Assembly: GCA_963785845.1 (NCBI GenBank) | Contig: CAWAWP010000003.1 | Span: 738,862-802,861, forward strand | Length of the DNA: 64,000 bases | Origin: an uncultured Chloroflexia bacterium | GTDB taxonomy: Bacteria > Chloroflexota > Ktedonobacteria > Ktedonobacterales > JADMIN01 | Direction of reading: 5' to 3' | Part shown: positions 1-64,000 of the stretch, piece after piece | How the letters are laid out: every line of letters starts with the position of its first letter | Position numbering within the stretch: position 1 is the stretch's first letter | Translations under genes and position numbers: made by a program | The notes under the pieces: model-generated | Databases searched by the model: none | Seen by the model: only the letters and a program-made list of their open reading frames with translations | Told to the model about the DNA's origin: nothing

Positions 1-1512
1 GGCGAGCGGCAGTTGGTCGAGGAGGTCGCCCGCGAGGAGTCCGGCGTCGCCAAGGCGGTTGCTGACCAGGAAACCGGCGCGGCTGTGGAGGTAAACGGCG
101 GCGCTGGCGGCATCGAATGGCGGCATGCCCTGGGCCAACAGACCGCCAACCGCGCCGGCGAGCACGTCACCAGTGCCAGCGGTGGCGAGCGCGGGGTTGC
201 CCGGCCAGTTGAGCCGCAGGCGACCATCGGGCGAGGCGATCAGCGTGGTAGCGCCTTTGAGGACGACGACGTGGCGCCACTCGCGAGCGTGTCGCGCGGC
301 GTCCAGCCGATCCGCGCCGCCACCGGAGACCTTGGCGCCACCAAGCAGCCGCGACATTTCGCCGGGATGTGGAGTGATCACGGTCTCTTCGGGGAGCCGA
401 TCCCACCAGGATGCGAGTGTCGAGAGGTTGTTGAGACCGTCGGCGTCGACGATCAGGCGCGGGCGATCCGCGACAGGCAAGGACTTCAGCCCAGCGAAGA
501 GGCACTCCAGGAAGGCTCGTGTGGCGTCGGATTGGCCGAGGCCGGGTCCGGCGACCAGCGCACGGTAGCCAGCGAGCGCGGCGAGCAGTGAGTCCGCGCG
601 CGCGGCGGGGTCAGCGTCGGACGGCGGCAGCAGGTGGAAGGTCGCCTCGGTGAGCTTGGCGGCGTAGATCGGCGCGAGATCGGGCGGGACAGCCATGGTA
701 ACGAGCCCCGCGCCAACGCGCCCAGCGGCGGTGGCGACGAGATAGGCAGAGCCAGGATAGGGTGGCGAACCGGCAAGCACCATCACCTTGCCGAACGTGC
801 CCTTGTTGCTGTCGAGCGGGCGTGGCGGCAGCAGCGGGCGAATGAAGGCAGCGTCGAGCTGCGCGACGAGTGTCTCAACGCGCATGCCGGGTGGCAGGCC
901 GATCGAGCCAACTTCGAGCGTGCCGACGTAAGATGCGGCGGGGAAGAGGAAGAGGCCGATTTTGGGGTAGGCAAGCGTCACGGTGAGGTCGCAATGGGGC
1001 GTCGCCTCGTCTGCGGCGCCGCTGTCGGCGTTGACGCCGGTGGGCAGATCTACCCCGAGGACGAAGAGGCCAGGGCGGCGGGCGCGCTCATCGCGTACGA
1101 GGGTAAGCAGGTGACGCATGCTCGGCTCCAACGGGCGCGCGTTGCCCGTGCCGAGCAGCGCGTCGGCGACGACATCGGCATGGGCGATCGCTTCGCGCAC
1201 CGCGGCGAGATCGTCGTTGACGGGGATCAGGCGCGCGTCCACCTCCAGGCGACGCTCCTTCCAGGCGTAGACGGTGACCCGCGCGCCCCACTCGGCGAGG
1301 TAGCGGCCGAGCACACGGCCATCGCCGCCATTGTTGCCGGGGCCGACGAGGATCAGCACATCGCGCTTCGAGACGTCGCCGCCGAGCGCGGCGCGGAGAC
1401 GCTCGGCAACGCTGCGGCCCGCGTGCTGCATGAGGGTGGGCGAGTCGAGGCCAAACTCGGTGGCGGCGCGCTGCTCGATCTCGCGCATCTCGGCGACGGT
1501 GACGATCTGCAT
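1..1512 (-). CDS. nnr: Bifunctional NAD(P)H-hydrate repair enzyme Nnr (YjeF_N epimerase + ADP-dependent dehydratase); C-terminus runs off the left edge
   Basis: Not in the ORF track because there is no stop in the window. My minus-strand translation from the ATG (CAT at 1510-1512, RBS GAGAGGAG 6 nt upstream) gives MQIVTVAEMREIEQRA..ILVGPGNNGGDG.. then KGTFGKVMVLAGS..ATAGTGDVLAGAVGG, the two Nnr domains. The plus-strand ORFs 13-591 and 634-1674 are antisense artefacts. Confidence 0.9.
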   Translation of the reverse strand, partial: MQIVTVAEMREIEQRAATEFGLDSPTLMQHAGRSVAERLRAALGGDVSKRDVLILVGPGNNGGDGRVLGRYLAEWGARVTVYAWKERRLEVDARLIPVNDDLAAVREAIAHADVVADALLGTGNARPLEPSMRHLLTLVRDERARRPGLFVLGVDLPTGVNADSGAADEATPHCDLTVTLAYPKIGLFLFPAASYVGTLEVGSIGLPPGMRVETLVAQLDAAFIRPLLPPRPLDSNKGTFGKVMVLAGSPPYPGSAYLVATAAGRVGAGLVTMAVPPDLAPIYAAKLTEATFHLLPPSDADPAARADSLLAALAGYRALVAGPGLGQSDATRAFLECLFAGLKSLPVADRPRLIVDADGLNNLSTLASWWDRLPEETVITPHPGEMSRLLGGAKVSGGGADRLDAARHAREWRHVVVLKGATTLIASPDGRLRLNWPGNPALATAGTGDVLAGAVGGLLAQGMPPFDAASAAVYLHSRAGFLVSNRLGDAGLLAGDLLDQLPLA

Positions 1513-1675
1513 GGCGATCTCCTCTCTCGCGGCTCGCTAGCGACTCGGCGTTCGGCGACCGTCCCAATTGTAGCGCGTGCCGTGATCGCCTACGAAGCGG
1601 GCGGAAAGAGCGACCGCCATCCCGAGCGTGCGGGACGGCGGCCTGAATTGGAGACGACGCGGGGCGAGACGTGAG

Positions 1676-2995
1676 TCAGCGAGCGGCCACCGGAGAGCGA
1701 CCGCGCGAGTTGGACGAACTCTTCGACTTGTCGGGCTCGTTGCCGGCAAGCTGGTTGAAGAGATTGAGGTAGTTGCGCAGGTTGGCGGTCGAGAGGAACT
1801 TATGGCGCACGTCTTCGCGACCACGCTCGGCCATCTCGCGGGTTTCGTCGGGGTGGCGCAGCACCCAGAGCGTACGCTCGACACACTGCTCGACGCTGTT
1901 GACGAGGAAGCCCGTCACCTCATCCTGAATTTGCAGAGGGATGCCGCCGACGTTGCCGCCGATGGTCGGGCGCGACTTCCAGAGTCCCTCGGTGACAGTG
2001 AGGCCGAATCCCTCGCGAAGCGACTTCTGCAAGATTACGGAGGCGAAGCGCTGAAAGGCGTTGACCTCGACATTGCCGACGCCGTCGAGATTGGAGAGCA
2101 GCTTGACGTCGGGGTCGTCGCCGGCATAGTCCTTGGTGCGCTGGTAATATTCCATGCCTTCGGGGTCGTCGTGGGCCATCGAGCCGATCATCACGAGCTG
2201 CATGTCGGGATACTCGGCCTTGACAGCATGGTAGACGTCGATGACGCCGAGTGGATCTTTCCAGGGGTCGAAGCGCGAGACCTGCACGAGCGCCGGCCGC
2301 TCGGGATCGACGCCGTAGAGATGGACGAGGCGCCGCACGTCGTCGTCGGACATGGGCATGTTCTTGGGGCTTAGGGGATCAATGGCGGGCGGGATGATGG
2401 CAATTTTGCCGATCTTGAGGTCTTGCTGGACATATTCGGGCATGGTGAAGATGGCGGCGTCGTACCTCTGGATGAACGGACGCAGGAAGCCCCAATAGCG
2501 CGGGCTGGCGGCGGTGAGATCGATGTGGCAACGCCAGATCCACTTGCCGGGATCGGCGCTGCGGAGCATGCGCAGAGGCGCGGGCTGCGGATCGTGGACG
2601 ATGACGTAATCGAATTCATCCTCGAAATAGACGGAATTATCGACGTTGGCATGCAGGTAGGCGGCGCGCATGGCGGGGGTAAGATCGAGATCCATCCCCT
2701 GCAAGGCATTGTGCATCGCCTTGGTTACGTTGAAAAACTCGTCGTGACCGGAGATGACACGCCACTCGGCTTCAAGCCCGACGCTGCGCATCAACGGGAC
2801 AAGGGTATGCAACATCTCGGCGACGCCGCCGCCATAGGCCGTCGCGTTGATGTGCAGGACGCGGGCGCCCTGGAGCGGTTGCGCCAGACGCTCCAGTTCG
2901 GCGATGACATCGTCGCCGACAACGGGCTGGTAGTCGGCCAGCGTTTTGTTTGAGAGTACGACGCTCTGCATACCCGGTGAGCGAACTTCCTGCAT
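1676..2995 (-). CDS. treT: Trehalose synthase TreT (GT4 glycosyltransferase)
   Basis: ORF 1676-3058(-). End-to-end resemblance to TreT: LHINATAYGGGVAEMLHTLVPLMRSVGLEAEWRVI, FFNVTKAMHNALQG, WIWRCHIDL, VSRFDPWKD, MAHDDPEG, EGFGLTVTEGLWK. Start placed at ATG 2995 (MQEVRSP.., AAGGAG about 10 nt upstream) by analogy with TreT N-termini. Starts at 3058 or 2971 are also possible. Confidence 0.85.
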   Translation of the reverse strand: MQEVRSPGMQSVVLSNKTLADYQPVVGDDVIAELERLAQPLQGARVLHINATAYGGGVAEMLHTLVPLMRSVGLEAEWRVISGHDEFFNVTKAMHNALQGMDLDLTPAMRAAYLHANVDNSVYFEDEFDYVIVHDPQPAPLRMLRSADPGKWIWRCHIDLTAASPRYWGFLRPFIQRYDAAIFTMPEYVQQDLKIGKIAIIPPAIDPLSPKNMPMSDDDVRRLVHLYGVDPERPALVQVSRFDPWKDPLGVIDVYHAVKAEYPDMQLVMIGSMAHDDPEGMEYYQRTKDYAGDDPDVKLLSNLDGVGNVEVNAFQRFASVILQKSLREGFGLTVTEGLWKSRPTIGGNVGGIPLQIQDEVTGFLVNSVEQCVERTLWVLRHPDETREMAERGREDVRHKFLSTANLRNYLNLFNQLAGNEPDKSKSSSNSRGRSPVAAR

Positions 2996-3274
2996 GACGC
3001 CAGGGCTCCTTACGTACGGTCCAACTAGGTCACTGCCCTCGCGAACGATCATTGTCACCTACGGCCTGTGCCGGGCCAGCACTACCGGACGGGTACGGGC
3101 GGTCTCCTTGCCCTTCACGCGCCTTGCGTCATCAACGGTTCCTCGCTGGGGTAGAGCGAGGTGCGCGCGTATTTGTCTCACGGTATCACACGCGATGTGC
3201 CCATGCTAGTGCGCGGTGGGCGCAAGATCGAGTCCGTGGCCGGAAGTACTGCCTTCTCAGGAATGGGCGCTCAG

Positions 3275-3868
3275 CTATGGGCGCTGGCAGCGCAGCACGA
3301 TATTGTCATCGACCGCGATGGTGTCGAGGATCGCCAGCTCGCGAGCGATGCGGCGGGTGGCGTCGGCGAGGGCGGGTCCACGCCACAAGTTGATGGTGGC
3401 GACGCCATCGGCGGTGAGGAGCCGCGCGACGTCGCGCAGGAAGGCGCTCGCGAGGACACCGTGCGTCATCTTGCCGGCGACGTAGAGATCCACACAGATC
3501 AGGTCGAAGCGCAGCTCGCAGCGCCGTGCGTAGGCGAAGGCATCTTCGGTGACGATCTCGACGTTGGGCAGCGTGTCCAGGCCGAATTCGGTGCGCGCGA
3601 GCCAGACCACGGCGGGGTCGCGCTCGACGCCGACGATCGGCAGTAGGCCCCAGCGCTGCGTGAGCAGCGTGGCGATCGTGCCACCACCGAGGCCAAGGAT
3701 CAGCGCGCTGGCAGGGCACGCGACACCCAGCATGGCATCCCAAACGTCTGGGACGTGCGCGGCATCCACCCCCACGGACTGGATCACCCCGCCAACGCGC
3801 AAAACTTTGCGCCCCGCTTCGAGGCGCACGGATGCCGCGGGCATCACGCTCCGATCCACTCGTCCCAT
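3275..3868 (-). CDS. Spermidine-synthase-like class I SAM-dependent methyltransferase
   Basis: ORF 3275-3985(-). Motifs LILGLGGGTIA (SAM motif I), IVGVERDP, ICVDLY. Start uncertain (ATG 3868 or 3844). Confidence 0.6.
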   Translation of the reverse strand: MGRVDRSVMPAASVRLEAGRKVLRVGGVIQSVGVDAAHVPDVWDAMLGVACPASALILGLGGGTIATLLTQRWGLLPIVGVERDPAVVWLARTEFGLDTLPNVEIVTEDAFAYARRCELRFDLICVDLYVAGKMTHGVLASAFLRDVARLLTADGVATINLWRGPALADATRRIARELAILDTIAVDDNIVLRCQRP

Positions 3869-4102
3869 GTCGCCCGTGATGCTCCCGCGGTAACGTCGAT
3901 TCCGCCCGATGCCCTCTGCGCCGGGGCGAATCGCACTCGCTGCGAACTGGTGTCGAGTTGGCGCGCGGCATTCCTTGGCACACACAACCCGCCAGTTTAG
4001 GAGTATACCGCAGAGCTTGGGGCAGCGTCGAGGGAGCTTGCCCTGCCAGGAGCGTTAGCGGCCATGAAGTCATGGAGCGGCGCTGGATACGGCGGGCCGA
4101 GA

Positions 4103-4729
4103 CTAGAGGGGTGTGGCGAAGTCCTGCGTCCAGTAGGAACCGTAGGGACTGCCACTCTGATACCAGTAGCCAAAGCCGACATCGCGGAGCGAGCAGTTGA
4201 GCAGGTTACGGCGATGGCCGTCGTTGGGGGGCGTCTCGTTGAAGAACGCGTCGATGACCGCCTCGGGCGTGGAGTAGCCGGCGGCGATGTTCTCGGCGGC
4301 GGTGGAGAATTGGTAGCCCGCCGCGTGGATACGATCCCAGGGCGTCTGGCCGGAGGGGCTGTTGTGGTCGAAGTAGCCGTTGCGAGCCATATCCTGGCTG
4401 TGTAGCAGAGCGGACTGGTCGAGCTTCGCGTTCTCGCGGAGCGGGGGACAGCCGAATTGGCCGCGATACGAATTCGTTCGCGCGAGGGCGCGAGCGGCGA
4501 AATCCGAGAACGTGACCGTCGCTGTGGCGCGAGGGGCAGGTTGTGAGGGACTTGCCGTAGCGGTGTGGACGGGCGTGCGTGCGGCCGTCGTTGCCGTCGA
4601 GGTCCGCACGCCAGGGCGCGACAGTGTGGCGCTCGACGCGGGGGTGGCCGGGGAGACGGCATTTGTCGTCGTCGCCGCGGCGCAGCCGGCGAGGCACAGG
4701 AGCAGCAGGAGGGCGGTGAAGCGTCGCAT
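4103..4729 (-). CDS. CAP/SCP-domain (YkwD-like) lipoprotein
   Basis: Lipobox LLLLCLAGC, an Ala/Thr/Ser-rich linker, then CAP-domain motifs HSQDMARNGYFDHNSP, AENIAAGY, GHRRNLL. Confidence 0.8.
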   Translation of the reverse strand: MRRFTALLLLLCLAGCAAATTTNAVSPATPASSATLSRPGVRTSTATTAARTPVHTATASPSQPAPRATATVTFSDFAARALARTNSYRGQFGCPPLRENAKLDQSALLHSQDMARNGYFDHNSPSGQTPWDRIHAAGYQFSTAAENIAAGYSTPEAVIDAFFNETPPNDGHRRNLLNCSLRDVGFGYWYQSGSPYGSYWTQDFATPL

Positions 4730-4990
4730 CGCGGAGATCCTCGCCAGTCACGCATGGCCTGAGGGTCGGCAGCCCAGTGTAGCACGGCGTGGGACGTCGC
4801 ACCCGCACGGTGGGACTGACGTGTGGCTTGCGTGAACCGGCTCGGCGCATACGAAGACATGCCGACAAGGGGCGGATATGTTACTCGATGGTCGGTTCGT
4901 GCGTACTATGTCTACCCCTTGGAGCGGCATATGCGTGGAGGGAGGGGGGGCCGCGCAATGACGGGCGGCGCGTAGGGAAACTCAGGAGCA

Positions 4991-5848
4991 GTGGCGATGT
5001 TTGTGTTTTTCGATATCGGCGATACCCTGGTAGACGAAGCGGATTTCGCGCGCTTCCGTCACGCGAGCATCTATGAATTCTTGATGCGGCGCGGCTGCTC
5101 GATCTCTGAGGAGCAGTATCAGAGCGATCTGAACAACCTCTCGATGCAGGGCCGCATGACGCTCTTCGATCAACTGCTCTGGCTGGCGCGGCGCAACGGT
5201 GGCGATACGTTGCTGGCTATGGCTGTGTTCCGCGACTACATTCTCCACGTCGCACCCGAGGCACCGCAGCGCTTCGTGCCGTTCGCGGACGCGCGGGCAA
5301 CGCTGGCAGCACTGGCGCATCCAACGGATGACGCCACGCCGCGCCCCCGCATGGGCATCATCGCCAACCAACCGACGTGGATTCGCCCCCGCATGCAGGA
5401 TTGGGGGCTGCTGGAGTTCTTCGAGGCGGAGAGTGTGGTGATCTCCGACGAAGTGGCGATCAGCAAGCCGCGTCCGGAGATCTTCGAGTTCGCGCTGCGA
5501 CAGGCGGGAGCGACGCCCGCGGAGGCGGTGATGGTCGGCAACGACTACGGCAACGACATACTGCCGGCGAAAAACCTCGGCATGCGCACGATCTGGATCG
5601 AGCGCGACGACCCCTATGCGCCGGGGGCACCGCCGATCCTCGACGCGCGAGCGGCGGATGCGCGAGTGCTACAACTTGAACAGGTGCCGGCGGCGCTGGC
5701 GCGATTGGAGTTGAGCATGCACGGCAGCGCCGCGAACCATTCCGCGAACCATGCCAACAACCATGCCAACGGACACAACGGCGCACGCAACGGACGCTAC
5801 AAGGCGGGCAGCAGGGATAACACGGCTGCGCGCCCGGCGCATCCATAG
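4991..5848 (+). CDS. HAD-family hydrolase
   Basis: DxDxT motif FFDIGDTLVDE near the N-terminus, SKPRPEIF, and a late motif VMVGNDYGNDI. The His/Asn-rich C-terminal tail is low complexity. Confidence 0.8.
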   Translation: MAMFVFFDIGDTLVDEADFARFRHASIYEFLMRRGCSISEEQYQSDLNNLSMQGRMTLFDQLLWLARRNGGDTLLAMAVFRDYILHVAPEAPQRFVPFADARATLAALAHPTDDATPRPRMGIIANQPTWIRPRMQDWGLLEFFEAESVVISDEVAISKPRPEIFEFALRQAGATPAEAVMVGNDYGNDILPAKNLGMRTIWIERDDPYAPGAPPILDARAADARVLQLEQVPAALARLELSMHGSAANHSANHANNHANGHNGARNGRYKAGSRDNTAARPAHP

Positions 5849-5886
5849 GCATCCGTAGGCATCCATGGGCCGCGCGGCGCTCCGAC

Positions 5887-6486
5887 TCAGCGGGGCGTCT
5901 CGGGCGAGGGGATGAAGGGCGCGCCATGCCCCGGAACGATCAGCGCGAGGCCGGGGATGGCGAGGACGCGGGCGCGTCCGCTGTGCAGGGCGGCGAGATC
6001 GGCGGCGAGGGGATCTTCGGCGGGGCCTTTGGCCGACCACCAGAGATGCGTGCAGGCGACGATACCCGACGCGGTGTCGATCAGCGTGGTAATGTCCTGC
6101 GGCGTGTGGCCCGGCGTCTCGATCAGGCGGATCGCTGGCGAGACGTTGAAGCCCTCGGCAGGGCGATCCGTCCACAGGTCGCCCTGGTAGATCGCCCAGT
6201 GATCGTGGAATCGCGCCCGCGGGAAGAGCGCGGCATTGAGCGTGTGGTCGGGATGGTGGTGGGAGAAGATCACGTCGGTAATCGTCTCCGGCGCGGCACC
6301 AAGCGCGGCAAGCGGCTCCAGGATCGCCTCGCGACTCGGCGCCATGCCGGGATCGATGACGACGTGGATGTCGCCATCGCGGACATAGGTGATGGTGGAG
6401 GCGGTGTGCGGCCCGACGTAGCCCGCGAAGAGCACGTGCAGGTCCGCCGGGCGGAACGGCGTCTGGGGGGCGGACATGTCGTGCAT
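5887..6486 (-). CDS. MBL-fold metallo-hydrolase
   Basis: SHHHPDHTLN (HxHxDH) and ETPGHTPQD motifs in a 199-aa ORF. Confidence 0.85.
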   Translation of the reverse strand: MHDMSAPQTPFRPADLHVLFAGYVGPHTASTITYVRDGDIHVVIDPGMAPSREAILEPLAALGAAPETITDVIFSHHHPDHTLNAALFPRARFHDHWAIYQGDLWTDRPAEGFNVSPAIRLIETPGHTPQDITTLIDTASGIVACTHLWWSAKGPAEDPLAADLAALHSGRARVLAIPGLALIVPGHGAPFIPSPETPR

Positions 6487-6507
6487 CCTCCGACTCGCGA
6501 ATCAGTC

Positions 6508-7084
6508 TCAGGCCTGCGGCTCAACCGCAGGATCATCGAGCGACGTCTCGTCAGTGGGGCTGCCGGCGGCTGCTTGCGTTGCGCGAACGATCGACACCCC
6601 GAAGCCGATCAGCGCGAAGAGCAGGAGGATCAGCGTGTATCCAGGGCCGAGTAGCAGCGTGATCGCGCCGGCCGCGAGCATCGTCCAGCCGACCCATGCA
6701 GGAAACACGCGCGCACGCGCCGAGACCCAGCCAAGCAGCAGGTAGCCGAACATCTCGAGGACGATGTAGACCCAGAAGGCGAATTTGTGGAAGGTTGATG
6801 CCAAAGATCGCCAGGAAGATGTCGAACGCATTGAGGCCGACGCCGACGGCCACGCAGAGGAAAGCAGCTTGTCCCACGCGATCTTTGGGGGGCTGCATGG
6901 CGTAGATCGCCGGAAGTCCGACGAGCATCAGAACGTAGGCAACCACGTTGATCAGGAGGGCCAGCGCGGGAGCGGCAACGTTTGGGTTGGTATTGGTATT
7001 GATGAAGAGCGCCCAGAGAATCAAGCCGAGCAGAAGTCCGCCGCTCGCAATGAGCGCCAGTCCGCCGCGGCGGAGGGTATACAT
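6508..7084 (-). CDS. Integral membrane protein with an apparent single frameshift near 6789-6796
   Basis: ORF 6551-7084(-) is hydrophobic up to ..FLAIFGIN. ORF 6508-6831(-) continues as FHKFAFWVYIVLEMFGYLLLGW... Removing one C from a CC doublet (GG at 6793-6794 on the plus strand) joins them. Confidence 0.6.
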
Positions 7085-7202
7085 GTCGCGCGCCTTTCAC
7101 CGCCGGAGCGCGGTCTTGGGAGGCTTACGGCCCCTACAAATCAGGAGAACTACCTGGAAAGTATGCACGGCGGGCGGTGAAAAGGCAAGGAATTGGGAGG
7201 CG

Positions 7203-8348
7203 TCAGCGCGCGATGGGGGTGGCGAAAGGCAGTTGCAGGCCGGGCCGCACGTCGAGATCGTAGCCGGAGCGTTCGCCGAGCCGCAGGTGGAAGTAGCCCG
7301 CCGAGGCGATCATCGCGGCGTTGTCGGTGCAGAGGGCGACTGGCGGATAGCGTAAGGCGATGCCCAACGGCGCGAGATCGACGCTGAGGCGGGCGCGCAG
7401 CGCGGTGTTCGCGGCGACGCCACCCGCGAGCAGCACCTGGCGCACACCCAATTCGCGAGCGGCGCGAGTCGTCTTGGCGGCGAGCACGTCCACTACGGCG
7501 TCTTGGAAAGCGGCGGCGACATCGGGGACGGCGAGCGCGACGCCTGTGGCGGCCACTGCGGCCGCCTCGCGAGCGTAGCGGCTGGCCCCCTCGGCTACGA
7601 CGCTGGATTGCGCACCCTCGACGAGTTGGAGTACGGCGGTCTTGAGCCCGCTGAAGCTGAAGTCGTGGGTGCCAGGGAGCCAGGCGCGCGGCAGGGTATA
7701 CGGGTTCGGCGCGGCGGCATCGCGGCTGGCGGCGACGCGCTCGACGGCAGGTCCGCCGGGGTAGCCGAGGCCGAGGACACGTGCGACTTTGTCGAAGGCT
7801 TCGCCGGCGGCATCGTCGCGCGTCTGGCCGAGCAGTTCGTAGCGGCCGTGGCGGGGGATGTAGACGAGTTCGCTGTGGGCACCGGAAATGACCAGGGCGA
7901 GCAATGGAAACGCGGGGTCGCCAGGACGCTCGTCGTCTGTGGTTGGAGGAGCAAGCGCGGCAGGGTTGGCGCCGGCCTCGGCATGGAGCCAGTTGGCGTA
8001 GATGTGCGCCTCAAGATGGTTGACGCCCAACAGCGGCAGATTCCGCGCCAGCGCGAGGGCTTTGGCGGCGGTAAGGCCGATCAACAGCGAACCGGCGAGG
8101 CCCGGCCCATAGGTGACGGCAATGCCATCGAGATCGCTCCAGCCGACGTTCGCCGCTTCCAGTGCGGACTCGAGGACAGGGAGGATCGCGCTGAGTTGCT
8201 GCCGTGAGGCAACCTCAGGGACCACGCCGCCGTAGCGCTGGTGAATGGCAATCTGTGTAGCGACGACGTTCGAGCGGATCAGGCGGCCATCCTCGACGAC
8301 GGCGGCGCCAGTCTCGTCGCAGGAGCTTTCAATGCCCAGTACGCGCAT
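7203..8348 (-). CDS. tsaD: tRNA N6-adenosine threonylcarbamoyltransferase TsaD
   Basis: [42 protein letters not shown]. Start set at the internal ATG 8348 of ORF 7203-8378. Confidence 0.95.
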
Positions 8349-8404
8349 GGCGATCTTCGATTCCTCATCTGGCCGCACGTTTCGCGGGGGCTTTCGGCGG
8401 AGGC

Positions 8405-9094
8405 TCAGCGCGTGGGCGGCAGCGGTCCGCCGCTTGATCCCGCGCCGCCAGCGTGGCTGGCAACATTGGCGGCACGCTCGTCGGCATCGAGCCGGGTGAG
8501 CAGTGTCTGGCGAAGCATAGCAAAGCGCTCGCGATAATCGGCGCTGATGATCAACGGTGTGCCCATCACGAACGCGTCTTCGTGATTGTCGCTGTAGTAG
8601 CGGCGCCGCCGCCCCTCGACGACGAAGCCGTATTTCTGGTAGAGGCTCTGCGCCAGCGTGTTAGAGACACGCACCTCAAGGGTGACACGCCGCGCGCCGA
8701 TCTCGAAAGCGATGCCCACGAGTGTATTGAGCATCAACTCGCCGATGCCGCGGCCGCGATAATCTGGATGATCGGCGATGGTGGTGACGTGCGCCTCGTC
8801 CATCATCTGCCAGAGCCCGGCGAAGCCGACGATCAGACCATGCTCGGCGGTGGATGGTGTGGAGGGGCGGCCCTGCCATAGCGAGAGCGGGAAGCGGCGC
8901 GGCGGCGCGGAGTGTGGCTGCCCGGTCGGCGCGCTGACGGCGGTGTCGCGCACGACGATATAGTGCGCATAGTGATTCTCTTGCAACTCTTTGCGGTACG
9001 CGCTCGAAGGCCAGGGCGCGGCGTAGGCGAGGCGCTCGATCTCGACGATGCGCGGAATATCCGCCATCGTCATGCGCTCAACGGCGTAGCGCAT
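8405..9094 (-). CDS. rimI: Ribosomal-protein-alanine N-acetyltransferase RimI (GNAT)
   Basis: GNAT core with [10 protein letters not shown], lying between tsaB and tsaD as is typical. Start at ATG 9094 (MRYAVERM), with GGAGAGGA upstream. Confidence 0.85.
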
Positions 9095-9836
9095 GGACGT
9101 TATCCTCTCCACCCTCCGCTGGCGCTGCGGGGTCACGGTACGGCGGGAGCGCAACCTTGGCGCTCCGCGTGATCGCCGGCTTACGCAAGTACAGAGGCTC
9201 GAGCGCCAGCGGATCGTCCGCTTCGCCGGACGCGGCCCGCGCGAATGCCAACGCCGCGAGGCTGCTCGCCCGTCGGAGAGCGAGGGCAGGCGTGAAACGC
9301 GCTCGCGCGCCGAACGCGCGTCGCAATGCGCTCACTGTCTCCTCGCGCCACTCGCCAGCGATGACCGCCGGGCCGTCGTCGCGTGCGGCAAGCTCTTCGG
9401 GCGTCGCCACCATGTAGCCCTCCACTGGCATCCAACCATCAGGCGAATCCGCCGGGACATAGCGCGCGGCATAGACCTGGCCGCGCCCGGCGTCGAGCAG
9501 CGCCCAGATCGGCACGGTGCCGCAGGCGTAGGGCCACGCGATCACGTCGAGCGTGGCGTGGCCGTAGATCGCGATGCCGAGCGCGAAGGCCAGCGTCTTC
9601 GCGGCAGTGACGGCGACGCGTGTGCCGTTAAAGGAGCCGGGCCCGCGAGCCACCGCGATGGCGTTCAGCAGATTGGGTGCCATATGCACGCTATCGAGGA
9701 GATGCGCGACGCGATCGAAGAGTTCCGCGCTGTGGCGCTGACCGACCTCCCAGGTCAACTCGGCAAGCAACTGCCCGTCGCGGGCGACGGCGATGCTAGC
9801 GTAATTGGTGGAGGTGTCGAGCGCGAGCAGCAACAT
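9078..9836 (-). CDS. tsaB: tRNA threonylcarbamoyladenosine biosynthesis protein TsaB
   Basis: MLLLALDTSTNYASIAVA.., ARGPGSFNGTRV. Start at ATG 9836 inside the longer ORF 9078-10136. Overlaps the rimI start by 17 nt. Confidence 0.9.
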   Translation of the reverse strand: MLLLALDTSTNYASIAVARDGQLLAELTWEVGQRHSAELFDRVAHLLDSVHMAPNLLNAIAVARGPGSFNGTRVAVTAAKTLAFALGIAIYGHATLDVIAWPYACGTVPIWALLDAGRGQVYAARYVPADSPDGWMPVEGYMVATPEELAARDDGPAVIAGEWREETVSALRRAFGARARFTPALALRRASSLAALAFARAASGEADDPLALEPLYLRKPAITRSAKVALPPYRDPAAPAEGGEDNVHALRR

Positions 9837-9843
9837 AGCACGA

Positions 9844-10389
9844 CTATCCTTGCGCTGTCGTCGAGACGGCGGCGAAGTCTTCGAGCAAGGCACGGCCGCG
9901 CACGTCGTGGGCCGAGCAGCGCAGCAGCCGCGATGCCGCGCCGGTCGCCAGCAGCAGAATGCGCAGATAGCTCTCCGGCCAGGGAGCACTGCCGTCCGGC
10001 GCCTCGCCGCGCTCGGCCCACTCGACCACGCAGACGCCCTCGCCCTCGAAATACTGCTCGAAACCCAGCGTCTCGACCTCGGCGGGGTCGTCCAGGCGAT
10101 AGAGATCGAAGTGATAGAGCGGCAGCCTGCCCGCATGCTCCTTGAGAATGGTGAAGGTAGGGCTGTTCACCGCCCCGACGACACCCAGACCACGCCCAAT
10201 GCCTTGCGTGAGCGCCGTTTTGCCCGCGCCGAGCGCGCCATGGAGCAGCACGACGTCGCCCGCTTGGAGCAGGCCGCCCAGCACCTCGCCCAGCCGCCGC
10301 GTCTCGTCGGGACTCGCACTCTGCAAGTCCACAGTCCACGGCTCGCCTCGTGGCGTCTGCTCGGCTGCGCTCGAACGGGATACGCTCAT
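9844..10389 (-). CDS. tsaE: tRNA threonylcarbamoyladenosine biosynthesis ATPase TsaE
   Basis: P-loop LHGALGAGKTALTQGI, SPTFTI, YHFDLYRL. Start at ATG 10389 (MSVSR). Confidence 0.9.
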   Translation of the reverse strand: MSVSRSSAAEQTPRGEPWTVDLQSASPDETRRLGEVLGGLLQAGDVVLLHGALGAGKTALTQGIGRGLGVVGAVNSPTFTILKEHAGRLPLYHFDLYRLDDPAEVETLGFEQYFEGEGVCVVEWAERGEAPDGSAPWPESYLRILLLATGAASRLLRCSAHDVRGRALLEDFAAVSTTAQG

Positions 10390-10487
10390 CGTCTCGCTAT
10401 CTACTTCGTGTACGGAATCCGCGGGCAGACCGCGCCCAGCCGGATTATACAACGGCGCGCGGTGACGGCGGCCACGCGGCTGGCCGC

Positions 10488-10904
10488 TCAGGCGGGCAGG
10501 TGGGCACCGCAGGCAGCGCAGTATGCCGCGCCGCGATGGCTCGTTCGCCCACAGTTCGGGCAGGTGACGTCGTCTGCGCGGCGCACCACTGTGACGGAGA
10601 CGCTGCCCGGCGTGAACGACTCGGAGCGAATGTCGTTGACGCTGGTGCGCCCGCTGGCGATCTCAGAGTCGAGCGTGCGGAGGCGTTGCGCCAGCGCCGA
10701 AAGCGTGGCATTGTTCAACTGGCCGCGCCCTTCAAGCTCCCCAACGACATGGCCGATCTGGTCGAGCAGCGTGACGCGCTCGCGCTCGGCGAGCTCGATA
10801 TCGCGCTGGCGAGCTGAGGCACGACGCAGCTTGTCAGCCTCCCACGCGGCACGTTCGACGGCGCTGCTGGCCATGCGCCGCGCGTTTTCGAGAATGTCTT
10901 GCAT
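10488..10904 (-). CDS. Coiled-coil protein with a C-terminal zinc ribbon
   Basis: 138-aa ORF. A charged helical N-terminal part, then CPNCG..x10..CAACG. Confidence 0.6.
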   Translation of the reverse strand: MQDILENARRMASSAVERAAWEADKLRRASARQRDIELAERERVTLLDQIGHVVGELEGRGQLNNATLSALAQRLRTLDSEIASGRTSVNDIRSESFTPGSVSVTVVRRADDVTCPNCGRTSHRGAAYCAACGAHLPA

Positions 10905-10922
10905 AGCCTTCTCTCACTTCCC

Positions 10923-11321
10923 TCACTGCTCCGCGCCGACGGCTCGCGGGAAATGGCGAACTCCCTGGAAAGCGCCCGACGCGGCGATGTCTACGGCGAG
11001 CACGTCGATGCGGAACGCTCGGTCATCAGCCGCCGCGATCTCGGCGAGATAGGTCTGCGCGGCGGCGACGAGGCGGGCGCGTTTGGTAGGCGTGATCGCC
11101 TCCTCGGGCGCGCCATGCGTCGTGCCGCGCCGCGTCTTCACCTCGACGAAGACCAGTTCGCCCTCGTGCTCGGCGATTAAATCAAGCTCGCCGTAGGGGC
11201 AGCGCCAGTTACGTGCCACGATGCGGTAGCCGCGCGCCTCAAGCCAGTTTGCCGCGACACGCTCGCCGCTGGCGCCGAGTTGGCGCCGCGCGCCACTCCG
11301 CTCGTCTGGGGTCCGCGCCAT
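10923..11321 (-). CDS. yraN: YraN-family (UPF0102) endonuclease
   Basis: GERVAANWLEARGYRIVARNWRCPYGELDLIAE..LVFVEVKTR. Start at ATG 11321 (MARTPDE). Confidence 0.85.
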   Translation of the reverse strand: MARTPDERSGARRQLGASGERVAANWLEARGYRIVARNWRCPYGELDLIAEHEGELVFVEVKTRRGTTHGAPEEAITPTKRARLVAAAQTYLAEIAAADDRAFRIDVLAVDIAASGAFQGVRHFPRAVGAEQ

Positions 11322-11717
11322 GTTGCCGTCTCCTTGGGCGCTGCCACATCGTACAAGACTAGGTACGCGCGAGGGCATGGTCGGGTGGCAGAGAAGAGAC
11401 GGCCAAGGCAACCCTTCGCTAGAGCACGCGGCACGGTTGGCATAGCACTGGCGCCACGGGACCTGCGAATGGCCTGGTTGGTGGCGCGGCGGTTACTCCC
11501 TCCGCGTATGTGCGTCTTTGAGCGTGCGGCATGCGTTGTTGGACATCGGGCGGTAGGAGCGTCAGCGCCGGCGATCCGCTGGCGACGCGACATGCGATGC
11601 AACGGCTTCCGTAGTTGCCTACGAGGCTCAACAGTTCAGCATGCACTGTGTGCCTTACACAGCGAGCGACAGACATACGAACGCTAGAGATGTGCACAAG
11701 AAAGGCGATGTGGCGGC

Positions 11718-12464
11718 ATGACGGAGCAGCAGGGCGGCGGGCCTGGCGACGAGCGGCAGACACTCGTTTTCCTCCACGGCTCAGGAGATAGCGCGCGGGC
11801 ATGGAGCCAGGTGATCCCGCTCTTAGCCGATGACGGCGGCATGCGCTGTGTCGCGTTGGATCTTCCGGGACATGGGGCGCTGCTCGCGCGGCCTGGTCCG
11901 GCGGAGATGACGCTGGCCGACTACGCCGACGCCGTGCGCTCTGCGATTACGCGGGAGGCGCTCGGCCCGGTGGTGCTCGTGGGCCATTCGCTTGGCAGCG
12001 CGATCACACTGCGGCTGGCGCTGGAGCATCCCGCGCTGGTGCGCCGCATCGTCGTCGTCGGTGGGGGCGCGCGACTCCGCGTGCTGCCGTCGCTGCTGGA
12101 GGGGGCGAAGCATGCGACTTCGGAGACGTTGGAGCAGCTAGTGATCGGTGCCTTCGCGCCGGGGCACGAGCGCGAGGCCTTCACGTACGCCTCGCGGATG
12201 GCGCCGACGGCGCAAGGGATGCTTTACCGCGATCTGGCGGCCTGCGATGGTTTCGACATGATGGCTGACCTGGGGCGCATCGCTCAACCGGCGCTGATCC
12301 TCGTGGGAGAGATGGACACGCTCACGCCGCCCAAGTACGCGCGGTATCTCGCGGAGCATCTCGAGCAGGCGACGCTGCTGACGGTGCCGGCCGCGGGGCA
12401 TTATCTCCCCGCGGAGGCGCCGGAGACGGTCGCGCGAGCGATCCGCGAGTGGCTGGGGAGCTAA
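11718..12464 (+). CDS. Alpha/beta-fold hydrolase
   Basis: LVFLHGSGDS, nucleophile elbow VGHSLGS, and a late His (AAGHYLP). Confidence 0.85.
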   Translation: MTEQQGGGPGDERQTLVFLHGSGDSARAWSQVIPLLADDGGMRCVALDLPGHGALLARPGPAEMTLADYADAVRSAITREALGPVVLVGHSLGSAITLRLALEHPALVRRIVVVGGGARLRVLPSLLEGAKHATSETLEQLVIGAFAPGHEREAFTYASRMAPTAQGMLYRDLAACDGFDMMADLGRIAQPALILVGEMDTLTPPKYARYLAEHLEQATLLTVPAAGHYLPAEAPETVARAIREWLGS

Positions 12465-12657
12465 GTCAGAGCTGGTGTAATCGTCACCGAATGCTGGTAA
12501 ACAGCCGCTCGCGGTTGAACAGCGCGGCCATATTCGCAAGCCGATGCTGCCCGAGGAGCAGCACCACCGCCGCGACGCCAAAGGCCACACCGATCTCCGG
12601 CGTAACCGGCTTCTCACCTCGCGTGGAGAGGGGTGGGAGATCGCGTAGTGACGCCCA

Positions 12658-13968
12658 CTAGGAGAGGTCGGCGATGGCCCGTGAGAGTTGGGTGTCGTTG
12701 GCCTGAATCTGCGCGAGCGTGTACTGTTGCTGCTGCACCTGCAACGGGTCAATTGGCGTCTGGGTCGCGGGCAGAGCGACGGGCTGGTCTGGCACAAGAC
12801 CCTTATGGTAGATCGATTGGCCGTTCGGGAGCAGCCATTCGCCGGTGCCGAGGACCAGCGCGGAGCCGTCGGAGAGCAGGATCGTCTGGAGAACGGTGCC
12901 GGTACCGGCGGTGGTGGCGCCGATGACGTGGACCTCCGGTCGGTTGACCTTGATGGCGCCAGCGGTGATCTCGGCGGCACTGGCAGTGTTGTTATCCACC
13001 AAGATCGTCAGGGGAATCTTGGTCGCCAGACCGCCTGCGTTGACCGGGACGCTACTCTGGCTGTCGCGGGTCTTCTGGATCAGCACATACTTGCCCTTGC
13101 CGGCGGGGATGAACTCGCTGGAGACGCTCACTGCCTCGGCGAGCAACCCTCCGCCGTTGCCGCGCAGGTCGAGGATGATGCTGGTAGCGCCCTGTTTGAG
13201 CATCGACTTGATGTTCTTTTGCAGATCGGCGTCGGCGGTGTCGGTGAACTCGAGGATGTGGATATCGGCGATGTGCGTGCCGGGCAGCAGGATGCTCTCG
13301 ACAGAGGGAGCGGTAAAAGCGCCACGCTTCATCGAGACGTCCACTGGCGTCGTCTCGCCGACGTGAACCACGCTGAGTGTGACGGTGGTGCCGCTGGCGC
13401 CGCTGATCAGGTTGTGGAGATCGTCGAAGCTCTTCCCCTGGACGTCGGTGCCGTTGACGGCGAGAATCGTGTCACCGGCGCGGAGACCGCTATTCGCGGC
13501 GGGAGAGCCTGGGAAGATTTCGACGATCTTGAACGGCGCGCTGCCGCCGCCGGAGATCAGCACACCGATGCCGACTGTGGGTGTGTTGTTGAGGGAGTTG
13601 TTCTCTGCGGCAATCTCTTCGGGGGTATCAAAGCGGCTGTGCCCGGTGTCGTTGAGGGTCTGCACCATGGCGTTGATCGCGGCGTAGGCCATCTTCTTGT
13701 GGTCGATGGCGCCGGTGACGACGTAGTAGTTATCGATATCGCTCCATGCCTGGAGGATCAGTTGCTCGTTGCTGTTCGAGGCGTAGGCGCTGCGGTTGAC
13801 AAACGTGTTGCCGAACCAGCCCGCGGCGAACGAAACGGTGACGAGTAGCGCGGTGATGACCACCTGAGCGACGCCTTGCGTGGCCTTTTCCACCGGAGAG
13901 GCGCGAAACGGCGTCTCAGGGCGGTACGCACTGGAATCGGGGGACATGCCGTTCTCAAAGGGTGTCAT
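12658..13968 (-). CDS. S41-family C-terminal processing peptidase with PDZ domain
   Basis: N-terminal TM helix, PDZ region GSPAANSGLRAGDTILAVNG, catalytic region DLRGNGGGLL and NNTASAAEI. Confidence 0.9.
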   Translation of the reverse strand: MTPFENGMSPDSSAYRPETPFRASPVEKATQGVAQVVITALLVTVSFAAGWFGNTFVNRSAYASNSNEQLILQAWSDIDNYYVVTGAIDHKKMAYAAINAMVQTLNDTGHSRFDTPEEIAAENNSLNNTPTVGIGVLISGGGSAPFKIVEIFPGSPAANSGLRAGDTILAVNGTDVQGKSFDDLHNLISGASGTTVTLSVVHVGETTPVDVSMKRGAFTAPSVESILLPGTHIADIHILEFTDTADADLQKNIKSMLKQGATSIILDLRGNGGGLLAEAVSVSSEFIPAGKGKYVLIQKTRDSQSSVPVNAGGLATKIPLTILVDNNTASAAEITAGAIKVNRPEVHVIGATTAGTGTVLQTILLSDGSALVLGTGEWLLPNGQSIYHKGLVPDQPVALPATQTPIDPLQVQQQQYTLAQIQANDTQLSRAIADLS

Positions 13969-14305
13969 CCTGGCGGGCCTCTCGGTGTAGATCCTCGGTC
14001 TCGACGCTCGGCAGCGCTCAGCGGCGGCGCATATCGATAGGTACGCGCATGGGGGCGGTTCCGTTGTGGCGGCACTTGCATAGGGGACTAGTGGGGCAAG
14101 GGTGCATCGCGCGGCGGGCGCCCCGCGGGAGATGGTAGGCGCGCGGTGCGGGCAGCGTCAAGCGGCGTGCGGCTGCGGCTCACGTACTCGCCCCGCACGC
14201 CTGCGCGGCAATGCTCGCAGCGGCGCGGCACCGTGCGTGAAGTGTGGAGCGCGGCCAGGGCGAGTCTGTCTCGCCCCAGCCGGACGCGCGAAAGAGGTAC
14301 GCCGG

Positions 14306-16250
14306 CTAGCCCGCAGTATGGTCGGCGATGTAGACGCTGGGCCAGTTGATATCGGGCATGATCTCCAGCGCGTTGAGGCCGAACCCATGCACCCAGGAGC
14401 GCTGGAGCCAGAACCACTTGCCTTGCGCGTAGGGGATCCACGGCGAGAGATTGACGACATCTTGCTCGGCAGTGTTGTACTGCTGCATGCGGGCGTTTTG
14501 GTCGGTATTGACGTCGGCTTGATCCATCAGGTGATCGAGGTCGGTGTTGGAGAGCTTGGCAAAGTTGTCGGGCGCGCCCGTGTGGAATTGGAGCGTGAGC
14601 CAGTCCTGCGGGTCCGGGTAGTCGGCGAGCCAACCAGCGGCGAAGCCCGGGTACAGGCCATTTTGCACATTGGCGTAGTAGACGTCACCCCCGCCGCTGA
14701 ACCCATTCGCCTTGACGTTCAGCCCCAGCGCCAGAGTTCCAGTTGGCTACGGCGGCAGGGATGATCGCCGATCGCGTCTTGTTGCCAGCGTTGTACCAGA
14801 TGTCGATCTCCTGCGGCGAGGTCTTCGACACGTAAGGGCACCAATCGTCCGTGTTACCGTCGGCGGTGCAAGCTTTCTGCACTGCTTGCACTAGTGTCTG
14901 CGCCGCAGCCTGGTCGCCGGTCAGCGATTGCGTTTGATCGACCGGGATGAGCAAATTCGCATTGAAGCCCGGCATGCCACGCGGCACGATATGGTTGGTA
15001 GGATAGGCGCCGCCATGGGTGTAGGTGTCGACGAGAATTTGCTTGTTGAGCGCGAGGTCGAAGGCTTGCCTCAGTTGAAGGTTGTCGAACGGCGGCCCCT
15101 TGACGTCGAGGCCGATATACTCAAGCGAGAGCACCGGCACTTCGTTGAAGCCGTCCTGACTCTGCGCGGTCTGGTAGTCGGTGGTGGGTATCTCGGTGTA
15201 GCCGTACGCGGTGGCACTGGTGGAGTCTTGCGCGCGATAGCTCTTGTACTCTTCGTCCTGTGAGGCGACCAGTGGGCGATCCACCTCAGTCAGCGTGAGC
15301 GTCTTGTTCCACGCCTGTTCCCAGTACTTGTTCGGGACGAGGACGAGCTGCTGCCCCCCGCCATATGACTTGACCTGGAACGGGCCGGAGCAGCCGCCTT
15401 CATCCAAGTGATCGACCCAGAGACCGCCGGGATACTTCTTGATCAATGACTGCTCGACGGGATATGAGGTGGGATAGGTGAGCGCCTCGATGAAGTATGA
15501 GATCGGCTGACTCAGGCGAATCTTGAGGGTCTGCGCGTCGATGACGTCGAGCCCGTGATTGGGGTCATCACCCTGGCCGATCAGCGAGTGATCGTTGCCC
15601 CCATTGCCGGCGATGCGTTTGTCGGCGCCGAGGATGTAGTTGAGGTAGTTCTGAGCAACTGGTAGGCACGCGCCGGTGCCGGCGGCGGCGGTAGAGGTCT
15701 TGGGGGCGCTGCCGTAGGTCTGGGCATCGAGCGAGGTGCAGAGCGTGGGGTCGAGCGCGCGGTTGATGCTGTAGGCGAAGTCGTCGGCGGTCAGCGGCGT
15801 GCCGTCGCTAAAGTGGAGATTGGGGCGTAGATGGAAGGTGTACGCTTTCCCGTCGGACGAAACATCCCATCCCGTGGCGGCGTCGGGCACCACGGTGAGG
15901 TTGGGCCCATAGGTGACGAGGCCAGAGTAGAGCATGCTCGCGGTATTCGAGTCTGCGGCGAGCGAAAGCGCGGCGGGGTCGAGCGTGGCGTCGTGGCTCT
16001 TGTCGGCGACGCCGCCGATGCTTCCCGCGCCGCCGAGCGTGTAGGGAAAAACAAAAACCTGGCTCTTGGAGAGCGCTGCCTGTCCGCCGCTGTCGCTGGC
16101 GCACGCGGCAAGCGTGAGCGTCAGCAATACCAGCAGCGCCCCCACGATGCGCGCGGGCGAGACACGACGCAGCGAGGCGACGTCTGACCTGCTGGTTCGG
16201 TGCTCAGCATGTCGCGCGCGGTGAAGATCATCCATGTATCCCCTCGACAT
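14306..16250 (-). CDS. ABC transporter substrate-binding lipoprotein (family 5, peptide/nickel type) with an apparent frameshift near 14722-14735
   Basis: ORF 14685-16250 carries a lipobox (LTLTLAAC) and the SBP_bac_5-like body. ORF 14306-14668 supplies the C-terminus (GWLADYPDPQDW). A third frame reads LGLNVKANGFSGGGDVYYANVQNG and bridges the two after ..VANWNSG. Confidence 0.8.
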
Positions 16251-16739
16251 AGCTCTCCTCCAACCCCACTCTATTTTGGTCTGGTTCGCTCTCGTTTCAG
16301 AGGCGTCTCCGCGTGCGCTGCGCCGCCTGCCGAGGTGTCTCCAAACCGCGGGAAGCAGGCGGGCGGGCGTATGCGCCCAAAATCACCGGATATGCCAGGC
16401 GATTGTACGCATCGGCAGGTCTGCTGTCAAACGCCATGGGCCAAGCCGCAGGGTCTTTCAATTATCCAGTGAGGTGGATGCCGAGCAGGCGAAGGCTGTG
16501 GACGGCCGGGCGCTAGGCATAATGGCGGAGGGTAGCAGCGATAGTGGGCCAACGACGACGGTGGAGCGCTCCAGCATCACCCAAGACAGTAAACTCCCAA
16601 GCACAGCTAGGTACAGGCTTGATGTAGCTTGAGGTCCAACGGAGGCACCTCATGCCCGGAAAATCCGTCGAGGGCACGACAACTGCCTTCATTCGCCCGA
16701 ACTTAGCGGTGATGCGAGTCGGGCCGCACAAGCCAGGAC

Positions 16740-16768
16740 TTGACAGGAGGTGCATGGTCAGGTACACT
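16740..16768 (+). promoter_or_regulatory. Sigma-70-type promoter of the TetR operon
   Basis: TTGACA (16740-16745), a 17-nt spacer, then TACACT (16763-16768), 36-45 nt upstream of the TetR start codons. Confidence 0.55.
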
Positions 16769-16770
16769 CT

Positions 16771-16796
16771 TAACCATCGGTTGAACCATCGGTTAA
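16771..16796 (+). promoter_or_regulatory. Probable TetR operator: two tandem copies of the small palindrome AACCATCGGTT
   Basis: TAACCATCGGTTGAACCATCGGTTAA lies immediately downstream of the -10 box. Each 11-mer has inverted arms AACC/GGTT. Confidence 0.5.
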
Positions 16797-16812
16797 TAGA
16801 CAGGTGCACTGC

Positions 16813-17478
16813 ATGACGTTATCCCCTGAGCCGGCAGAACCATCCGAGACGCGAAGGAAACTACTTGAAGCTGCCCTCGGGCTCCTCGTACGCGATGGCT
16901 ACTTCCGCCTCAGTACGCGCGATATCGCTGCCGAGGCGGGGGTAAACCATGCCTTGGTGCATTACTACTTCGGCACCAAAGACCAGCTCGTAGTCGCCGC
17001 GCTCGACCAAGCGAACCGCGCGCTTGTAGTCCGCCAGGAGCGCATGTACAGCGCGCCAGGCGGTTTCGCGGAGAAGTGGGCGAAGGCGCGCGCCTTCTAT
17101 GAAGAAGACCTCGCCTCGGGCTTCGTGCGCGTGCAGATGGAATTGTGGGCCGCGAGCATCTCCAATCCACGGTTGCGCGCAGACGTAGTGCCACGCCTGT
17201 TGGAATGGCGGCGCGTGGTGCACGCGACGGTGCAGGAGGCACTCGCTGCCTATCACCTCGACCTGCCGGTTTCATCTGAGGTCCTCGCGACGTGGATCGT
17301 GGGCTTCTGGGCGGGGATGGAGTTCGCCATGCTGGCGGGCATGACAGATGAGCAAGGGCACTTCACGAAGGCGCTGGACGCCATGCAGCGTCTCTTGGAG
17401 CGGCTGGATCGGGAGGCGGGTCTCTCGCCGGCCGAGCAGGTCGATGCGCTAACCGAGCACTCGGGTTTCTCCTCGTGA
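16813..17478 (+). CDS. TetR/AcrR-family transcriptional regulator
   Basis: HTH region RRKLLEAALGLLVRDGYFRLSTRDIAAEAGVNHALVHYYFGTKDQL. ATG at 16813; GTG at 16804 is also possible. Confidence 0.9.
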   Translation: MTLSPEPAEPSETRRKLLEAALGLLVRDGYFRLSTRDIAAEAGVNHALVHYYFGTKDQLVVAALDQANRALVVRQERMYSAPGGFAEKWAKARAFYEEDLASGFVRVQMELWAASISNPRLRADVVPRLLEWRRVVHATVQEALAAYHLDLPVSSEVLATWIVGFWAGMEFAMLAGMTDEQGHFTKALDAMQRLLERLDREAGLSPAEQVDALTEHSGFSS

Positions 17479-17612
17479 GGGAGTGCATTCGCGGGGAGTG
17501 AAGCAACCACTTTCTCCTGAGGGCAGCAGAGAGCATAGGGGCTCTGGTGTGGGGACTCGGTACCGGTATTAGCCCGGCCGTGGCTGAAGACTGGGCGAAG
17601 GGAGGGTGTGGT

Positions 17613-19739
17613 ATGCGTGCGCGCAATCCTGATTATGTGGGCAGCGTCGGGCGCGGCGACGCCACGGTGCATTACGAGGTGTTCGGCGCGGGCGAGACGA
17701 CGGTGTTGTTCATGGCGCCGTGGTCGATCGTGTCTTCTCAGTCCTGGAGGGCCCAGGTGGCCGATCTAGCGCGCCACTACCGCGTCGTGACTTTTGACGG
17801 GCGTGGCAGCGGCCAGTCCAGCCGCCCCCAGGAGGCGGCTGCCTACACCGACAGCGAGCTCGCCGCGGACGCGCTGGCCGTCCTCGACGCCGTCGGCGCG
17901 GCAAGGGCGGCGCTCGTGGCGAACTCTCGAGGCGCCCGCTGGGCGTTGCTCCTGGCGGCGGAGCATCCCGAGCGGGTCACGCACGCCGTCTTCATAGCCC
18001 CGCAGCTGCCCTTGCCCATGCCGCCCGATCCGGAACCCAGCGTGCCTCCCGTCGGCCCGACGTTCTCCTTCATGCGCCCGCTCGACACCGAGGAGGGCTG
18101 GGCCAAGTTCAATCGTCACTACTGGCTCAAGGATTATCGCGGCTTCCTCGAATTCTTCTTTGCACAGGTGTTCAGCGAGCCGCATACCACCAAGCAGATC
18201 GAGGACTGCATCGAGTGGGGACTGGAGACGACTCCCGAGATCCTGATCGCCACCATCCTGGCACCCCACGCTGTGACCGCCGAAACGCTAGAGAGCTATG
18301 CACGGCGGGTGCGCTGTCCCGTACTCGTGATCCACGGCACCGACGATCGGGTGGTCGCGCACGCCGAGGGCGCCGCGTTTGCCAAGTTGGTCGGGGGTGC
18401 GCTCGCGACGATCGAGGGTGGCGGGCATGCCCCGCACGGCAGCGATCCGGTCAAGGTCAACCTGCTGCTACGTGACTTCATTGGGGCACCGCAGACGCCG
18501 CAGCCACGCCAGCTCGTATGGACGCGGGCACGCAACCGGAGGAGACGGGCACTCTACCTCTCGTCGCCGATTGGTCTTGGCCACGTGCGGCGCGACCTAG
18601 CCATCGCCGATCAGCTGCGCGCGCTCCACCCCGACCTCGAGATCGAGTGGCTGGTACAACAGCCCGTCACCCAGGTGCTGGAGGCGCGCGGCGAGCGCAT
18701 CCATCCCGCAAGCACCCAGCTCGCGAGCGAGGCTTGCCATCTGGAGAGCGAGTCGACCGAGCACAGGCTGCATATCTTTCAGAGCTTCCGGAGTATGGAC
18801 GACATCCAGCTCGCGAACTTCCTGTTATTCCGCGATGTGGTGGCAGCGACGCCCTACGACCTATGGATCGGCGATGAAGCCTGGGAACTCGACCACTTCC
18901 TGCACGAGAATCCTGAGGAGAAGCGGGCGCCCTATGCGTGGCTGACCGACTTCGTGGGTGTGCTGCCGATGCCGGACGGCGGGAGACGTGAAGCCTTCCT
19001 GGCCGCTGACCAAAACACGGAAATGTTAGAGCACATCTCGCGCTACCCATACATACGCGACCGGGCGATCTTCGTGGGCGATCCAGAAGATATCGTCCCG
19101 GACACGTTCGGTCCCGGATTGCCCCCAATTCGTACGTGGACTGAGCAGCACTACAGCTTCTCAGGCTACATTCCCGGCTTCGATCCCAAGGACGTTGCCG
19201 ACCGGACAGCCCTACGCGCGGAACTGGGCTACCGGCCGGATGAACAGGTCTGCATCGTGGCTGTGGGGGGGTCCGGCGTGGGGCACAACCTGCTGCGGCG
19301 GGTGATGGAGGCCTACCCTGGGGCCAAGCACCGCGTGCCGTCGCTGCGGATGCTCGTCGTCGCGGGGCCGCGCATCGACTCGGATGCGCTACCGCAGATA
19401 GAGGGGATCGAGGTCCGCACCTACGTGCCTGAGCTCTATCGCCACCTTGCCGCGTGCGACCTGGCGGTCGTGCAGGGCGGGTTGACCACCTGCATGGAGC
19501 TGACCGCCAATCAGCGCCCATTTCTCTACTTCCCCTTGAAGCAGCATTTCGAACAGCAGTTCCACGTCCGCTACCGCCTCACCTGCTATGGCGCGGGACG
19601 GTGCATGGACTATGACCACGCGTCGCCGGACGTCATCGCGGCGGCGATTGCCGCGGAGATCGGCCGCCGGGTCACCTATCGCGAGGTGGAGAGCGGAGGT
19701 GCGGCGCGGGCGGCGGCACGTATCGCCGAACTGTTGTAG
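17613..19739 (+). CDS. Fusion protein: N-terminal alpha/beta hydrolase + C-terminal GT-B (GT1/GT28-like) glycosyltransferase
   Basis: ATG 17613 is preceded by GGAGGG. Roughly the first 300 aa are hydrolase-like (VTFDGRGSGQS, late GGGHAP). From ..RRALYLSSPIGLGHVRRDLAIADQLR the sequence has the glycine-rich start of MGT/MurG-like glycosyltransferases and ends ..VVQGGLTTCMEL. Confidence 0.7.
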   Translation: MRARNPDYVGSVGRGDATVHYEVFGAGETTVLFMAPWSIVSSQSWRAQVADLARHYRVVTFDGRGSGQSSRPQEAAAYTDSELAADALAVLDAVGAARAALVANSRGARWALLLAAEHPERVTHAVFIAPQLPLPMPPDPEPSVPPVGPTFSFMRPLDTEEGWAKFNRHYWLKDYRGFLEFFFAQVFSEPHTTKQIEDCIEWGLETTPEILIATILAPHAVTAETLESYARRVRCPVLVIHGTDDRVVAHAEGAAFAKLVGGALATIEGGGHAPHGSDPVKVNLLLRDFIGAPQTPQPRQLVWTRARNRRRRALYLSSPIGLGHVRRDLAIADQLRALHPDLEIEWLVQQPVTQVLEARGERIHPASTQLASEACHLESESTEHRLHIFQSFRSMDDIQLANFLLFRDVVAATPYDLWIGDEAWELDHFLHENPEEKRAPYAWLTDFVGVLPMPDGGRREAFLAADQNTEMLEHISRYPYIRDRAIFVGDPEDIVPDTFGPGLPPIRTWTEQHYSFSGYIPGFDPKDVADRTALRAELGYRPDEQVCIVAVGGSGVGHNLLRRVMEAYPGAKHRVPSLRMLVVAGPRIDSDALPQIEGIEVRTYVPELYRHLAACDLAVVQGGLTTCMELTANQRPFLYFPLKQHFEQQFHVRYRLTCYGAGRCMDYDHASPDVIAAAIAAEIGRRVTYREVESGGAARAAARIAELL

Positions 19740-19820
19740 GGCGACATACAAGCAGTGAACAAACAGTGCATGACGTCGGACCTGCGACGGTCCCGCCGTG
19801 CCTCTTGAGGAGGACATTCC

Positions 19821-20621
19821 ATGGCAACGCAGCTCAAGCCGAGTCAAACCAATCAGTCGAGTGATAGCCCGCGGTCTGCCGCCCCGCGCATGTTTGCCCT
19901 GGCGTACGGCGCGATCTGCTATCTCATCTTCCTAGGCGCCACCGTTTATGCGATCGGGTTTGTCGAGAATATCGCTGCGCCGACGAGGCTTGATGCGGCG
20001 CCCTCCTCGCCGGTAAGGGTGGCGGTGGTCGTTGATGTCGCGCTCCTGGCGCTCTTTGCGGCGCAGCACAGCTTCATGGCGCGGCCTCGCTTCAAGCAGT
20101 GGTGGACGCGTGTGATGCCCCACGCCATTGAGCGCAGCACGTACGTGCTGCTCGCCAGCCTGGTGCTGCTGACGCTTTTCTGGCAGTGGCAGCCGATTGG
20201 CGGCGTCATCTGGCAAGTTGACAATAGCGTCGGGAAGGCCACGCTCGTCGCCGTTTCGCTGCTGGGGTGGCTGCTCGTGCTCGTCTCGACGTTCGCGACC
20301 AGTCACTTCGACCTGTTCGGGCTGCGCCAGGTGTACCTGACGTGGCGGCGCGCGGAGTATTCGGACCTGCCCTTTCGCATTACCCCGCTCTACCAGCTCG
20401 TGCGCCACCCAATGATGCTGGGTTTCCTTATCGCGTTCTGGGCCACGGCGCGCATGACAGTTGGCCACCTGCTCTTCGCCCTCGCCACCACCAGCTACAT
20501 CCTGCTGGCGGTGCGACTTCTGGAGGAGCGGGACCTGGTCCGTGCATTCGGCGAGACGTACACCGCGTACCGGCGGCGGGTGCCGATGCTCCTGCCGCTG
20601 CCCCGCTCGCGCACGCCGTAG
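19821..20621 (+). CDS. mddA: Membrane methyltransferase of the ICMT/MddA (methanethiol S-methyltransferase-like) family
   Basis: Multi-TM protein with LFAAQHSFMARPRFKQWWTR, SHFDLFGLRQ, LYQLVRHPMMLGFLIAFWA, EERDLVRAFGETYTAYRRRVPML. These match my recollection of MddA-family sequences. Confidence 0.7.
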   Translation: MATQLKPSQTNQSSDSPRSAAPRMFALAYGAICYLIFLGATVYAIGFVENIAAPTRLDAAPSSPVRVAVVVDVALLALFAAQHSFMARPRFKQWWTRVMPHAIERSTYVLLASLVLLTLFWQWQPIGGVIWQVDNSVGKATLVAVSLLGWLLVLVSTFATSHFDLFGLRQVYLTWRRAEYSDLPFRITPLYQLVRHPMMLGFLIAFWATARMTVGHLLFALATTSYILLAVRLLEERDLVRAFGETYTAYRRRVPMLLPLPRSRTP

Positions 20622-20811
20622 TTGCCTCGCTTGCTTCTCTTGGAATGCCGATAGATTCCCGCATCCGCACATAGGGGATACGCTCTAGACGAGTGGCTGG
20701 ATGAGCATCGCCGCACCACGGTCCGGGTCACGCAGACCGATGGCTTTGTCGACCACTTCCAGCGCATGGCCAAGGAGGAGGGCGTTGCACTCGCTACCCA
20801 GGAGGCGCTCT

Positions 20812-20844
20812 ATAAGTTCGTCATAAGTTCGTCATGAGTTCGTC
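20812..20844. repeat. 11-bp tandem repeat, 3 copies (ATAAGTTCGTC, third copy with 1 mismatch)
   Basis: Read directly from the sequence. It sits at the junction of two gene fragments and encodes the artificial C-terminus of the NUDIX fragment. Confidence 0.8.
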
Positions 20845-21018
20845 AAAGCCTGACAGACCGATCGTTTCGTTCGCAGGCGCTTCCTCAAGAGTCTGGCTAC
20901 CTTCTAGCAGGCCAGAAGACAATTCCCAGCGGACCTTGCCGGACCGCTCGCGCAGCACCATGAGCACGCGGCCATCGCGTATCACGAGCGTCCCCGCTCC
21001 AGCGCGCGACTCCGACAT
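20821..21018 (-). pseudogene. NUDIX hydrolase N-terminal fragment
   Basis: GAGTLVIRDGRVLMVLRERSGKVRWELSSGLLE is the start of a NUDIX fold. The NUDIX box is missing and the ORF ends in the 11-bp repeat. Confidence 0.55.
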
Positions 21019-21198
21019 CGGTTACTCCTCGACTAGTCGACCAGGCTGCCGAGAGGTCGACTCTAAGCATCCTAGCAGACGGATTGACCGCCCGCGAGAG
21101 GGCCTGTATACTGCCGCCACGCGTGCCTGCTTCTAAGCCTGCAACACTTTGGGCGCGGGTTCGCGCCTGATACGGCGGGCACTCGCGAGGAGAAGTCT

Positions 21199-21882
21199 AT
21201 GACGAAGGCACGAATGCAGGTCGCGTGGCGGCGCGCCCTAATGGTAGGGTTGGTCGCCGTCGTCGTTGTCGCCTTCGCCGGCCTTTTCGTCTCGCTCGCC
21301 AGCAACCCACATCAGGCGAGCCATATGGCCGATGATGCTCCCACACCCACTTTCACTATCTCGCCGACCTTCACGCTTGCGCCGACGGCGACAGCAACCG
21401 CGATCCCCACCGCGACGCCATCGCCAACGCCGGTCTTCGTGGCACCTACTGCAACGCCGGCTCCGCCACAGGGACCATTCTTCGCCAGATTTCCAAACGG
21501 CAGCCTCATGTGGACGGGCGTTATTAATGCCCACTGCCCAACCTCGGCGCAGCTCGAATTTCAGGTGGTCATTCAACTGGACATGCAGCCTGGTGATACG
21601 ATCCTCTGGCATTGGGTACATTACGATGGCGCAACACAGGGACAACCCGCGGACGCCACCTTCACGGCGTACGAGCCCACCGCCGAGTATCCTTGGGTCA
21701 ATGGGCCTTACTCTTCCAACCCGGTGCGGATCAGCGCGGACGATACGTGGAACATCACCAGCGCGGACATGACAGGCTCAACGGCGCGCTGGGGTGATCA
21801 GATCGTCGTAGATGCAATCAACGGCAAGCCGCTCGCGACCCCTCTAGTCAGTGGGGTACACGATCTGGCAACTGGTTGTTGA
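21199..21882 (+). CDS. Hypothetical membrane-anchored protein with a Thr/Pro/Ala linker
   Basis: 227-aa ORF with GAGGAGAAG upstream, one TM helix (LMVGLVAVVVVAFAGLFV), a linker TPTFTISPTFTLAPTATATAIPTATPSPTP, and a globular C-terminus I do not recognise. Confidence 0.6.
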   Translation: MTKARMQVAWRRALMVGLVAVVVVAFAGLFVSLASNPHQASHMADDAPTPTFTISPTFTLAPTATATAIPTATPSPTPVFVAPTATPAPPQGPFFARFPNGSLMWTGVINAHCPTSAQLEFQVVIQLDMQPGDTILWHWVHYDGATQGQPADATFTAYEPTAEYPWVNGPYSSNPVRISADDTWNITSADMTGSTARWGDQIVVDAINGKPLATPLVSGVHDLATGC

Positions 21883-21956
21883 GCCTGCGAGCGGTCGTGA
21901 GGAATAGTGAGTGAGCAGGCTTTGTCCGCCGCTCACTCCGCTTGGAACCATAGCTG

Positions 21957-22259
21957 CTACCGCTTGCGGAAGTCCCTGCGTCGACCCGGTCGCGCGGAGA
22001 ACGAGACGTGGTCGCCGGGGCTGAGCTTGCGCTTCTGCATCTGGATATGGATATCGTTGAGGTGCATGTAGTTGCGGATCGTCTCCATGTCCTCGTGCCC
22101 CAGCAACTGCTGCAAGGTGAACGGATCCCCGCCCAACATCAGGTAGTGGACGGCGAAGGTGTGGCGGAAGATGTGCGCCGAGATACGCCGATCCGTGAAC
22201 CCGCAGTGCCGCTTCAGCCGACGGATCACCTGCTCTACGCATTGCCGCGTCGGCGACAC
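21957..22259 (-). pseudogene. Tyrosine recombinase/integrase, C-terminal catalytic fragment
   Basis: ISAHIFRHTFAVHYL (HxxR box) and LLGHEDMETIRNYMH (catalytic Tyr). Only about 100 aa remain. Confidence 0.75.
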
Positions 22260-22260
22260 C

Positions 22261-22758
22261 CTAGCGGAGAAGGGGCGTGACCGTGCTGCCTATCCACCTA
22301 TCGACGCGCCATGGCCGAGGCCACCCCGTGATCGCGAAGAGGATCGGCGGCACGATTAACCGTTGGCGTTGGCGGGGTGGGCATGCCGCAGCCCAGCGAC
22401 GAGGGTAGAAGGCGTAGACGCCGACGATCGGATCGAGGAAGAGCATCAGCAGCAGGCCCCAGGCAACCGGCCGCGCCCGCCTTGGGAAGAAGCAGACGAG
22501 CATCGCCAGCGTCTGGAGGAGGTAGGCGGCGACGGCGGCAACGAAGAACCACCCACCATCGCCCTGGTTGGGGTCGTGGCAGGTGTAGTCGCCCATGGGG
22601 GCGAGGGGACATTGGGTGAAGCCGAAGAGGACCATCATGAGGATCGGCAGCAGCCCCACGGCGACCCCGACTGAGAACCAGCGACCTGCGCCACTCCCTG
22701 CCGGTCGTGCTGTCCCAACCGGCGATGCCTGTAGTTTGGGCGATGACTGATCTCGCAT
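22261..22758 (-). CDS. Hypothetical multi-pass membrane protein
   Basis: ATG at 22758 with AAGAGGAG 8 nt upstream. Hydrophobic segments follow (WFSVGVAVGLLPILMMVLFGF, WFFVAAVAAYLLQTLAMLVCFF, VAWGLLLMLFLDPIVGVYAF). The track ORF 22261-23016 is a chimera with the integrase N-terminal fragment. Confidence 0.55.
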   Translation of the reverse strand: MRDQSSPKLQASPVGTARPAGSGAGRWFSVGVAVGLLPILMMVLFGFTQCPLAPMGDYTCHDPNQGDGGWFFVAAVAAYLLQTLAMLVCFFPRRARPVAWGLLLMLFLDPIVGVYAFYPRRWAAACPPRQRQRLIVPPILFAITGWPRPWRVDRWIGSTVTPLLR

Positions 22759-22941
22759 GCGGCATACTCCTCTTGCCACCGAGCCGGTACGAGACATGCC
22801 AACCGCGGCATCCCGTCGCCATCCGGGGCTGCGGTCAAGTCTAGCTGAGCCGGCAGGTCGCGCCCACGCACAACTCATAATGCATACAGATGCATACAGA
22901 TGCCTGTACAGCCGGCAGCCCGCGGGCGCCGAGCGGGCACA

Positions 22942-23067
22942 AAACTGCGCGTCGGTGGTGTGCCATTCCAGCGTCTTGGGGCCGTGGCCCTCGCTGCGGT
23001 GGACGATGAGGTACAACTCTACCAGCGTGGTGACGGTGCGGAGGCAGCGTGAACGTGCGGAGGTCGG
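22942..23067 (-). pseudogene. Possible integrase N-terminal (SAM-like core-binding) fragment
   Basis: My translation gives ..RTVTTLVELYLIVHRSEGHGPKTLEWHTTDAQF. This resembles the 'fl...g.s.kTl..y...l..f' helix pair of phage integrases. Confidence 0.35.
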
Positions 23068-23270
23068 CTTGGTGGGGCGCGGTTGTGATGGTCCGCTGTG
23101 GATGTTTGGGCATGCATGGTGTCGGTACCCCTTCTCTTAGGGGCTCCGGGCGAGACGGGCGGGGTAGCAGATGGCAGGTACGCACCAGTTCCATGAGTTC
23201 TATATTGGAAGGCGAAGCAGCGCCCCAAACAACAAAAGCCTATCGCCGCTCGCTTCGCGCGGAGCCGGAT

Positions 23271-24206
23271 TAGAGGCTGTCTGAGAAGGGTCCGGATCGT
23301 GCAGGGATGGGGAGGCACCGGGAGGTGCTGCCATGTTCCGACAACCCTATCCGAGCGATCTGCGGGATGCCGAGTGGGCGCTGCTCGCGCCGTTGCTGCC
23401 CGCGGCCAAGCCGGGCGGGCGGCCACGCAGCGTGGACCTGCGCGAGATCGTCAATGCCCTCAGTTATTGGCTGCGCAGCGGCGAGGCGTGGCGCCTGCTG
23501 CCGCATGATTTCCCGCCCTGGCGGACCGTCTATCACTACTGGCGGGCGTGGCGCCTCAGCGGCGATTGGGAGCGCATCCACGCCCTCTTGTATGCGCGGC
23601 TGCGCGCCCGTGTGGGCCGGGCGGCGACCCCCAGCGCAGGCATCGTGGACAGCCAATCGGTCAAGACGACGGAAAAGGGGGCCCGCCCAGCTCAGCGGGC
23701 TTCGACGGCGGCAAAAAGGTGAAGGGGCGCAAACGCCACCTACTGGTCGATACCACCGGCCTGGTCGTCAAAGTCCTCGTCCACCCGGCCGACGTCCCGG
23801 ACGGCATCGGCGGCCGGCGGTTGCTCGAGGCGATCGCCAACCGCGCCCAGGCGTTGCCTCGCCTGCGCCACCTGTGGGTCGACGCCGCCTACCAAGGGAG
23901 TTTCAAGAAGTGGGTGGAGCAGACGCTCGGCTGGACGGTGACGGTGGTCCGCAAGCCACGCCGCTGGTTCTGGGTGGGGCCGGGGCAGGAGCCGCCGGCG
24001 CTGGAGAGGCCACCGGGCTTCCAGGTGCTGCCGCGCCGCTGGGTGGTGGAACGCACGTTTGGCTGGCTCGGGCGCTGGCGCCGCACCAGCAAGGACTACG
24101 AGTTCCTGCCCACCACCTCCGCGTGCGTCCTCTACGCCATTATGATCCGCCTCATGCTGCGTCGGCTGGCGGACAGCGACGGCTAACCCTTCTCAGACAC
24201 GCTCTA
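23271..24206 (+). mobile_element. IS5-family insertion sequence (IS427-like, 936 bp)
   Basis: Terminal inverted repeats TAGAGGCTGTCTGAGAAGGGT (23271-23291) and ACCCTTCTCAGACACGCTCTA (24186-24206) match at 19 of 21 positions. A two-frame DDE transposase lies inside. Confidence 0.85.
23333..24186 (+). CDS. IS5-family transposase, orfA (23333-23722) joined to orfB (to 24186) by a -1 shift at GAAAAGGGGG
   Basis: orfA: DAEWALLAPLLP..GRPR..REIVNALSYWLRSG..WRLLP. orfB: GFDGGKKVKGRKRHLLVDTTGLV..HLWVDAAYQG..VERTFGWL. The frames meet at the G5 run 23677-23681; one extra G would also fuse them. Confidence 0.85.
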
Positions 24207-24238
24207 GGCAAGACGTTCTGACGGGAAGCGGTGAAGAG

Positions 24239-24293
24239 AGGAGCGGGAGACGAGACTCGAACCCGACACCCTGTTTGGAAGACAGGTACTCAC
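24239..24293 (-). repeat. Diverged partial copy of the tRNA-Gly 3' half (att remnant)
   Basis: GGAGCGGGAGACGAGACTCGAACCCGACACCCTGTTTGGAAGACAGGTACTC against the tRNA at 55953-56028: about 6 mismatches, same orientation, no 5' half. Bracketed by the 12-bp inverted repeat AAGCGGTGAAGA (24226-24237 and 24295-24306). Confidence 0.7.
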
Positions 24294-24378
24294 TTCTTCA
24301 CCGCTTGATAGCCATGATCCCCAAGGACTCCGTGCGGGAGAAGAGTTCACGCGCGGAAGGTGCCTTGTAGACCTTAGC

Positions 24379-24470
24379 TCATTTCTCGATAAGCAGTCGG
24401 CGAATACCACCCTTGCGCTCGGCCACGTCGTCCAGTTCGTCGAGGCTGTAAACCAGCAGATCGCGTAATG
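24379..24470 (-). pseudogene. C-terminal fragment homologous to the att-adjacent protein at 42839-43827
   Basis: My translation gives ..TLRDLLVYSLDELDDVAERKGGIRRLLIEK*, compared with ..VGDLLVYSLEELEAVAERKGGIRRLLDEI in the full-length copy. It holds the same position relative to the tRNA remnant. Confidence 0.65.
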
Positions 24471-24579
24471 TGTAAGCGCGGCTCTCGCTGATGCCAGATG
24501 GGCCATGAAATTGTGCGCGAGCCTTCCAGATACCTGCCACCTGGTATCCCTAGCAGGCGAGCTGGTGGCCGAAGCGTGC

Positions 24580-25257
24580 TCACGCGGGGAAGCGTGGGCG
24601 GGCGGCGCGGCGGGCGCGCGAGATCGTCCGGTACGCCAGCGCGGCGAGCCCCGCGGCGAAGAGCAGGGCGGTGGCGATCCCCGCCGTCACGTCGACGGCA
24701 TCCGAGGCGCCGAGCGCGTCGGCGACGACCGCGGCGAGCACGCCCGCCACCACGACGTCGATCGCCCCGACGAGGTTTGGCGTCCCGGCGAGGATGTGCG
24801 CGAGGCTGAAGCCGGCGGAGAGACCGTACGACTGCATGACCCCCGCCTCGTCGTCGTGGTGCCCGGTCACGAAGTAAGGCTCCAGGTCCGGGGCCAGTTC
24901 GAGATAGGCGTGGCGCAGCCGGTTCATCCCGACCACGAGGCCCATATCCTCGGCGTTGGCCTCGGCAAGGCGGATGAGCGTCGCTAGCCCCACCAGCAGC
25001 ACGACGGGCAGGATCAGCAGGGCGAAGAGGCGGAAGCCCACGCCGAACGCGGTGGCCTGGGCGACGAGGGCGAGGGCCACGACGGCTGCCGAGAGGACAG
25101 TGAGGAACATCGAGGAGCGGCTGAAGATCTCGTTCCAGGTCATGCTGCGGGTGGCGAGCAGGCTCCAGTGCTCGGTCGCCAGGATCTGGACCCTGACCGC
25201 TTCTGTGATGCCGCCGCGGCCGGGCGGCGCGGGCGGCGTGGCCTGCGACTCATTCAC
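24580..25257 (-). CDS. Hypothetical multi-pass membrane protein
   Basis: ORF 24580-25386(-). Start placed at GTG 25257 (GGAGGAGGAG upstream) because the 10-bp tandem repeat further upstream is not a multiple of three. Several TM segments. Confidence 0.55.
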   Translation of the reverse strand: MNESQATPPAPPGRGGITEAVRVQILATEHWSLLATRSMTWNEIFSRSSMFLTVLSAAVVALALVAQATAFGVGFRLFALLILPVVLLVGLATLIRLAEANAEDMGLVVGMNRLRHAYLELAPDLEPYFVTGHHDDEAGVMQSYGLSAGFSLAHILAGTPNLVGAIDVVVAGVLAAVVADALGASDAVDVTAGIATALLFAAGLAALAYRTISRARRAARPRFPA

Positions 25258-25295
25258 CGTCTCCTCCTCCGAGGCCGTAGCCCCCACTATCGAAT

Positions 25296-25334
25296 CCGAT
25301 TGCCACCGATTGCCACCGATTGCCACCGATTGCC
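25296..25334. repeat. 10-bp tandem repeat CCGATTGCCA, about 3.9 copies
   Basis: Read directly: ccgattgcca ccgattgcca ccgattgcca ccgattgcc. Confidence 0.85.
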
Positions 25335-25430
25335 GCGTGGCATGCTGGCACATGCACGCTCCGCCGACAGCGAATGCTCGCCACAAGTGTACACCTGCTC
25401 GGCGACCTGCTCCAGTTCGTCAAGGCGGAG

Positions 25431-25850
25431 CACGAGCAGCTCGGCGACTAAGATCGCCAGCGAATAGGGCTCCTCCCCGGTGGCACAGCCGGCCGACCAC
25501 AAGCGCAGCACGTGGCCCTGCTTGCGTGCCTCAGCAAGCAACTGCGGCAGCACCCGTTGCTGCAAGGCCTCGAACAAGTCCGCATCGCGGAAGAACTCCG
25601 TCACTCTGATCAGGAAGCTGCTGACCAGTTGGGGGTATTCGTCGGGATGGCTGTCGAGGTACTGCCGGTAGGCGCCGAGGTCGGGCATGTTCGTGGCGAA
25701 CGTGCGGCGCTGCACCCGCCGCAGAATCGTGGGGAGCTTGTAGTGGATGAAGTCGATATTGGCGTGCTCCTGCACCGCGCTAAGTAAACGCTGCAGCGAC
25801 CGGCTATTTCGCTCCGCATCCACCGACGATGGCGCGCTGCCTTTCGAACG
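25431..25850 (-). pseudogene. CheR-type protein-glutamate methyltransferase fragment (N-terminal helical domain plus the start of the SAM domain)
   Basis: IDFIHYKLPTILRRVQRR.., DEYPQLVSSFLIRVTEFFRD, LRLWSAGCATGEEPYSLAILV. Homology then stops abruptly. Confidence 0.7.
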
Positions 25851-26250
25851 ACGACCAAGCTGGGCTGCTCCGCAGGGGATGCCGGAGTATCCGTCGTGTC
25901 TGGGGGGTTGCGGCGTGTCGCCATGGCGCATCACCATCCACATCCTGCGGGCGCGGCACCCATCCGTTGCCCGAAGCCGGGGCACACCGGCGGCGAGCGC
26001 GAGTCTCCTCACATGATGGTATCGCATACGTCGTCCGCCGTCTTACGAACCCGGATCGCCAGTGCTTTCCGAAATCTCCATTGGCTCACGTTATCGGGAC
26101 GCGGACACACGGTGGGCTATCGTGCGGAAACCGCAGCTCGCCCTGCATCGCCGCCAGTTGACTGCCGTGAGGCGTTGTGCCCACCAGTGAGGTAGAAGCG
26201 CGAGGCCTCATGCCGCTGGACCTAGTGTTAGGTGCGAGGGCTCGGCTCAA

Positions 26251-27138
26251 TCACGGCTTTACGCTGCGCCACGCGATGCGCCAGTCCAAGGGATCGTTCC
26301 CCGCGTCCCACGAGATCACGCCGCTCCCATTCCGCCAGCACTGGCCCGAGTAGAAACAGGCTGGATCGGCAGCCAGCTTCGACCACCCCGTCGCGGGTAG
26401 CTCCTTGACCATAAACGCGCTGACCGATTGCACCGTGCCCGGGCTGCAAATGTCGTACCCTCGCAGGCCGCCCGACGCGTCATCGGGGACCGTCGAGGAG
26501 AGCGGCGGCAGTGGCAGCGCGGGTGTGTACCCCGGCAGGAAGTAGACATCTCGCGTTGCGGCCGCGATGCTGAAGTTCGGGCCGCAGGTCGGGAAGTCCG
26601 GCGAGACCGCCCAGCGCGCCCGGTAGGTGACGACGCCACCGCCATGGTCAGCGTACTGATCAAAGATGAGGTAGTAAAGCGGGCCACCCTTCGGGTCGAA
26701 CCAGCAGGGCGTCGCCGCGCAACTTTGCATGAGCCCGCCATCCGCGGGGAAGGTCTGCGCGTCGAGCCAGCCGTGCTCCAGTGCGCCAAGGTGGGTCGAG
26801 AAGAACGCCGCCACTGCCACGGCTGTCGTGTCTGGAGTACATGCCGTAAAACTATAGGTGCTGAAAAGCCCCTGCCCGCTCGCGACCTGCTGCGCCGCCG
26901 TGCCAACCGTACCCTGCGGGAAAACGATGGGATAGAGGAAGCCCTGCTGCTGGAGGTCGATTGCCGCCGCGCCCGGGAGCACGGATGTGCACGTCGCCTG
27001 CACCGTGGCTGTGGGCTGCACGGTGGCTGTGGGCTGCGTCACTGTGGTACTCGACGAGCCGCACGCTGTCATGAACAGGAGGAGTGCCGGGATGACAAGT
27101 GCGGCGCATAGCGGTGCGCGCCAGATACGTCGTGACAT
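26251..27138 (-). CDS. Hypothetical lipoprotein
   Basis: Lipobox LLLFMTACG and a repeated linker TVTQPTATVQPTATVQAT (18-bp DNA repeat near 27000-27040). The Cys-rich globular part is not recognised. Confidence 0.65.
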   Translation of the reverse strand: MSRRIWRAPLCAALVIPALLLFMTACGSSSTTVTQPTATVQPTATVQATCTSVLPGAAAIDLQQQGFLYPIVFPQGTVGTAAQQVASGQGLFSTYSFTACTPDTTAVAVAAFFSTHLGALEHGWLDAQTFPADGGLMQSCAATPCWFDPKGGPLYYLIFDQYADHGGGVVTYRARWAVSPDFPTCGPNFSIAAATRDVYFLPGYTPALPLPPLSSTVPDDASGGLRGYDICSPGTVQSVSAFMVKELPATGWSKLAADPACFYSGQCWRNGSGVISWDAGNDPLDWRIAWRSVKP

Positions 27139-27575
27139 CGCCTGTAGCTCCTTGGAGGTAGTGCCTTCGCGCGATGCAGCTAGTGCTCACGCTCCGGCGC
27201 CGGAGCGTGAGCACGCTCGGTGTTAGCAGGTATAGCGTTCGCGAATCTCTGCGGCGTCACGGGTGCGTCCTTCGACGGCGCAAGTCGGTCACAATTGCAC
27301 TGTGCGGGTCCGTCAGCTCCAAGATCTGAGAAGCGCTTCGGTTCGGCGCAGCGACTGCCTGTGCCGCTGCGCGGTGGGTGCCCGCATGGAAGAGGGTGCC
27401 ACGCTCGCTTCGCCGTCAAGGGGGGCAAGTCGTTTCTATACGTTCCCGCCCAGCGCGTGCAGGACTCGTGATGCGGCGGGTCCCGTTCGTGATGGCACGG
27501 TGCGGCGGCCGCTAGCACAATGAGTCGTCAGGATGTCCATGCGGACGTCGAGCATGAGCGAATGGAAGGCCGCAT

Positions 27576-28525
27576 ATGGCAATGCCGGTACAGCAGGGAC
27601 AAGTTGAAAGGACGCGAGGAACCGTCCTCGTGCCGTTGGATGGCTCGACGCGCGCCGAGCAGGCACTTGCGCTCGCTGCACCGCTCGCGCAGTCGACCGC
27701 GCGCGAGTTGCTTTTAGCGCGCGTCGTACCGCTGGTAACGCCGTTCGCGGCCTTGGCGGCACAGGGGCCGTCGTCGCCCCAGAGATCTATCAGCGCATGC
27801 AGGACGATGACTGCTGGGCGGCGTTGGCGTATCTCGAGCGCGTCGCCACACCGCTGCGCGCGGAAGGCGGGGCCGTACGGACAATTTTGCTGCGCGGGGA
27901 CGCCGCCGCCGCCCTCCTGGATATCGAAACCCGGGAGCACGCGGAGCTCGTCGTCATGACCACCCATGGTCGGACCGGGCTGGCCTGCTTCATGCTCGGC
28001 AGCGTTGCCGACCGCCTTGTGCGCGGGGGCACGGTGCCAGTGCTCTTGCTGCGCTCCTTCGCGCAACAGGCTTCGCGCGATCAGGTGAACACACCGGCGA
28101 TCATGGCACACGGAGGTCTGGCGCTGGTCGCGCTGGACGGGTCGAATCGGGCTGAGCGCGCCCTCGACGCCTGCCGCCCGCTCGTCGGCGCCCTCGTGCA
28201 ACGGATCCTGCTCGTGCGCGTGGTGGGCGACGGCGCCGACGGAGCGCAGACGCAGGCAGCCTATGACTATCTCGACGACGTAAAAACGCGCCATGCCGGC
28301 GAGTTCACGGTGCGGGGCTGCCCCCTCAGTACGCTGGTCCTCTATGGCGAGGCGGCCGAGCAACTTATTGACTACGCCGAGCACCAGGCGGACCTGCTCG
28401 TCGTCGCCACCCATGGACGCACGGACGCCGCACGCTGGGCGCTCGGGAGCGTCGCCGACCGCGTCCTCCAAGGCTGCGCGACGCCGCTGCTGCTCATCCA
28501 TTCCGCTAGCGCAATGAGGGTATGA
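27576..28525 (+). CDS. Tandem universal stress protein (two UspA domains) with an apparent frameshift at the G4 run 27764-27767
   Basis: ORF 27576-27959 starts domain 1 (VLVPLDGSTRAEQAL). ORF 27797-28525 carries the rest (VVMTTHGRTGL..GSVADRLV and VVATHGRTDAARWALGSVADRVL). One extra G gives ..AAQGAVVAPEIYQRMQDD... Confidence 0.8.
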
Positions 28526-28576
28526 CACGCGAGGGCGGGGCGGAACGGGGCAGGACGGGCGAACAGTGCTGGACAC

Positions 28577-28816
28577 CTAGCTGAGTTTGACGGCAGTGCC
28601 CAGCACTAATAGCGTCCCGACCAACGCCGAGACGCGGATGCCGATTACGGCGTCGGCCCCCAACTCAGCGGCCTGCGTCTCGAGTTGCTCTACCGCCTGG
28701 CTCAACCATTTGCCGACCGTGCGCTCGCTGGCTAACAGCCCCGACCCTATCTCGGCGCTCACCAGACCGAGCGGCGTGAAGAGCCCGGGCAGCATATCTG
28801 TCGTTGTCATCAACAT
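28577..28816 (-). CDS. YbjQ-family (UPF0145) protein, short form
   Basis: MLMTTT.. start, AAELGADAVIGIRVS and GTAVKL ending resemble YbjQ/DUF74. At 79 aa it is about 25 aa shorter than is typical. Confidence 0.55.
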   Translation of the reverse strand: MLMTTTDMLPGLFTPLGLVSAEIGSGLLASERTVGKWLSQAVEQLETQAAELGADAVIGIRVSALVGTLLVLGTAVKLS

Positions 28817-29261
28817 CGGTCAGATCCTTCCCGTGTCGCTGATGTTCCCTTGCCGGTCGCGGGAGCGGCAGACTTGTCTCCGCAGCATTGGTGCCACCCC
28901 AGACGCGCCGCGCTCGACACTGAACATGGGCACGCCGGGGAGCCGCAGAGCTCAGGGCGATTCCGTCTTACCGCGGACGTATCGCATCACGCGCAGCATG
29001 AACGTACGCGTCCTCTTCGCGGTGGGCCATGCGCAGCACACGCTCTGGGTGCGGTGTGAGCGCGTCCACCATGAGGGTCGCGTTCGGCTACAGACGCTCG
29101 GCACGTGCCACGGCGACGCGCAGGGCGTCGGGGTCATTGCGCGGCACGGCGGTCGCGGTTCCCGCCGGTACTGCTGTAGGCTGCATCCAGTTGCCAATGA
29201 CAACGACCGAAACAACATCCAGGTGAACTGCAGTATGTTGGAGCGATCGCTTGGCGTCCAC

Positions 29262-29885
29262 CTACTGCAGGCAGGCATTGCCGCCGCGCAGGTCCACACC
29301 GCCCCAGCAGTTGCCAGTGTCATCCAGGATGATGACCTTCTTCACGCTGGGGAATTGCTGCAACGTGTTGGTGATCTCGGCCCCAATGCGGAACCCCGTC
29401 CCCTCACCGGCCAGCTCCGTCGGCCGGCAGAGCTTCAGCGTGGCGGTGCCCAGCTCAGACGTGGTGCCCTTCATGTTCAGCGTGAGGATGAAGTCGGGGC
29501 CACCCACGGGCGCTGTGCCGCTGACGCAGACCGACGGGCCGGTGAATGCATCGTTGAACTCGCTGAAGAGGCCAGCGGCGCGCTCCTCGGGGGTCGGCCC
29601 GGCGATGAGCATCTGGATGGAGAACGTCTCGACCTGCGAGGTCGGCGAGACGCGGTTCACCGGCGCGACGCTCGTCATACTCCCGGCGTTGTTCGAGAAG
29701 TAGACCTTGATCGGATAGCCAGCCAGGCTGGTCGTGGTGGGCGTCACCGCCACCGTCGCTGTTGCCGTCGGCGTGTTGGCACCAGGGCCGGTGGTGCTGG
29801 ACGTGCCGCAGGCAGCCAATGCCAGTGCTGCCACAATGAAGACTACGGCCAGCGGAGTGCGGGCAAAGGACGATAGATGCTTCAC
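29262..29885 (-). CDS. GerMN-domain lipoprotein
   Basis: GTG 29885 (GAGGAG 7 nt upstream). Lipobox VAALALAACG, a Thr-rich linker, then IKVYFSN.. and MLIAGPTPEE..G (GerMN signature). Confidence 0.7.
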   Translation of the reverse strand: MKHLSSFARTPLAVVFIVAALALAACGTSSTTGPGANTPTATATVAVTPTTTSLAGYPIKVYFSNNAGSMTSVAPVNRVSPTSQVETFSIQMLIAGPTPEERAAGLFSEFNDAFTGPSVCVSGTAPVGGPDFILTLNMKGTTSELGTATLKLCRPTELAGEGTGFRIGAEITNTLQQFPSVKKVIILDDTGNCWGGVDLRGGNACLQ

Positions 29886-30210
29886 GATAGGGCTCCTCTC
29901 AAGCGACCTGATCGCGGTTTCTCCTCCGAATGCGAATGGCGAGCGCTCGTTCGCACAACCGTACACTGCTAGCCTCACAGGCAGAGCACAATGCAGTTCG
30001 ATGTGACCACGTGCACCTCACAGGCGGCAGACGGGCAAGAGTTGCGAGTATAGCGTGCCATGCCAGGGAGGCAGAGGGAGCACGCTGCGGCACCTGGCAC
30101 CTTGACGCGATGCTCGCCACGAAGCGGTCAACGGTAAGCAGCATGCCAGCGGATGAGCGAGCAGCCAGGCGAGAACAGTGCTCAATGGAGGTCGGCGCGG
30201 CACGCGCCGC

Positions 30211-30236
30211 CAGCCGTCAGCCGTCAGCCGTCAGCC
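30211..30236. repeat. 7-bp tandem repeat CAGCCGT, about 3.7 copies
   Basis: Read directly. It overlaps the 3' end of the permease fragment. Confidence 0.8.
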
Positions 30237-30718
30237 AGCGAACCCAGCTGGTCCGGTCGGGTGAACTCTTGACCGTCGCGGCGGTCGCCCACGTCATTTG
30301 CTGGACTCAACGCCATGGCGGCCAATCCGGAGATGCATCCCCGCTCGCGACAGGCGGCGCGGTGGCGGGGGCCTTGAGCCTTACGCAGCGTGATGACGGC
30401 GACAGTGCCGAGGATGTACACCAGCGCCACGACGACCGTGCCCACCAGCGCCAGGCATCTCGCGCCGACGGCGGTGAAGATCCAGCCGAGGATCGAGATG
30501 CCGCCATATGCCGCCAGCGCCGCTGGCAAGAGGAAGATGCCAGAACCGGTCATGTTGCCGATGACGAGTGCGCTGCTTGAGCCGAGGCCGAGTGCGCGTT
30601 TGCCCTGCGGCGTCCCCGTCGGCGGCGAAGAGGCCGGGCGCGGCTGCCCCGCTGGCCACGTGATCTCCGCCTGACGCTGATCCAAAGGACGCTGATCTAA
30701 AACCTGGAGACTTACCAT
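30224..30718 (-). pseudogene. APC-family amino-acid permease, N-terminal fragment
   Basis: From ATG 30718: ..SSALVIGNMTGSGIFLLPAALAAYGGISILGWIFTAVGA is the first TM pair of an APC permease. The remaining roughly 350 aa are absent. Confidence 0.65.
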
Positions 30719-30797
30719 GGCACAGCCTCCGATCCCCTGTGGGGGTCCCGTCGCGTCACGGCTCCGGCGTCGGAAGTGGAGACAGGACCGCCGCTGC

Positions 30798-31235
30798 GTC
30801 GCGCAATTGCACGTGCCCGCGGAGGGGCAGGGACCTGTCATCACCTTGCACGCGCCGGATCCGGAGACGCCCATCCTGCTCACTGCAGATGGGCTGCGCC
30901 TGAGCCAGGTGTTTGGCAATCTCATCGGCAATGTCATCAAGTACAGCCCAGACGGCGGCGAGATCACCGTCTCGGTCATCGCGGACCCTGCGGCCAACAC
31001 GGCGGAGGTGCGCATTCGCGATCACAGCATCGGCATTCCTGAAGATCAGCAGGCGCTGCTCTTCCAACGCTTTGTGCGGGCACGCAACGTTCACGATCAT
31101 GGCATCGCCGGATCCGGCCTCGGCGTGTTCGTGTGTCGCGAGCTGGTCGAGCGGCATGGCGGCCAGATCTGGTGCGAATCCCACGAGGGCGACGGCACGA
31201 CGTTTTTCGTCTCGCTACCGACGCTCCCCCGTTGA
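30798..31235 (+). pseudogene. Histidine kinase C-terminal (HATPase_c) fragment
   Basis: N box LSQVFGNLIGNVIKYS, G1 IRDHSIGIP, G2 GSGLGVFVCRELVERHGG. There is no HisKA or sensor part, and the upstream sequence is the head of the permease fragment on the other strand. Confidence 0.75.
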
Positions 31236-31721
31236 GCCCACCTGACACCGTGATCGTGCATGCCGAGCCAGAGGCTCGCGATCTGCGGCAATAAAGAGGG
31301 CGTCTCGTCGCCTGCCATACCGCGAGGAATAGCGGCGAGGCGTGTCTTGGAGCAGTATCCGCGCTGGGGTCAGGCGCAAGGCCCTCGTGCCCAATGTACC
31401 GCTGATCCCTTCCGCTTCACCTTGCACCCGCCGCGCACTCGCGGGACAATTGACGTTTCCCTACGACACATGCTTCCTCCATCCGGAGAGATGCGCGCGG
31501 CTGACAGAACTGTGGTCGGATTGTGAGTAACAGGCCCGTCTTCATAGGTGTTTGTGAGCTTGATCGTGAAGGATATCCTGCAGCCAGCCTAGACTGGGAA
31601 TGAGGCGGAGAAGGAGACCGGACATCACTTTGTCCGGCATTCGACCAGATATACAGGACTCCAGTGCCAGCAAGCCTGAATTGGCCAGAAACCGACCCTC
31701 AAGGCGAGGAGAGCACCCACC

Positions 31722-32126
31722 ATGCATGCGACGCCATATCGGATTGCGGTTGCCTCGTCTTCACCGTCGCTCGTCAAATTCATGGTCTTGGCGCTGCGCG
31801 TCGCCGGCTACGTCTCCTATGCCGTCGCCCCGTCGGCAGATGACGGCATGCTCACCTCGCTTCTGGGCATGGCGCCCGATGCCCTTGTCATCGAGGCGAG
31901 CGCAGATCCATCCAGCGGAGTCGCGTTGTGCGCCCGAACCCGCGCCGCCAGCCCCATGCCGATTGCCCTCGCGCTGTGGCGCAACGATGACGGCAAACAA
32001 CAACAGGAGGCGCTGAAAGCTGGCGCCACTACCTGCCTCTTGCTACCACTCGGGGCAAACGAATTGGTCGAGAGCATCCAGCGGATGCTGCCGCGCTCAC
32101 CCGATCCAGAAGAGCCACCCGTTTAG
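31722..32126 (+). CDS. Degenerate receiver-like (pseudo-receiver) domain protein
   Basis: REC-like alternation (RIAVASSS.., PDALVIEASADP, IALALW, ALKAGATTCLLLP). However, the acidic pair is SSS, the phospho-acceptor position is Glu and the Lys position is Leu. Confidence 0.5.
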   Translation: MHATPYRIAVASSSPSLVKFMVLALRVAGYVSYAVAPSADDGMLTSLLGMAPDALVIEASADPSSGVALCARTRAASPMPIALALWRNDDGKQQQEALKAGATTCLLLPLGANELVESIQRMLPRSPDPEEPPV

Positions 32127-32167
32127 AACCGTCCCGTCCGTGCTGACCCTTTACGGTAGGCAGCACT

Positions 32168-32650
32168 TTGACTGCCACGAGAGTGGATTATGGCGAATGG
32201 TGGTCAGTCAACACCGACGCCGGAACACCGGGCAAATGTGGTGCACTATGGACGCGCGAGCCCGTCCACATCGGCACTCGCTCGGCGGTGATCCGCTGGG
32301 TCGACGCCCTCGTGGCGATCCCCGATCTGCTCGCCGAGATCGCCCCGTGGATGGAGCTCAAGAACGTGGGCAAGGGCTACCTCGGCTGGTGCCCCTTCCA
32401 CGACGACCGCGCACCCGACGAGCAAGGCAGGCCCGGCACGCCGTCCTTCTACGCCGTGCGCGACCGGCGCTACGGCTAGAGCTGGCGCTGCTACTCCACC
32501 AACTGCGCCCACTCGGGCGGGTTGCTGCGCCACAGCTTCCGCTTGCTGCAGGACCTGCTTGACCTGACCGTCTCCCAGGCAATCCGTGAGACGTGCGCGC
32601 GGTGGCCCGACGTGACGGGAGGCCGGGATGGGCAGGACCGCCGAGGTTGA
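32168..32650 (+). pseudogene. CHC2-type zinc-finger (primase-like) protein with an in-frame TAG at 32477-32479
   Basis: GWCPFHDDRAPDEQGRPGTPSFYAV..RRYG * SWRCYSTNCAHSGG. The stop splits the CxH..C..C finger and the frame stays open to 32650. Confidence 0.6.
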
Positions 32651-32651
32651 G

Positions 32652-33143
32652 TTAGGCCGTCGGCGTATGGCGCCAGGTGTAGGCGAGGCCGATCAGGCTG
32701 GCCAGCACGAGGACGGCGTATTTGGTCACCCACTCCCACAACCAACCACAGCCGGTCCCCAAGACGGCGCCCACCGCCTGGTGCGAGGCCGCCGACGTGG
32801 CCCCCAAGGTCCCGACGAGGCCCGCACCGGCCGCCACTCCCAGGGCTGCTACCCACGCCCACTGCCGGCCGCGCAGCGCCCTGACCAGCGAGGAGGCGAC
32901 CAGGCCGCCCGCCGGAAGCCAGATGAAGACGAGCCCGATGAAGCTCCAGGCGACGGGGCCGAGCCATTGCAGCCCGCCGACGCAGCTCGCGTTGTTGGCG
33001 CGGTAGGTGTTGGCGGCCGCCCCCAGTCCGACGAGGGCGAGGATCGTCGTCGCGATGCCCAGCGTGCGCGCGGCGATTGCGCGTCGCGGCGAACGCGGTG
33101 CGGTGGGCTCTCTCGGGGATTGTGCGGTCTCGTGGCCATCCAT
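32652..33143 (-). CDS. Hypothetical membrane protein (4 predicted TM segments)
   Basis: 163-aa ORF with alternating hydrophobic stretches (TLGIATTILALVGLGAAA, VAWSFIGLVFIWLPAGGLV, WAWVAALGVAAGAGLVG, YAVLVLASLIGLAY). Confidence 0.55.
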   Translation of the reverse strand: MDGHETAQSPREPTAPRSPRRAIAARTLGIATTILALVGLGAAANTYRANNASCVGGLQWLGPVAWSFIGLVFIWLPAGGLVASSLVRALRGRQWAWVAALGVAAGAGLVGTLGATSAASHQAVGAVLGTGCGWLWEWVTKYAVLVLASLIGLAYTWRHTPTA

Positions 33144-33332
33144 CGGCCGCTCCTGCCTACTGGTCCGGGAGCGCGCCTCGTCCGCGGTGCTGTGCGCGGC
33201 CCACCCGCTACAGCAGTCCTACGTCGGCCCGCTCGCCGTGCTCACACCACACCCCGAGGCGAGCCCGTGACGAGATATGCCCCAAGCCATGTGAAGAGGA
33301 GCGAGTCGCGATAACCAAGTTATATTTAGTCG

Positions 33333-33791
33333 ATGAGTCGGCGGGCATCCTGGACGAGGTGCAGGCGTGGCTGCTTGGCCAAGGCGGACAACGAGGGCTG
33401 GGTCTACACGATGGTGCTGCGCCAGCTCGTCAACCGCATGTACCGCGACCGCGACTACCAGGCCAAGCGCGTCAAGCAGGGACGGCACACCGCCTACGAC
33501 TACGCCCTCGACCGCGACCAGAAGGCCTTGGCCTGGGCCATCCGCGCGTTGGTCCAGTTCGTCCCCAGCGACGAGAAGGAGAAGCCCGAACCGCCGAAGA
33601 AGCCGCGGAAACCATCGCGCAAGCTCTCGCCGGCGCAGAAGACCGTCTACAAGGGCAAGCCCAGCTGGAACCACCAGCCCAAGCGCGACTGGGACGGCCC
33701 CGACCTGCCGGCGTTGCCCTCGGGCGATCTCCCGCCGCCAGACCCTCCGGCGTCTCGCGACGCTTCCCGACCGACAACCCCTGATCCCTGA
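33333..33791 (+). CDS. Hypothetical protein with a Lys/Pro-rich C-terminus
   Basis: 152-aa ORF after an AT-rich patch (TTATATTTAG). Core VYTMVLRQLVNRMYRDRDYQAKRVKQGRHTAYDYALDRDQKALAWAIRALVQF. The N-terminal 17 aa may belong to another frame (..LVDESAGILDEVQAWLLGQ). Confidence 0.45.
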   Translation: MSRRASWTRCRRGCLAKADNEGWVYTMVLRQLVNRMYRDRDYQAKRVKQGRHTAYDYALDRDQKALAWAIRALVQFVPSDEKEKPEPPKKPRKPSRKLSPAQKTVYKGKPSWNHQPKRDWDGPDLPALPSGDLPPPDPPASRDASRPTTPDP

Positions 33792-33801
33792 GCCCCGATC
33801 C

Positions 33802-34338
33802 CTAGCCCCTGGGCGGCATGTGGGTAGCCGACGGGACCTCGGGCAGCAGCCAAGCGTAGATTGCCGCCACCGGCGCGGCGAGGTAAAGGAGGAGGACTTT
33901 GACGCCCTCGCCCCACGGCTCGTGGGTCGGCACCCATCCGTGCGGCCCCGCGAGCAGGCCGCCCTGCTGGTCGGTGAGGACGTGTCCCAGCGCCAGCGCG
34001 AGCACCAGGCTAGCGAGGGAAGCGCCCAGGAACGCATAGCGGCCGCCTCGCGCCGCGGCGTACAGGAGCATGCCCCAGACGGCGGCGGCCAGCATCTCCG
34101 CCATGAAGAGCCCGAGGAAAGCGAAGAGCGCCAACAGGAAAAGCGAGGCGAGTGTCATGAGGCCCGACGCCTCCAGCGCCACCGACGTCAGGAGCGCCAC
34201 GAGCAGGACCGCGAGAGACCCAACCGCGAGGCCCCGCGCTATACGACGCGAGTCGGCTTGGGCGGCGACGAGCTGCGCCGCCATGACGAGGCCGATCACG
34301 ACGGCCACCACACTCCACAATTCCACGGAGAAGGGCAT
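33802..34338 (-). CDS. Hypothetical multi-pass membrane protein
   Basis: ORF 33802-34386(-). Start set at MPFSVELW (34338). It is almost entirely hydrophobic. Confidence 0.5.
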   Translation of the reverse strand: MPFSVELWSVVAVVIGLVMAAQLVAAQADSRRIARGLAVGSLAVLLVALLTSVALEASGLMTLASLFLLALFAFLGLFMAEMLAAAVWGMLLYAAARGGRYAFLGASLASLVLALALGHVLTDQQGGLLAGPHGWVPTHEPWGEGVKVLLLYLAAPVAAIYAWLLPEVPSATHMPPRG

Positions 34339-34395
34339 GCGCCTACCTCCAGCTCCGCCAAGGGCGACGAGGGCCGACCGGCTCACGCACCCAGT

Positions 34396-35169
34396 CTAAC
34401 ATCGGTCGCTGGGCATGGGTAGGGGGACGACGAGACTGCGAGACAGCATGATCTGCCACCACGTCCGTTCATGCGGCTCCCTCGCCGCGCAAGACTCGGT
34501 AGCACCAACCCAAGCACGACTGGGACGGCCTCGACCTCGCTCCGGCACCTGATCCGTCATCTCCTGCAGCTCCTGCAGCGCCCGCGTCCCCACCTGCTCC
34601 ACCGGCCTCAGTGCTCGGCTGGGACCTCGGCGAGCTCGCCGGGCGCTTTCGACCCGCCGGGGGTGGTAGCGAAGCCAGCCGCCGAGGCCGACGAGCAGGC
34701 AACCGAGCACGCTGACGAAGCCGCCCGGGGCCAGCGCGGTCTCGTCGACGGGGCTGTGCAGGCCTTGGGCGAAGCTCAGCAGGGGGTACAGGGTCCCAGC
34801 CAGGAGCAGCCCCGTCAGGACGAGCGCGGGGACGGCGCTGCGGCGGTCGGCGGGCAGGCGTTCCTGCAACGCCACCTTGAGGATGGCGACGACGAACGCC
34901 AGCACGGCCAGCAGCGAGTAGGGGAGCAAGGCGAAGATGGGGAACACCCAGGGCAACAGCGGGAAGGCGTGGTCCGTGAGCGGGACATACGCGATGGGGG
35001 CCGAGCCGGGGCCACAGCGGGCCGTGCAGGTGAAGGTCTCCCAGGGCAGCGCGAGGCCGAGGACGACCAGGCCGAAGCCACCGAGGACGACCCCAAGGCC
35101 GACGCGCCGACGACGCTGCGCCTCGTTCGTCTCGCTCGCTCTCGCTGCCGGCTCGGACGGCGTGCTCAT
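34396..35169 (-). CDS. Hypothetical membrane protein
   Basis: 257-aa ORF with a charged N-terminus, four TM-like segments and a basic C-terminal tail. Confidence 0.5.
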   Translation of the reverse strand: MSTPSEPAARASETNEAQRRRRVGLGVVLGGFGLVVLGLALPWETFTCTARCGPGSAPIAYVPLTDHAFPLLPWVFPIFALLPYSLLAVLAFVVAILKVALQERLPADRRSAVPALVLTGLLLAGTLYPLLSFAQGLHSPVDETALAPGGFVSVLGCLLVGLGGWLRYHPRRVESARRARRGPSRALRPVEQVGTRALQELQEMTDQVPERGRGRPSRAWVGATESCAAREPHERTWWQIMLSRSLVVPLPMPSDRC

Positions 35170-35193
35170 GGTGCCTCCTTTGGCGCCTCCTCC

Positions 35194-35892
35194 CTAGGGA
35201 ATCGCGGGAGGTATGGGCTCTGGCCTCCCCGACGTGCTCAGCGGCAGCGCGCTCGCCGTGCTGGCTGGGAAGGCGAAGGCCACCACGACGGCCGCGATCG
35301 CCGCGCTGTTCTCCAGGGCGGTCGAGAGCAACCCGCCCGCACCGCCGAGCTGGAAGAGCGCGCCGCGCAGCGGGGCCAGCAGGGGCTCGCGCAAGGGCAG
35401 GCCGATGCCGATGAGCAGCGCGAGAGCGTAGACGAGTGCCAGGAGGACGAGGCGACGTCGGTCGCCCCCTGCACCTCCTCCCGCACCGCCCGCAGCGTCG
35501 GCGAGCAGCAGCACCCAAACCGCGGTGCCGAACGCACCGGCCACGACTGGGGCGGCGTAGGCCGCGAGGGTTACGAGGCTCCAGGGGGTGGTGTTCCACG
35601 CGATCGGCTGCGGGCCCCAGATCGCGACGGCCAGGATCGTGAGATCCACCAGCACGGCGAGCGCCGCCGCGAGGGCGATGAGTTGGGTCGCGCGCCGAGG
35701 GCTGCGACGGCCGAGGACGAGGAGCCAGGCCAGCAGTGGTGCAGACAGGGCGTAGAGCACGGGCATCCACTGGAGAGGGTCGATCACGGGCAGGCTCCTT
35801 CGCGCGACGAGGGACCACGGCCGCGCCAGGCGAGCGGCACCAGACCAGTCTAGCATGAACGAACCATCAGGCAAGTACACGCGAGCGCGCAA
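35194..35892 (-). CDS. Hypothetical membrane protein
   Basis: 232-aa ORF with several TM segments and a Gly-rich loop (AAGGAGGGAGGD). Start uncertain. Confidence 0.45.
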   Translation of the reverse strand: MRARVYLPDGSFMLDWSGAARLARPWSLVARRSLPVIDPLQWMPVLYALSAPLLAWLLVLGRRSPRRATQLIALAAALAVLVDLTILAVAIWGPQPIAWNTTPWSLVTLAAYAAPVVAGAFGTAVWVLLLADAAGGAGGGAGGDRRRLVLLALVYALALLIGIGLPLREPLLAPLRGALFQLGGAGGLLSTALENSAAIAAVVVAFAFPASTASALPLSTSGRPEPIPPAIP

Positions 35893-36046
35893 CGAGGTAC
35901 ATCACGAGTGACCTCGCCCCGACCTGCCAAGCTATGCCGAGATCGAAGGGTTCGAGCAGATTTGCCGCTGGCTGGATGCCCAGCCCAAACGCCGCGCACG
36001 TCTGCTTTTCGTCGGGCTGCGCGAGCAGCTGGGGGCCGAGAGCGAG

Positions 36047-36656
36047 GTGCCGGTCGCGCTGCTGCACCTGATGCGCAAGTTCCGCGTTGCCCGGCATACC
36101 TCCTCGTGCGAGGGGGCATTGTCTCCCACCTGGAAGGATTGGCTGCGGGACCTGTGGAACGGCATCGACCGCGAAGTCCGTGAGCAGGTCCCCGTCCAGC
36201 CTACCCCGTCCGATCCTTATGTGGTGGCGGCGGGCATCGACACATGGTACCTCAACCGCATCGACTTCGCCGACCTCCCCTCGACGCTGTTGCGCGAACT
36301 GGACGAACTGCAGCAGAAAGCCGCCGAGGACGAGGAGGAGGTGGATACGCGCTGGATCTACGACGGGGTGCCGCTCCAGATGTACCAGGCGGGGGTGAGC
36401 GCCAAGCAGGCCGGTCGGGTCTCCTGGGCCTTCATCCTCCGCAACAACTCCCTCGCCCTCCTTATTCGCAGAGCAGCGCCGCTCGGGGGCATCGTGGCCC
36501 AAGCCAGACTGGGATCGGAATGTCTCTGGCGTCTCACTCTCCAGAGCGCCGTGGACGAGGTGGACGCGCTGATCCGGCAGATGTGGGCGACTCCCATCCC
36601 GTTTCGCGGGAGGCACGCGAAGACGGGCAAGGCAGCACGCTGGCAGGTCTCGCAGA
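36047..36656 (+). pseudogene. Hypothetical protein (possibly a replication-initiator-like protein), 3'-truncated by an IS3 fragment
   Basis: The frame is open from about 35911. ..PYVVAAGIDTWYLNRIDFADLP.. and ..ARWQVSQI, after which the sequence switches to IS3 transposase homology at about 36657. The Rep-like call is only a weak impression. Confidence 0.35.
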
Positions 36657-36958
36657 TTCACCTCGCCGCTCTTCGGCGAGCGCTGCCAGGCTGTCGGCAT
36701 CCGCTGCTCCATGGGCTCGGTGGGTGATTGCTATGACAACGCGATGGCCGAGAGCTTCTTTGCTACCCTGGAGTGCGAACTGCTCGCCCGTCAGCCCTTC
36801 CGCACGCAACTCGAGGCCCGCACCGCGCTCTTCGAGTACATCGAAGTGTTCTACAACCGCCAGCGGCGGCATTCGTCGCTCGGCTACCTGTCGCTCGACG
36901 CCTATGAGAGGAGGTGGACTACCCAAACACCAGTCGTTGCCTAAAGAACAACTGTCTA
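36657..36958 (+). mobile_element. IS3-family fragment (last ~95 codons of the orfB transposase plus the right end)
   Basis: ..FTSPLFGERCQAVGIRCSMGSVGDCYDNAMAESFFATLECELL..FYNRQRRHSSLGY parallels the 45077-45913 copy. The terminal GCCTAAAGAACAACTGTCTA resembles the inverted left end of that copy. Confidence 0.75.
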
Positions 36959-37273
36959 CCGAACCGAGGTAACTTCAATGGCTCGACCCACACGTCTGGC
37001 GTTGCCACCAGGCGCAGGGTCTCGCCGCAGTACCCGAGCTGCCCACCGGCCTTCTTGCCCCTGCGCGTGCGCAGACTCTTCGTCTTCCGTTTAAGCCCGT
37101 CGCTGGATGGCGGCTTTGAGCTGTTGTGGCTGTCCTTCGCGCTGGGCCTCCAGCTCCTGCACACGTGCCAGCAGCAGCGCCACCCGCTCGCGCAATGCCG
37201 GTAGCTCGCTCACCTGCTCCCGCAGGGCAGCGTTCTCAGCTTCCAACTGGGCAATCCGGTCTTCTGCTGTCAT
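36959..37273 (-). mobile_element. IS66-family transposase N-terminal fragment
   Basis: MTAEDRIAQLEAENAALREQV..VQELEAQ, then after a frame change [32 protein letters not shown], the hallmark IS66 N-terminus. It is cut off by the IS3 fragment. Confidence 0.75.
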
Positions 37274-37358
37274 GCCTCTACACGCCATTCTCAAACGTTA
37301 GCGTTGCATCCGCGTGAGCAGAAAGACGCTGCCGCCGTGGGCCTATCGCCCCTTGAGC

Positions 37359-37958
37359 TTAGAGAGTGCCACTACTCATGCGGGTCAGTCGATGAAGGAG
37401 AAGACTCGTGTGGCTCTCGGGTTCGTATTCCGCTGTGGCAAATGCGTACCTGCCGGGCGGAAGTGGAATCATCAGGTGGCCATCGCCTTCTAGCTCGCTG
37501 CCAGGGCACGCGGCGTCCAGCAGGTACAACGGCTCGTGACCAACGCTAAGCACTAAGCCCTCGTCCTGCCACGCGGTCTGCGGCACGTGCGCGCGCGCAG
37601 CGATGATATCGGCTTCGTGGTCAGCGTACACCCAGCGAATCAAAAGGCCGCCCGTGTCGTCTCCGCCATCCCCCGCGGCCGCGGTTGGCTGCCAGGCGGT
37701 GTCAAGTGGCTCGCCCCCGAGGACCATGCCGTAGCCGTCACCGATGTTGAGCAGACCCAGCCATCCCATGACGTCGCACGCACGGTCGTAATCGGTGGCC
37801 GGTTCATCCGGGCCATTGAAGCGAAACTGCGCTTCGATGCGACGTCCATCGGCAGGAGGCTCAACGCCGCCCCACGACGGCAGATGCTCGCCCGGCACCA
37901 GGAGCAGAGGTCCCCCATTGCTCCCCACCCAGTTCAACTCAGGCCCATTGCGCAGCAT
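37359..37958 (-). CDS. Imm21-family immunity protein (orphan)
   Basis: Only the last 199 aa of track ORF 37359-38576 are real. NWVGSNGGPLLLVP..SWGG..DYDRACDV..MVLGGEPLDTAW..LIRWVYADHEAD..LLDAACPG..LPPGRYAF..LLLHRL matches my recollection of Imm21. There is a paralog at 46860-47462. Confidence 0.7.
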   Translation of the reverse strand: MLRNGPELNWVGSNGGPLLLVPGEHLPSWGGVEPPADGRRIEAQFRFNGPDEPATDYDRACDVMGWLGLLNIGDGYGMVLGGEPLDTAWQPTAAAGDGGDDTGGLLIRWVYADHEADIIAARAHVPQTAWQDEGLVLSVGHEPLYLLDAACPGSELEGDGHLMIPLPPGRYAFATAEYEPESHTSLLLHRLTRMSSGTL

Positions 37959-38078
37959 CGCTGGCCCTCCGCGCCGCATTTGTGGTTTTGGATGTGCTTC
38001 TAGGCTACACTTGCTGCGCAAGTCCGTCTGACCTGCTACCGTTGCGCTCAGGAATACCGATGTGTGAAGGAGTCTGCG

Positions 38079-39013
38079 ATGAAATCCTCTTCCGTCGGCG
38101 CGCGAACATGGCTGCGCTGGATGCTGGGCCTTGCGCTGGCTGTTACGGGCGGCGGCTTCGCGTTCGTCGCGACGACGACTCAGACGGCGTACGCTAGCTG
38201 CGACGGTGACCAGCAGCTCAATGTCACGGCGACCGCCAGCAACACGTCGGGCTACATCACCACCATCGATAACCTGGAAATCAACGGCATGCCAGATGCC
38301 GTGCCCATTGTGAGTCAACTCTGGCCCAGACAGTACGATGCCCATCCGCTCGGCGTCTGGTACAACCCGTTTTCCGCCGAGTGGACGATCTTCAACGAAG
38401 ACCTCGCCGCCATGCCGCTGGGGACCAGTTTCACCGTCGGACGCGGCTGCATCGGAAGCAGCAGCAGAACGCTCACCCGCTTCACCGCCACGTCGAGCAA
38501 CGTCGTGAGCGACTCCATGTTCATCAACGATCCCACTACCAACGGCAACCCGAACGCCATCGTCTACGCGACCCAAGACTGGACTGGTACCTATAACTAA
38601 CGCTTACTAACGCGCATGAGATCGGCGTCTATTACGACATCAGCCACGGCGAGTGGGCAGTCTACAATCTTGACCTGTCGGCCATGCCGGTCGGTGCCAC
38701 CTTCGACGTCTGGGCCGGCAGCAAAGTTACCTCGCCGAGCACCCTCAGCGTCGCGGCCAATGCCGGCAACGTCATCGGCGGCTACATGGTCTACCTCAAC
38801 GATGCGCGTTTCAACAATCAGCCAGCGCTTGCGCCAGCTGTGAGCCAGGTCTATTACGAGGGACCGTGCACCAAGTTGGGCTGCCCTGGCGTGATCAACA
38901 ATCACCCTGTTGGTGTGTGGTACGACGCCAGTGCGGGCCGCTGGGTGATCCACAACGTGGATCGCGCGAACATGCCCACGGGCGCGCACTTCTTCATCAG
39001 CGCTCAGGTTTAG
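38079..39013 (+). pseudogene. Secreted protein with three copies of an uncharacterised ~100-aa repeat, interrupted at 38598-38620
   Basis: AAGGAG then ATG 38079 and a signal peptide (..AFVATTTQTAYA). Repeats are marked by HPLGVWYNPFSAEWTIFNEDLAAMPLGTSF, HEIGVYYDISHGEWAVYNLDLSAMPVGATF and HPVGVWYDASAGRWVIHNVDRANMPTGAHF. Stops fall in an ACTAACGC(TT)ACTAACGC duplication. Confidence 0.55.
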
Positions 39014-39599
39014 CAACGGCGACTCAGCAGCATACCGGTTGCGACATCCTCGCTGGTAGTGGCTTAAATCGCATCGGTGTTGGTGAAGGCGCGAGTATTC
39101 GCCTTCACCATGCCGCCATAGTGGTTTTCTTCACCTCTGCACTAAGCGGTACGTAGCTCCACGCTTCGATGCGGCGAGCTGGTCCGCGAGCGGTGGTGCC
39201 AGTTCGGGCTCCCCCTGCCCATCGCCGAGAAGGTGCTTCCTCTCCGCCCGTCACAATTCGGCGAGCGCAGTCCTGCCCCTGGACCGCAGATGGAGGTCAG
39301 AGCCATCGGGGATGGTCGAGGCACAGATGCGGGTGACCGAGACGTGCGGTCGCCTGGCCGTGGGCGATGCGGCGTCGCGACCGCGCAAGGAGTTGGACCG
39401 GTTGGAAGCCGCCCATCATGTGGAGTTGGCGATGCACCGAGCGGCCGTAAGCGCCACTGGGTCGAGTCGAGGCACCGTAGGTGCCCTGGGTCTCCCTGGG
39501 CGAGAGCCGCGATGTGCGTGATAGACTGCGTGGCAGCCCAGGGGCAAAACACCTTGCCAGTAGTGTCATCGGTCGCGCCGACCCATCACCGAGGTTGAC

Positions 39600-40128
39600 A
39601 TGCTAGACGAGTCGAGCTCGGGTACGAGCAGGATGTACGATGAGGACAGCTTCCGTACGAGTGAGGCGCCCACGCAGACAATCAAACAGTCCGAACCGGA
39701 AGACGAATGGGCCGATGGGAGCGACACGCTCATCAGTATCGTGCAGGCGTTCCTGGGCGCCTTCTCCGCGCTCGACTGGGACCCATTTCGTCGCTGTTTC
39801 GCCGACGACGCCACGGTCTTCTTTCCCTTGGTCGACCGTCCGGAGCGGGCCGAAGGGCGAGAACAGAATCGAGCGTCTGTTCAGCGACGTGTTCGAGCGC
39901 GCTCGCGCTAGCGCGGTGAGCGGACCACCCTATCTGGCATTGCAGCCTCAGGGGCTGTACGTCCGCCACGTGGGTGAGACAGCGCTGGTCACCTTCCATC
40001 TGCGCGACCCCGGGGTTCTCTGCCGCCGTACGCTCGTCTTACAGCGACTGCCGGAGGGTTGGAAGATTGTTCACCTCCACGCCTCGAACCTACCCGTTCC
40101 CGATGGGCATGGCCTGCCCCCCGGTTGA
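39600..40128 (+). CDS. SnoaL/DUF4440-like (NTF2-fold) protein with an apparent frameshift at the G3 run 39855-39857
   Basis: ORF 39600-39911 (..IVQAFLGAFSALDWDPFRRCFADDATVFFP) continues in ORF 39640-40128 (NRIERLFSDVF..ALVTFHL..VLQRLPEGWKIVHLHASN). Removing one G joins them. Confidence 0.6.
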
Positions 40129-40327
40129 CCTCGGGCGTGGGCTACTCCGATGGCGCAGGCGCGGCAGCGCGCGAACGAAAGGCACATGCCAGGGCTCGAT
40201 GCTTCGCTAACGATGGGATTGCTATACTGGCGGCACAAGGGGCGATCAGGTTGGCTCAGCTCGGGATTCGCCTCTCGCGTGGGCCCAGTCTGGTGCCGTC
40301 TGGTCGCGAGGCAGAGGGAGGATCACC

Positions 40328-40954
40328 GTGACCATTAGGCCGCTCGCAACGCCGGCCGACCCGCGTCGCACCGCCGTCCTGGTCGTAGATGTCCAGCCGC
40401 TCTTCGTCGAGACCGCCGAGCCGTCGGCGGATGAGGCGCTGCTGGCCCTTACGCGGTTTCTCTTCGCGGCGCACGAGGCGAACGTGCTGCGCGTCTTCAT
40501 CCGTTTCATGCAGGCAGATACCCCCACAGACCGGTGGGCGTCCCTGTGGCGAGAACAGTTCGGGGACGAGTTCATAGACCGGGCAGCGCCCGATTCGCCT
40601 GCGGTCGCGTATTCTCCCGGATTCGAGCCCGAGGTCGGCGACCTGGCTATCACCAAGGACCGCTACAGCGCTTTCCGAGGGACCGATCTGGCGGACCAAC
40701 TTCGCCGTCGGGACATCGAGACGGTGATCGTCACCGGCCTCACGACGGACGTCTGCGTCAGCAGCACCGCGCGCGACGCTTTCCAACTCGACTTCAATAC
40801 GATCACGCTGTCGGACTGCTGCGCCGCCGACGAGCGCGCAAGGCACGAGGCTGCCCTTGTGACGCTTGGGAAAGTGTTCGGCCAAGTCTGCACTTCTGAC
40901 GAGATCATTGCGGCATGGCAATCGCGGCAAAGCGAAGCGGCGAGCGCATGTTGA
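40328..40954 (+). CDS. Isochorismatase-family cysteine hydrolase
   Basis: TAVLVVDVQPLF, ITKDRYSAFRGTDL, VIVTGLTTDVCVSSTARDA (catalytic Cys). GTG start. Confidence 0.85.
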   Translation: MTIRPLATPADPRRTAVLVVDVQPLFVETAEPSADEALLALTRFLFAAHEANVLRVFIRFMQADTPTDRWASLWREQFGDEFIDRAAPDSPAVAYSPGFEPEVGDLAITKDRYSAFRGTDLADQLRRRDIETVIVTGLTTDVCVSSTARDAFQLDFNTITLSDCCAADERARHEAALVTLGKVFGQVCTSDEIIAAWQSRQSEAASAC

Positions 40955-41196
40955 CGTTCGCCGGTAGATTGAGCTCATCCAAGCGTCGCTGCTCGCCGCC
41001 GTAGACCTGCGCCAAGAGGCTCGGCTTGACCAGTTGATACCGCCCGCACATAGACCTTCTCCTGGAACCCAAACGATTTATCACTCTCCAGTTCCATCAG
41101 GGCATATGGACGCCGATATGCCCGGCGATCGAACGAATGGGGTGGGTCCTAAGGCAGGGTCTTTTCATTATTCGTTACTGCTGGTAACCTGGCAGC

Positions 41197-42466
41197 ATGC
41201 AGACAGAAGAACTCGGGCGGAGCTTACTGCGGGCCTTGGCGACCGTTCCGGACCCGCGCTCGCGCCATGGCCGGCGGCATCCGTTGCCGGCGATCTTGAC
41301 CCTGGCGACGGTGGCCATGCTGTGCGGGGCGCGCAGCCTCTACGCCATCACTCAGTGGGGGCGCGAACAACCGTCGGAGGTCGTGCGCGCGCTCGGCTTT
41401 ACGCGCCAGCCAACCCCTGGGGTGGCGACCCTGCATCGCGTCTTCAAAGCGCTGGACGTAGACGTGTTCGAGGCGGTGCTGGGGCGGTGGGCGCATGCGG
41501 CCTTGGGCGAGCGCGGGAAGGGGGAGGCGATCGCCATCGACGGCAAGGCGCTGCGCGGGCTCCACGGCGAGCAGCTCCCCGGCGTCCGGTTGGTGGCCGC
41601 CTACGACGTCCAGACCGGCCTCGTGCTGGCGCAAAAGGGGGGTCAGGCAGCCACGCGCGCCCGCGGCGCGGGCTGAGGCGCGGGCTGAGGCGCGGGCTGA
41701 GGCGCGGGCTGAGGCGCGGGCTGAGGCGCGGGCTGAGGCGCGGGCTGAGGCGGAGGCCGAGTGGGCCGAGGAGAAGGCCCAGGCCGAGCTAAGCCTCGCC
41801 CCGCACCTGCTGCGGCAGTTGGCGTTGCGTGGCCGCTTGGTGACGGGGGATGCGCTCTACTGCCAGCAGGCGCTCTGCGCGCAAATCCAGCAGGCCGGCG
41901 GACACTACCTCTTTGTCATCAAGGCGAATCAGCCGGAGTTGCTGGACGCGGTGCGGTTGCTCTTCGACCAGCCCCCGCCCGGCGAGCGCTTCGCGACCGC
42001 CGGTAGTCGGCGCACGCAGCGCGAGCGGCACGAAGTCCGGACGCTCGCCGCCTCGGCAGCGTTGGCGGACTACCTCGCCGAGTTGGGGTGGGCCGGGGCG
42101 CGCCAGGTTCTGCGGCTGCAGAGCCTGGTGACGCACGTGCGCGGCGAGCGGGCTGGGCAGACGACGCAGTTCGTGCGCTACTTCCTAACGAGCCTAGGCC
42201 CCGAGGTCCCCGTGCGCCGCCTCCTGCGCCTGGTGCGGGAGCATTGGCACATCGAGAACCGGCTGCATTACGTCCGCGACGTGACCCTGGGCGAGGACGC
42301 CAGCCAGGTCCGCTCGGGGGCCGCTCCCGAAGTGCTCGCCGCCCTCCGCAACGCCCTCCTCGGCGTCTTGCGCCACCACGACCATGACAACATCGCTGCC
42401 GCCCTGCGACACTTCGCCTGGACGCCTGGCGCCGCGCTCTGCGTGCTCGGCCTATCTCCTCCATAA
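41197..42466 (+). CDS. ISAs1-family transposase, two frames joined at the G6 run 41637-41642, with an internal (RAEA)n insertion
   Basis: VPDPRSRHGRRHPLPAILTLATVAMLCGARS.., IAIDGKALRG, then ..LVTGDALYCQ..GGHYLFVIKANQPEL..HWHIENRLHYVRDVTLGED. Removing one G gives a continuous ORF. Confidence 0.85.
41666..41761. repeat. 12-bp tandem repeat GCGCGGGCTGAG, 7 perfect copies plus 1 degenerate
   Basis: Read directly. It is in frame with the downstream transposase frame as RAEARAEA... Confidence 0.9.
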
Positions 42467-42776
42467 TGAAAAGACCCTGGGTCCTAAGGAGGAATGCTGG
42501 CATCTGGCAGCACGCACGGCTATACTGATCGTGCCCGTCGCCAGGGATGTGCGATGGATGCCATCCACCTGTCCCGCGCAAGGATCGCCGCCCCACGAAG
42601 AAGGAGTGCCTCATGTCGGTCACGCCGACCCACAAGGCCATCGCGGCGAATGCGGAATGAATTCCATCGGTATTAGGGGACAATTCGCGTGGAATGAGGC
42701 TCGTGAGGAGGGGAGGGGCTGACGCCCAGCCTGCGGAGGGGTCGGAAAGACGGGATAAGCCGGAATAATTCCGGCT

Positions 42777-42828
42777 TGGAGCGGGAGACGGGACTCGAAC
42801 CCGCGACGCCCTCGCTTGGAAGGCAGAT
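42777..42828 (-). repeat. Partial copy of the tRNA-Gly 3' half (att remnant)
   Basis: The first 36 nt, TGGAGCGGGAGACGGGACTCGAACCCGCGACGCCCT, are identical to 55953-55988. After a 1-nt insertion comes GCTTGGAAGGCAG. There is no D-arm or 5' acceptor. A perfect palindrome AAGCCGGAATAATTCCGGCTT (42757-42777) abuts it. Confidence 0.85.
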
Positions 42829-42838
42829 ACGTACTTTT

Positions 42839-43827
42839 TCACCGCTCGCCAGCAGCAAAGCCTGATGAATTCGGCACTTCTCGCGCGACGCAATCATACG
42901 GCGGAAACGGGGCAGTTGCAACGGATGCGGGACCCCTGCCATACGCAATCGTTGTGATGGACGAAGCTTCGTAATATATCTCATCGAGCAACCGCCGGAT
43001 GCCGCCCTTGCGCTCCGCCACAGCCTCCAGCTCCTCGAGGCTGTACACCAGCAGGTCGCCCACCGAGGCGACATCCGCCTCCCGATGCAGGCGCAGCCGG
43101 ACGACGCCCGCCGCGTCGAAGACGCCCAGCGCCATCTCCAGCAGCCGCTCCCGCTTGCGCGCGCGTTCCATGGCATCTAGGCGTGCACCCAAGCCCCGTG
43201 AGTAGTCCGGCGTCAAGGGCAACGGCTGCCCAATCCGCCGCGCCTCGGCCTGGTGCTGCTCCCACTTGCGAAGGCGTAGCTTCTGCTGGCGGCGGATTCG
43301 CCCGGCGAGGCGGTGCATGTACGCCGTCCAGGTCGCGAGGGCCGCACCGGGGTCAGTATCCATCAGTTGTTCGGTCGAGAGCAGGCCTATCGCCATGCGG
43401 TTGAGCAGACGACAGTAGCCGGAATAGCGCGCTGCGCGGATGAGTTCGCGCTGTCTTTAGAGTCCAGCACGCGATCGGCCTCCCACCCAAAGTGGGATGC
43501 GATGTCCACGATGCCATGCTCCGCCCACGCGACATCCAAGCCCGCCCAGATTGCCTGTATCGCGGGACGCAGCACGCGGCGCAGGTGGGACGGTTTCATC
43601 ATCCAGGAGAAGAAACGGAGCACTTTGCGGTCCAGGTCGATTGCTATGCCGCCCTCTGCCCAGATGTTATCCATGATGTCGTCCGCCGCCTCGCACAGCC
43701 GTATGAACTCGACCGCACCTTGGGGACCGGCGACGAGCGCCTGATCCACTGTCTGTCCTCCCCATCGCGCGAAGTACGCTTCGGGGCGGCCATCTTGGAC
43801 GATGACATAACTTGCGCGACTTCCCAT
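42839..43827 (-). CDS. Conserved island protein of unknown function (att-adjacent), with an apparent frameshift at 43456-43458
   Basis: ORF 43387-44025 (real start ATG 43827, MGSRASYVIVQDGRPEAYFARWGG..) joins ORF 42839-43396 (..RELIRAARYSGYCRLLNRMAIGLLSTEQ..ERKGGIRRLL..) if the A3 run becomes A4. Paralog fragments lie at 24379-24470 and 45914-46345. Confidence 0.6.
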
Positions 43828-43934
43828 GGGATCGTCTACCTCTCGTGGCGTAGGCGCTGACGTACAGCGTCCATCCGCGTGTGAAACGTCCAAACCTGAC
43901 GGCAGCGCATAGGCCGGTCGGTGGTGAACGGCCG

Positions 43935-44270
43935 TCAGCCCTGTGGCGTGTCCTCGGCCTCTTCCGTGGGCTGCGTCGCTCGTCGTTCTTCGAGATCTGC
44001 CAAGCGCTGCAGGGCGAGTGCGCATTGCCGGAGGTACTGTGCCGCGAGATCGTGAGGGATCGGAGGAGCGCCGCGCCCGTCTTGCCAGAGGGCGGGATAG
44101 TCGTGCAACCCGATTCCGTTGCCAAGTTCATACACGCGTTTCGCGATGTTCTCGATGAGAAGCAGCCCGATACCTTCATCGTAGGGAGCTTGCTCTTGCT
44201 CCTCGATCTCGTTCTCGAAGCGAAACCTGTAGCGGTACTCCTCCCAGAACTTGCGTGGGGACTTGTTCAT
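43935..44270 (-). CDS. Hypothetical protein
   Basis: 111-aa ORF with an acidic, helical look (FWEEYRYRFRFENEIEEQEQ..). No recognisable motif. Confidence 0.4.
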   Translation of the reverse strand: MNKSPRKFWEEYRYRFRFENEIEEQEQAPYDEGIGLLLIENIAKRVYELGNGIGLHDYPALWQDGRGAPPIPHDLAAQYLRQCALALQRLADLEERRATQPTEEAEDTPQG

Positions 44271-44781
44271 CGCACCCTCCCATACAAACAGCGTTTGCTA
44301 CGGTGTCCGGGTCCGCACACGTTCGGCGGTTCGAGGCCGGTGTGGGCAGATGTCGCACCTCGGGCCACGGGACCCAGCGCACGCGAGCCGCGCGGCCGGG
44401 TAACTCCGTTGTCGCTTGCCCAGAATTCCGCCTGCCGGGACCATTCTATCGCGAACCACGCCCCTTCACACCGCAGCTCGCGGGAGTGACCGTCCATCAC
44501 GCCGCGGCCGCTGGCCCAGCGCTGGTCAGCACGAGCGGTACCTGGGCACGACGCCGCCGAAGAACCGGGTAATGTCCCGACTGGTCGGGTTTTCAGGATA
44601 CCTCGGCAGCGAGAACGAGCCGCCGAGGTACCAACGACCTGCTACCCGGTGTGACCAGCTACCATGAAACGTTCCAGAGGCAGAACTGAACAGGAATCAG
44701 AAACAGCAACTGTGCTATAGCTACCCTGTGACAGTGGACTCTTGTAGGCTTGGAGTGAACAGCTCCAGGAAAGGAGCCACG

Positions 44782-45036
44782 ATGCCGAAGAGTCATCCCC
44801 CGTATTCCGCGGAGTTTCGCGCGGAGGCGGTGCGTCTGGTGCACACGAGCGGGAAGAGTAAGACGGCGATTGCGCAGGACTTAGGCGTCTCCCTGGAGGC
44901 GTTGCGGGACTGGCTGCGCCAGGCGGAACTCGACGCGGGCGAGCGGCACGACGGGCTGACCACCGAAGAACTGGCCGAACTGCGTCGCTTACGACGCGAG
45001 AACAAGATTTTGCGCGAGGAGCGCGAGATCTGGTAA
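44782..45036 (+). CDS. IS3-family transposase orfA (HTH)
   Basis: AAGGAG then ATG 44782. PPYSAEFRAEAVRLV..GKSKTAIAQDLGVS..LRRENKILREEREI. A 1-nt deficit at about 45030 cuts off the usual ..LVKAAAFFARE tail, which sits in the next frame. Confidence 0.8.
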   Translation: MPKSHPPYSAEFRAEAVRLVHTSGKSKTAIAQDLGVSLEALRDWLRQAELDAGERHDGLTTEELAELRRLRRENKILREEREIW

Positions 45037-45076
45037 AAGCCGCGGCCTTCTTCGCTCGGGAGACCAACTCGCTGCC

Positions 45077-45913
45077 GTGGAGAAGTACGGGTTCGTCGAG
45101 CAATTGAAGGCCTGGTATCCCATCGCGCGCCTCTGCCGTGTCCTCGGTGTCTCCCCGAGCGGCTACTGGGCGTGGAAGAAGCGCGTGCCCTCCGCCCGCG
45201 CAACCGCTAACCTGCAGTTACAGGAGCAGATTGTGGCCATTCACGTGGCAAGTCGGGCGACGTATGGCGCGCCCCGCATCCATGCGGAATTGCGCGCGCT
45301 GGGCGTCCGTTGCTCGCGCAAGCGCGTGGCCCGTCTCATGCGTCTGGGTGGCGTGGTCGGCTGTCACCGGCGGCGATTCGTCACGACGAGACGGAATCCC
45401 GCACGTCCCAGCGCTCCTGACCTCGTCCGCCGGCCCTTTGGCGCCTTGGCTCCCGACCAGGTGTGGGTCGCGGACATCACCTACGTGCCGACCGGGCAAG
45501 GGTTTCTCTTCCTCGCCATGGTCCTTGACGCATGCAGTCGGCGCGTGGTGGGCTGGGCGATGGAAGGGCATCTGCGCGCGGACCTCGTTGTCGCAGCCCT
45601 GAACATGGCGCTGCAGCATCGCCGCCCCGCCGCCGGTGTGGTGCATCACTCGGATCATGGCAGCCAATACACCTCACAGGCGTTTCAGGATCGGTGCCGT
45701 GCGGCGGGAATCCGCTCCTCCATGGGCTCAGTTGGAGACTGTTACGACAACGCCCTGGCAGAAAGCTTCTTCGCGACGCTCGAATGCGAGCTGCTCAGGC
45801 TGACGCCCTTTCGCACGCATGCCGATGCTCGGACCGCGCTCTTTGACTTCATCGAGGTCTTCTACAACCGCCGTCGTCGGCATTCTGCCCTCGGCTATCT
45901 TTCCCCAGCGGCC
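45077..45913 (+). CDS. IS3-family transposase orfB (rve/DDE integrase core), C-terminally truncated
   Basis: ARLCRVLGVSPSGYWAWKKR, TYGAPRIHAELR, WVADITYVPT, HSDHGSQYTS, SMGSVGDCYDNALAESFF. It lies in the -1 frame relative to the AAAFFARE frame. Track ORF 45077-46216 reads on into antisense of the neighbouring fragment. Confidence 0.85.
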
Positions 45914-46345
45914 TTCGAAGACCCTCAGCGTCATCTCCAGCAGCTGTGCCCGCTTCGTCGTGCGCGTGAGCGCGTCGAGGCGCGCGCCCACCCCCCGCGC
46001 GAGGTCCGGCGTGAGCGACAAAAGATGGCCGGTGCGCCGCTGCTCCGCTTGGTGCCGCTGCCACTGTTGGACGCGCAGCTTCTGCTGGCTACGGATGCGC
46101 CCGGCGATGCGGGTCATGTAGGCGATGTAGGCGGCGAGCGCCGCGCCAGCGTCGCTGTCCATCGCCTGTTCGGTGGTGAGCAACCCCGCGGACATGCGGT
46201 CCAAGAGACGACGTAGCCGCTGTAGCGTGCCGCGCGCACCAACTCACGCGCGTCCTCGGGCAGGTGCGGTGCCCCGCGCATGGCGAGGGTGGTGAAGCCG
46301 TCGCGCAGCGCCGCCCAGGTCGGGTGCTCCGGCCAGCTTTCACTG
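45914..46345 (-). pseudogene. Internal fragment of a second paralog of the att-adjacent island protein
   Basis: ..ARELVRAARYSGYVV / LDRMSAGLLTTEQAMDSDAGAALAAYIAYMTRIAGRIRSQQKLR..RAQLLEMTLRVFE parallels 42839-43827. It is cut at about 45913 by the IS3 copy, and a 1-nt deficit lies at 46203-46204. Confidence 0.65.
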
Positions 46346-46481
46346 AACCTGCACATCGGGTTACTTAGAGAAGTGTCCTCCTGGCTCGAACAAGCGTCAG
46401 CCAGTGCAAATGAGCCGCGGAGTGTCTGGCTGCGGTTTGCTCCAGTTTTCGCGCTCGCGTGCGGACAAAGTGCCAGCGGTC

Positions 46482-46850
46482 TCAGCGTTTGAGGCGATAG
46501 TAGGTGCCGCTGGGCACGAATTGCTCGCGCCGCAGTACATAGTACGCGACAAACGGCGGGTCGAGGACCAGATTCGGATCGCCCGCCATTTCGAGGTAGT
46601 TCACCTCCTTCTCGTACACAAAGCCCAGGTGTTCGACCACCCGGACCGACGCGGCATTGGCGGGCACCACTGCTGCGACAATGCGGTCCCAGGCGGTCTG
46701 CTCGAAACCGAAGCGAACCATTGCTCGCGCGGCTTCCGTCGCGCATCCCTGGCCCCAATAGGGTGGACCCAGTCGATAGTCGAACTCACCTTCGGCCGTG
46801 TTCGGGACCCCTTCGATGCCGCAGAGGGGCCGACCGTGCAGCACTAGGAC
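46482..46850 (-). pseudogene. GNAT N-acetyltransferase (RimJ/RimL-like), C-terminal fragment
   Basis: ..EFDYRLGPPYWGQGCATEAARAMVRFGFE..RIVAAVVPANAASVRVVEHLGF. About 70 N-terminal residues are missing. Confidence 0.7.
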
Positions 46851-46859
46851 GGCGGCGCG

Positions 46860-47462
46860 TTGCGCTGGATACACAGCACCGGCGGGCCGCTGCTCCTGGT
46901 GCCGACCGAGCACGTGCGCTCATGGGAAGGCATCGATCCGCCGCCTCGCAGGCGGCAGGTCGTCGCACGCTTCCGCTGGGCCGGTCCCGACGCGCCGGCC
47001 ACCGACTACGATCGGGCGTGCGACGTCGACGGCTGGCTCGGCGTGCTGGAGATCGGCAGCGGCCACGGCGTGGTGCTGGGCGACGAGCCGATGGGGACCA
47101 CCTGGCAGGCATCCGGGTCACTTGAGGCGTCTGGCGAGAGCGAAGGCACTGCGGGAGGCCTCTTGGTCCGCTGGATGTATGCCGACAGCGAAGCCGAGGC
47201 CCTCCGCGCGCTCCAACGGGTGCCCGAGACCGCGTGGCGAGACGATGGCATCGTCCTCGAAGTCGGCGGCGAGGGGCTCTGCTTGATGGACGCGGCAACC
47301 CCCAGGAGCGAATTGGCCGACGACGACCACCTGACGATCCACCTGCCGCCCGGGACGTACGCATTTGCCACGGCGGAGCACCGCCCCGATAGCCAAACGA
47401 GCCTAGTGCTCCATCGACTGACCCGACGCGGCAGTGCGGCGCACGAGCTCACAGGAAGATAG
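46860..47462 (+). CDS. Imm21-family immunity protein (orphan, paralog of 37359-37958)
   Basis: WIHSTGGPLLLVP..SWEG..DYDRACDVDGWLGVLEIG..VVLGDEPMGTTW..LVRWMYADSEAE..LMDAATP..LPPGTYAF..LVLHRL. TTG start, because an in-frame TAG lies 5 codons upstream. Confidence 0.7.
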   Translation: MRWIHSTGGPLLLVPTEHVRSWEGIDPPPRRRQVVARFRWAGPDAPATDYDRACDVDGWLGVLEIGSGHGVVLGDEPMGTTWQASGSLEASGESEGTAGGLLVRWMYADSEAEALRALQRVPETAWRDDGIVLEVGGEGLCLMDAATPRSELADDDHLTIHLPPGTYAFATAEHRPDSQTSLVLHRLTRRGSAAHELTGR

Positions 47463-48164
47463 GCAAAGGAAGCGATATCTTCACGAAACCACGCTTGGAA
47501 GGCACCGCGCCGTCTCAGCGCCCTAAAACAACGCTGCCCCGCTGGCGCAAAGTCGCTTCTGATGCCTGCGCAGGCGCCTCAAACTACAAAGCTGAGGGCA
47601 GGGTTACCGTGAACGAGCCGAACCAGGGAGCAATATACCTGGTCTTTAGCTCAGGAGCAACACCCCTGTCACCCAGGTTTGCGCGAGTCTCAGCGCAGTC
47701 TCGCGCAATTTCTCAGTGCCGCTCTTCGGAGCACAATACGCGGCACCTTCGTTCAACTGATTCCTCACGGAAGATAGCAGTTGGCATGTGATTGGCGCGA
47801 TTGGAAAGTATTAGCAGGTCTGCCGGAGGGGTGATGGGCGACTTGTTGACCGGCCTCTAGGCCTGAAGACAGCGAATTCCTGGGCCGAACACTGCCGCAC
47901 CAGCAAGCCTGAGAAGTCTTACGCGTTCGTTGGTAGCTTGTTTATCGCTACCGCTCCCCAGGCGGGGATTTCCGCCGGCCCGGCGGTATGCAGGCAGCCA
48001 ATGGGGAAGCTGATTAGCGCAATGACCCAAACGTTGGACACCAAGACGAGGGCGACGACCGTTCGGTCGCCGGTTCTTCGCTTGTTGGGGCGATGGTTGG
48101 TTGCATATACACTATCTGACCAGTGACGGTCGTAGCAACGCCTATCTCGCCATGTGATCGCTGG

Positions 48165-50341
48165 CTAGCGCGCCGCCAGCGCAGCACGCACCCGTTCGGG
48201 CGTAAACGGCACACGGCGCAGTCGCGCACCGGTGGCCGCATAGACGGCGTTGGCGACCGCAGCCGCGACCGTGACCGTGGCCGGCTCGCCTGCGCCCATC
48301 GATGGCTCGTCCGCCCGGTTGATCAGCACGATCTCCACTTCCGGCACCTCAGAGAACGTCAAGATAGGGTAGCCCGCCCAGTCCACGGTCGTTTGTCCGC
48401 CGCTGTCGAAGTGCACTTCTTCCTTGAGCGCTCGGCTGAGCGCCTGGATCACGTTTCCTTCTACCTGGTTGCGCACCCCGTCGGGATTGACTATCAACCC
48501 GCAGTCGTGGGCCACAACGATGCGTCGCACACGCACGACGCCGGTCGCCTCGTCCACCACGACGTGTGCCATCATGGCCACATATGCCTGATCGTTCTCG
48601 TAGCAAGCGAAGGCGAGGCCTCGCCCTTCACCAGCAGGCACCATCTCGCCCCATCCACCGGCCTGCGCCGCTGTCTCCAGCACCGTGCGACCGCGTGGAT
48701 CATCCAAGTGACGCAGGCGGAAGGCCAGGGAGTCGGCCTCGGCCGCGGAGGCCAGTTCATCCATGAAAGACTCGTTGGCAAAGGTATTGCCCGCGCCTCC
48801 CAAGCTCCGCATAGACGACGTGCGCAGCGGGGGATCCGCGACGCCATGCATGAGGATCTGTTGGTTCGCCAAGGCATAGTTGGTGGGCGCGTTGCGCGCG
48901 CCGCCCATGAAGAAGTACCCAGCCGGAGACGGCGGTGGGTCGCGTCCTTCGCGCACCTCGCGCCCCGCCAGCAGGTCAGCCGCCGTGCGCGGCCGGTTCG
49001 TGTGCGTCGGGGACCAGACGTCGTAGCGCCAGCCCGCGATGCACCCGTCGTCGTCCAGCGTGGCGGTCACCTCGATGACCATGGGCGCCGCCTTGGGCTC
49101 GCCAATGAACTCATCACGTCGCGACCACTGCACGCGTACCGGCCGGCCGACCTCGTGTGCCAGCAATGCGGCATCCGCCGCCACGTCCTCAGAGCCATTC
49201 TGGCCATAGGCGCCCGCACCTTCCACATGGACGACGCGAACGCGCTCGGCAGGTAGCTGCAGCAGGTCAGATAGGGCCCCGCGCAGCGGATAGACCCCAC
49301 CAGAGCTGGCCCAGACGGTCAGCATACCATCCTGCCAGTCAGCGACGGCGCACGACGGGCCGATGGACGCGTGTGCCTGGAAAGGATGCTCATAGACGGC
49401 GCGCACACGCTTGGCCGCACTCTGCAGCGCACGCTCGGTATTTCCCGACTCCGCGATGACCTGATCGAACGTCGGCTGCGCGCGCATCCAGTCGTGGAGG
49501 TGCTCCATCGGCGGTAGGTCGGCCGTTTCCTCCACGCCACCTGGATCTGGGCTGCTGCCTTAATCGCCTGCTCTTCGCGCTCAGCCACCACGGCGATGAA
49601 GTTGCCCAGCCGGACGACCTGGGCGTCGCGCACACCTGTGTCATCCACCGCCAGCACCGGGACGCCCGACCTTCGTGCGCGCACCACTCGCCCGTGGAGC
49701 ATGCCGGGCAGGCGCACGTCGTGGACGAAGCTCGGCGCTCCGGTGAACTTGCCCGTCAGATCCACACGCTGCGCGCTGGCGCCAACGAGCTGATACTCCT
49801 GCGGCCGCTTCAGCGGCGCCGACCCGCTGATCTGGCGCGCGAAGGGCTGCCCACCCTGGAGCTCGCCATAGCTGAGCTGCTGCTCGGGCACTCCGCGCAC
49901 TGAAACGACTCCGCCCTGCACCTCCAACTGCTCGCGTGGCGCGCCCAACCGCTCGGCTGCGCGCTCCAAGAGAGCTAGGCGCGCCTCCGCTGCTGCCTTG
50001 CGCAGTTGCCCTCCGCCCATACGCACGGTCATGCTGCCCGCCGTATAGCCTTCGTCGGGTGCACGGCCTGTGTCGCCCATCACCAGGCGCACGCGCTCGA
50101 GTGGGACGTTCAACTCCTCGGCTACGATCTGCGCCAGCGCCGTCCGCACGCCCGTGCCGGTCTCCACCTTGCCGCTATAGGCGACCACCGTGCCGTCGGG
50201 CTCGACGGCGATCCAGTCGTCTAGGCTGGTGCTGGCGCCACCCCAGAACGAGCGCTGCGGCGACGCCGTCTCAGCTTGACCACTCGCCGGCACGTTGGAC
50301 TCGGCCGCCCTACGATCGCGCGGCGATGCATGCTGTGTCAT
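48165..50341 (-). CDS. Molybdopterin-binding large subunit of a two-subunit Mo-hydroxylase (IorB / xanthine-dehydrogenase family), with an apparent frameshift near 49529-49534
   Basis: ORF 49319-50359 (..YSGKVETGTGVRTALAQIVAEEL..MGDTGR.PDEGYTAGS) and ORF 48165-49535 (..FQAHASIGP.., GAGAYGQNG, MGAGEPA) join as ..QIQVAWEETADLPP if one G is added. The start ATG 50341 overlaps the upstream stop (ATGA). Confidence 0.85.
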
Positions 50342-50820
50342 GTGGCGTCGCCTCCCCACATCAGCGCGTCTGCCCGACGGACTGCCCGCAGGACACGGAC
50401 GTGTGAGCCGCAGCGGCAGAGGTTGCCATCCAGCGCTGCCCGGATCTGCTCATCCGTGGGATGAGGGTGGTGCCACAGCAGTGCTGCCACAGCTATGATC
50501 AGGCCAGGGCTGCAGTAGCCACACTGCGCCGCCTGCTCCTTGATGAATGCCTGCTGCACTGGATGCGGCTCGTCGGCGGTGCCCAGGCCCTCCAATGTGG
50601 TGATCTGGGAGCCGGCGACCTCGCCGACCGGCAGCATGCACGATGTCACAGCCTCGGCCCCGCGAAGCACCGTGCAGGCGCCGCACTGCTCGACCCCGCA
50701 GCCGAAGAGTGGGGCATTGAGCCCCAGCTCGTTGCGCAGGATGTAGAGGAGCGGGGTGTCCGGCGTTGCTGCGACGACGTGCGACGTACCATTCACGGTA
50801 ATGGTCACCTGATCGGGCAT
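50338..50820 (-). CDS. (2Fe-2S)-binding small subunit of the Mo-hydroxylase (IorA/CoxS-like)
   Basis: GCGVEQCGACTV and CGYCSPG..LCRCGSH cluster motifs. Start at MPDQVTITVNG (50820). Confidence 0.9.
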   Translation of the reverse strand: MPDQVTITVNGTSHVVAATPDTPLLYILRNELGLNAPLFGCGVEQCGACTVLRGAEAVTSCMLPVGEVAGSQITTLEGLGTADEPHPVQQAFIKEQAAQCGYCSPGLIIAVAALLWHHPHPTDEQIRAALDGNLCRCGSHVRVLRAVRRADALMWGGDAT

Positions 50821-50965
50821 GAGCTGCTCCTCGCAGTGCAACCTCATCCTCAGCTGCCGCTTGCCAAGCGATCCTCAACTCCTAGCCTTATATCATACTT
50901 GTACACGCCACAGCGGTGCTCTTCACCTCCCAGCCATGGGGTGCGGTCGCGCGCAAGCGGGCGGT

Positions 50966-51784
50966 TCAGTCGTTGATCGTTAGGGCGTCGAGGGCGGCCA
51001 TGTCCTCGGCCGAGATGGCGAAGTCGACGTCGGCGTTCTCAGCGATGTACTCGTCGTGGGTCGATTTCGGCAGGGGCAACGTATCATGTTGCAGGCAGTA
51101 GCGAATGGAGATCTGCGCCACCGTCTTGCCGTACTTCGCAGCCATGTGCTTCAGCGTGGGATTGTCTAAGATGCGTCCGGTGGCGAGCGGCGAATACGCC
51201 TCGACCAGCACGCCTTTGCTCTTGCTGAAGTTCGTGATGTCGTTTTCGGTGTACCCGATGAACCAGCGGATCTGGTTGGCCGCCGGCACGACGCTGCCTT
51301 CCTCCAGGATGGCAGTCAGGTCATGGACGCTGAAGTTCGACACGCCGATAGCCTTCGCCCGTCCGCTCCGATAGAGCTTTTCCATCTCCTGCCAGACGGC
51401 AATGTTCTCTTGGGTGTAGTCGGCGCCCATCTCTCGCCAAGGCCAGGGGGCGTGAATGAGATAGAGGTCGACGTAGTCTACGCCGAGCGTTCGCAGCGAC
51501 GTCTGGAAAGTCTCCTCGACTCTGCCGGCGTCCTTCATCTCAGCGGGGAGTTTGGTGGTCAGGAAGATCTCGCCGCGCGCCACGCCGCTGTCCCTGATCG
51601 CGCGCCCGACGCTGGCCTCGTTGCCATAGACCCGGGCCGTATCGATGTGACGGTAGCCGATTTTCAGCGCGCTTCGTACCGAGCGATAGGCGACGTCGCC
51701 GTTGGGCGTCTGCCATGTCCCGAAGCCGACCTTCGGAATCGCGGCGCCGGTGTTCAACGTATAGGTCTCGGTCAAGATGCCCAC
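50966..51784 (-). CDS. Aldo/keto reductase
   Basis: GTG 51784 (GAGAGGAGAG upstream). IPKVGFGTWQ, GYRHIDTARVYGNE, VDLYLIHAP, AIGVSNF, PLPKS. The upstream part of track ORF 50966-52120 is not AKR-like. Confidence 0.9.
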   Translation of the reverse strand: MGILTETYTLNTGAAIPKVGFGTWQTPNGDVAYRSVRSALKIGYRHIDTARVYGNEASVGRAIRDSGVARGEIFLTTKLPAEMKDAGRVEETFQTSLRTLGVDYVDLYLIHAPWPWREMGADYTQENIAVWQEMEKLYRSGRAKAIGVSNFSVHDLTAILEEGSVVPAANQIRWFIGYTENDITNFSKSKGVLVEAYSPLATGRILDNPTLKHMAAKYGKTVAQISIRYCLQHDTLPLPKSTHDEYIAENADVDFAISAEDMAALDALTIND

Positions 51785-52484
51785 GCTACTCTCCTCTCGC
51801 TGCGCTGTATCCGTTCGAGCATCGTCCTGTCGGCACGATGCGCACCATGAATCACTCTTGCGTGCAGGCTGGTGCAGATCGCGCGAGCCTGCCTGCTGCG
51901 CAACATGTCCTCGGTGTGCCGTGGACTGCTCAAGGAAGCCAGCGGGTGCGATGACGGTCATGGGCAACTCTGGTGGCCACGAGATTTCGGCGGCCGCACT
52001 GCCCGGCGGGAAAGAAGTGCTGTTCGACGGCAGCACAGATGCGGGCGCAGTGGTGCTGGATGGCCCGGCATTACTACATCGTCGGCTGGGCAGCAGCAGG
52101 CCATGCGGTGACATCGCCATGCACGCATGGTAACGGGTGACATCGCTCTCGCCGCGCCAGCAATGGGGTCATCCACACGACCACGACGAGGGGCAGGGTC
52201 TCAGGGGAAAGGCGTGACTGTCACAGTGAGCTTGATGCCATCCTGATTTGTGATGGCGTCAGGGCAGCCATGGTCGCGAGGACAGGCTCTAGCCCGTCGC
52301 TGAGGCGCGCGAACGCAGCCGGTGCCGGACCGGCGGGACCATAGTAGCCGACCGCCTGGAGCACCTCGTCGGAGGCGGCAGCGACGAGGTCGGGCTTCGT
52401 CGCTGGGCGGCCGGGCGCACGCTGGCCCCGCTCAATCGCTGCAACTGCCTGCTGGCATACTGCGATCGACGTGCCGCCGACGTG

Positions 52485-53192
52485 CTAGGGCTTGGACGGT
52501 TGATCGACACCCGTGCCGTCAGGCTGATCGAGCGTCGCTCCGAACTCACGCGAATTCCGAGCCGCGCTTGCGCTGTAGCGAGCGGTGCTGCGAGCCAACT
52601 TGTGGAAGACATCGCGGGTGGCGTGTTTGGCATACGCCGCCACGTTCCCCGCCGCGAATCCGAGGTCTGCGGCTGCTGCCCACGCGTCCTGGTCTGCCCC
52701 TAGATAGACGAACGTCCAGTTGCCTGCCTCCTCGCGCTGCTTCATCTCGCCCACCACCTGCTCCTTGGTGAAGCGGTGCGAGGAGTTCTCCTCGCCATCC
52801 GTCATCACGATGACCAGCACGCGATCCTCGCCATATGGCTTGTCGTCCTTGCGGACGGCACTCGTCAGTTCTGCCAGGCTGACGCCGAGCGCATCGTAGA
52901 GCGCGGTATTACCACCAGGCCGATAGTTCTCCTCGTCGAGGGTCGGCGTCTGGCCGAGGGTGACGTCAGTGAAGAGCGTCGCCACCTGGGTGTCGAAGGT
53001 CACCGCCGTGAGCCGATAGGCGCTCGTGGCATCCGTACGGAGCTGCGCAACATAGGCGTTGAAGCCGCCGCGCACGTCGTCGGCCTTCGTCGCCATCGAG
53101 CCGGACGAGTCGATGGCGAACAAGACGTGAACCGGGGTGCTCGCCGGAGCGGCGGGCAGACCTTGGAAGGCGAGGGGTTCATCGGTTAACAT
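52485..53192 (-). CDS. von Willebrand factor A (vWA) domain protein
   Basis: ATG 53192. MIDAS motif VLFAIDSSGSM, ..GGNTALYDAL.., VIVMTDGEEN. The same frame stays open for about 75 codons after the TAG stop. Confidence 0.8.
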   Translation of the reverse strand: MLTDEPLAFQGLPAAPASTPVHVLFAIDSSGSMATKADDVRGGFNAYVAQLRTDATSAYRLTAVTFDTQVATLFTDVTLGQTPTLDEENYRPGGNTALYDALGVSLAELTSAVRKDDKPYGEDRVLVIVMTDGEENSSHRFTKEQVVGEMKQREEAGNWTFVYLGADQDAWAAAADLGFAAGNVAAYAKHATRDVFHKLARSTARYSASAARNSREFGATLDQPDGTGVDQPSKP

Positions 53193-53574
53193 CGGACAGT
53201 CCTTTCGCATCGCTCGTATTGCGCGCATACGTTCCGGTCGTATCCTATCACGCGCGTCGGCTGCGGGTGGTGCTGCGGTCTGTCGCCTGCACTGGATCGG
53301 ATCGGCTACCGGGCTGACAGGCATCCGTCACCAGCAAAGTGGGACGCACCGCACCTTCCTCGGCGCAGCGTCGGCCCGCATCTGAAGGGCACCTGCGCGG
53401 CTGAATTGTGCCCCCAATGACGATGATGAGGAGTTGCCCCTACCCGGACGGCGGACGAAGTCGTGATCTTGGCGCGGGTCGAGCGCTCGTGGATCGGGTT
53501 GAAGGTGCGCTTCGTCACGTGCTGAGGCTGTCCACATGCTAAGTCTGCCTATTAGGTAGGATGCCTCAGATACT

Positions 53575-54468
53575 TCAGTCGCGCTCGCTGACATGCGTAC
53601 GAGCTGGCCACGTTGCAGGCGATGAGGTCGTCTCGTATTTCTTCACAATGTGCTCGTAGGCTTCGGTGACGAGAGCCAACTGCGCCGGAATCTCCTCAAC
53701 GCCGTAGATCATGATGCTGCCCCGCTTGGTCACCATCATGCTGAGATCCTCACCCTGCAGCTTGTGCTGGACGATGGTGGTCTTCAGCTGGCCAATCGCG
53801 CTCGCATCCAGCCATGCGGCGTCTTCGTTCACGCGGAAACCCGAGAGTGACGTACTCCTCAGGTTCGGCCGCCCTTGAATGTCGCCGAAGGTTCCTGTGA
53901 GGACGATCCCCTCGCCCTCGGCGGTCATGCGCTGCAGGTCGATCCGCGGGTACTGCACCGTCCATTGCGGGCGCCCCGCCCGGAACCGCCTAAGGAAAGC
54001 ATCGGCGACCCTGTGGCGGGTGGACACCAGGTACACATCGGGATCGGCGCCCAGCCAGCGGTACAGCTTGAAGCGGTACACTCGCAGCGGGTTCAGCACG
54101 TCGACATTCGCCAGTTTCACGATGAGGTGCTGGCCCGGCTCCTCATGGCGTGCGCGGTATTCCTCATACTCGGCCCCCGCCACTGGCCCGATGCGCACCA
54201 GCGAGCTGTGCAGCGTCTCGTAGTCGTAGTAGGCGGCTGCCAATACCATGCGCGTGCGCTCGGAGTCATCCCACTCACCACCGTCGCGCTGGGAAGCGCT
54301 GAACTCGGGAGAAGTCCCCTCAGGGAACGGGAGCGGCGGCTGGTGGAGGGACGCGACGACTTGGTACTGGTCGAAGTGGCGGAGCCCCGGAATGCGATAG
54401 CGGTGGTACATACGCGTCGTGTCGTAGAAGCCGTCGGCGTCGGATGCCCTTCTGCCGGTGCCAGCCAT
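53575..54468 (-). CDS. Hypothetical 297-aa protein (no recognisable domain)
   Basis: ATG 54468 with a strong RBS AGGAGGAG 7 nt upstream. Track ORF 53575-54879 is a chimera with the decayed acyl-CoA synthetase. Sequence: ..YHRYRIPGLRHFDQYQ..YRFKLYRW..TGTFGDIQGRPNLRSTSLSGFRVNED... Confidence 0.6.
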   Translation of the reverse strand: MAGTGRRASDADGFYDTTRMYHRYRIPGLRHFDQYQVVASLHQPPLPFPEGTSPEFSASQRDGGEWDDSERTRMVLAAAYYDYETLHSSLVRIGPVAGAEYEEYRARHEEPGQHLIVKLANVDVLNPLRVYRFKLYRWLGADPDVYLVSTRHRVADAFLRRFRAGRPQWTVQYPRIDLQRMTAEGEGIVLTGTFGDIQGRPNLRSTSLSGFRVNEDAAWLDASAIGQLKTTIVQHKLQGEDLSMMVTKRGSIMIYGVEEIPAQLALVTEAYEHIVKKYETTSSPATWPARTHVSERD

Positions 54469-54689
54469 GCGACGTCTCCTCCTGATTTGCCGATGACCAC
54501 TCCACGTCGGCCACCCGCCAGACCGTATGCCGCGATCGCCTCGAGCCATCTGTGCCGCGGCGTGAGCCAGGCGCTTCTCGACACGACCACTCGAGAGCAG
54601 TATGGCATGAAGGCACGAGGCAGCCTGCTCTGCTCCTGAACGTACTATGCCCGAGACACGGAGTTCAGCGCTCAGCGATGCCGTCAGAG

Positions 54690-55499
54690 GGCTGGTGCGG
54701 AAGTCATCTGGTGCGTTGGCGATGCCGATCAGCACCGTCGGCGCGGCGCAGAGGATGGTGACGTGTTCCTGCGCGATCAGGTCGAAGATGCGCGCCGGCT
54801 CGACCTTGCGCAGGCAGATGTGCCGGGCGCCCACCGCCGTCACCGTCCAGACGAAGGTCCAGCCGTTGGCGTGGAACATCGGGAGGGTCCAGAGGTAGCG
54901 GTCGGCAGGGGGTCATGCTGCTATGGATTAGCGTCCCCACCGTGTTCATGTAGGCGTTGCGGTGGGTGATCATCACGCCCTTGGGGCGCGAGGTCGTCCC
55001 GCTGGTGTAGTTGATGGTGAGCAGTCCGCCTCGTCCACGTGGGGCCGCGTGAAGGTCGCCGCAGCGCCGTCCAGCAGCGTCTCGTAGGCCTCCCAGCCGT
55101 CGTGTGCCCTCCAAGGCGGCGAAGTGCGCCACGCCCGACAACTGCGTCCGCACGCCCTCCACGGCGTCCACGTAGTCCGTCTGCGCCACGACGACGCACG
55201 CGCCACTATGGTTGATGATGTAGGCGAAGTCGTCGGCGGTGAGGCGGTAGTTGATCGGCACCAGCACGGCACCGAGCTGCGGCACGGCGTAGAACGATAC
55301 GAGTTGGTCAAGCGTGTTGGGCGTGATGCAGGCCACACGGCCGCCCTTGCAGACCCCAGCGCCTCGAACGCGGCGGACCAGCGATCGCAGCGCGCGAAGA
55401 ACTGCTCGTACGTCGGCCGGCGCTCGCCATCGACGACCGCCTCGACATCAGGGTAGAGGCGCCGCGCGCGAATTCCAGGGGCGTAAGCGGCAGGTGCAT
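54690..55499 (-). pseudogene. AMP-dependent acyl-CoA synthetase/ligase, decayed (at least 5 frameshifts, 3'-truncated)
   Basis: Pieces lie in three frames: MHLPLTPLEFAR.. / LYPDVEAVVDGERRPTYEQFFARCDRWSAAFEALG / ..VACITPNTLDQLVSFYAVPQLGAVLVPINYRL.. / HDGWEAYETLL.. / LTINYTSGTTSRPKGVMITHRN / ..MFHANGWTFVWTV..LCAAPTVLIGIANAP. Homology then ends. Confidence 0.8.
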
Positions 55500-55952
55500 G
55501 GATGGGGCTCCACGGGCATGCTGAGCTGAGGCCACAGCCGACGATGCGCGCTTCCGCGTGCCTCGCCATATACCACAAGGCATCGCGAAGCGTGGGCACA
55601 AGGGCCTGACGTCTCGCCCGGAAGGTGGTGATCGAAACCCTCGGGACCCCACATTAGCAAACGTTCGATGCTGCAAAGGCCGCTATGTCATAGCTCGCTG
55701 CTGGTTAGAGTCCCTCGATGGCGACAGTCCTGAGTGGCGATTGTCGCACGTGCGCTCGCTGCTCAGGCACGATTCGGCAACCAGCGAATGAGAGCGGCAG
55801 CATGACGCCCTGCTTTCAGGCAAAACGCGCCGGTCACTCAGTGCAAAGCGAGAATGTATCGAAAGTTGGCCATCCTGGCGATGAAGGATAGTGAAGGTGA
55901 CACCCTGCCTTCGTGTCTCGTAGAGAGGGCGCAAATCCAGAAAATTGAGTAA

Positions 55953-56028
55953 TGGAGCGGGAGACGGGACTCGAACCCGCGACGCCCTGCTTGGAAGGCA
56001 GGTACTCTACCAACTGAGCTACTCCCGC
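55953..56028 (-). tRNA. tRNA-Gly: tRNA-Gly (anticodon UCC), CCA encoded
   Basis: The reverse complement GCGGGAGTAGCTCAGTTGGTAGAGTACCTGCCTTCCAAGCAGGGCGTCGCGGGTTCGAGTCCCGTCTCCCGCTCCA folds as a 7-bp acceptor, D arm GCTC/GAGT, anticodon stem CCTGC/GCAGG with loop CTTCCAA, and a T arm with TTCGAGT. Confidence 0.95.
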
Positions 56029-56380
56029 ATGGATGTCGCCACGTCGTCGCATGGCGGCGCCGCGAGACAGCATAGCACATCCTCCGTCCACCGCGTAAGT
56101 GCCGCCAGGCCGCTTGCATGGGGACGGCGCCATCCCGTACGCTCACCATCCCCGACTTGACGACGAGAGCGCTCATCTCTACCGGGCTCGCCGCAGATAC
56201 ACAGGTCCCCGGCGTTGCCGCTCGGCGGCGTAATTGTCGTCCTCGCCATCCTCACCGTCTGCTACGCCTATATCGCGCTCGCGCGGCAAGAGGATGTTGG
56301 CCAGCTATCCTGATGCGCGGTGCGTGCAGGCGAAGCCAAAGGCACAAATGGTTGCCACGTCGCTATCTATTGTTGCATGC

Positions 56381-56775
56381 TGCCTACGTGAAAGTTGTGT
56401 GCAACACCAACATCGTCTGCATCTGTTGGTATCTGTGGCGTTCTGCCCAGAGTACCGACGCAAAGTGTTGACGCCGCCCACAGATGCACGACTGAAGGTC
56501 AGCCTTGATGAACAAATCGAATCCCGAGGCCGAGAACTCGTTGAGATGGGGGTCATGCCAGACCAGGTCCACCTGCCCGTCGGGCATGACCCCACATCCG
56601 GGATCCACCGACTGGTGGAGCTCCTGAACAGTCATTCGTCGCATGCGTTGCGCGAAGTTCCCTATGTTAAAGTCGTGCCTGCCGTCACTGTGGACGGCTC
56701 CTACTTTGTCGGCACGATGGGTGGCGCGACCTGGAAACCCTGCAGCGCTACGTGGAAAGCCAAAGAGGACGCTGA
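56381..56775 (+). pseudogene. tnpA: IS200-type Y1 (HUH) transposase TnpA, degenerate
   Basis: ..CPEYRRKVL.., VMPDQVHLPV (the first His of HUH is Gln), LNSHSSHALREVPY, GSYFVGTMGGA. After a 1-nt deficit at 56730-56731 comes LETLQRYVESQRGR* (catalytic Tyr). No clear start codon. Confidence 0.6.
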
Positions 56776-56778
56776 TTC

Positions 56779-57906
56779 GTGGTAGACCAGACGACGCGCA
56801 AGAGCTACTCATACAAACTCAGGCCCACACCCGATCAGGAGCGGATACTTGAGCGCACCCTCATGTTCTGCCGACACATCTACAATGCCGCCGTAGAAGA
56901 GCGAAGGGCCGCTTGGCAACGGCGAGGCATATCGGTCGACTACTACCAGCAGAAGGCAGAGTTGCCGGGCATCAAGGAGGCCCTGCCGGAGTACGCCGAG
57001 GTCAACAGCCAGGTCTTGCAGGACGTGGTGTTGCGCGTAGACCGCGCCTACCAAGCGTTCTTTCGCTGGGTGAAGGCGGGCGAAACCCCGGGCTATCCCC
57101 GCTTCCAGGGGCGCAATCGCTACCACTCGTTCACCTATCCCCAGGTAGGCGAGCATGGGAGTGCGCGGCTCGATAACGGCTTCCTTGCCTTGTCGAAATT
57201 AGGCCGTGTAGCCGTGCGTTGGAGCCGCCCCCTGGAAGGCACGCTCAAGACCGTCACCATCACGCGGGAGGCGGACGGCTGGTACGCCATCCTCTCCTGC
57301 GCCGATGTCCCTGCCCAGCCCTTGCCGCCTACCGGCAACGAGACGGGGATAGATGTTGGCTTGAGGGTGTTTCTCGTCACCGCAGGCGGGCTGACGGTCG
57401 AGAATCCGTGTCACCGTCGCAAGGCGGAACGGAAGCTGGCCAAGGCCAACAAGCGGATCTCGCGCCGAAAGAAGGGCAGCAAGCGGCGCGCGAAAGCTGT
57501 GGGCTGGCTGGGCAAGGCCCACCAAGCGGTGAAGCGCCAGCGGGCGGACTTCCACCACAAGACGGCGATCATGCTGTTGCGCCGCTACGACACGATCTAC
57601 CTTGAAGATTTGCGGGTTGCCAACATGGTCCGGAATCGCCACCTGGCCAGGTCCATCTCCGACGCGGGCTGGGCGCACTTCCGGGCCATCCTCGAAGCCA
57701 AGGCAGCATGCGCCGGGCGTCGGGTCGTCGCCGTGCCACCCACCTACACCAGCCAGGACTGTAGCAGATGTGGGGGACGCATCCCCAAATCATTGAGCAT
57801 GCGTACCCATGTCTGCACAAACTGCGGGCTGGTGCTCGACCGCGACGAGAATGCGGCTAGGAACATCCAATGGGCCGGGCAGGCCCTTCGGGGACTTGCC
57901 GGGTAG
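56779..57906 (+). CDS. tnpB: TnpB (IS605 OrfB-type RNA-guided endonuclease)
   Basis: YSYKLRPTPDQERILERTLMFCRHIYNAAV (N-terminal HTH-like part). RuvC triad candidates are GIDVGL, IYLEDL and DRDENAARNI. Zinc ribbon CSRCG..x13..CTNCG. Confidence 0.9.
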   Translation: MVDQTTRKSYSYKLRPTPDQERILERTLMFCRHIYNAAVEERRAAWQRRGISVDYYQQKAELPGIKEALPEYAEVNSQVLQDVVLRVDRAYQAFFRWVKAGETPGYPRFQGRNRYHSFTYPQVGEHGSARLDNGFLALSKLGRVAVRWSRPLEGTLKTVTITREADGWYAILSCADVPAQPLPPTGNETGIDVGLRVFLVTAGGLTVENPCHRRKAERKLAKANKRISRRKKGSKRRAKAVGWLGKAHQAVKRQRADFHHKTAIMLLRRYDTIYLEDLRVANMVRNRHLARSISDAGWAHFRAILEAKAACAGRRVVAVPPTYTSQDCSRCGGRIPKSLSMRTHVCTNCGLVLDRDENAARNIQWAGQALRGLAG

Positions 57907-57958
57907 CCTGGCGGGGACGAACCGAGAATCCCCCGGCTTCAGCCGTGGGGAGTGTCAA
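57780..57958 (+). ncRNA. Putative TnpB guide RNA (omega/reRNA) scaffold overlapping the tnpB 3' end
   Basis: By analogy with characterised TnpB systems. The sequence shows hairpin CCCCGGCTTCAGCCGTGGGG (57931-57950) followed by AGTGTCAA (57951-57958). The 5' limit is a guess. Confidence 0.35.
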
Positions 57959-58069
57959 CCCAAGCAGGCCACACGAACGCGCAACGTCGCCCGTTGCACT
58001 CCAACCATGCTATGCTGCACGCTGCGGCGCGATGCGGTCGCAAAGGTCACGCGAGGGGGCGGCACGCAT

Positions 58070-61000
58070 ATGTATCTCAAGCGGCTTGAGCTGCACGGCT
58101 TCAAGAGCTTCGCGCCACGCACCGTCCTCGAGTTCAGCCCTGGCATCACCGCGATCGTCGGCCCGAACGGCTCCGGCAAGTGTCTGGTAGGCGAAAGCCT
58201 CGTCACACTCGCCGATGGGCGCGACATGCCAATTGCTACGCTGGTAAACACTGCGCTAACATGCTCGTCTGCACCGGAGCAGATGGACGATGGCATGCTT
58301 ACCCGCGAAAATCCCAGCGGCGTACGCGTGCTCTCTCTCGACCCACGCACGTTGCGGCTCGAAACGCGCCCTGTCACGGCGTTTGTCAAACGCACAGCGC
58401 CCCCAACGTTGGTGCGCGTGCGCACTCGGTCGGGCCGGAGTGTTACCGCGACGCCCTACCACCCCCTTTTCACACTTCTGCGCGGCCGGCTCCATACGCT
58501 GCGCGCTGACGAACTGCGCGAGGGGATTCGCATCGCCCTGCCCCGTATACTGCCCACGAGCCACAACACAGTCAACCTCAATACGCCAGCGGTGATCGCC
58601 GCATTCTCTGAAGCAGACCACGTCTACATCACGTCATCCGACGATATGCGGGCATGGGGAGATACCGCTCGGGTACAGCATGGCTCGTGGAAGGCGTGGC
58701 GCACCGCCGCACAGGTGTCCGACATCCAACTCGCCGGGTTTGTCCAGGGGCAGGGTGTCAACGCTGCCGTTCTTTCGCGGCTCGCATCCAAAGCAACCGC
58801 TCCATTGCCTCAACAGGTGCACTACAGCTCGCATGGCGCGAAAGCGATCTCGCTGCCAACGACGTTCTCGCCTGATCTCGCACGCTTCCTAGGGTTGGTC
58901 GTCGCGGAAGGACGCAACACCGCTGAGGCGAATATTCGGTTCGTTAACGCAGACTCAGCTGTGAATGATGAGTTCGAGCGTTTGGCACGAGTGTTATTCG
59001 GTGTCGGCGTTTTTCGGCGGCAATACAAGGAGAACGCGGAAGACCTCATCATCATGGCGCATGCTCTTGGGCACAGTCTGGAGCGACTCTTCGGTCTCAA
59101 AATCAACTCGAATTCCGCGACGAAATGCGTTCCGCCACAGCTCTATGAGTGTGATGAAGAGACGCAGTGGGCATTCCTTTCGGGATTATTCGAAGGGGAT
59201 GGGCATGTTCATCTACGCGCTTCCGCAGTAGGCAAGCCTGGCGTCAAGGCTCAGCACTACATCGAGTACGTCAGTGCGAGCGAAACCCTCGCGCGAGGCG
59301 TAGTAGCGCTGCTTCTACGCCTCGGCGTTTGCGCCATCTTACGCCCAAAGGTACATCGCTTCCCCCCAGGCTCCGCACGAGAAACCAGCACCTATTACCA
59401 GGTGTTCATCTACGGACGCGAACAATTGCGGCTTGTGGCCCAACACCTGACCTTCGTTGGGAAGAAACAGGCCGCGTTGCTACCATTGCGCGCCCTTACT
59501 GGCCCAGGTAATCCCAACTACGATCTCGTGCCGGGGGCGACGGAACTGGTACATGAAGCGGCTCGACGCGCCGGCGTGAGCGTGAAACGTCATCGGGCAG
59601 GGAGGCCAAAGCTGGCGGCGTACGTTGAGCAGCGCTGCGAGGCGAGCCGTGCGGGCATCCGCGAGGTTGTAGAGCAGATTGAGGAACTGGGCGACACGCC
59701 CGACGTCGCCCGTGATATCCTCGATACCTTACGCACGCTGGCCGATTCCGATGTGCTTTGGGATGAGATCGTCGCAGTGGAGGAGGTGACTCCGACCGAT
59801 CCATGGGTCTATGACCTCTGCGTGGACGAGACACACAACTTTGTGGCGAACAACGTCATCGTCCACAACAGCAACATCGCCGACTCGATCCGCTGGGTGC
59901 TCGGCGAGCAGAGCATGCGTCAGTTGCGCGGCAAGAAGAGCGACGACGTGATCTTCGCCGGCGGCCAGGGACGCGCGACGATGCAGATGGCCGAGGTCGG
60001 CCTGATCCTCGATAACTCCTCGTCCTGGTTGCCCTCCGAGTTCTCCGAGGTGACGGTCGCGCGGCGCAGCTTCCGCTCCGGCGACAACGAGTACCTCTCC
60101 AACGGCGCTCGCGTCCGCCTGCGCGACGTGCTGATGCTGCTGGCGCAGGCGCGGATCGGCCACGACTCGTACACGGTGATCGGACAGGGGCTCGTCGATC
60201 AGGCGCTCAGTCTCCGTGCCGACGAACGCCGCGGGCTCTTCGAAGACGCCGCCGGCATCCGTCAATTTCAGACACAGCGGCAAGACGCCGAACAGAAACT
60301 CAATCTCACCGCAACCAACCTCTCACGCCTGCGCGACATCCTCGGCGAGATCGAGCCGCGACTCGCGCCCCTCGCCGAACAGGCGCGCCGCGCGACCGAG
60401 TTCACCGCCTCACGTGAAGAATTGACCCGCCTGCTGCGCGTCTGGTATCGCCGCCAGTGGCGTGAGCTGCTGATCGCCCGCGAGCAAGCCGAGGCCGCCG
60501 AACGTGACCACGAGGCGCGCATCGCCAAGCTGCACGACGCACTCGCCGTCGAGGACGCCCTCACGCAGGAGCTCCGCACCGAGCGCGACGCCGTACTGGC
60601 CGAGATCGCCGCCCTGCGCCGCGCACGGGGCGAGGCAGGCGCGCGGCTGCAGACGAGCGAGCGCGAGTTGGCCGTCGCCCGCGAGCGTCTGGCAAGCGTC
60701 GAGCGACAGGTAACCGATTTCGCAAGCGAGCAGGAGCAACAGGAAGATGGCGCCGCCGCTGCCGAGGCGCACATCGGCGCGTTGGAGGCACAGCTCGCCA
60801 CCGCCGAACAGATCGCCGACGATAGCGCCGCCGCCCTGGAACGCATGGAGCGTGAAGCGCTCTCCGCCCGCCAGAATCAGGAGCGTGAAGAGGTCCGCCT
60901 GCGCACCGCCCAGCGCGACGTAATCCAGGTGCAGGCGCGGCTCGGCGCCGCCCAGAGCGAGCTTGGCCGCCTGCAACGCCAGCTTGGCGAACGCAACCGC

Positions 61001-63464
61001 GCGCTGGCCGCTCGTCGCGACGTGGTCGCCTCTGCACAGGGCAAGCTCGACGCGATCTCCGCGCAAGTTGAAGAGCGCCGCCAACGCTTCGACACCGCCC
61101 ACGCCGCCGTCGAGTCACTCGTCGCCGCCAGGGAACAGTTGGCCCGCGAGAGCGGCGACGGCCAGGCCGAGGTGGAGCGTCTGCGCGGCGAGACGGCGGA
61201 CGCCCAGCGCGAGAAGCGCGCCGTGGAAGATCGCCTTGCGCTGTTGGAAGAGTGGCGCCGCAACCTCGAAGGCTTCGGCGACGGCGTCCGCGCGCTGCTG
61301 CAAGGCGATGCGCCCGATCGCCCGCCATTGCTCGGCGCCGTCGCACAGCTCGTCGGCTCGCAACCGGGTTTCGAGCAGGCCGTCGAGGCGGCGCTCGGGC
61401 TGTTCGTGCAGGCGGTGGTCGCGCCCACCGAGGACGACGCGCATCGCGCGGCGGAATGGCTCCGCGCCGGGTCCGCTGGTCGCGCGCTCTTTGTCTGGCC
61501 GGAGCATGTGGGGCGCAGCGCTAGCGGGCGTCCGTCGGATGGCCCTTTACCGCCCGCCGACGGCGAGGGGCATCTCGGCTTGGCGCGCGACGCCGCGACC
61601 TGCCGGGACGATCTGCGTCCGCTGGTGGCGCGGCTGCTCGGCGATACCTGCGTGGTGCGCGACCTCGCCGTGCTCCAGCGGACGTATGGTGGCAAGGCGC
61701 TGCCCGCGCCGTTCGTCACGCTCGACGGCGAGATGGTCCATCCCGACGGCTGGCTGCGTGGCGGCAAGGCCAGGGTGGCGCACGGCGGTGGGCATGACTC
61801 CGGCGTGCTTGCGCGCGAACGCGAGTTGCGTCAGCTTCCCGCGGAGGTGGATCGTCTCACCGCCGTCATCGCCGAGCTCCAGGCGCGATTCGAGCGGGCA
61901 CGGACGCTTCAGGCCGAGCGCGGGTCGCGCGGCGACGCGCTGGCGAAGGAGTTGGCGAAGGCCGAGGCGGTGGCGCAGGATCTCGCCAAGGCCGTCACCG
62001 CCGCCACCCGGGAGCAGGAGCGCGCGCAGAACGAGCTACAGGTCGGGCAGACCGTTGTGGAACAGCTGGCGGCGGAGGTCACCGGGCTGGAGCAGGAAGT
62101 CGCGGCCACCGAGGGGCGCGTCGCCGAGCAGGAGGAGGCGCAGCGCGACGCCGCCGAGCGTGTCGAGGAGGTGCAAGCCGAAGTCGACGATATCCTCGCC
62201 GAAGGCCGCCGCCAGCAGGAAGAGTTCGGTCGCGCCCGCACCGCCGTAGCCGTCCAGCGGCAGGAGGCGAAGGCGCTTGGCCAGCGTGTGGAACAGTTGC
62301 GCGCCCAGGCGCGCGAACTCCAGGCGCAGATGAGCCGGCGCAGCGAACGCTTGCGGGTGCTCGGCGCGCAGCAGACGCAACTTAACGTGACCATTGACGA
62401 GCTTGAGACGGCGTTGACCGAGGCGCGAACCCAGGCGCAGGCGCTTACCGAACACCTGCGCGAGCGCGACGCGCACCAGACGGACCTTGAGCGGCGCGCG
62501 CTGGAACTCGAACGCGGTCAGGGCGTCGAGCGGCAAGAGCTCGCCCGCGTGGAGGTCGAGTACCGGCGCTGCATCGTCGATTCGCAGCGCGCCCGCGACG
62601 CCGTGGAGACACTGGCCCAACAGATCCGCGAGGAGCTCGCGGACGAGGACGAAAGCGATCCACTGGCAATGATTCTCGGCGGCGCGCGAGGCAGGCGAAG
62701 AGGCCGAAGATGCGCCCGCGCCGGCGAGTTCGCCGGAGGAAGCGGCGAAGATGCGCCGCCAGATCGACAGCCTGCGCAATCGTCTGAAGCATCTCGGCGG
62801 CTACGATCCCGAGGCGCCGCAGGCATACGCCGAACTGAAGACACGCCACGACTTTCTCAGTGGCCAGGTACGCGATATGGAGCAGGCCTCCACCAACCTG
62901 CGTAGCGTGATCGCCGAGCTCGACGCCACGATGCGCCGGCAGTTCGAGGAGACGTTCCACGCGGTCAACGAACGCTTCCAGCGGCACTTCGTTACGCTCT
63001 TCTCTGGGGGCGCCGCCCGGCTGGAGTTGACCGCGCCGCGCCGCTCGCAGGCCGAGGACGAGGACGACGAGCTGGCCGGAGAGGAGAAGCTCGCCCCCGC
63101 GGCGAAGGGACTCGGTGGCATCGAGGTCTTCGTGCAGATCCCCGGCAAACGGGTGCAAGACCTCTCGCTGCTCTCGGGCGGCGAGCGCGCGATGGTCTCC
63201 GCCGCGCTGCTCTTTGCCCTGCTCGAAACGAATCCGCCGCCCTTCTGCCTGCTCGACGAGGTGGACGCCGCGCTCGACGAGGCCAATGTCGTGCGCTTCT
63301 GCGACATCCTCAAGCAACTGGCGCAGAACACCCAGTTCATCGTCATCACGCATAATCGCGTCACCATGACGCATGCCGACGCGATCTACGGCGTCTCGAT
63401 GGGGCCGGACAGCGTCTCGCGCGTCCTCTCGATGCGCTTGGCCGAGGTAGCCGCCGCTCGCTGA
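58070..63464 (+). CDS. smc: Chromosome partition protein SMC, interrupted by an intein (58181-59869), with an apparent frameshift within 62673-62692
   Basis: ATG 58070 gives MYLKRLELHGFKSF..IVGPNGSGK | intein | SNIADSIRWVLGEQS... Long coiled coils and a hinge follow (..GFEQAVEAALG..). The C-terminal head lies in ORF 62751-63464 (LSGGERAMVSAALLFAL, LLDEVDAALD, ITHNRVTM). The part of the track ORF upstream of 58070 overlaps tnpB and is not coding. Confidence 0.9.
58181..59869 (+). mobile_element. Class-1 intein (563 aa) with a LAGLIDADG homing endonuclease, inserted in the SMC Walker A loop
   Basis: Cys1 block A CLVGESLVTLADG, block B VTATPYHPLF, LAGLIDADG motifs LARFLGLVVAEGRN and AFLSGLFEGDGHV, blocks F/G VYDLCVDETHNFVANNVIVHN, with Ser as the +1 extein residue. 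Confidence 0.9.
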
Positions 63465-63651
63465 TAGGTGGCGGACGTCAGTGGAAGGTGACGACGCTCA
63501 CACCTGCCTCACTTCCCCAGGCGGCTGCACGGGTAGCTCATTGCGACGCCAGTTGGGCGCAACCTATCCAGGCCGCGCCGGGCAGCGCTGGCCCTCTAGC
63601 GCCCGCGGCGGCCACCTGCTATAGTTGGCCGCGAGCAGGAGGTGTGGGGAG

Positions 63652-64000
63652 ATGCCGGGATCCATCGTAGTGCCTGCCGATGGCGTGGCGACCACAACCG
63701 TCGAGTTGTACCGATTGACCGACGACGTCGTCGATGTCATGCTCCGCCTACTACGGCGACGCAGGGACTTCGACGTCGCCTTCCTCCCAATGGATCCGCT
63801 CGCGGACGATCCAGGGGCCAGTGAAGACGACGAAAAGAACTCCGGCTGGACGCTGGGGCACCTCATCGCCCACGTCACTGCCAGCGCCGAGGAGTCCGCT
63901 GCGGTGGCCGCCGAACTGGCCCGCGGGGTGCCCTATCACGGCCGCTCGCGACGCGAGGTACCCTGGCGTGAGATCGCGACCGTCGCGCAGTGCCGCGCTC
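63652..64000 (+). CDS. DinB-family protein (N-terminal part; runs off the right edge)
   Basis: Not in the ORF track. AGGAGGTG then ATG 63652. MPGSIVVPADG..VELYRLTDDVVDVMLRLL..NSGWTLGHLIAHVTASAEES.. resembles the first helices and His of the DinB/YfiT fold. Confidence 0.5.
   Translation, partial: MPGSIVVPADGVATTTVELYRLTDDVVDVMLRLLRRRRDFDVAFLPMDPLADDPGASEDDEKNSGWTLGHLIAHVTASAEESAAVAAELARGVPYHGRSRREVPWREIATVAQCRA

Follow-up and report, generated by a model that had tools for sequence, protein, structure and literature searches.

An intein with a LAGLIDADG endonuclease domain in the Walker A loop of SMC from an uncultured Chloroflexia bacterium

Inteins in the archaeal SMC ATPase were stated to exist by Novikova et al. 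2016 (Mol Biol Evol 33:783, PMC4760082), the main text of which gives neither their site nor their sequence. This was the sole mention of an SMC intein that we found in the full-text literature, where no bacterial case came up. P-loop inteins placed between the Walker A Lys and Ser/Thr are known from other ATPases, namely DnaB (site b), MCM-a and VirB11/T2SSE. The MCM-a inteins PhoCDC21-1 and PabCDC21-1 (PDB 6rpq and 6rpp; Beyer et al. 2019, PMC6801210) are mini-inteins that have no endonuclease and reside in archaeal MCM, an AAA+ protein. A more elaborate architecture, in which HINT is combined with a double-LAGLIDADG endonuclease and extra DNA-binding-type domains, is seen in PI-PkoII (the Pol intein of Thermococcus kodakarensis, 2cw7), TliVMA and PhoVMA (7qss and 7qst) and PI-PfuI (1dq3), for which cleavage or splicing has been demonstrated.

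The locus described here belongs to an uncultured Chloroflexia bacterium of the order Ktedonobacterales (assembly GCA_963785845.1, contig CAWAWP010000003.1, positions 738,862 to 802,861 of the forward strand); this whole stretch of 64,000 nucleotides is the window, and coordinates are given within it. Positions 58181-59869 very probably represent an intact class 1 intein with a monomeric double-LAGLIDADG endonuclease, which is proposed to splice and to home, in a host gene whose +1 frameshift is likely an indel or a recent event. The element is real, and its mechanism is ordinary.

Position and parts of the intein

The smc ORF opens with ATG at 58070, about 10 nt 3' of the Shine-Dalgarno-like sequence GAGGGGG, and its translation runs for 37 residues of N-extein before continuing as CLVGESLVTLADG from 58181. 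The insert comes to its 3' end 563 codons on, with THNFVANNVIVHN up to 59869, and is followed by SNIADSIRWVLGEQS. The insertion point separates Lys from Ser in the Walker A loop of SMC, GPNGSGK/C...VHN/SNIAD (slashes mark junctions), and the joined, intein-free site reads CCGAACGGCTCCGGCAAG followed directly by AGCAACATCGCCGACTCG. The parts are as follows.

58070..58180, + strand: N-terminal extein of smc (37 aa), with Walker A GPNGSGK at its end; alignment to the Smc head of B. subtilis (3zgx) begins at residue 1
58181..59869, + strand: complete intein, 563 aa, Cys1 to His562-Asn563; Pfam Intein_splicing and LAGLIDADG_3, AlphaFold (AF2) model, Foldseek match to PI-PkoII
58181..58555, + strand: N-terminal HINT (splicing) half, aa 1-125, with blocks A and B; matches the PhoCDC21-1 intein
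58181-58219, + strand: block A, including Cys1, in the N-terminal HINT half
58445-58474, + strand: block B, T91-x-x-H94, in the N-terminal HINT half
58556..58855, + strand: helical insert, aa 126-225, between HINT and endonuclease; AF2 helices 135-204, dN/dS 0.34
58856..59500, + strand: LAGLIDADG homing-endonuclease domain, aa 226-440; Pfam, AF2 and Foldseek, dN/dS 0.13
58877-58912, + strand: LAGLIDADG motif 1, LARFLGLVVAEG, with catalytic E243, an invariant acidic residue
59174-59203, + strand: LAGLIDADG motif 2, FLSGLFEGDG, with catalytic D340, an invariant acidic residue
59501..59743, + strand: C-terminal helical domain (aa 441-521), flanked by the endonuclease and the HINT C-terminal half; AF2 helices 453-521, dN/dS 0.14
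59744..59869, + strand: C-terminal HINT half, aa 522-563, with blocks F and G
59804-59848, + strand: block F, WVYDLCVDETHNFVA, in the C-terminal HINT half
59849-59869, + strand: block G, NNVIVHN, in the C-terminal HINT half
59870..59872, + strand: +1 Ser codon AGC, which supplies Ser to the Walker A motif GK[ST], from the sequence

The first-pass annotation had proposed a LAGLIDADG intein that splits the SMC Walker A, and its main points hold: the boundaries and the length of 563 codons are exact to the base on re-reading of the sequence, and blocks A, B, F and G, the Cys1/His-Asn/Ser+1 arrangement and both LAGLIDADG motifs were all located. Each of the two domains is detected by its own Pfam profile. 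Intein_splicing (PF14890) matches residues 10-563 with E 3.8e-22 and 79.2 bits, against a curated cut-off of 35.8 bits, the HINT domain being split by the endonuclease insert; LAGLIDADG_3 (PF14528) matches with E 2.1e-12. When the exteins are joined, the SMC head aligns with B. subtilis Smc 3zgx over residues 1-213 without gaps, Walker A included (E 7.6e-66).

The AF2 model of the intein has a pLDDT of 91.3 and a pTM of 0.90. Its best whole-molecule match in Foldseek is PI-PkoII 2cw7 (E 6.3e-27, TM 0.67/0.70), with TliVMA, PI-PfuI and PI-SceI among further matches, and its HINT fold is within an rmsd of 1.4-2.8 A of mini-inteins. Residues 231-422 adopt a pseudo-dimeric α-β-β-α-β-β-α fold in the AF2 secondary structure; Foldseek matches of the endonuclease are I-Tsp061I, I-DmoI, I-OnuI and intein endonucleases. 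In this domain GC falls to 0.55-0.59, compared with 0.65-0.74 in smc.

The position-1 nucleophile, T-x-x-H, block F Asp/His, His-Asn end and +1 Ser together are those of a class 1 intein. C1, T91, H94, E243, D340, D545, H552, H562 and N563 are invariant in all 12 family members that were aligned, in keeping with the earlier view of the element as intact. Against the closest relative (L001), dN/dS is 0.11 for HINT and 0.13 for the endonuclease; both domains are under purifying selection. Since the catalytic residues are all present and both domains are so constrained, competence in splicing and in homing is a reasonable inference.

The proposed reaction follows the usual path. The unspliced SMC precursor would be unable to bind ATP, because its Walker A is split. 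Splicing would begin with an N-S acyl shift at Cys1 and proceed through transesterification, in which Ser+1 attacks; cyclisation of Asn563, assisted by His562, and ligation of the exteins would then restore the 12-residue Walker A stretch. At the DNA level, the endonuclease would cleave intein-free smc alleles at the sequence that encodes this loop, and repair templated by an intein-bearing copy would spread the element, which would explain its patchy, cross-phylum distribution.

Distribution of the allele and signs of homing

Relatives were sought in GTDB species-representative genomes, where 145 stretches were confirmed and 80 loci, all of them from MAGs, were kept. At least 77 of the 80 have the G.NG.GK/C junction in an open frame, and 74 of those 77 have the VHN/SN end as well. 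Of the 55 loci whose flanks are long enough, 48 have an intact full-length ORF of SMC plus intein, and SMC_N is present in 22 of 23 SMC-intein matches in databases, the remaining one being a fragment. The GTDB scan places the allele in at least eight bacterial phyla and in DPANN archaea, 75 of the 80 kept loci being titled as bacteria; its hosts, so far uncultured only, are Chloroflexota, Acidobacteriota, Armatimonadota, Rokubacteria, Planctomycetota, Omnitrophota, Rhodothermota and DPANN archaea. Four loci (L068, L071, L075 and L080) are from DPANN MAGs, and all of these except L075 have both the GK/C and the HN/SN junction. By a hand count of the table, about 45 protein clusters at 50% identity carry the allele, and in the source databases such proteins are automatically annotated as "intein/homing endonuclease" or "LAGLIDADG family homing endonuclease".

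The same insert is found at an identical position in 77 or more uncultured species, which makes the smc intein one more representative of an allele that is rare and has been little described; the kind of element is not new. The first-pass annotation had supposed a rare or undescribed insertion allele; "rare" is a fair description, while "undescribed" has to be given up in view of these loci and of the archaeal SMC inteins named in the text of Novikova et al. (PMC4760082).

Several observations bear on homing. Intein-free SMC heads, 83-89% identical, occur within Ktedonobacterales (eight proteins, P0025-P0032). Acidobacteriota inteins are about 55% identical and their exteins about 32-37%; for loci L003 and L004 the exteins are 84-86% identical and the inteins 57-58%. 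One form has a degenerate endonuclease (P0022) and another is a mini-intein (P0023). The helical insert, aa 126-225, is the most variable part of the intein and is missing in variants of 505-507 aa (P0013, L051, L052, L061 and L078). Empty sites, decoupling of intein from extein, and degenerate and mini forms are signs of the usual homing cycle. As to a vector of transfer, the IMG/VR viral contigs held no close relative of the element, only generic LAGLIDADG matches of 22-30% identity.

A more far-reaching account is possible but doubtful: that this is a formally undescribed, pan-domain SMC Walker-A allele, still homing across phyla, which would have arisen when inteins of the GK/S or GK/T P-loop group, that of MCM, DnaB and VirB11, jumped ectopically from one Walker A motif to another, and which in some lineages could gate condensin by conditional splicing.

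The frameshift in smc and other readings of the locus

The remainder of smc had been taken as one C-extein, 59870-63464. That range is 3595 nt long, which is not a multiple of 3, and the C-terminal head lies in the next frame because of a net gain of 1 nt, overlooked in the first-pass annotation. This part of the gene is made up as follows.

59870..62672, + strand: first part of the C-extein, with the rest of the N-terminal head, coiled coil and hinge (~61328-61669), in the frame of 58070; Pfam SMC_N and SMC_hinge, dN/dS 0.105 against L001
62673..62715, + strand: frameshift zone, net +1 nt against L001, an orthologue in frame here, inside a GC-rich acidic low-complexity linker
62751..63464, + strand: C-terminal head with the LSGGE signature and Walker B LLDEVDAALD, shifted by +1 from the frame of 58070; Pfam SMC_N (positions 136-218) with E 2.2e-27, dN/dS 0.08 and 0.13

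The frameshift zone is some 2.8 kb 3' of the intein, and its region contains GGCGGCGCGCGAGGCAGG. In the frame of 58070 the sequence is non-homologous after about 62680 and reaches a stop at 62905. All SMC domains are present, but they do not share the single reading frame of a functional smc. The likeliest cause of the shift is an indel introduced in assembly or sequencing, or else a mutation of very recent date, since the C-terminal head is still under purifying selection; the exteins as a whole, the part 3' of the frameshift included, have dN/dS of 0.08-0.13 against L001. As to whether the assembly is prone to indels in general, GC3 frame analysis was not discriminating, and a Pfam check of split-ORF candidates yielded just one IS5-type transposase, of a family in which a two-frame layout is normal. 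A scan of 55-64 kb for RNA families found nothing but the tRNA.

The frameshift could also be taken at face value, smc being a true pseudogene in this lineage and the intein a still-intact passenger of a dying gene, its splicing irrelevant. The net +1 nt does cut the C-terminal head off the remaining protein, L001, the nearest relative, carries a separate 7-nt insertion of its own with a premature stop that truncates its ORF, and insertion sequences abound in the neighbourhood. We regard this as unlikely. The dN/dS values 3' of both frameshifts are as low as those 5' of them, so that any inactivation of smc must be very recent; the reading frame of the intein is unbroken and every catalytic residue is kept, and most relatives with enough flank have an intact gene. 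Moreover, both shifts fall in low-complexity repeats, GC-rich or acidic, of a kind where assembly tends to introduce indels.

Still less probable is that the intein, rather than being purely selfish, is kept as a conditional-splicing switch, a post-translational gate on the SMC ATPase and chromosome condensation that would respond to redox, temperature or metal stress. The Walker A loop in which it lies is essential, which means that the precursor must be inactive; purifying selection on the splicing domain is strong; and many relatives have a Cys at -3 (GCGK/C), a geometry that forms redox traps in other inteins. However, the -3 residue in the smc described here is Ser, the endonuclease is conserved to an equal degree, and the empty sites of close relatives and the cross-phylum transfer fit the homing cycle. 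Roles of this kind have been argued for P-loop inteins by Novikova et al. (PMC4760082), but no feature of the sequence separates a switch from ordinary selfish persistence.

That the insert does not splice, being a bacterial intein-like (BIL) domain, an endonuclease of the free-standing type fused to SMC, or a chimera of the assembly, has nothing in its favour beyond general possibility and practically no chance of being right: blocks A, B, F and G are all there, His-Asn closes the insert and Ser+1 follows, its removal exactly restores a universally conserved motif, and 74 or more independent assemblies have the same architecture. BIL domains are HINT domains found in secreted or variable proteins; they lack an endonuclease and have no conserved +1 nucleophile. 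This candidate was rejected on the conserved housekeeping site, the nested endonuclease and the conserved Ser+1. The Pfam matches, the recurrence of the junctions across GTDB loci and the gap-free joined SMC head effectively refute all three forms of a non-splicing insert; chance resemblance was rejected too.

For annotation, the preferred reading of an intact intein means that smc should be recorded as one gene with an intein, rather than under the label of "LAGLIDADG endonuclease" or that of a partial AAA ATPase; the frameshift needs checking. The roughly 45 clusters, endonuclease-degenerate and mini forms included, offer a diverse natural set for the study of homing between phyla, and the mini-intein variants with the conserved GK/S junction could serve as splicing tools.

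Comparison with known inteins

No concept is changed by the smc intein; the allele conforms to the rule by which inteins insert into the P-loops of ATPases that handle DNA, and adds a well-populated bacterial case to it. In overall build it resembles PI-PkoII, TliVMA/PhoVMA and PI-PfuI, all of which combine the same kinds of domains, yet identity to them is only 14-20%, the hosts and sites differ, and the smc intein is known from sequence and a model.

By sequence, the closest solved relative of the splicing domain is PhoCDC21-1 together with PabCDC21-1, likewise inserted in a P-loop; the sequence match has E 8.4e-27 for the whole chain, and the Foldseek alignment has 35% identity and an rmsd of 1.4 A over 124 columns. 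The smc intein differs from these in having an endonuclease and in its host, an ABC-type SMC head.

The closest non-SMC sequence relatives are the P-loop inteins of DnaB, MCM-a and VirB11/T2SSE, which share with the smc intein the position between Walker A Lys and Ser/Thr. Their junctions are ARPSMGK/C...VHN/T in DnaB (P0024, 36% identical to the smc intein over 45% of the query), GGTGSGK/C...VHN/T in T2SSE (P0215) and GDPG.AK/C...VHN/S in MCM. Common descent of these GK/S and GK/T inteins is only suggested, because MCM inteins located outside the P-loop include some that match just as well.

With the archaeal SMC inteins of Novikova et al. 2016 (PMC4760082), the smc intein has in common the host family, the SMC ATPase, and its allele also occurs in DPANN MAGs; the main text of that work places SMC inteins in archaea only, whereas the allele described here is predominantly bacterial.

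Boundaries, fold and predicted activity of the intein

The smc reading frame that contains the intein opens at the ATG at 58070 (ORF list and direct translation), with a Shine-Dalgarno-like GAGGGGG about 10 nt on its 5' side. In translation the intein starts at 58181 as CLVGESLVTLADG, directly after the N-extein, and ends 563 codons on, at 59869, as THNFVANNVIVHN; the C-extein then follows as SNIADSIRWVLGEQS. The first-pass annotation had drawn exactly these boundaries, and ORF list, translation and Pfam all agree with them. Both of the profiles expected of such an element are matched in the insert, namely Intein_splicing over residues 10-563 (E = 3.8e-22, 79 bits against a cut-off of 35.8) and LAGLIDADG_3 (E = 2.1e-12), and the flanking sequence matches SMC_N, AAA_23 and SMC_hinge. 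Joining the 37-aa N-extein to the C-extein, as had been proposed, gives a product that aligns with the head of B. subtilis Smc (3zgx) over residues 1-213 at E = 7.6e-66, with no gap anywhere in that span and with the splice-junction residues matched. Since the insert has the profiles and the joined exteins align gap-free, the finding stands: the intein is real and correctly delimited.

We aligned the intein with 11 full-length relatives. Invariant in these 12 sequences are Cys1, Thr91 and His94 of block B, Asp545 and His552 of block F, His562 and Asn563 of block G, and the last residues of the two LAGLIDADG motifs, Glu243 (LARFLGLVVAEG) and Asp340 (FLSGLFEGDG). The +1 residue is Ser, the Ser of the Walker A GK[ST]. 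An AlphaFold2 model built on the alignment (mean pLDDT 91.3, pTM 0.90) predicts the following parts:

aa 1-125 and 522-563: split HINT domain
aa ~126-225: helical insert
aa ~226-440: pseudo-dimeric LAGLIDADG core
aa ~441-521: second helical domain

The matches of this model in PDB are intein endonucleases (Foldseek):

PI-PkoII (2cw7): E = 6.3e-27, TM 0.67/0.70
TliVMA (7qss): E = 1.2e-26
PI-PfuI (1dq3): E = 4.6e-20
PI-SceI: E about 1e-9 to 1e-10
PhoCDC21-1 mini-intein: E = 4.0e-9, HINT part only, 35% identity, rmsd 1.4 Å

PhoCDC21-1 is also the closest solved relative by sequence (E = 8.4e-27). The endonuclease region has a GC content of 0.55-0.59, lower than that of the remainder of smc (0.65-0.74), which is compatible with foreign origin.

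The intein lies between the Lys of Walker A and the Mg2+-coordinating Ser/Thr, and the precursor should therefore be ATPase-dead. By established intein chemistry, splicing would begin with an N-S acyl shift by Cys1; Ser+1 would then attack the thioester, Asn563 would cyclise with the help of His562, and an O-N shift would yield the joined extein sequence. The endonuclease, with Glu243 and Asp340, would cleave alleles lacking the intein at the coding sequence of the Walker A loop, which in the window reads CCGAACGGCTCCGGCAAG↓AGCAACATCGCCGACTCG (here and below, arrows mark insertion or splice points). Across phyla, it is mostly the first and second codon positions of this DNA that are conserved.

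The host gene and its neighborhood

One correction to the first reading is needed, and it concerns the host gene. The C-extein had been taken as a single stretch, 59870-63464; it lies in two reading frames. In the 58070 frame SMC similarity ends after about 62680 and a stop follows at 62905; the C-terminal head, with the LSGGE signature and the LLDEVDAALD Walker B, is in the next frame, as ORF 62751-63464 (Pfam SMC_N positions 136-218, E = 2.2e-27). The closest relative, locus L001 of a Chloroflexia MAG (82.8% DNA identity over 56327-63460), is in frame at 62673-62715, a GC-rich stretch encoding an acidic low-complexity linker, where the window carries a net +1 nt. The ORF of L001 is itself truncated, by a private insertion of 7 nt within an acidic GAC/GAT repeat (its 10880-10900, equivalent to 63071 of the window). 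Between the two, dN/dS of the C-extein is 0.105 ahead of the window's shift, 0.08 from there to the L001 insertion site (in the shifted frame), and 0.13 beyond it. Low values past both shifts indicate that purifying selection has acted on the C-terminal head for practically the whole of the window-L001 divergence; the frameshift is an indel from assembly or sequencing, or else a mutation of very recent date. Among 55 related loci with enough downstream sequence, the SMC-plus-intein ORF is intact and full-length in 48. It is truncated in six (L001, L011, L012, L036, L049, L066), of which L001 and L036 come from 'MFD' MAGs with very long contigs and may be long-read assemblies.

Insertion sequences are numerous in the window, one of them directly 5' of smc; those noted, together with a tRNA gene, are:

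23285-24186, + strand: IS5-family transposase in two overlapping frames (DUF4096 in 23285-23722, DDE_Tnp_1 in 23509-24186)
41495-42466, + strand: transposase ORF (DDE_Tnp_1, E = 6.5e-11)
55953-56028, - strand: tRNA-Gly (anticodon TCC), adjoining the IS605 element and kept in L001
56234-57906, + strand, flank to 58069: IS200/IS605-type element
56234-56785, + strand: its TnpA, a Y1 transposase (PF01797, E = 4e-14)
56779-57906, + strand: its TnpB (OrfB_IS605 and a Cas12f1-like TNB)

L001 keeps the IS200/IS605-type element and its position at about 83% DNA identity; dN/dS of TnpB is 0.19, and several indels of 1-2 nt set the two tnpA copies apart. The tnpB 3' end with its flank (57760-57975) folds better than shuffled sequences (z = -2.8), as would be expected of an omega-RNA. 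The two-frame layout of the IS5-family gene is what programmed -1 frameshifting typically gives in that family, and is thus no evidence of sequencing error. ORF 41034-41792, which lies 5' of the transposase ORF at 41495 and overlaps it, has no Pfam match.

Distribution and signs of homing

Protein searches with the intein found the same element in 23 SMC proteins at 39-72% identity (39-61% for matches covering at least half of the intein), under source names such as 'intein/homing endonuclease', 'LAGLIDADG family homing endonuclease, partial' and 'AAA family ATPase, partial'. SMC_N is present in 22 of them, and the 23rd is a fragment; the single non-SMC match is a DnaB intein. A profile search covered 1.84 billion cluster representatives; by hand count from its table, the element starts at residue ~37-44, the position of the SMC Walker A site, in roughly 45 clusters at 50% identity. 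A scan of GTDB, one genome per species, confirmed 145 stretches encoding a relative; the counts that follow cover the 80 loci kept, all from MAGs. G.NG.GK↓C with an open frame occurs in 77 of the 80, and 74 of these also have the ...VHN↓SN end, which in the other three lies beyond the contig or the search pattern. By record title the loci include Acidobacteriota (~25, mostly Pyrinomonadaceae/Blastocatellia), Chloroflexota (~23), Omnitrophota (~10), Planctomycetia (~6), Rokubacteria (~5), DPANN-type archaea (4), Armatimonadota (~3), 'Saccharimonadia' (2) and Rubrivirga (1). The site thus recurs in numerous uncultured bacteria and in some DPANN archaea. The suggestion of a rare or undescribed allele holds as to rarity, at 145 stretches in 185,579 species genomes, but the allele is not unique, its site being shared by many MAGs.

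Locus L044, titled Saccharimonadales, has an SMC N-extein and intein junction near-identical to those of Limnocylindria (Chloroflexota); its contig is probably mis-binned, as perhaps is that of L054. In two DPANN hosts (L068, L080) this intein occupies the identical site of short SMC-like proteins, ~830 aa after conceptual splicing against ~1,230 aa in the window. Hosts from Acidobacteriota, Planctomycetia, Omnitrophota and Rokubacteria (L005-L012, L017-L031, L045-L062 and others) read GPNGCGK↓C, with a Cys at -3, three residues ahead of the catalytic Cys1; the window has Ser there. In other inteins a Cys at this spacing from Cys1 forms a redox-sensitive disulfide trap.

Empty sites exist close by: intein-free SMC heads of Ktedonobacterales MAGs share 83-89% identity with the spliced head of the window and read contiguous GPNGSGKSN. 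Identities of intein and SMC head to the window are, respectively, 53-56% and 32-37% in Acidobacteriota, which have the most similar inteins, 45-50% and ~51% in Limnocylindria, of the window's own phylum, and 57-58% and 84-86% in L003 and L004; the two are decoupled. In the Roseiflexaceae copy (P0022, 367 aa) the endonuclease region is scrambled, in the mini-intein P0023 the endonuclease is deleted, and variants of 505-507 aa (P0013, L051, L052, L061, L078; several are Limnocylindria) lack the helical insert 126-225. These form a decay series of the same allele. Between the window and L001, dN/dS is 0.11 in the HINT domain, 0.13 in the endonuclease and 0.34 in the helical insert. Taken together, empty sites, decoupled identities, decay products and selection are the classic marks of a homing cycle in which the endonuclease is functional. 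The intein is intact and, as a homing element, probably active. IMG/VR viral contigs yielded no close relative of the intein, so no vector was identified.

Relation to known inteins

Among intein sites, the textbook ones are the P-loops of ATPases that act in replication and repair. In the literature that we searched, no bacterial SMC intein is described. Novikova et al. (PMC4760082) do mention inteins in the SMC ATPase of archaea; in their survey, SMC is outside the top-15 tables for either domain. The PhoCDC21-1 intein sits in the P-loop of an archaeal MCM (PMC6801210), and outside SMC the closest relatives likewise belong to P-loop NTPases. Several occupy the identical Walker A position: the DnaB site b intein (P0024; MGK↓C...VHN↓T), a VirB11/T2SSE ATPase intein (GSGK↓C...VHN↓T) and the MCM-a intein (AK↓C...VHN↓S). 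Common descent of these 'GK↓S/T' inteins is suggested, and only suggested, because other close relatives are MCM inteins at a non-P-loop site. The SMC intein is neither unique nor mechanistically new.
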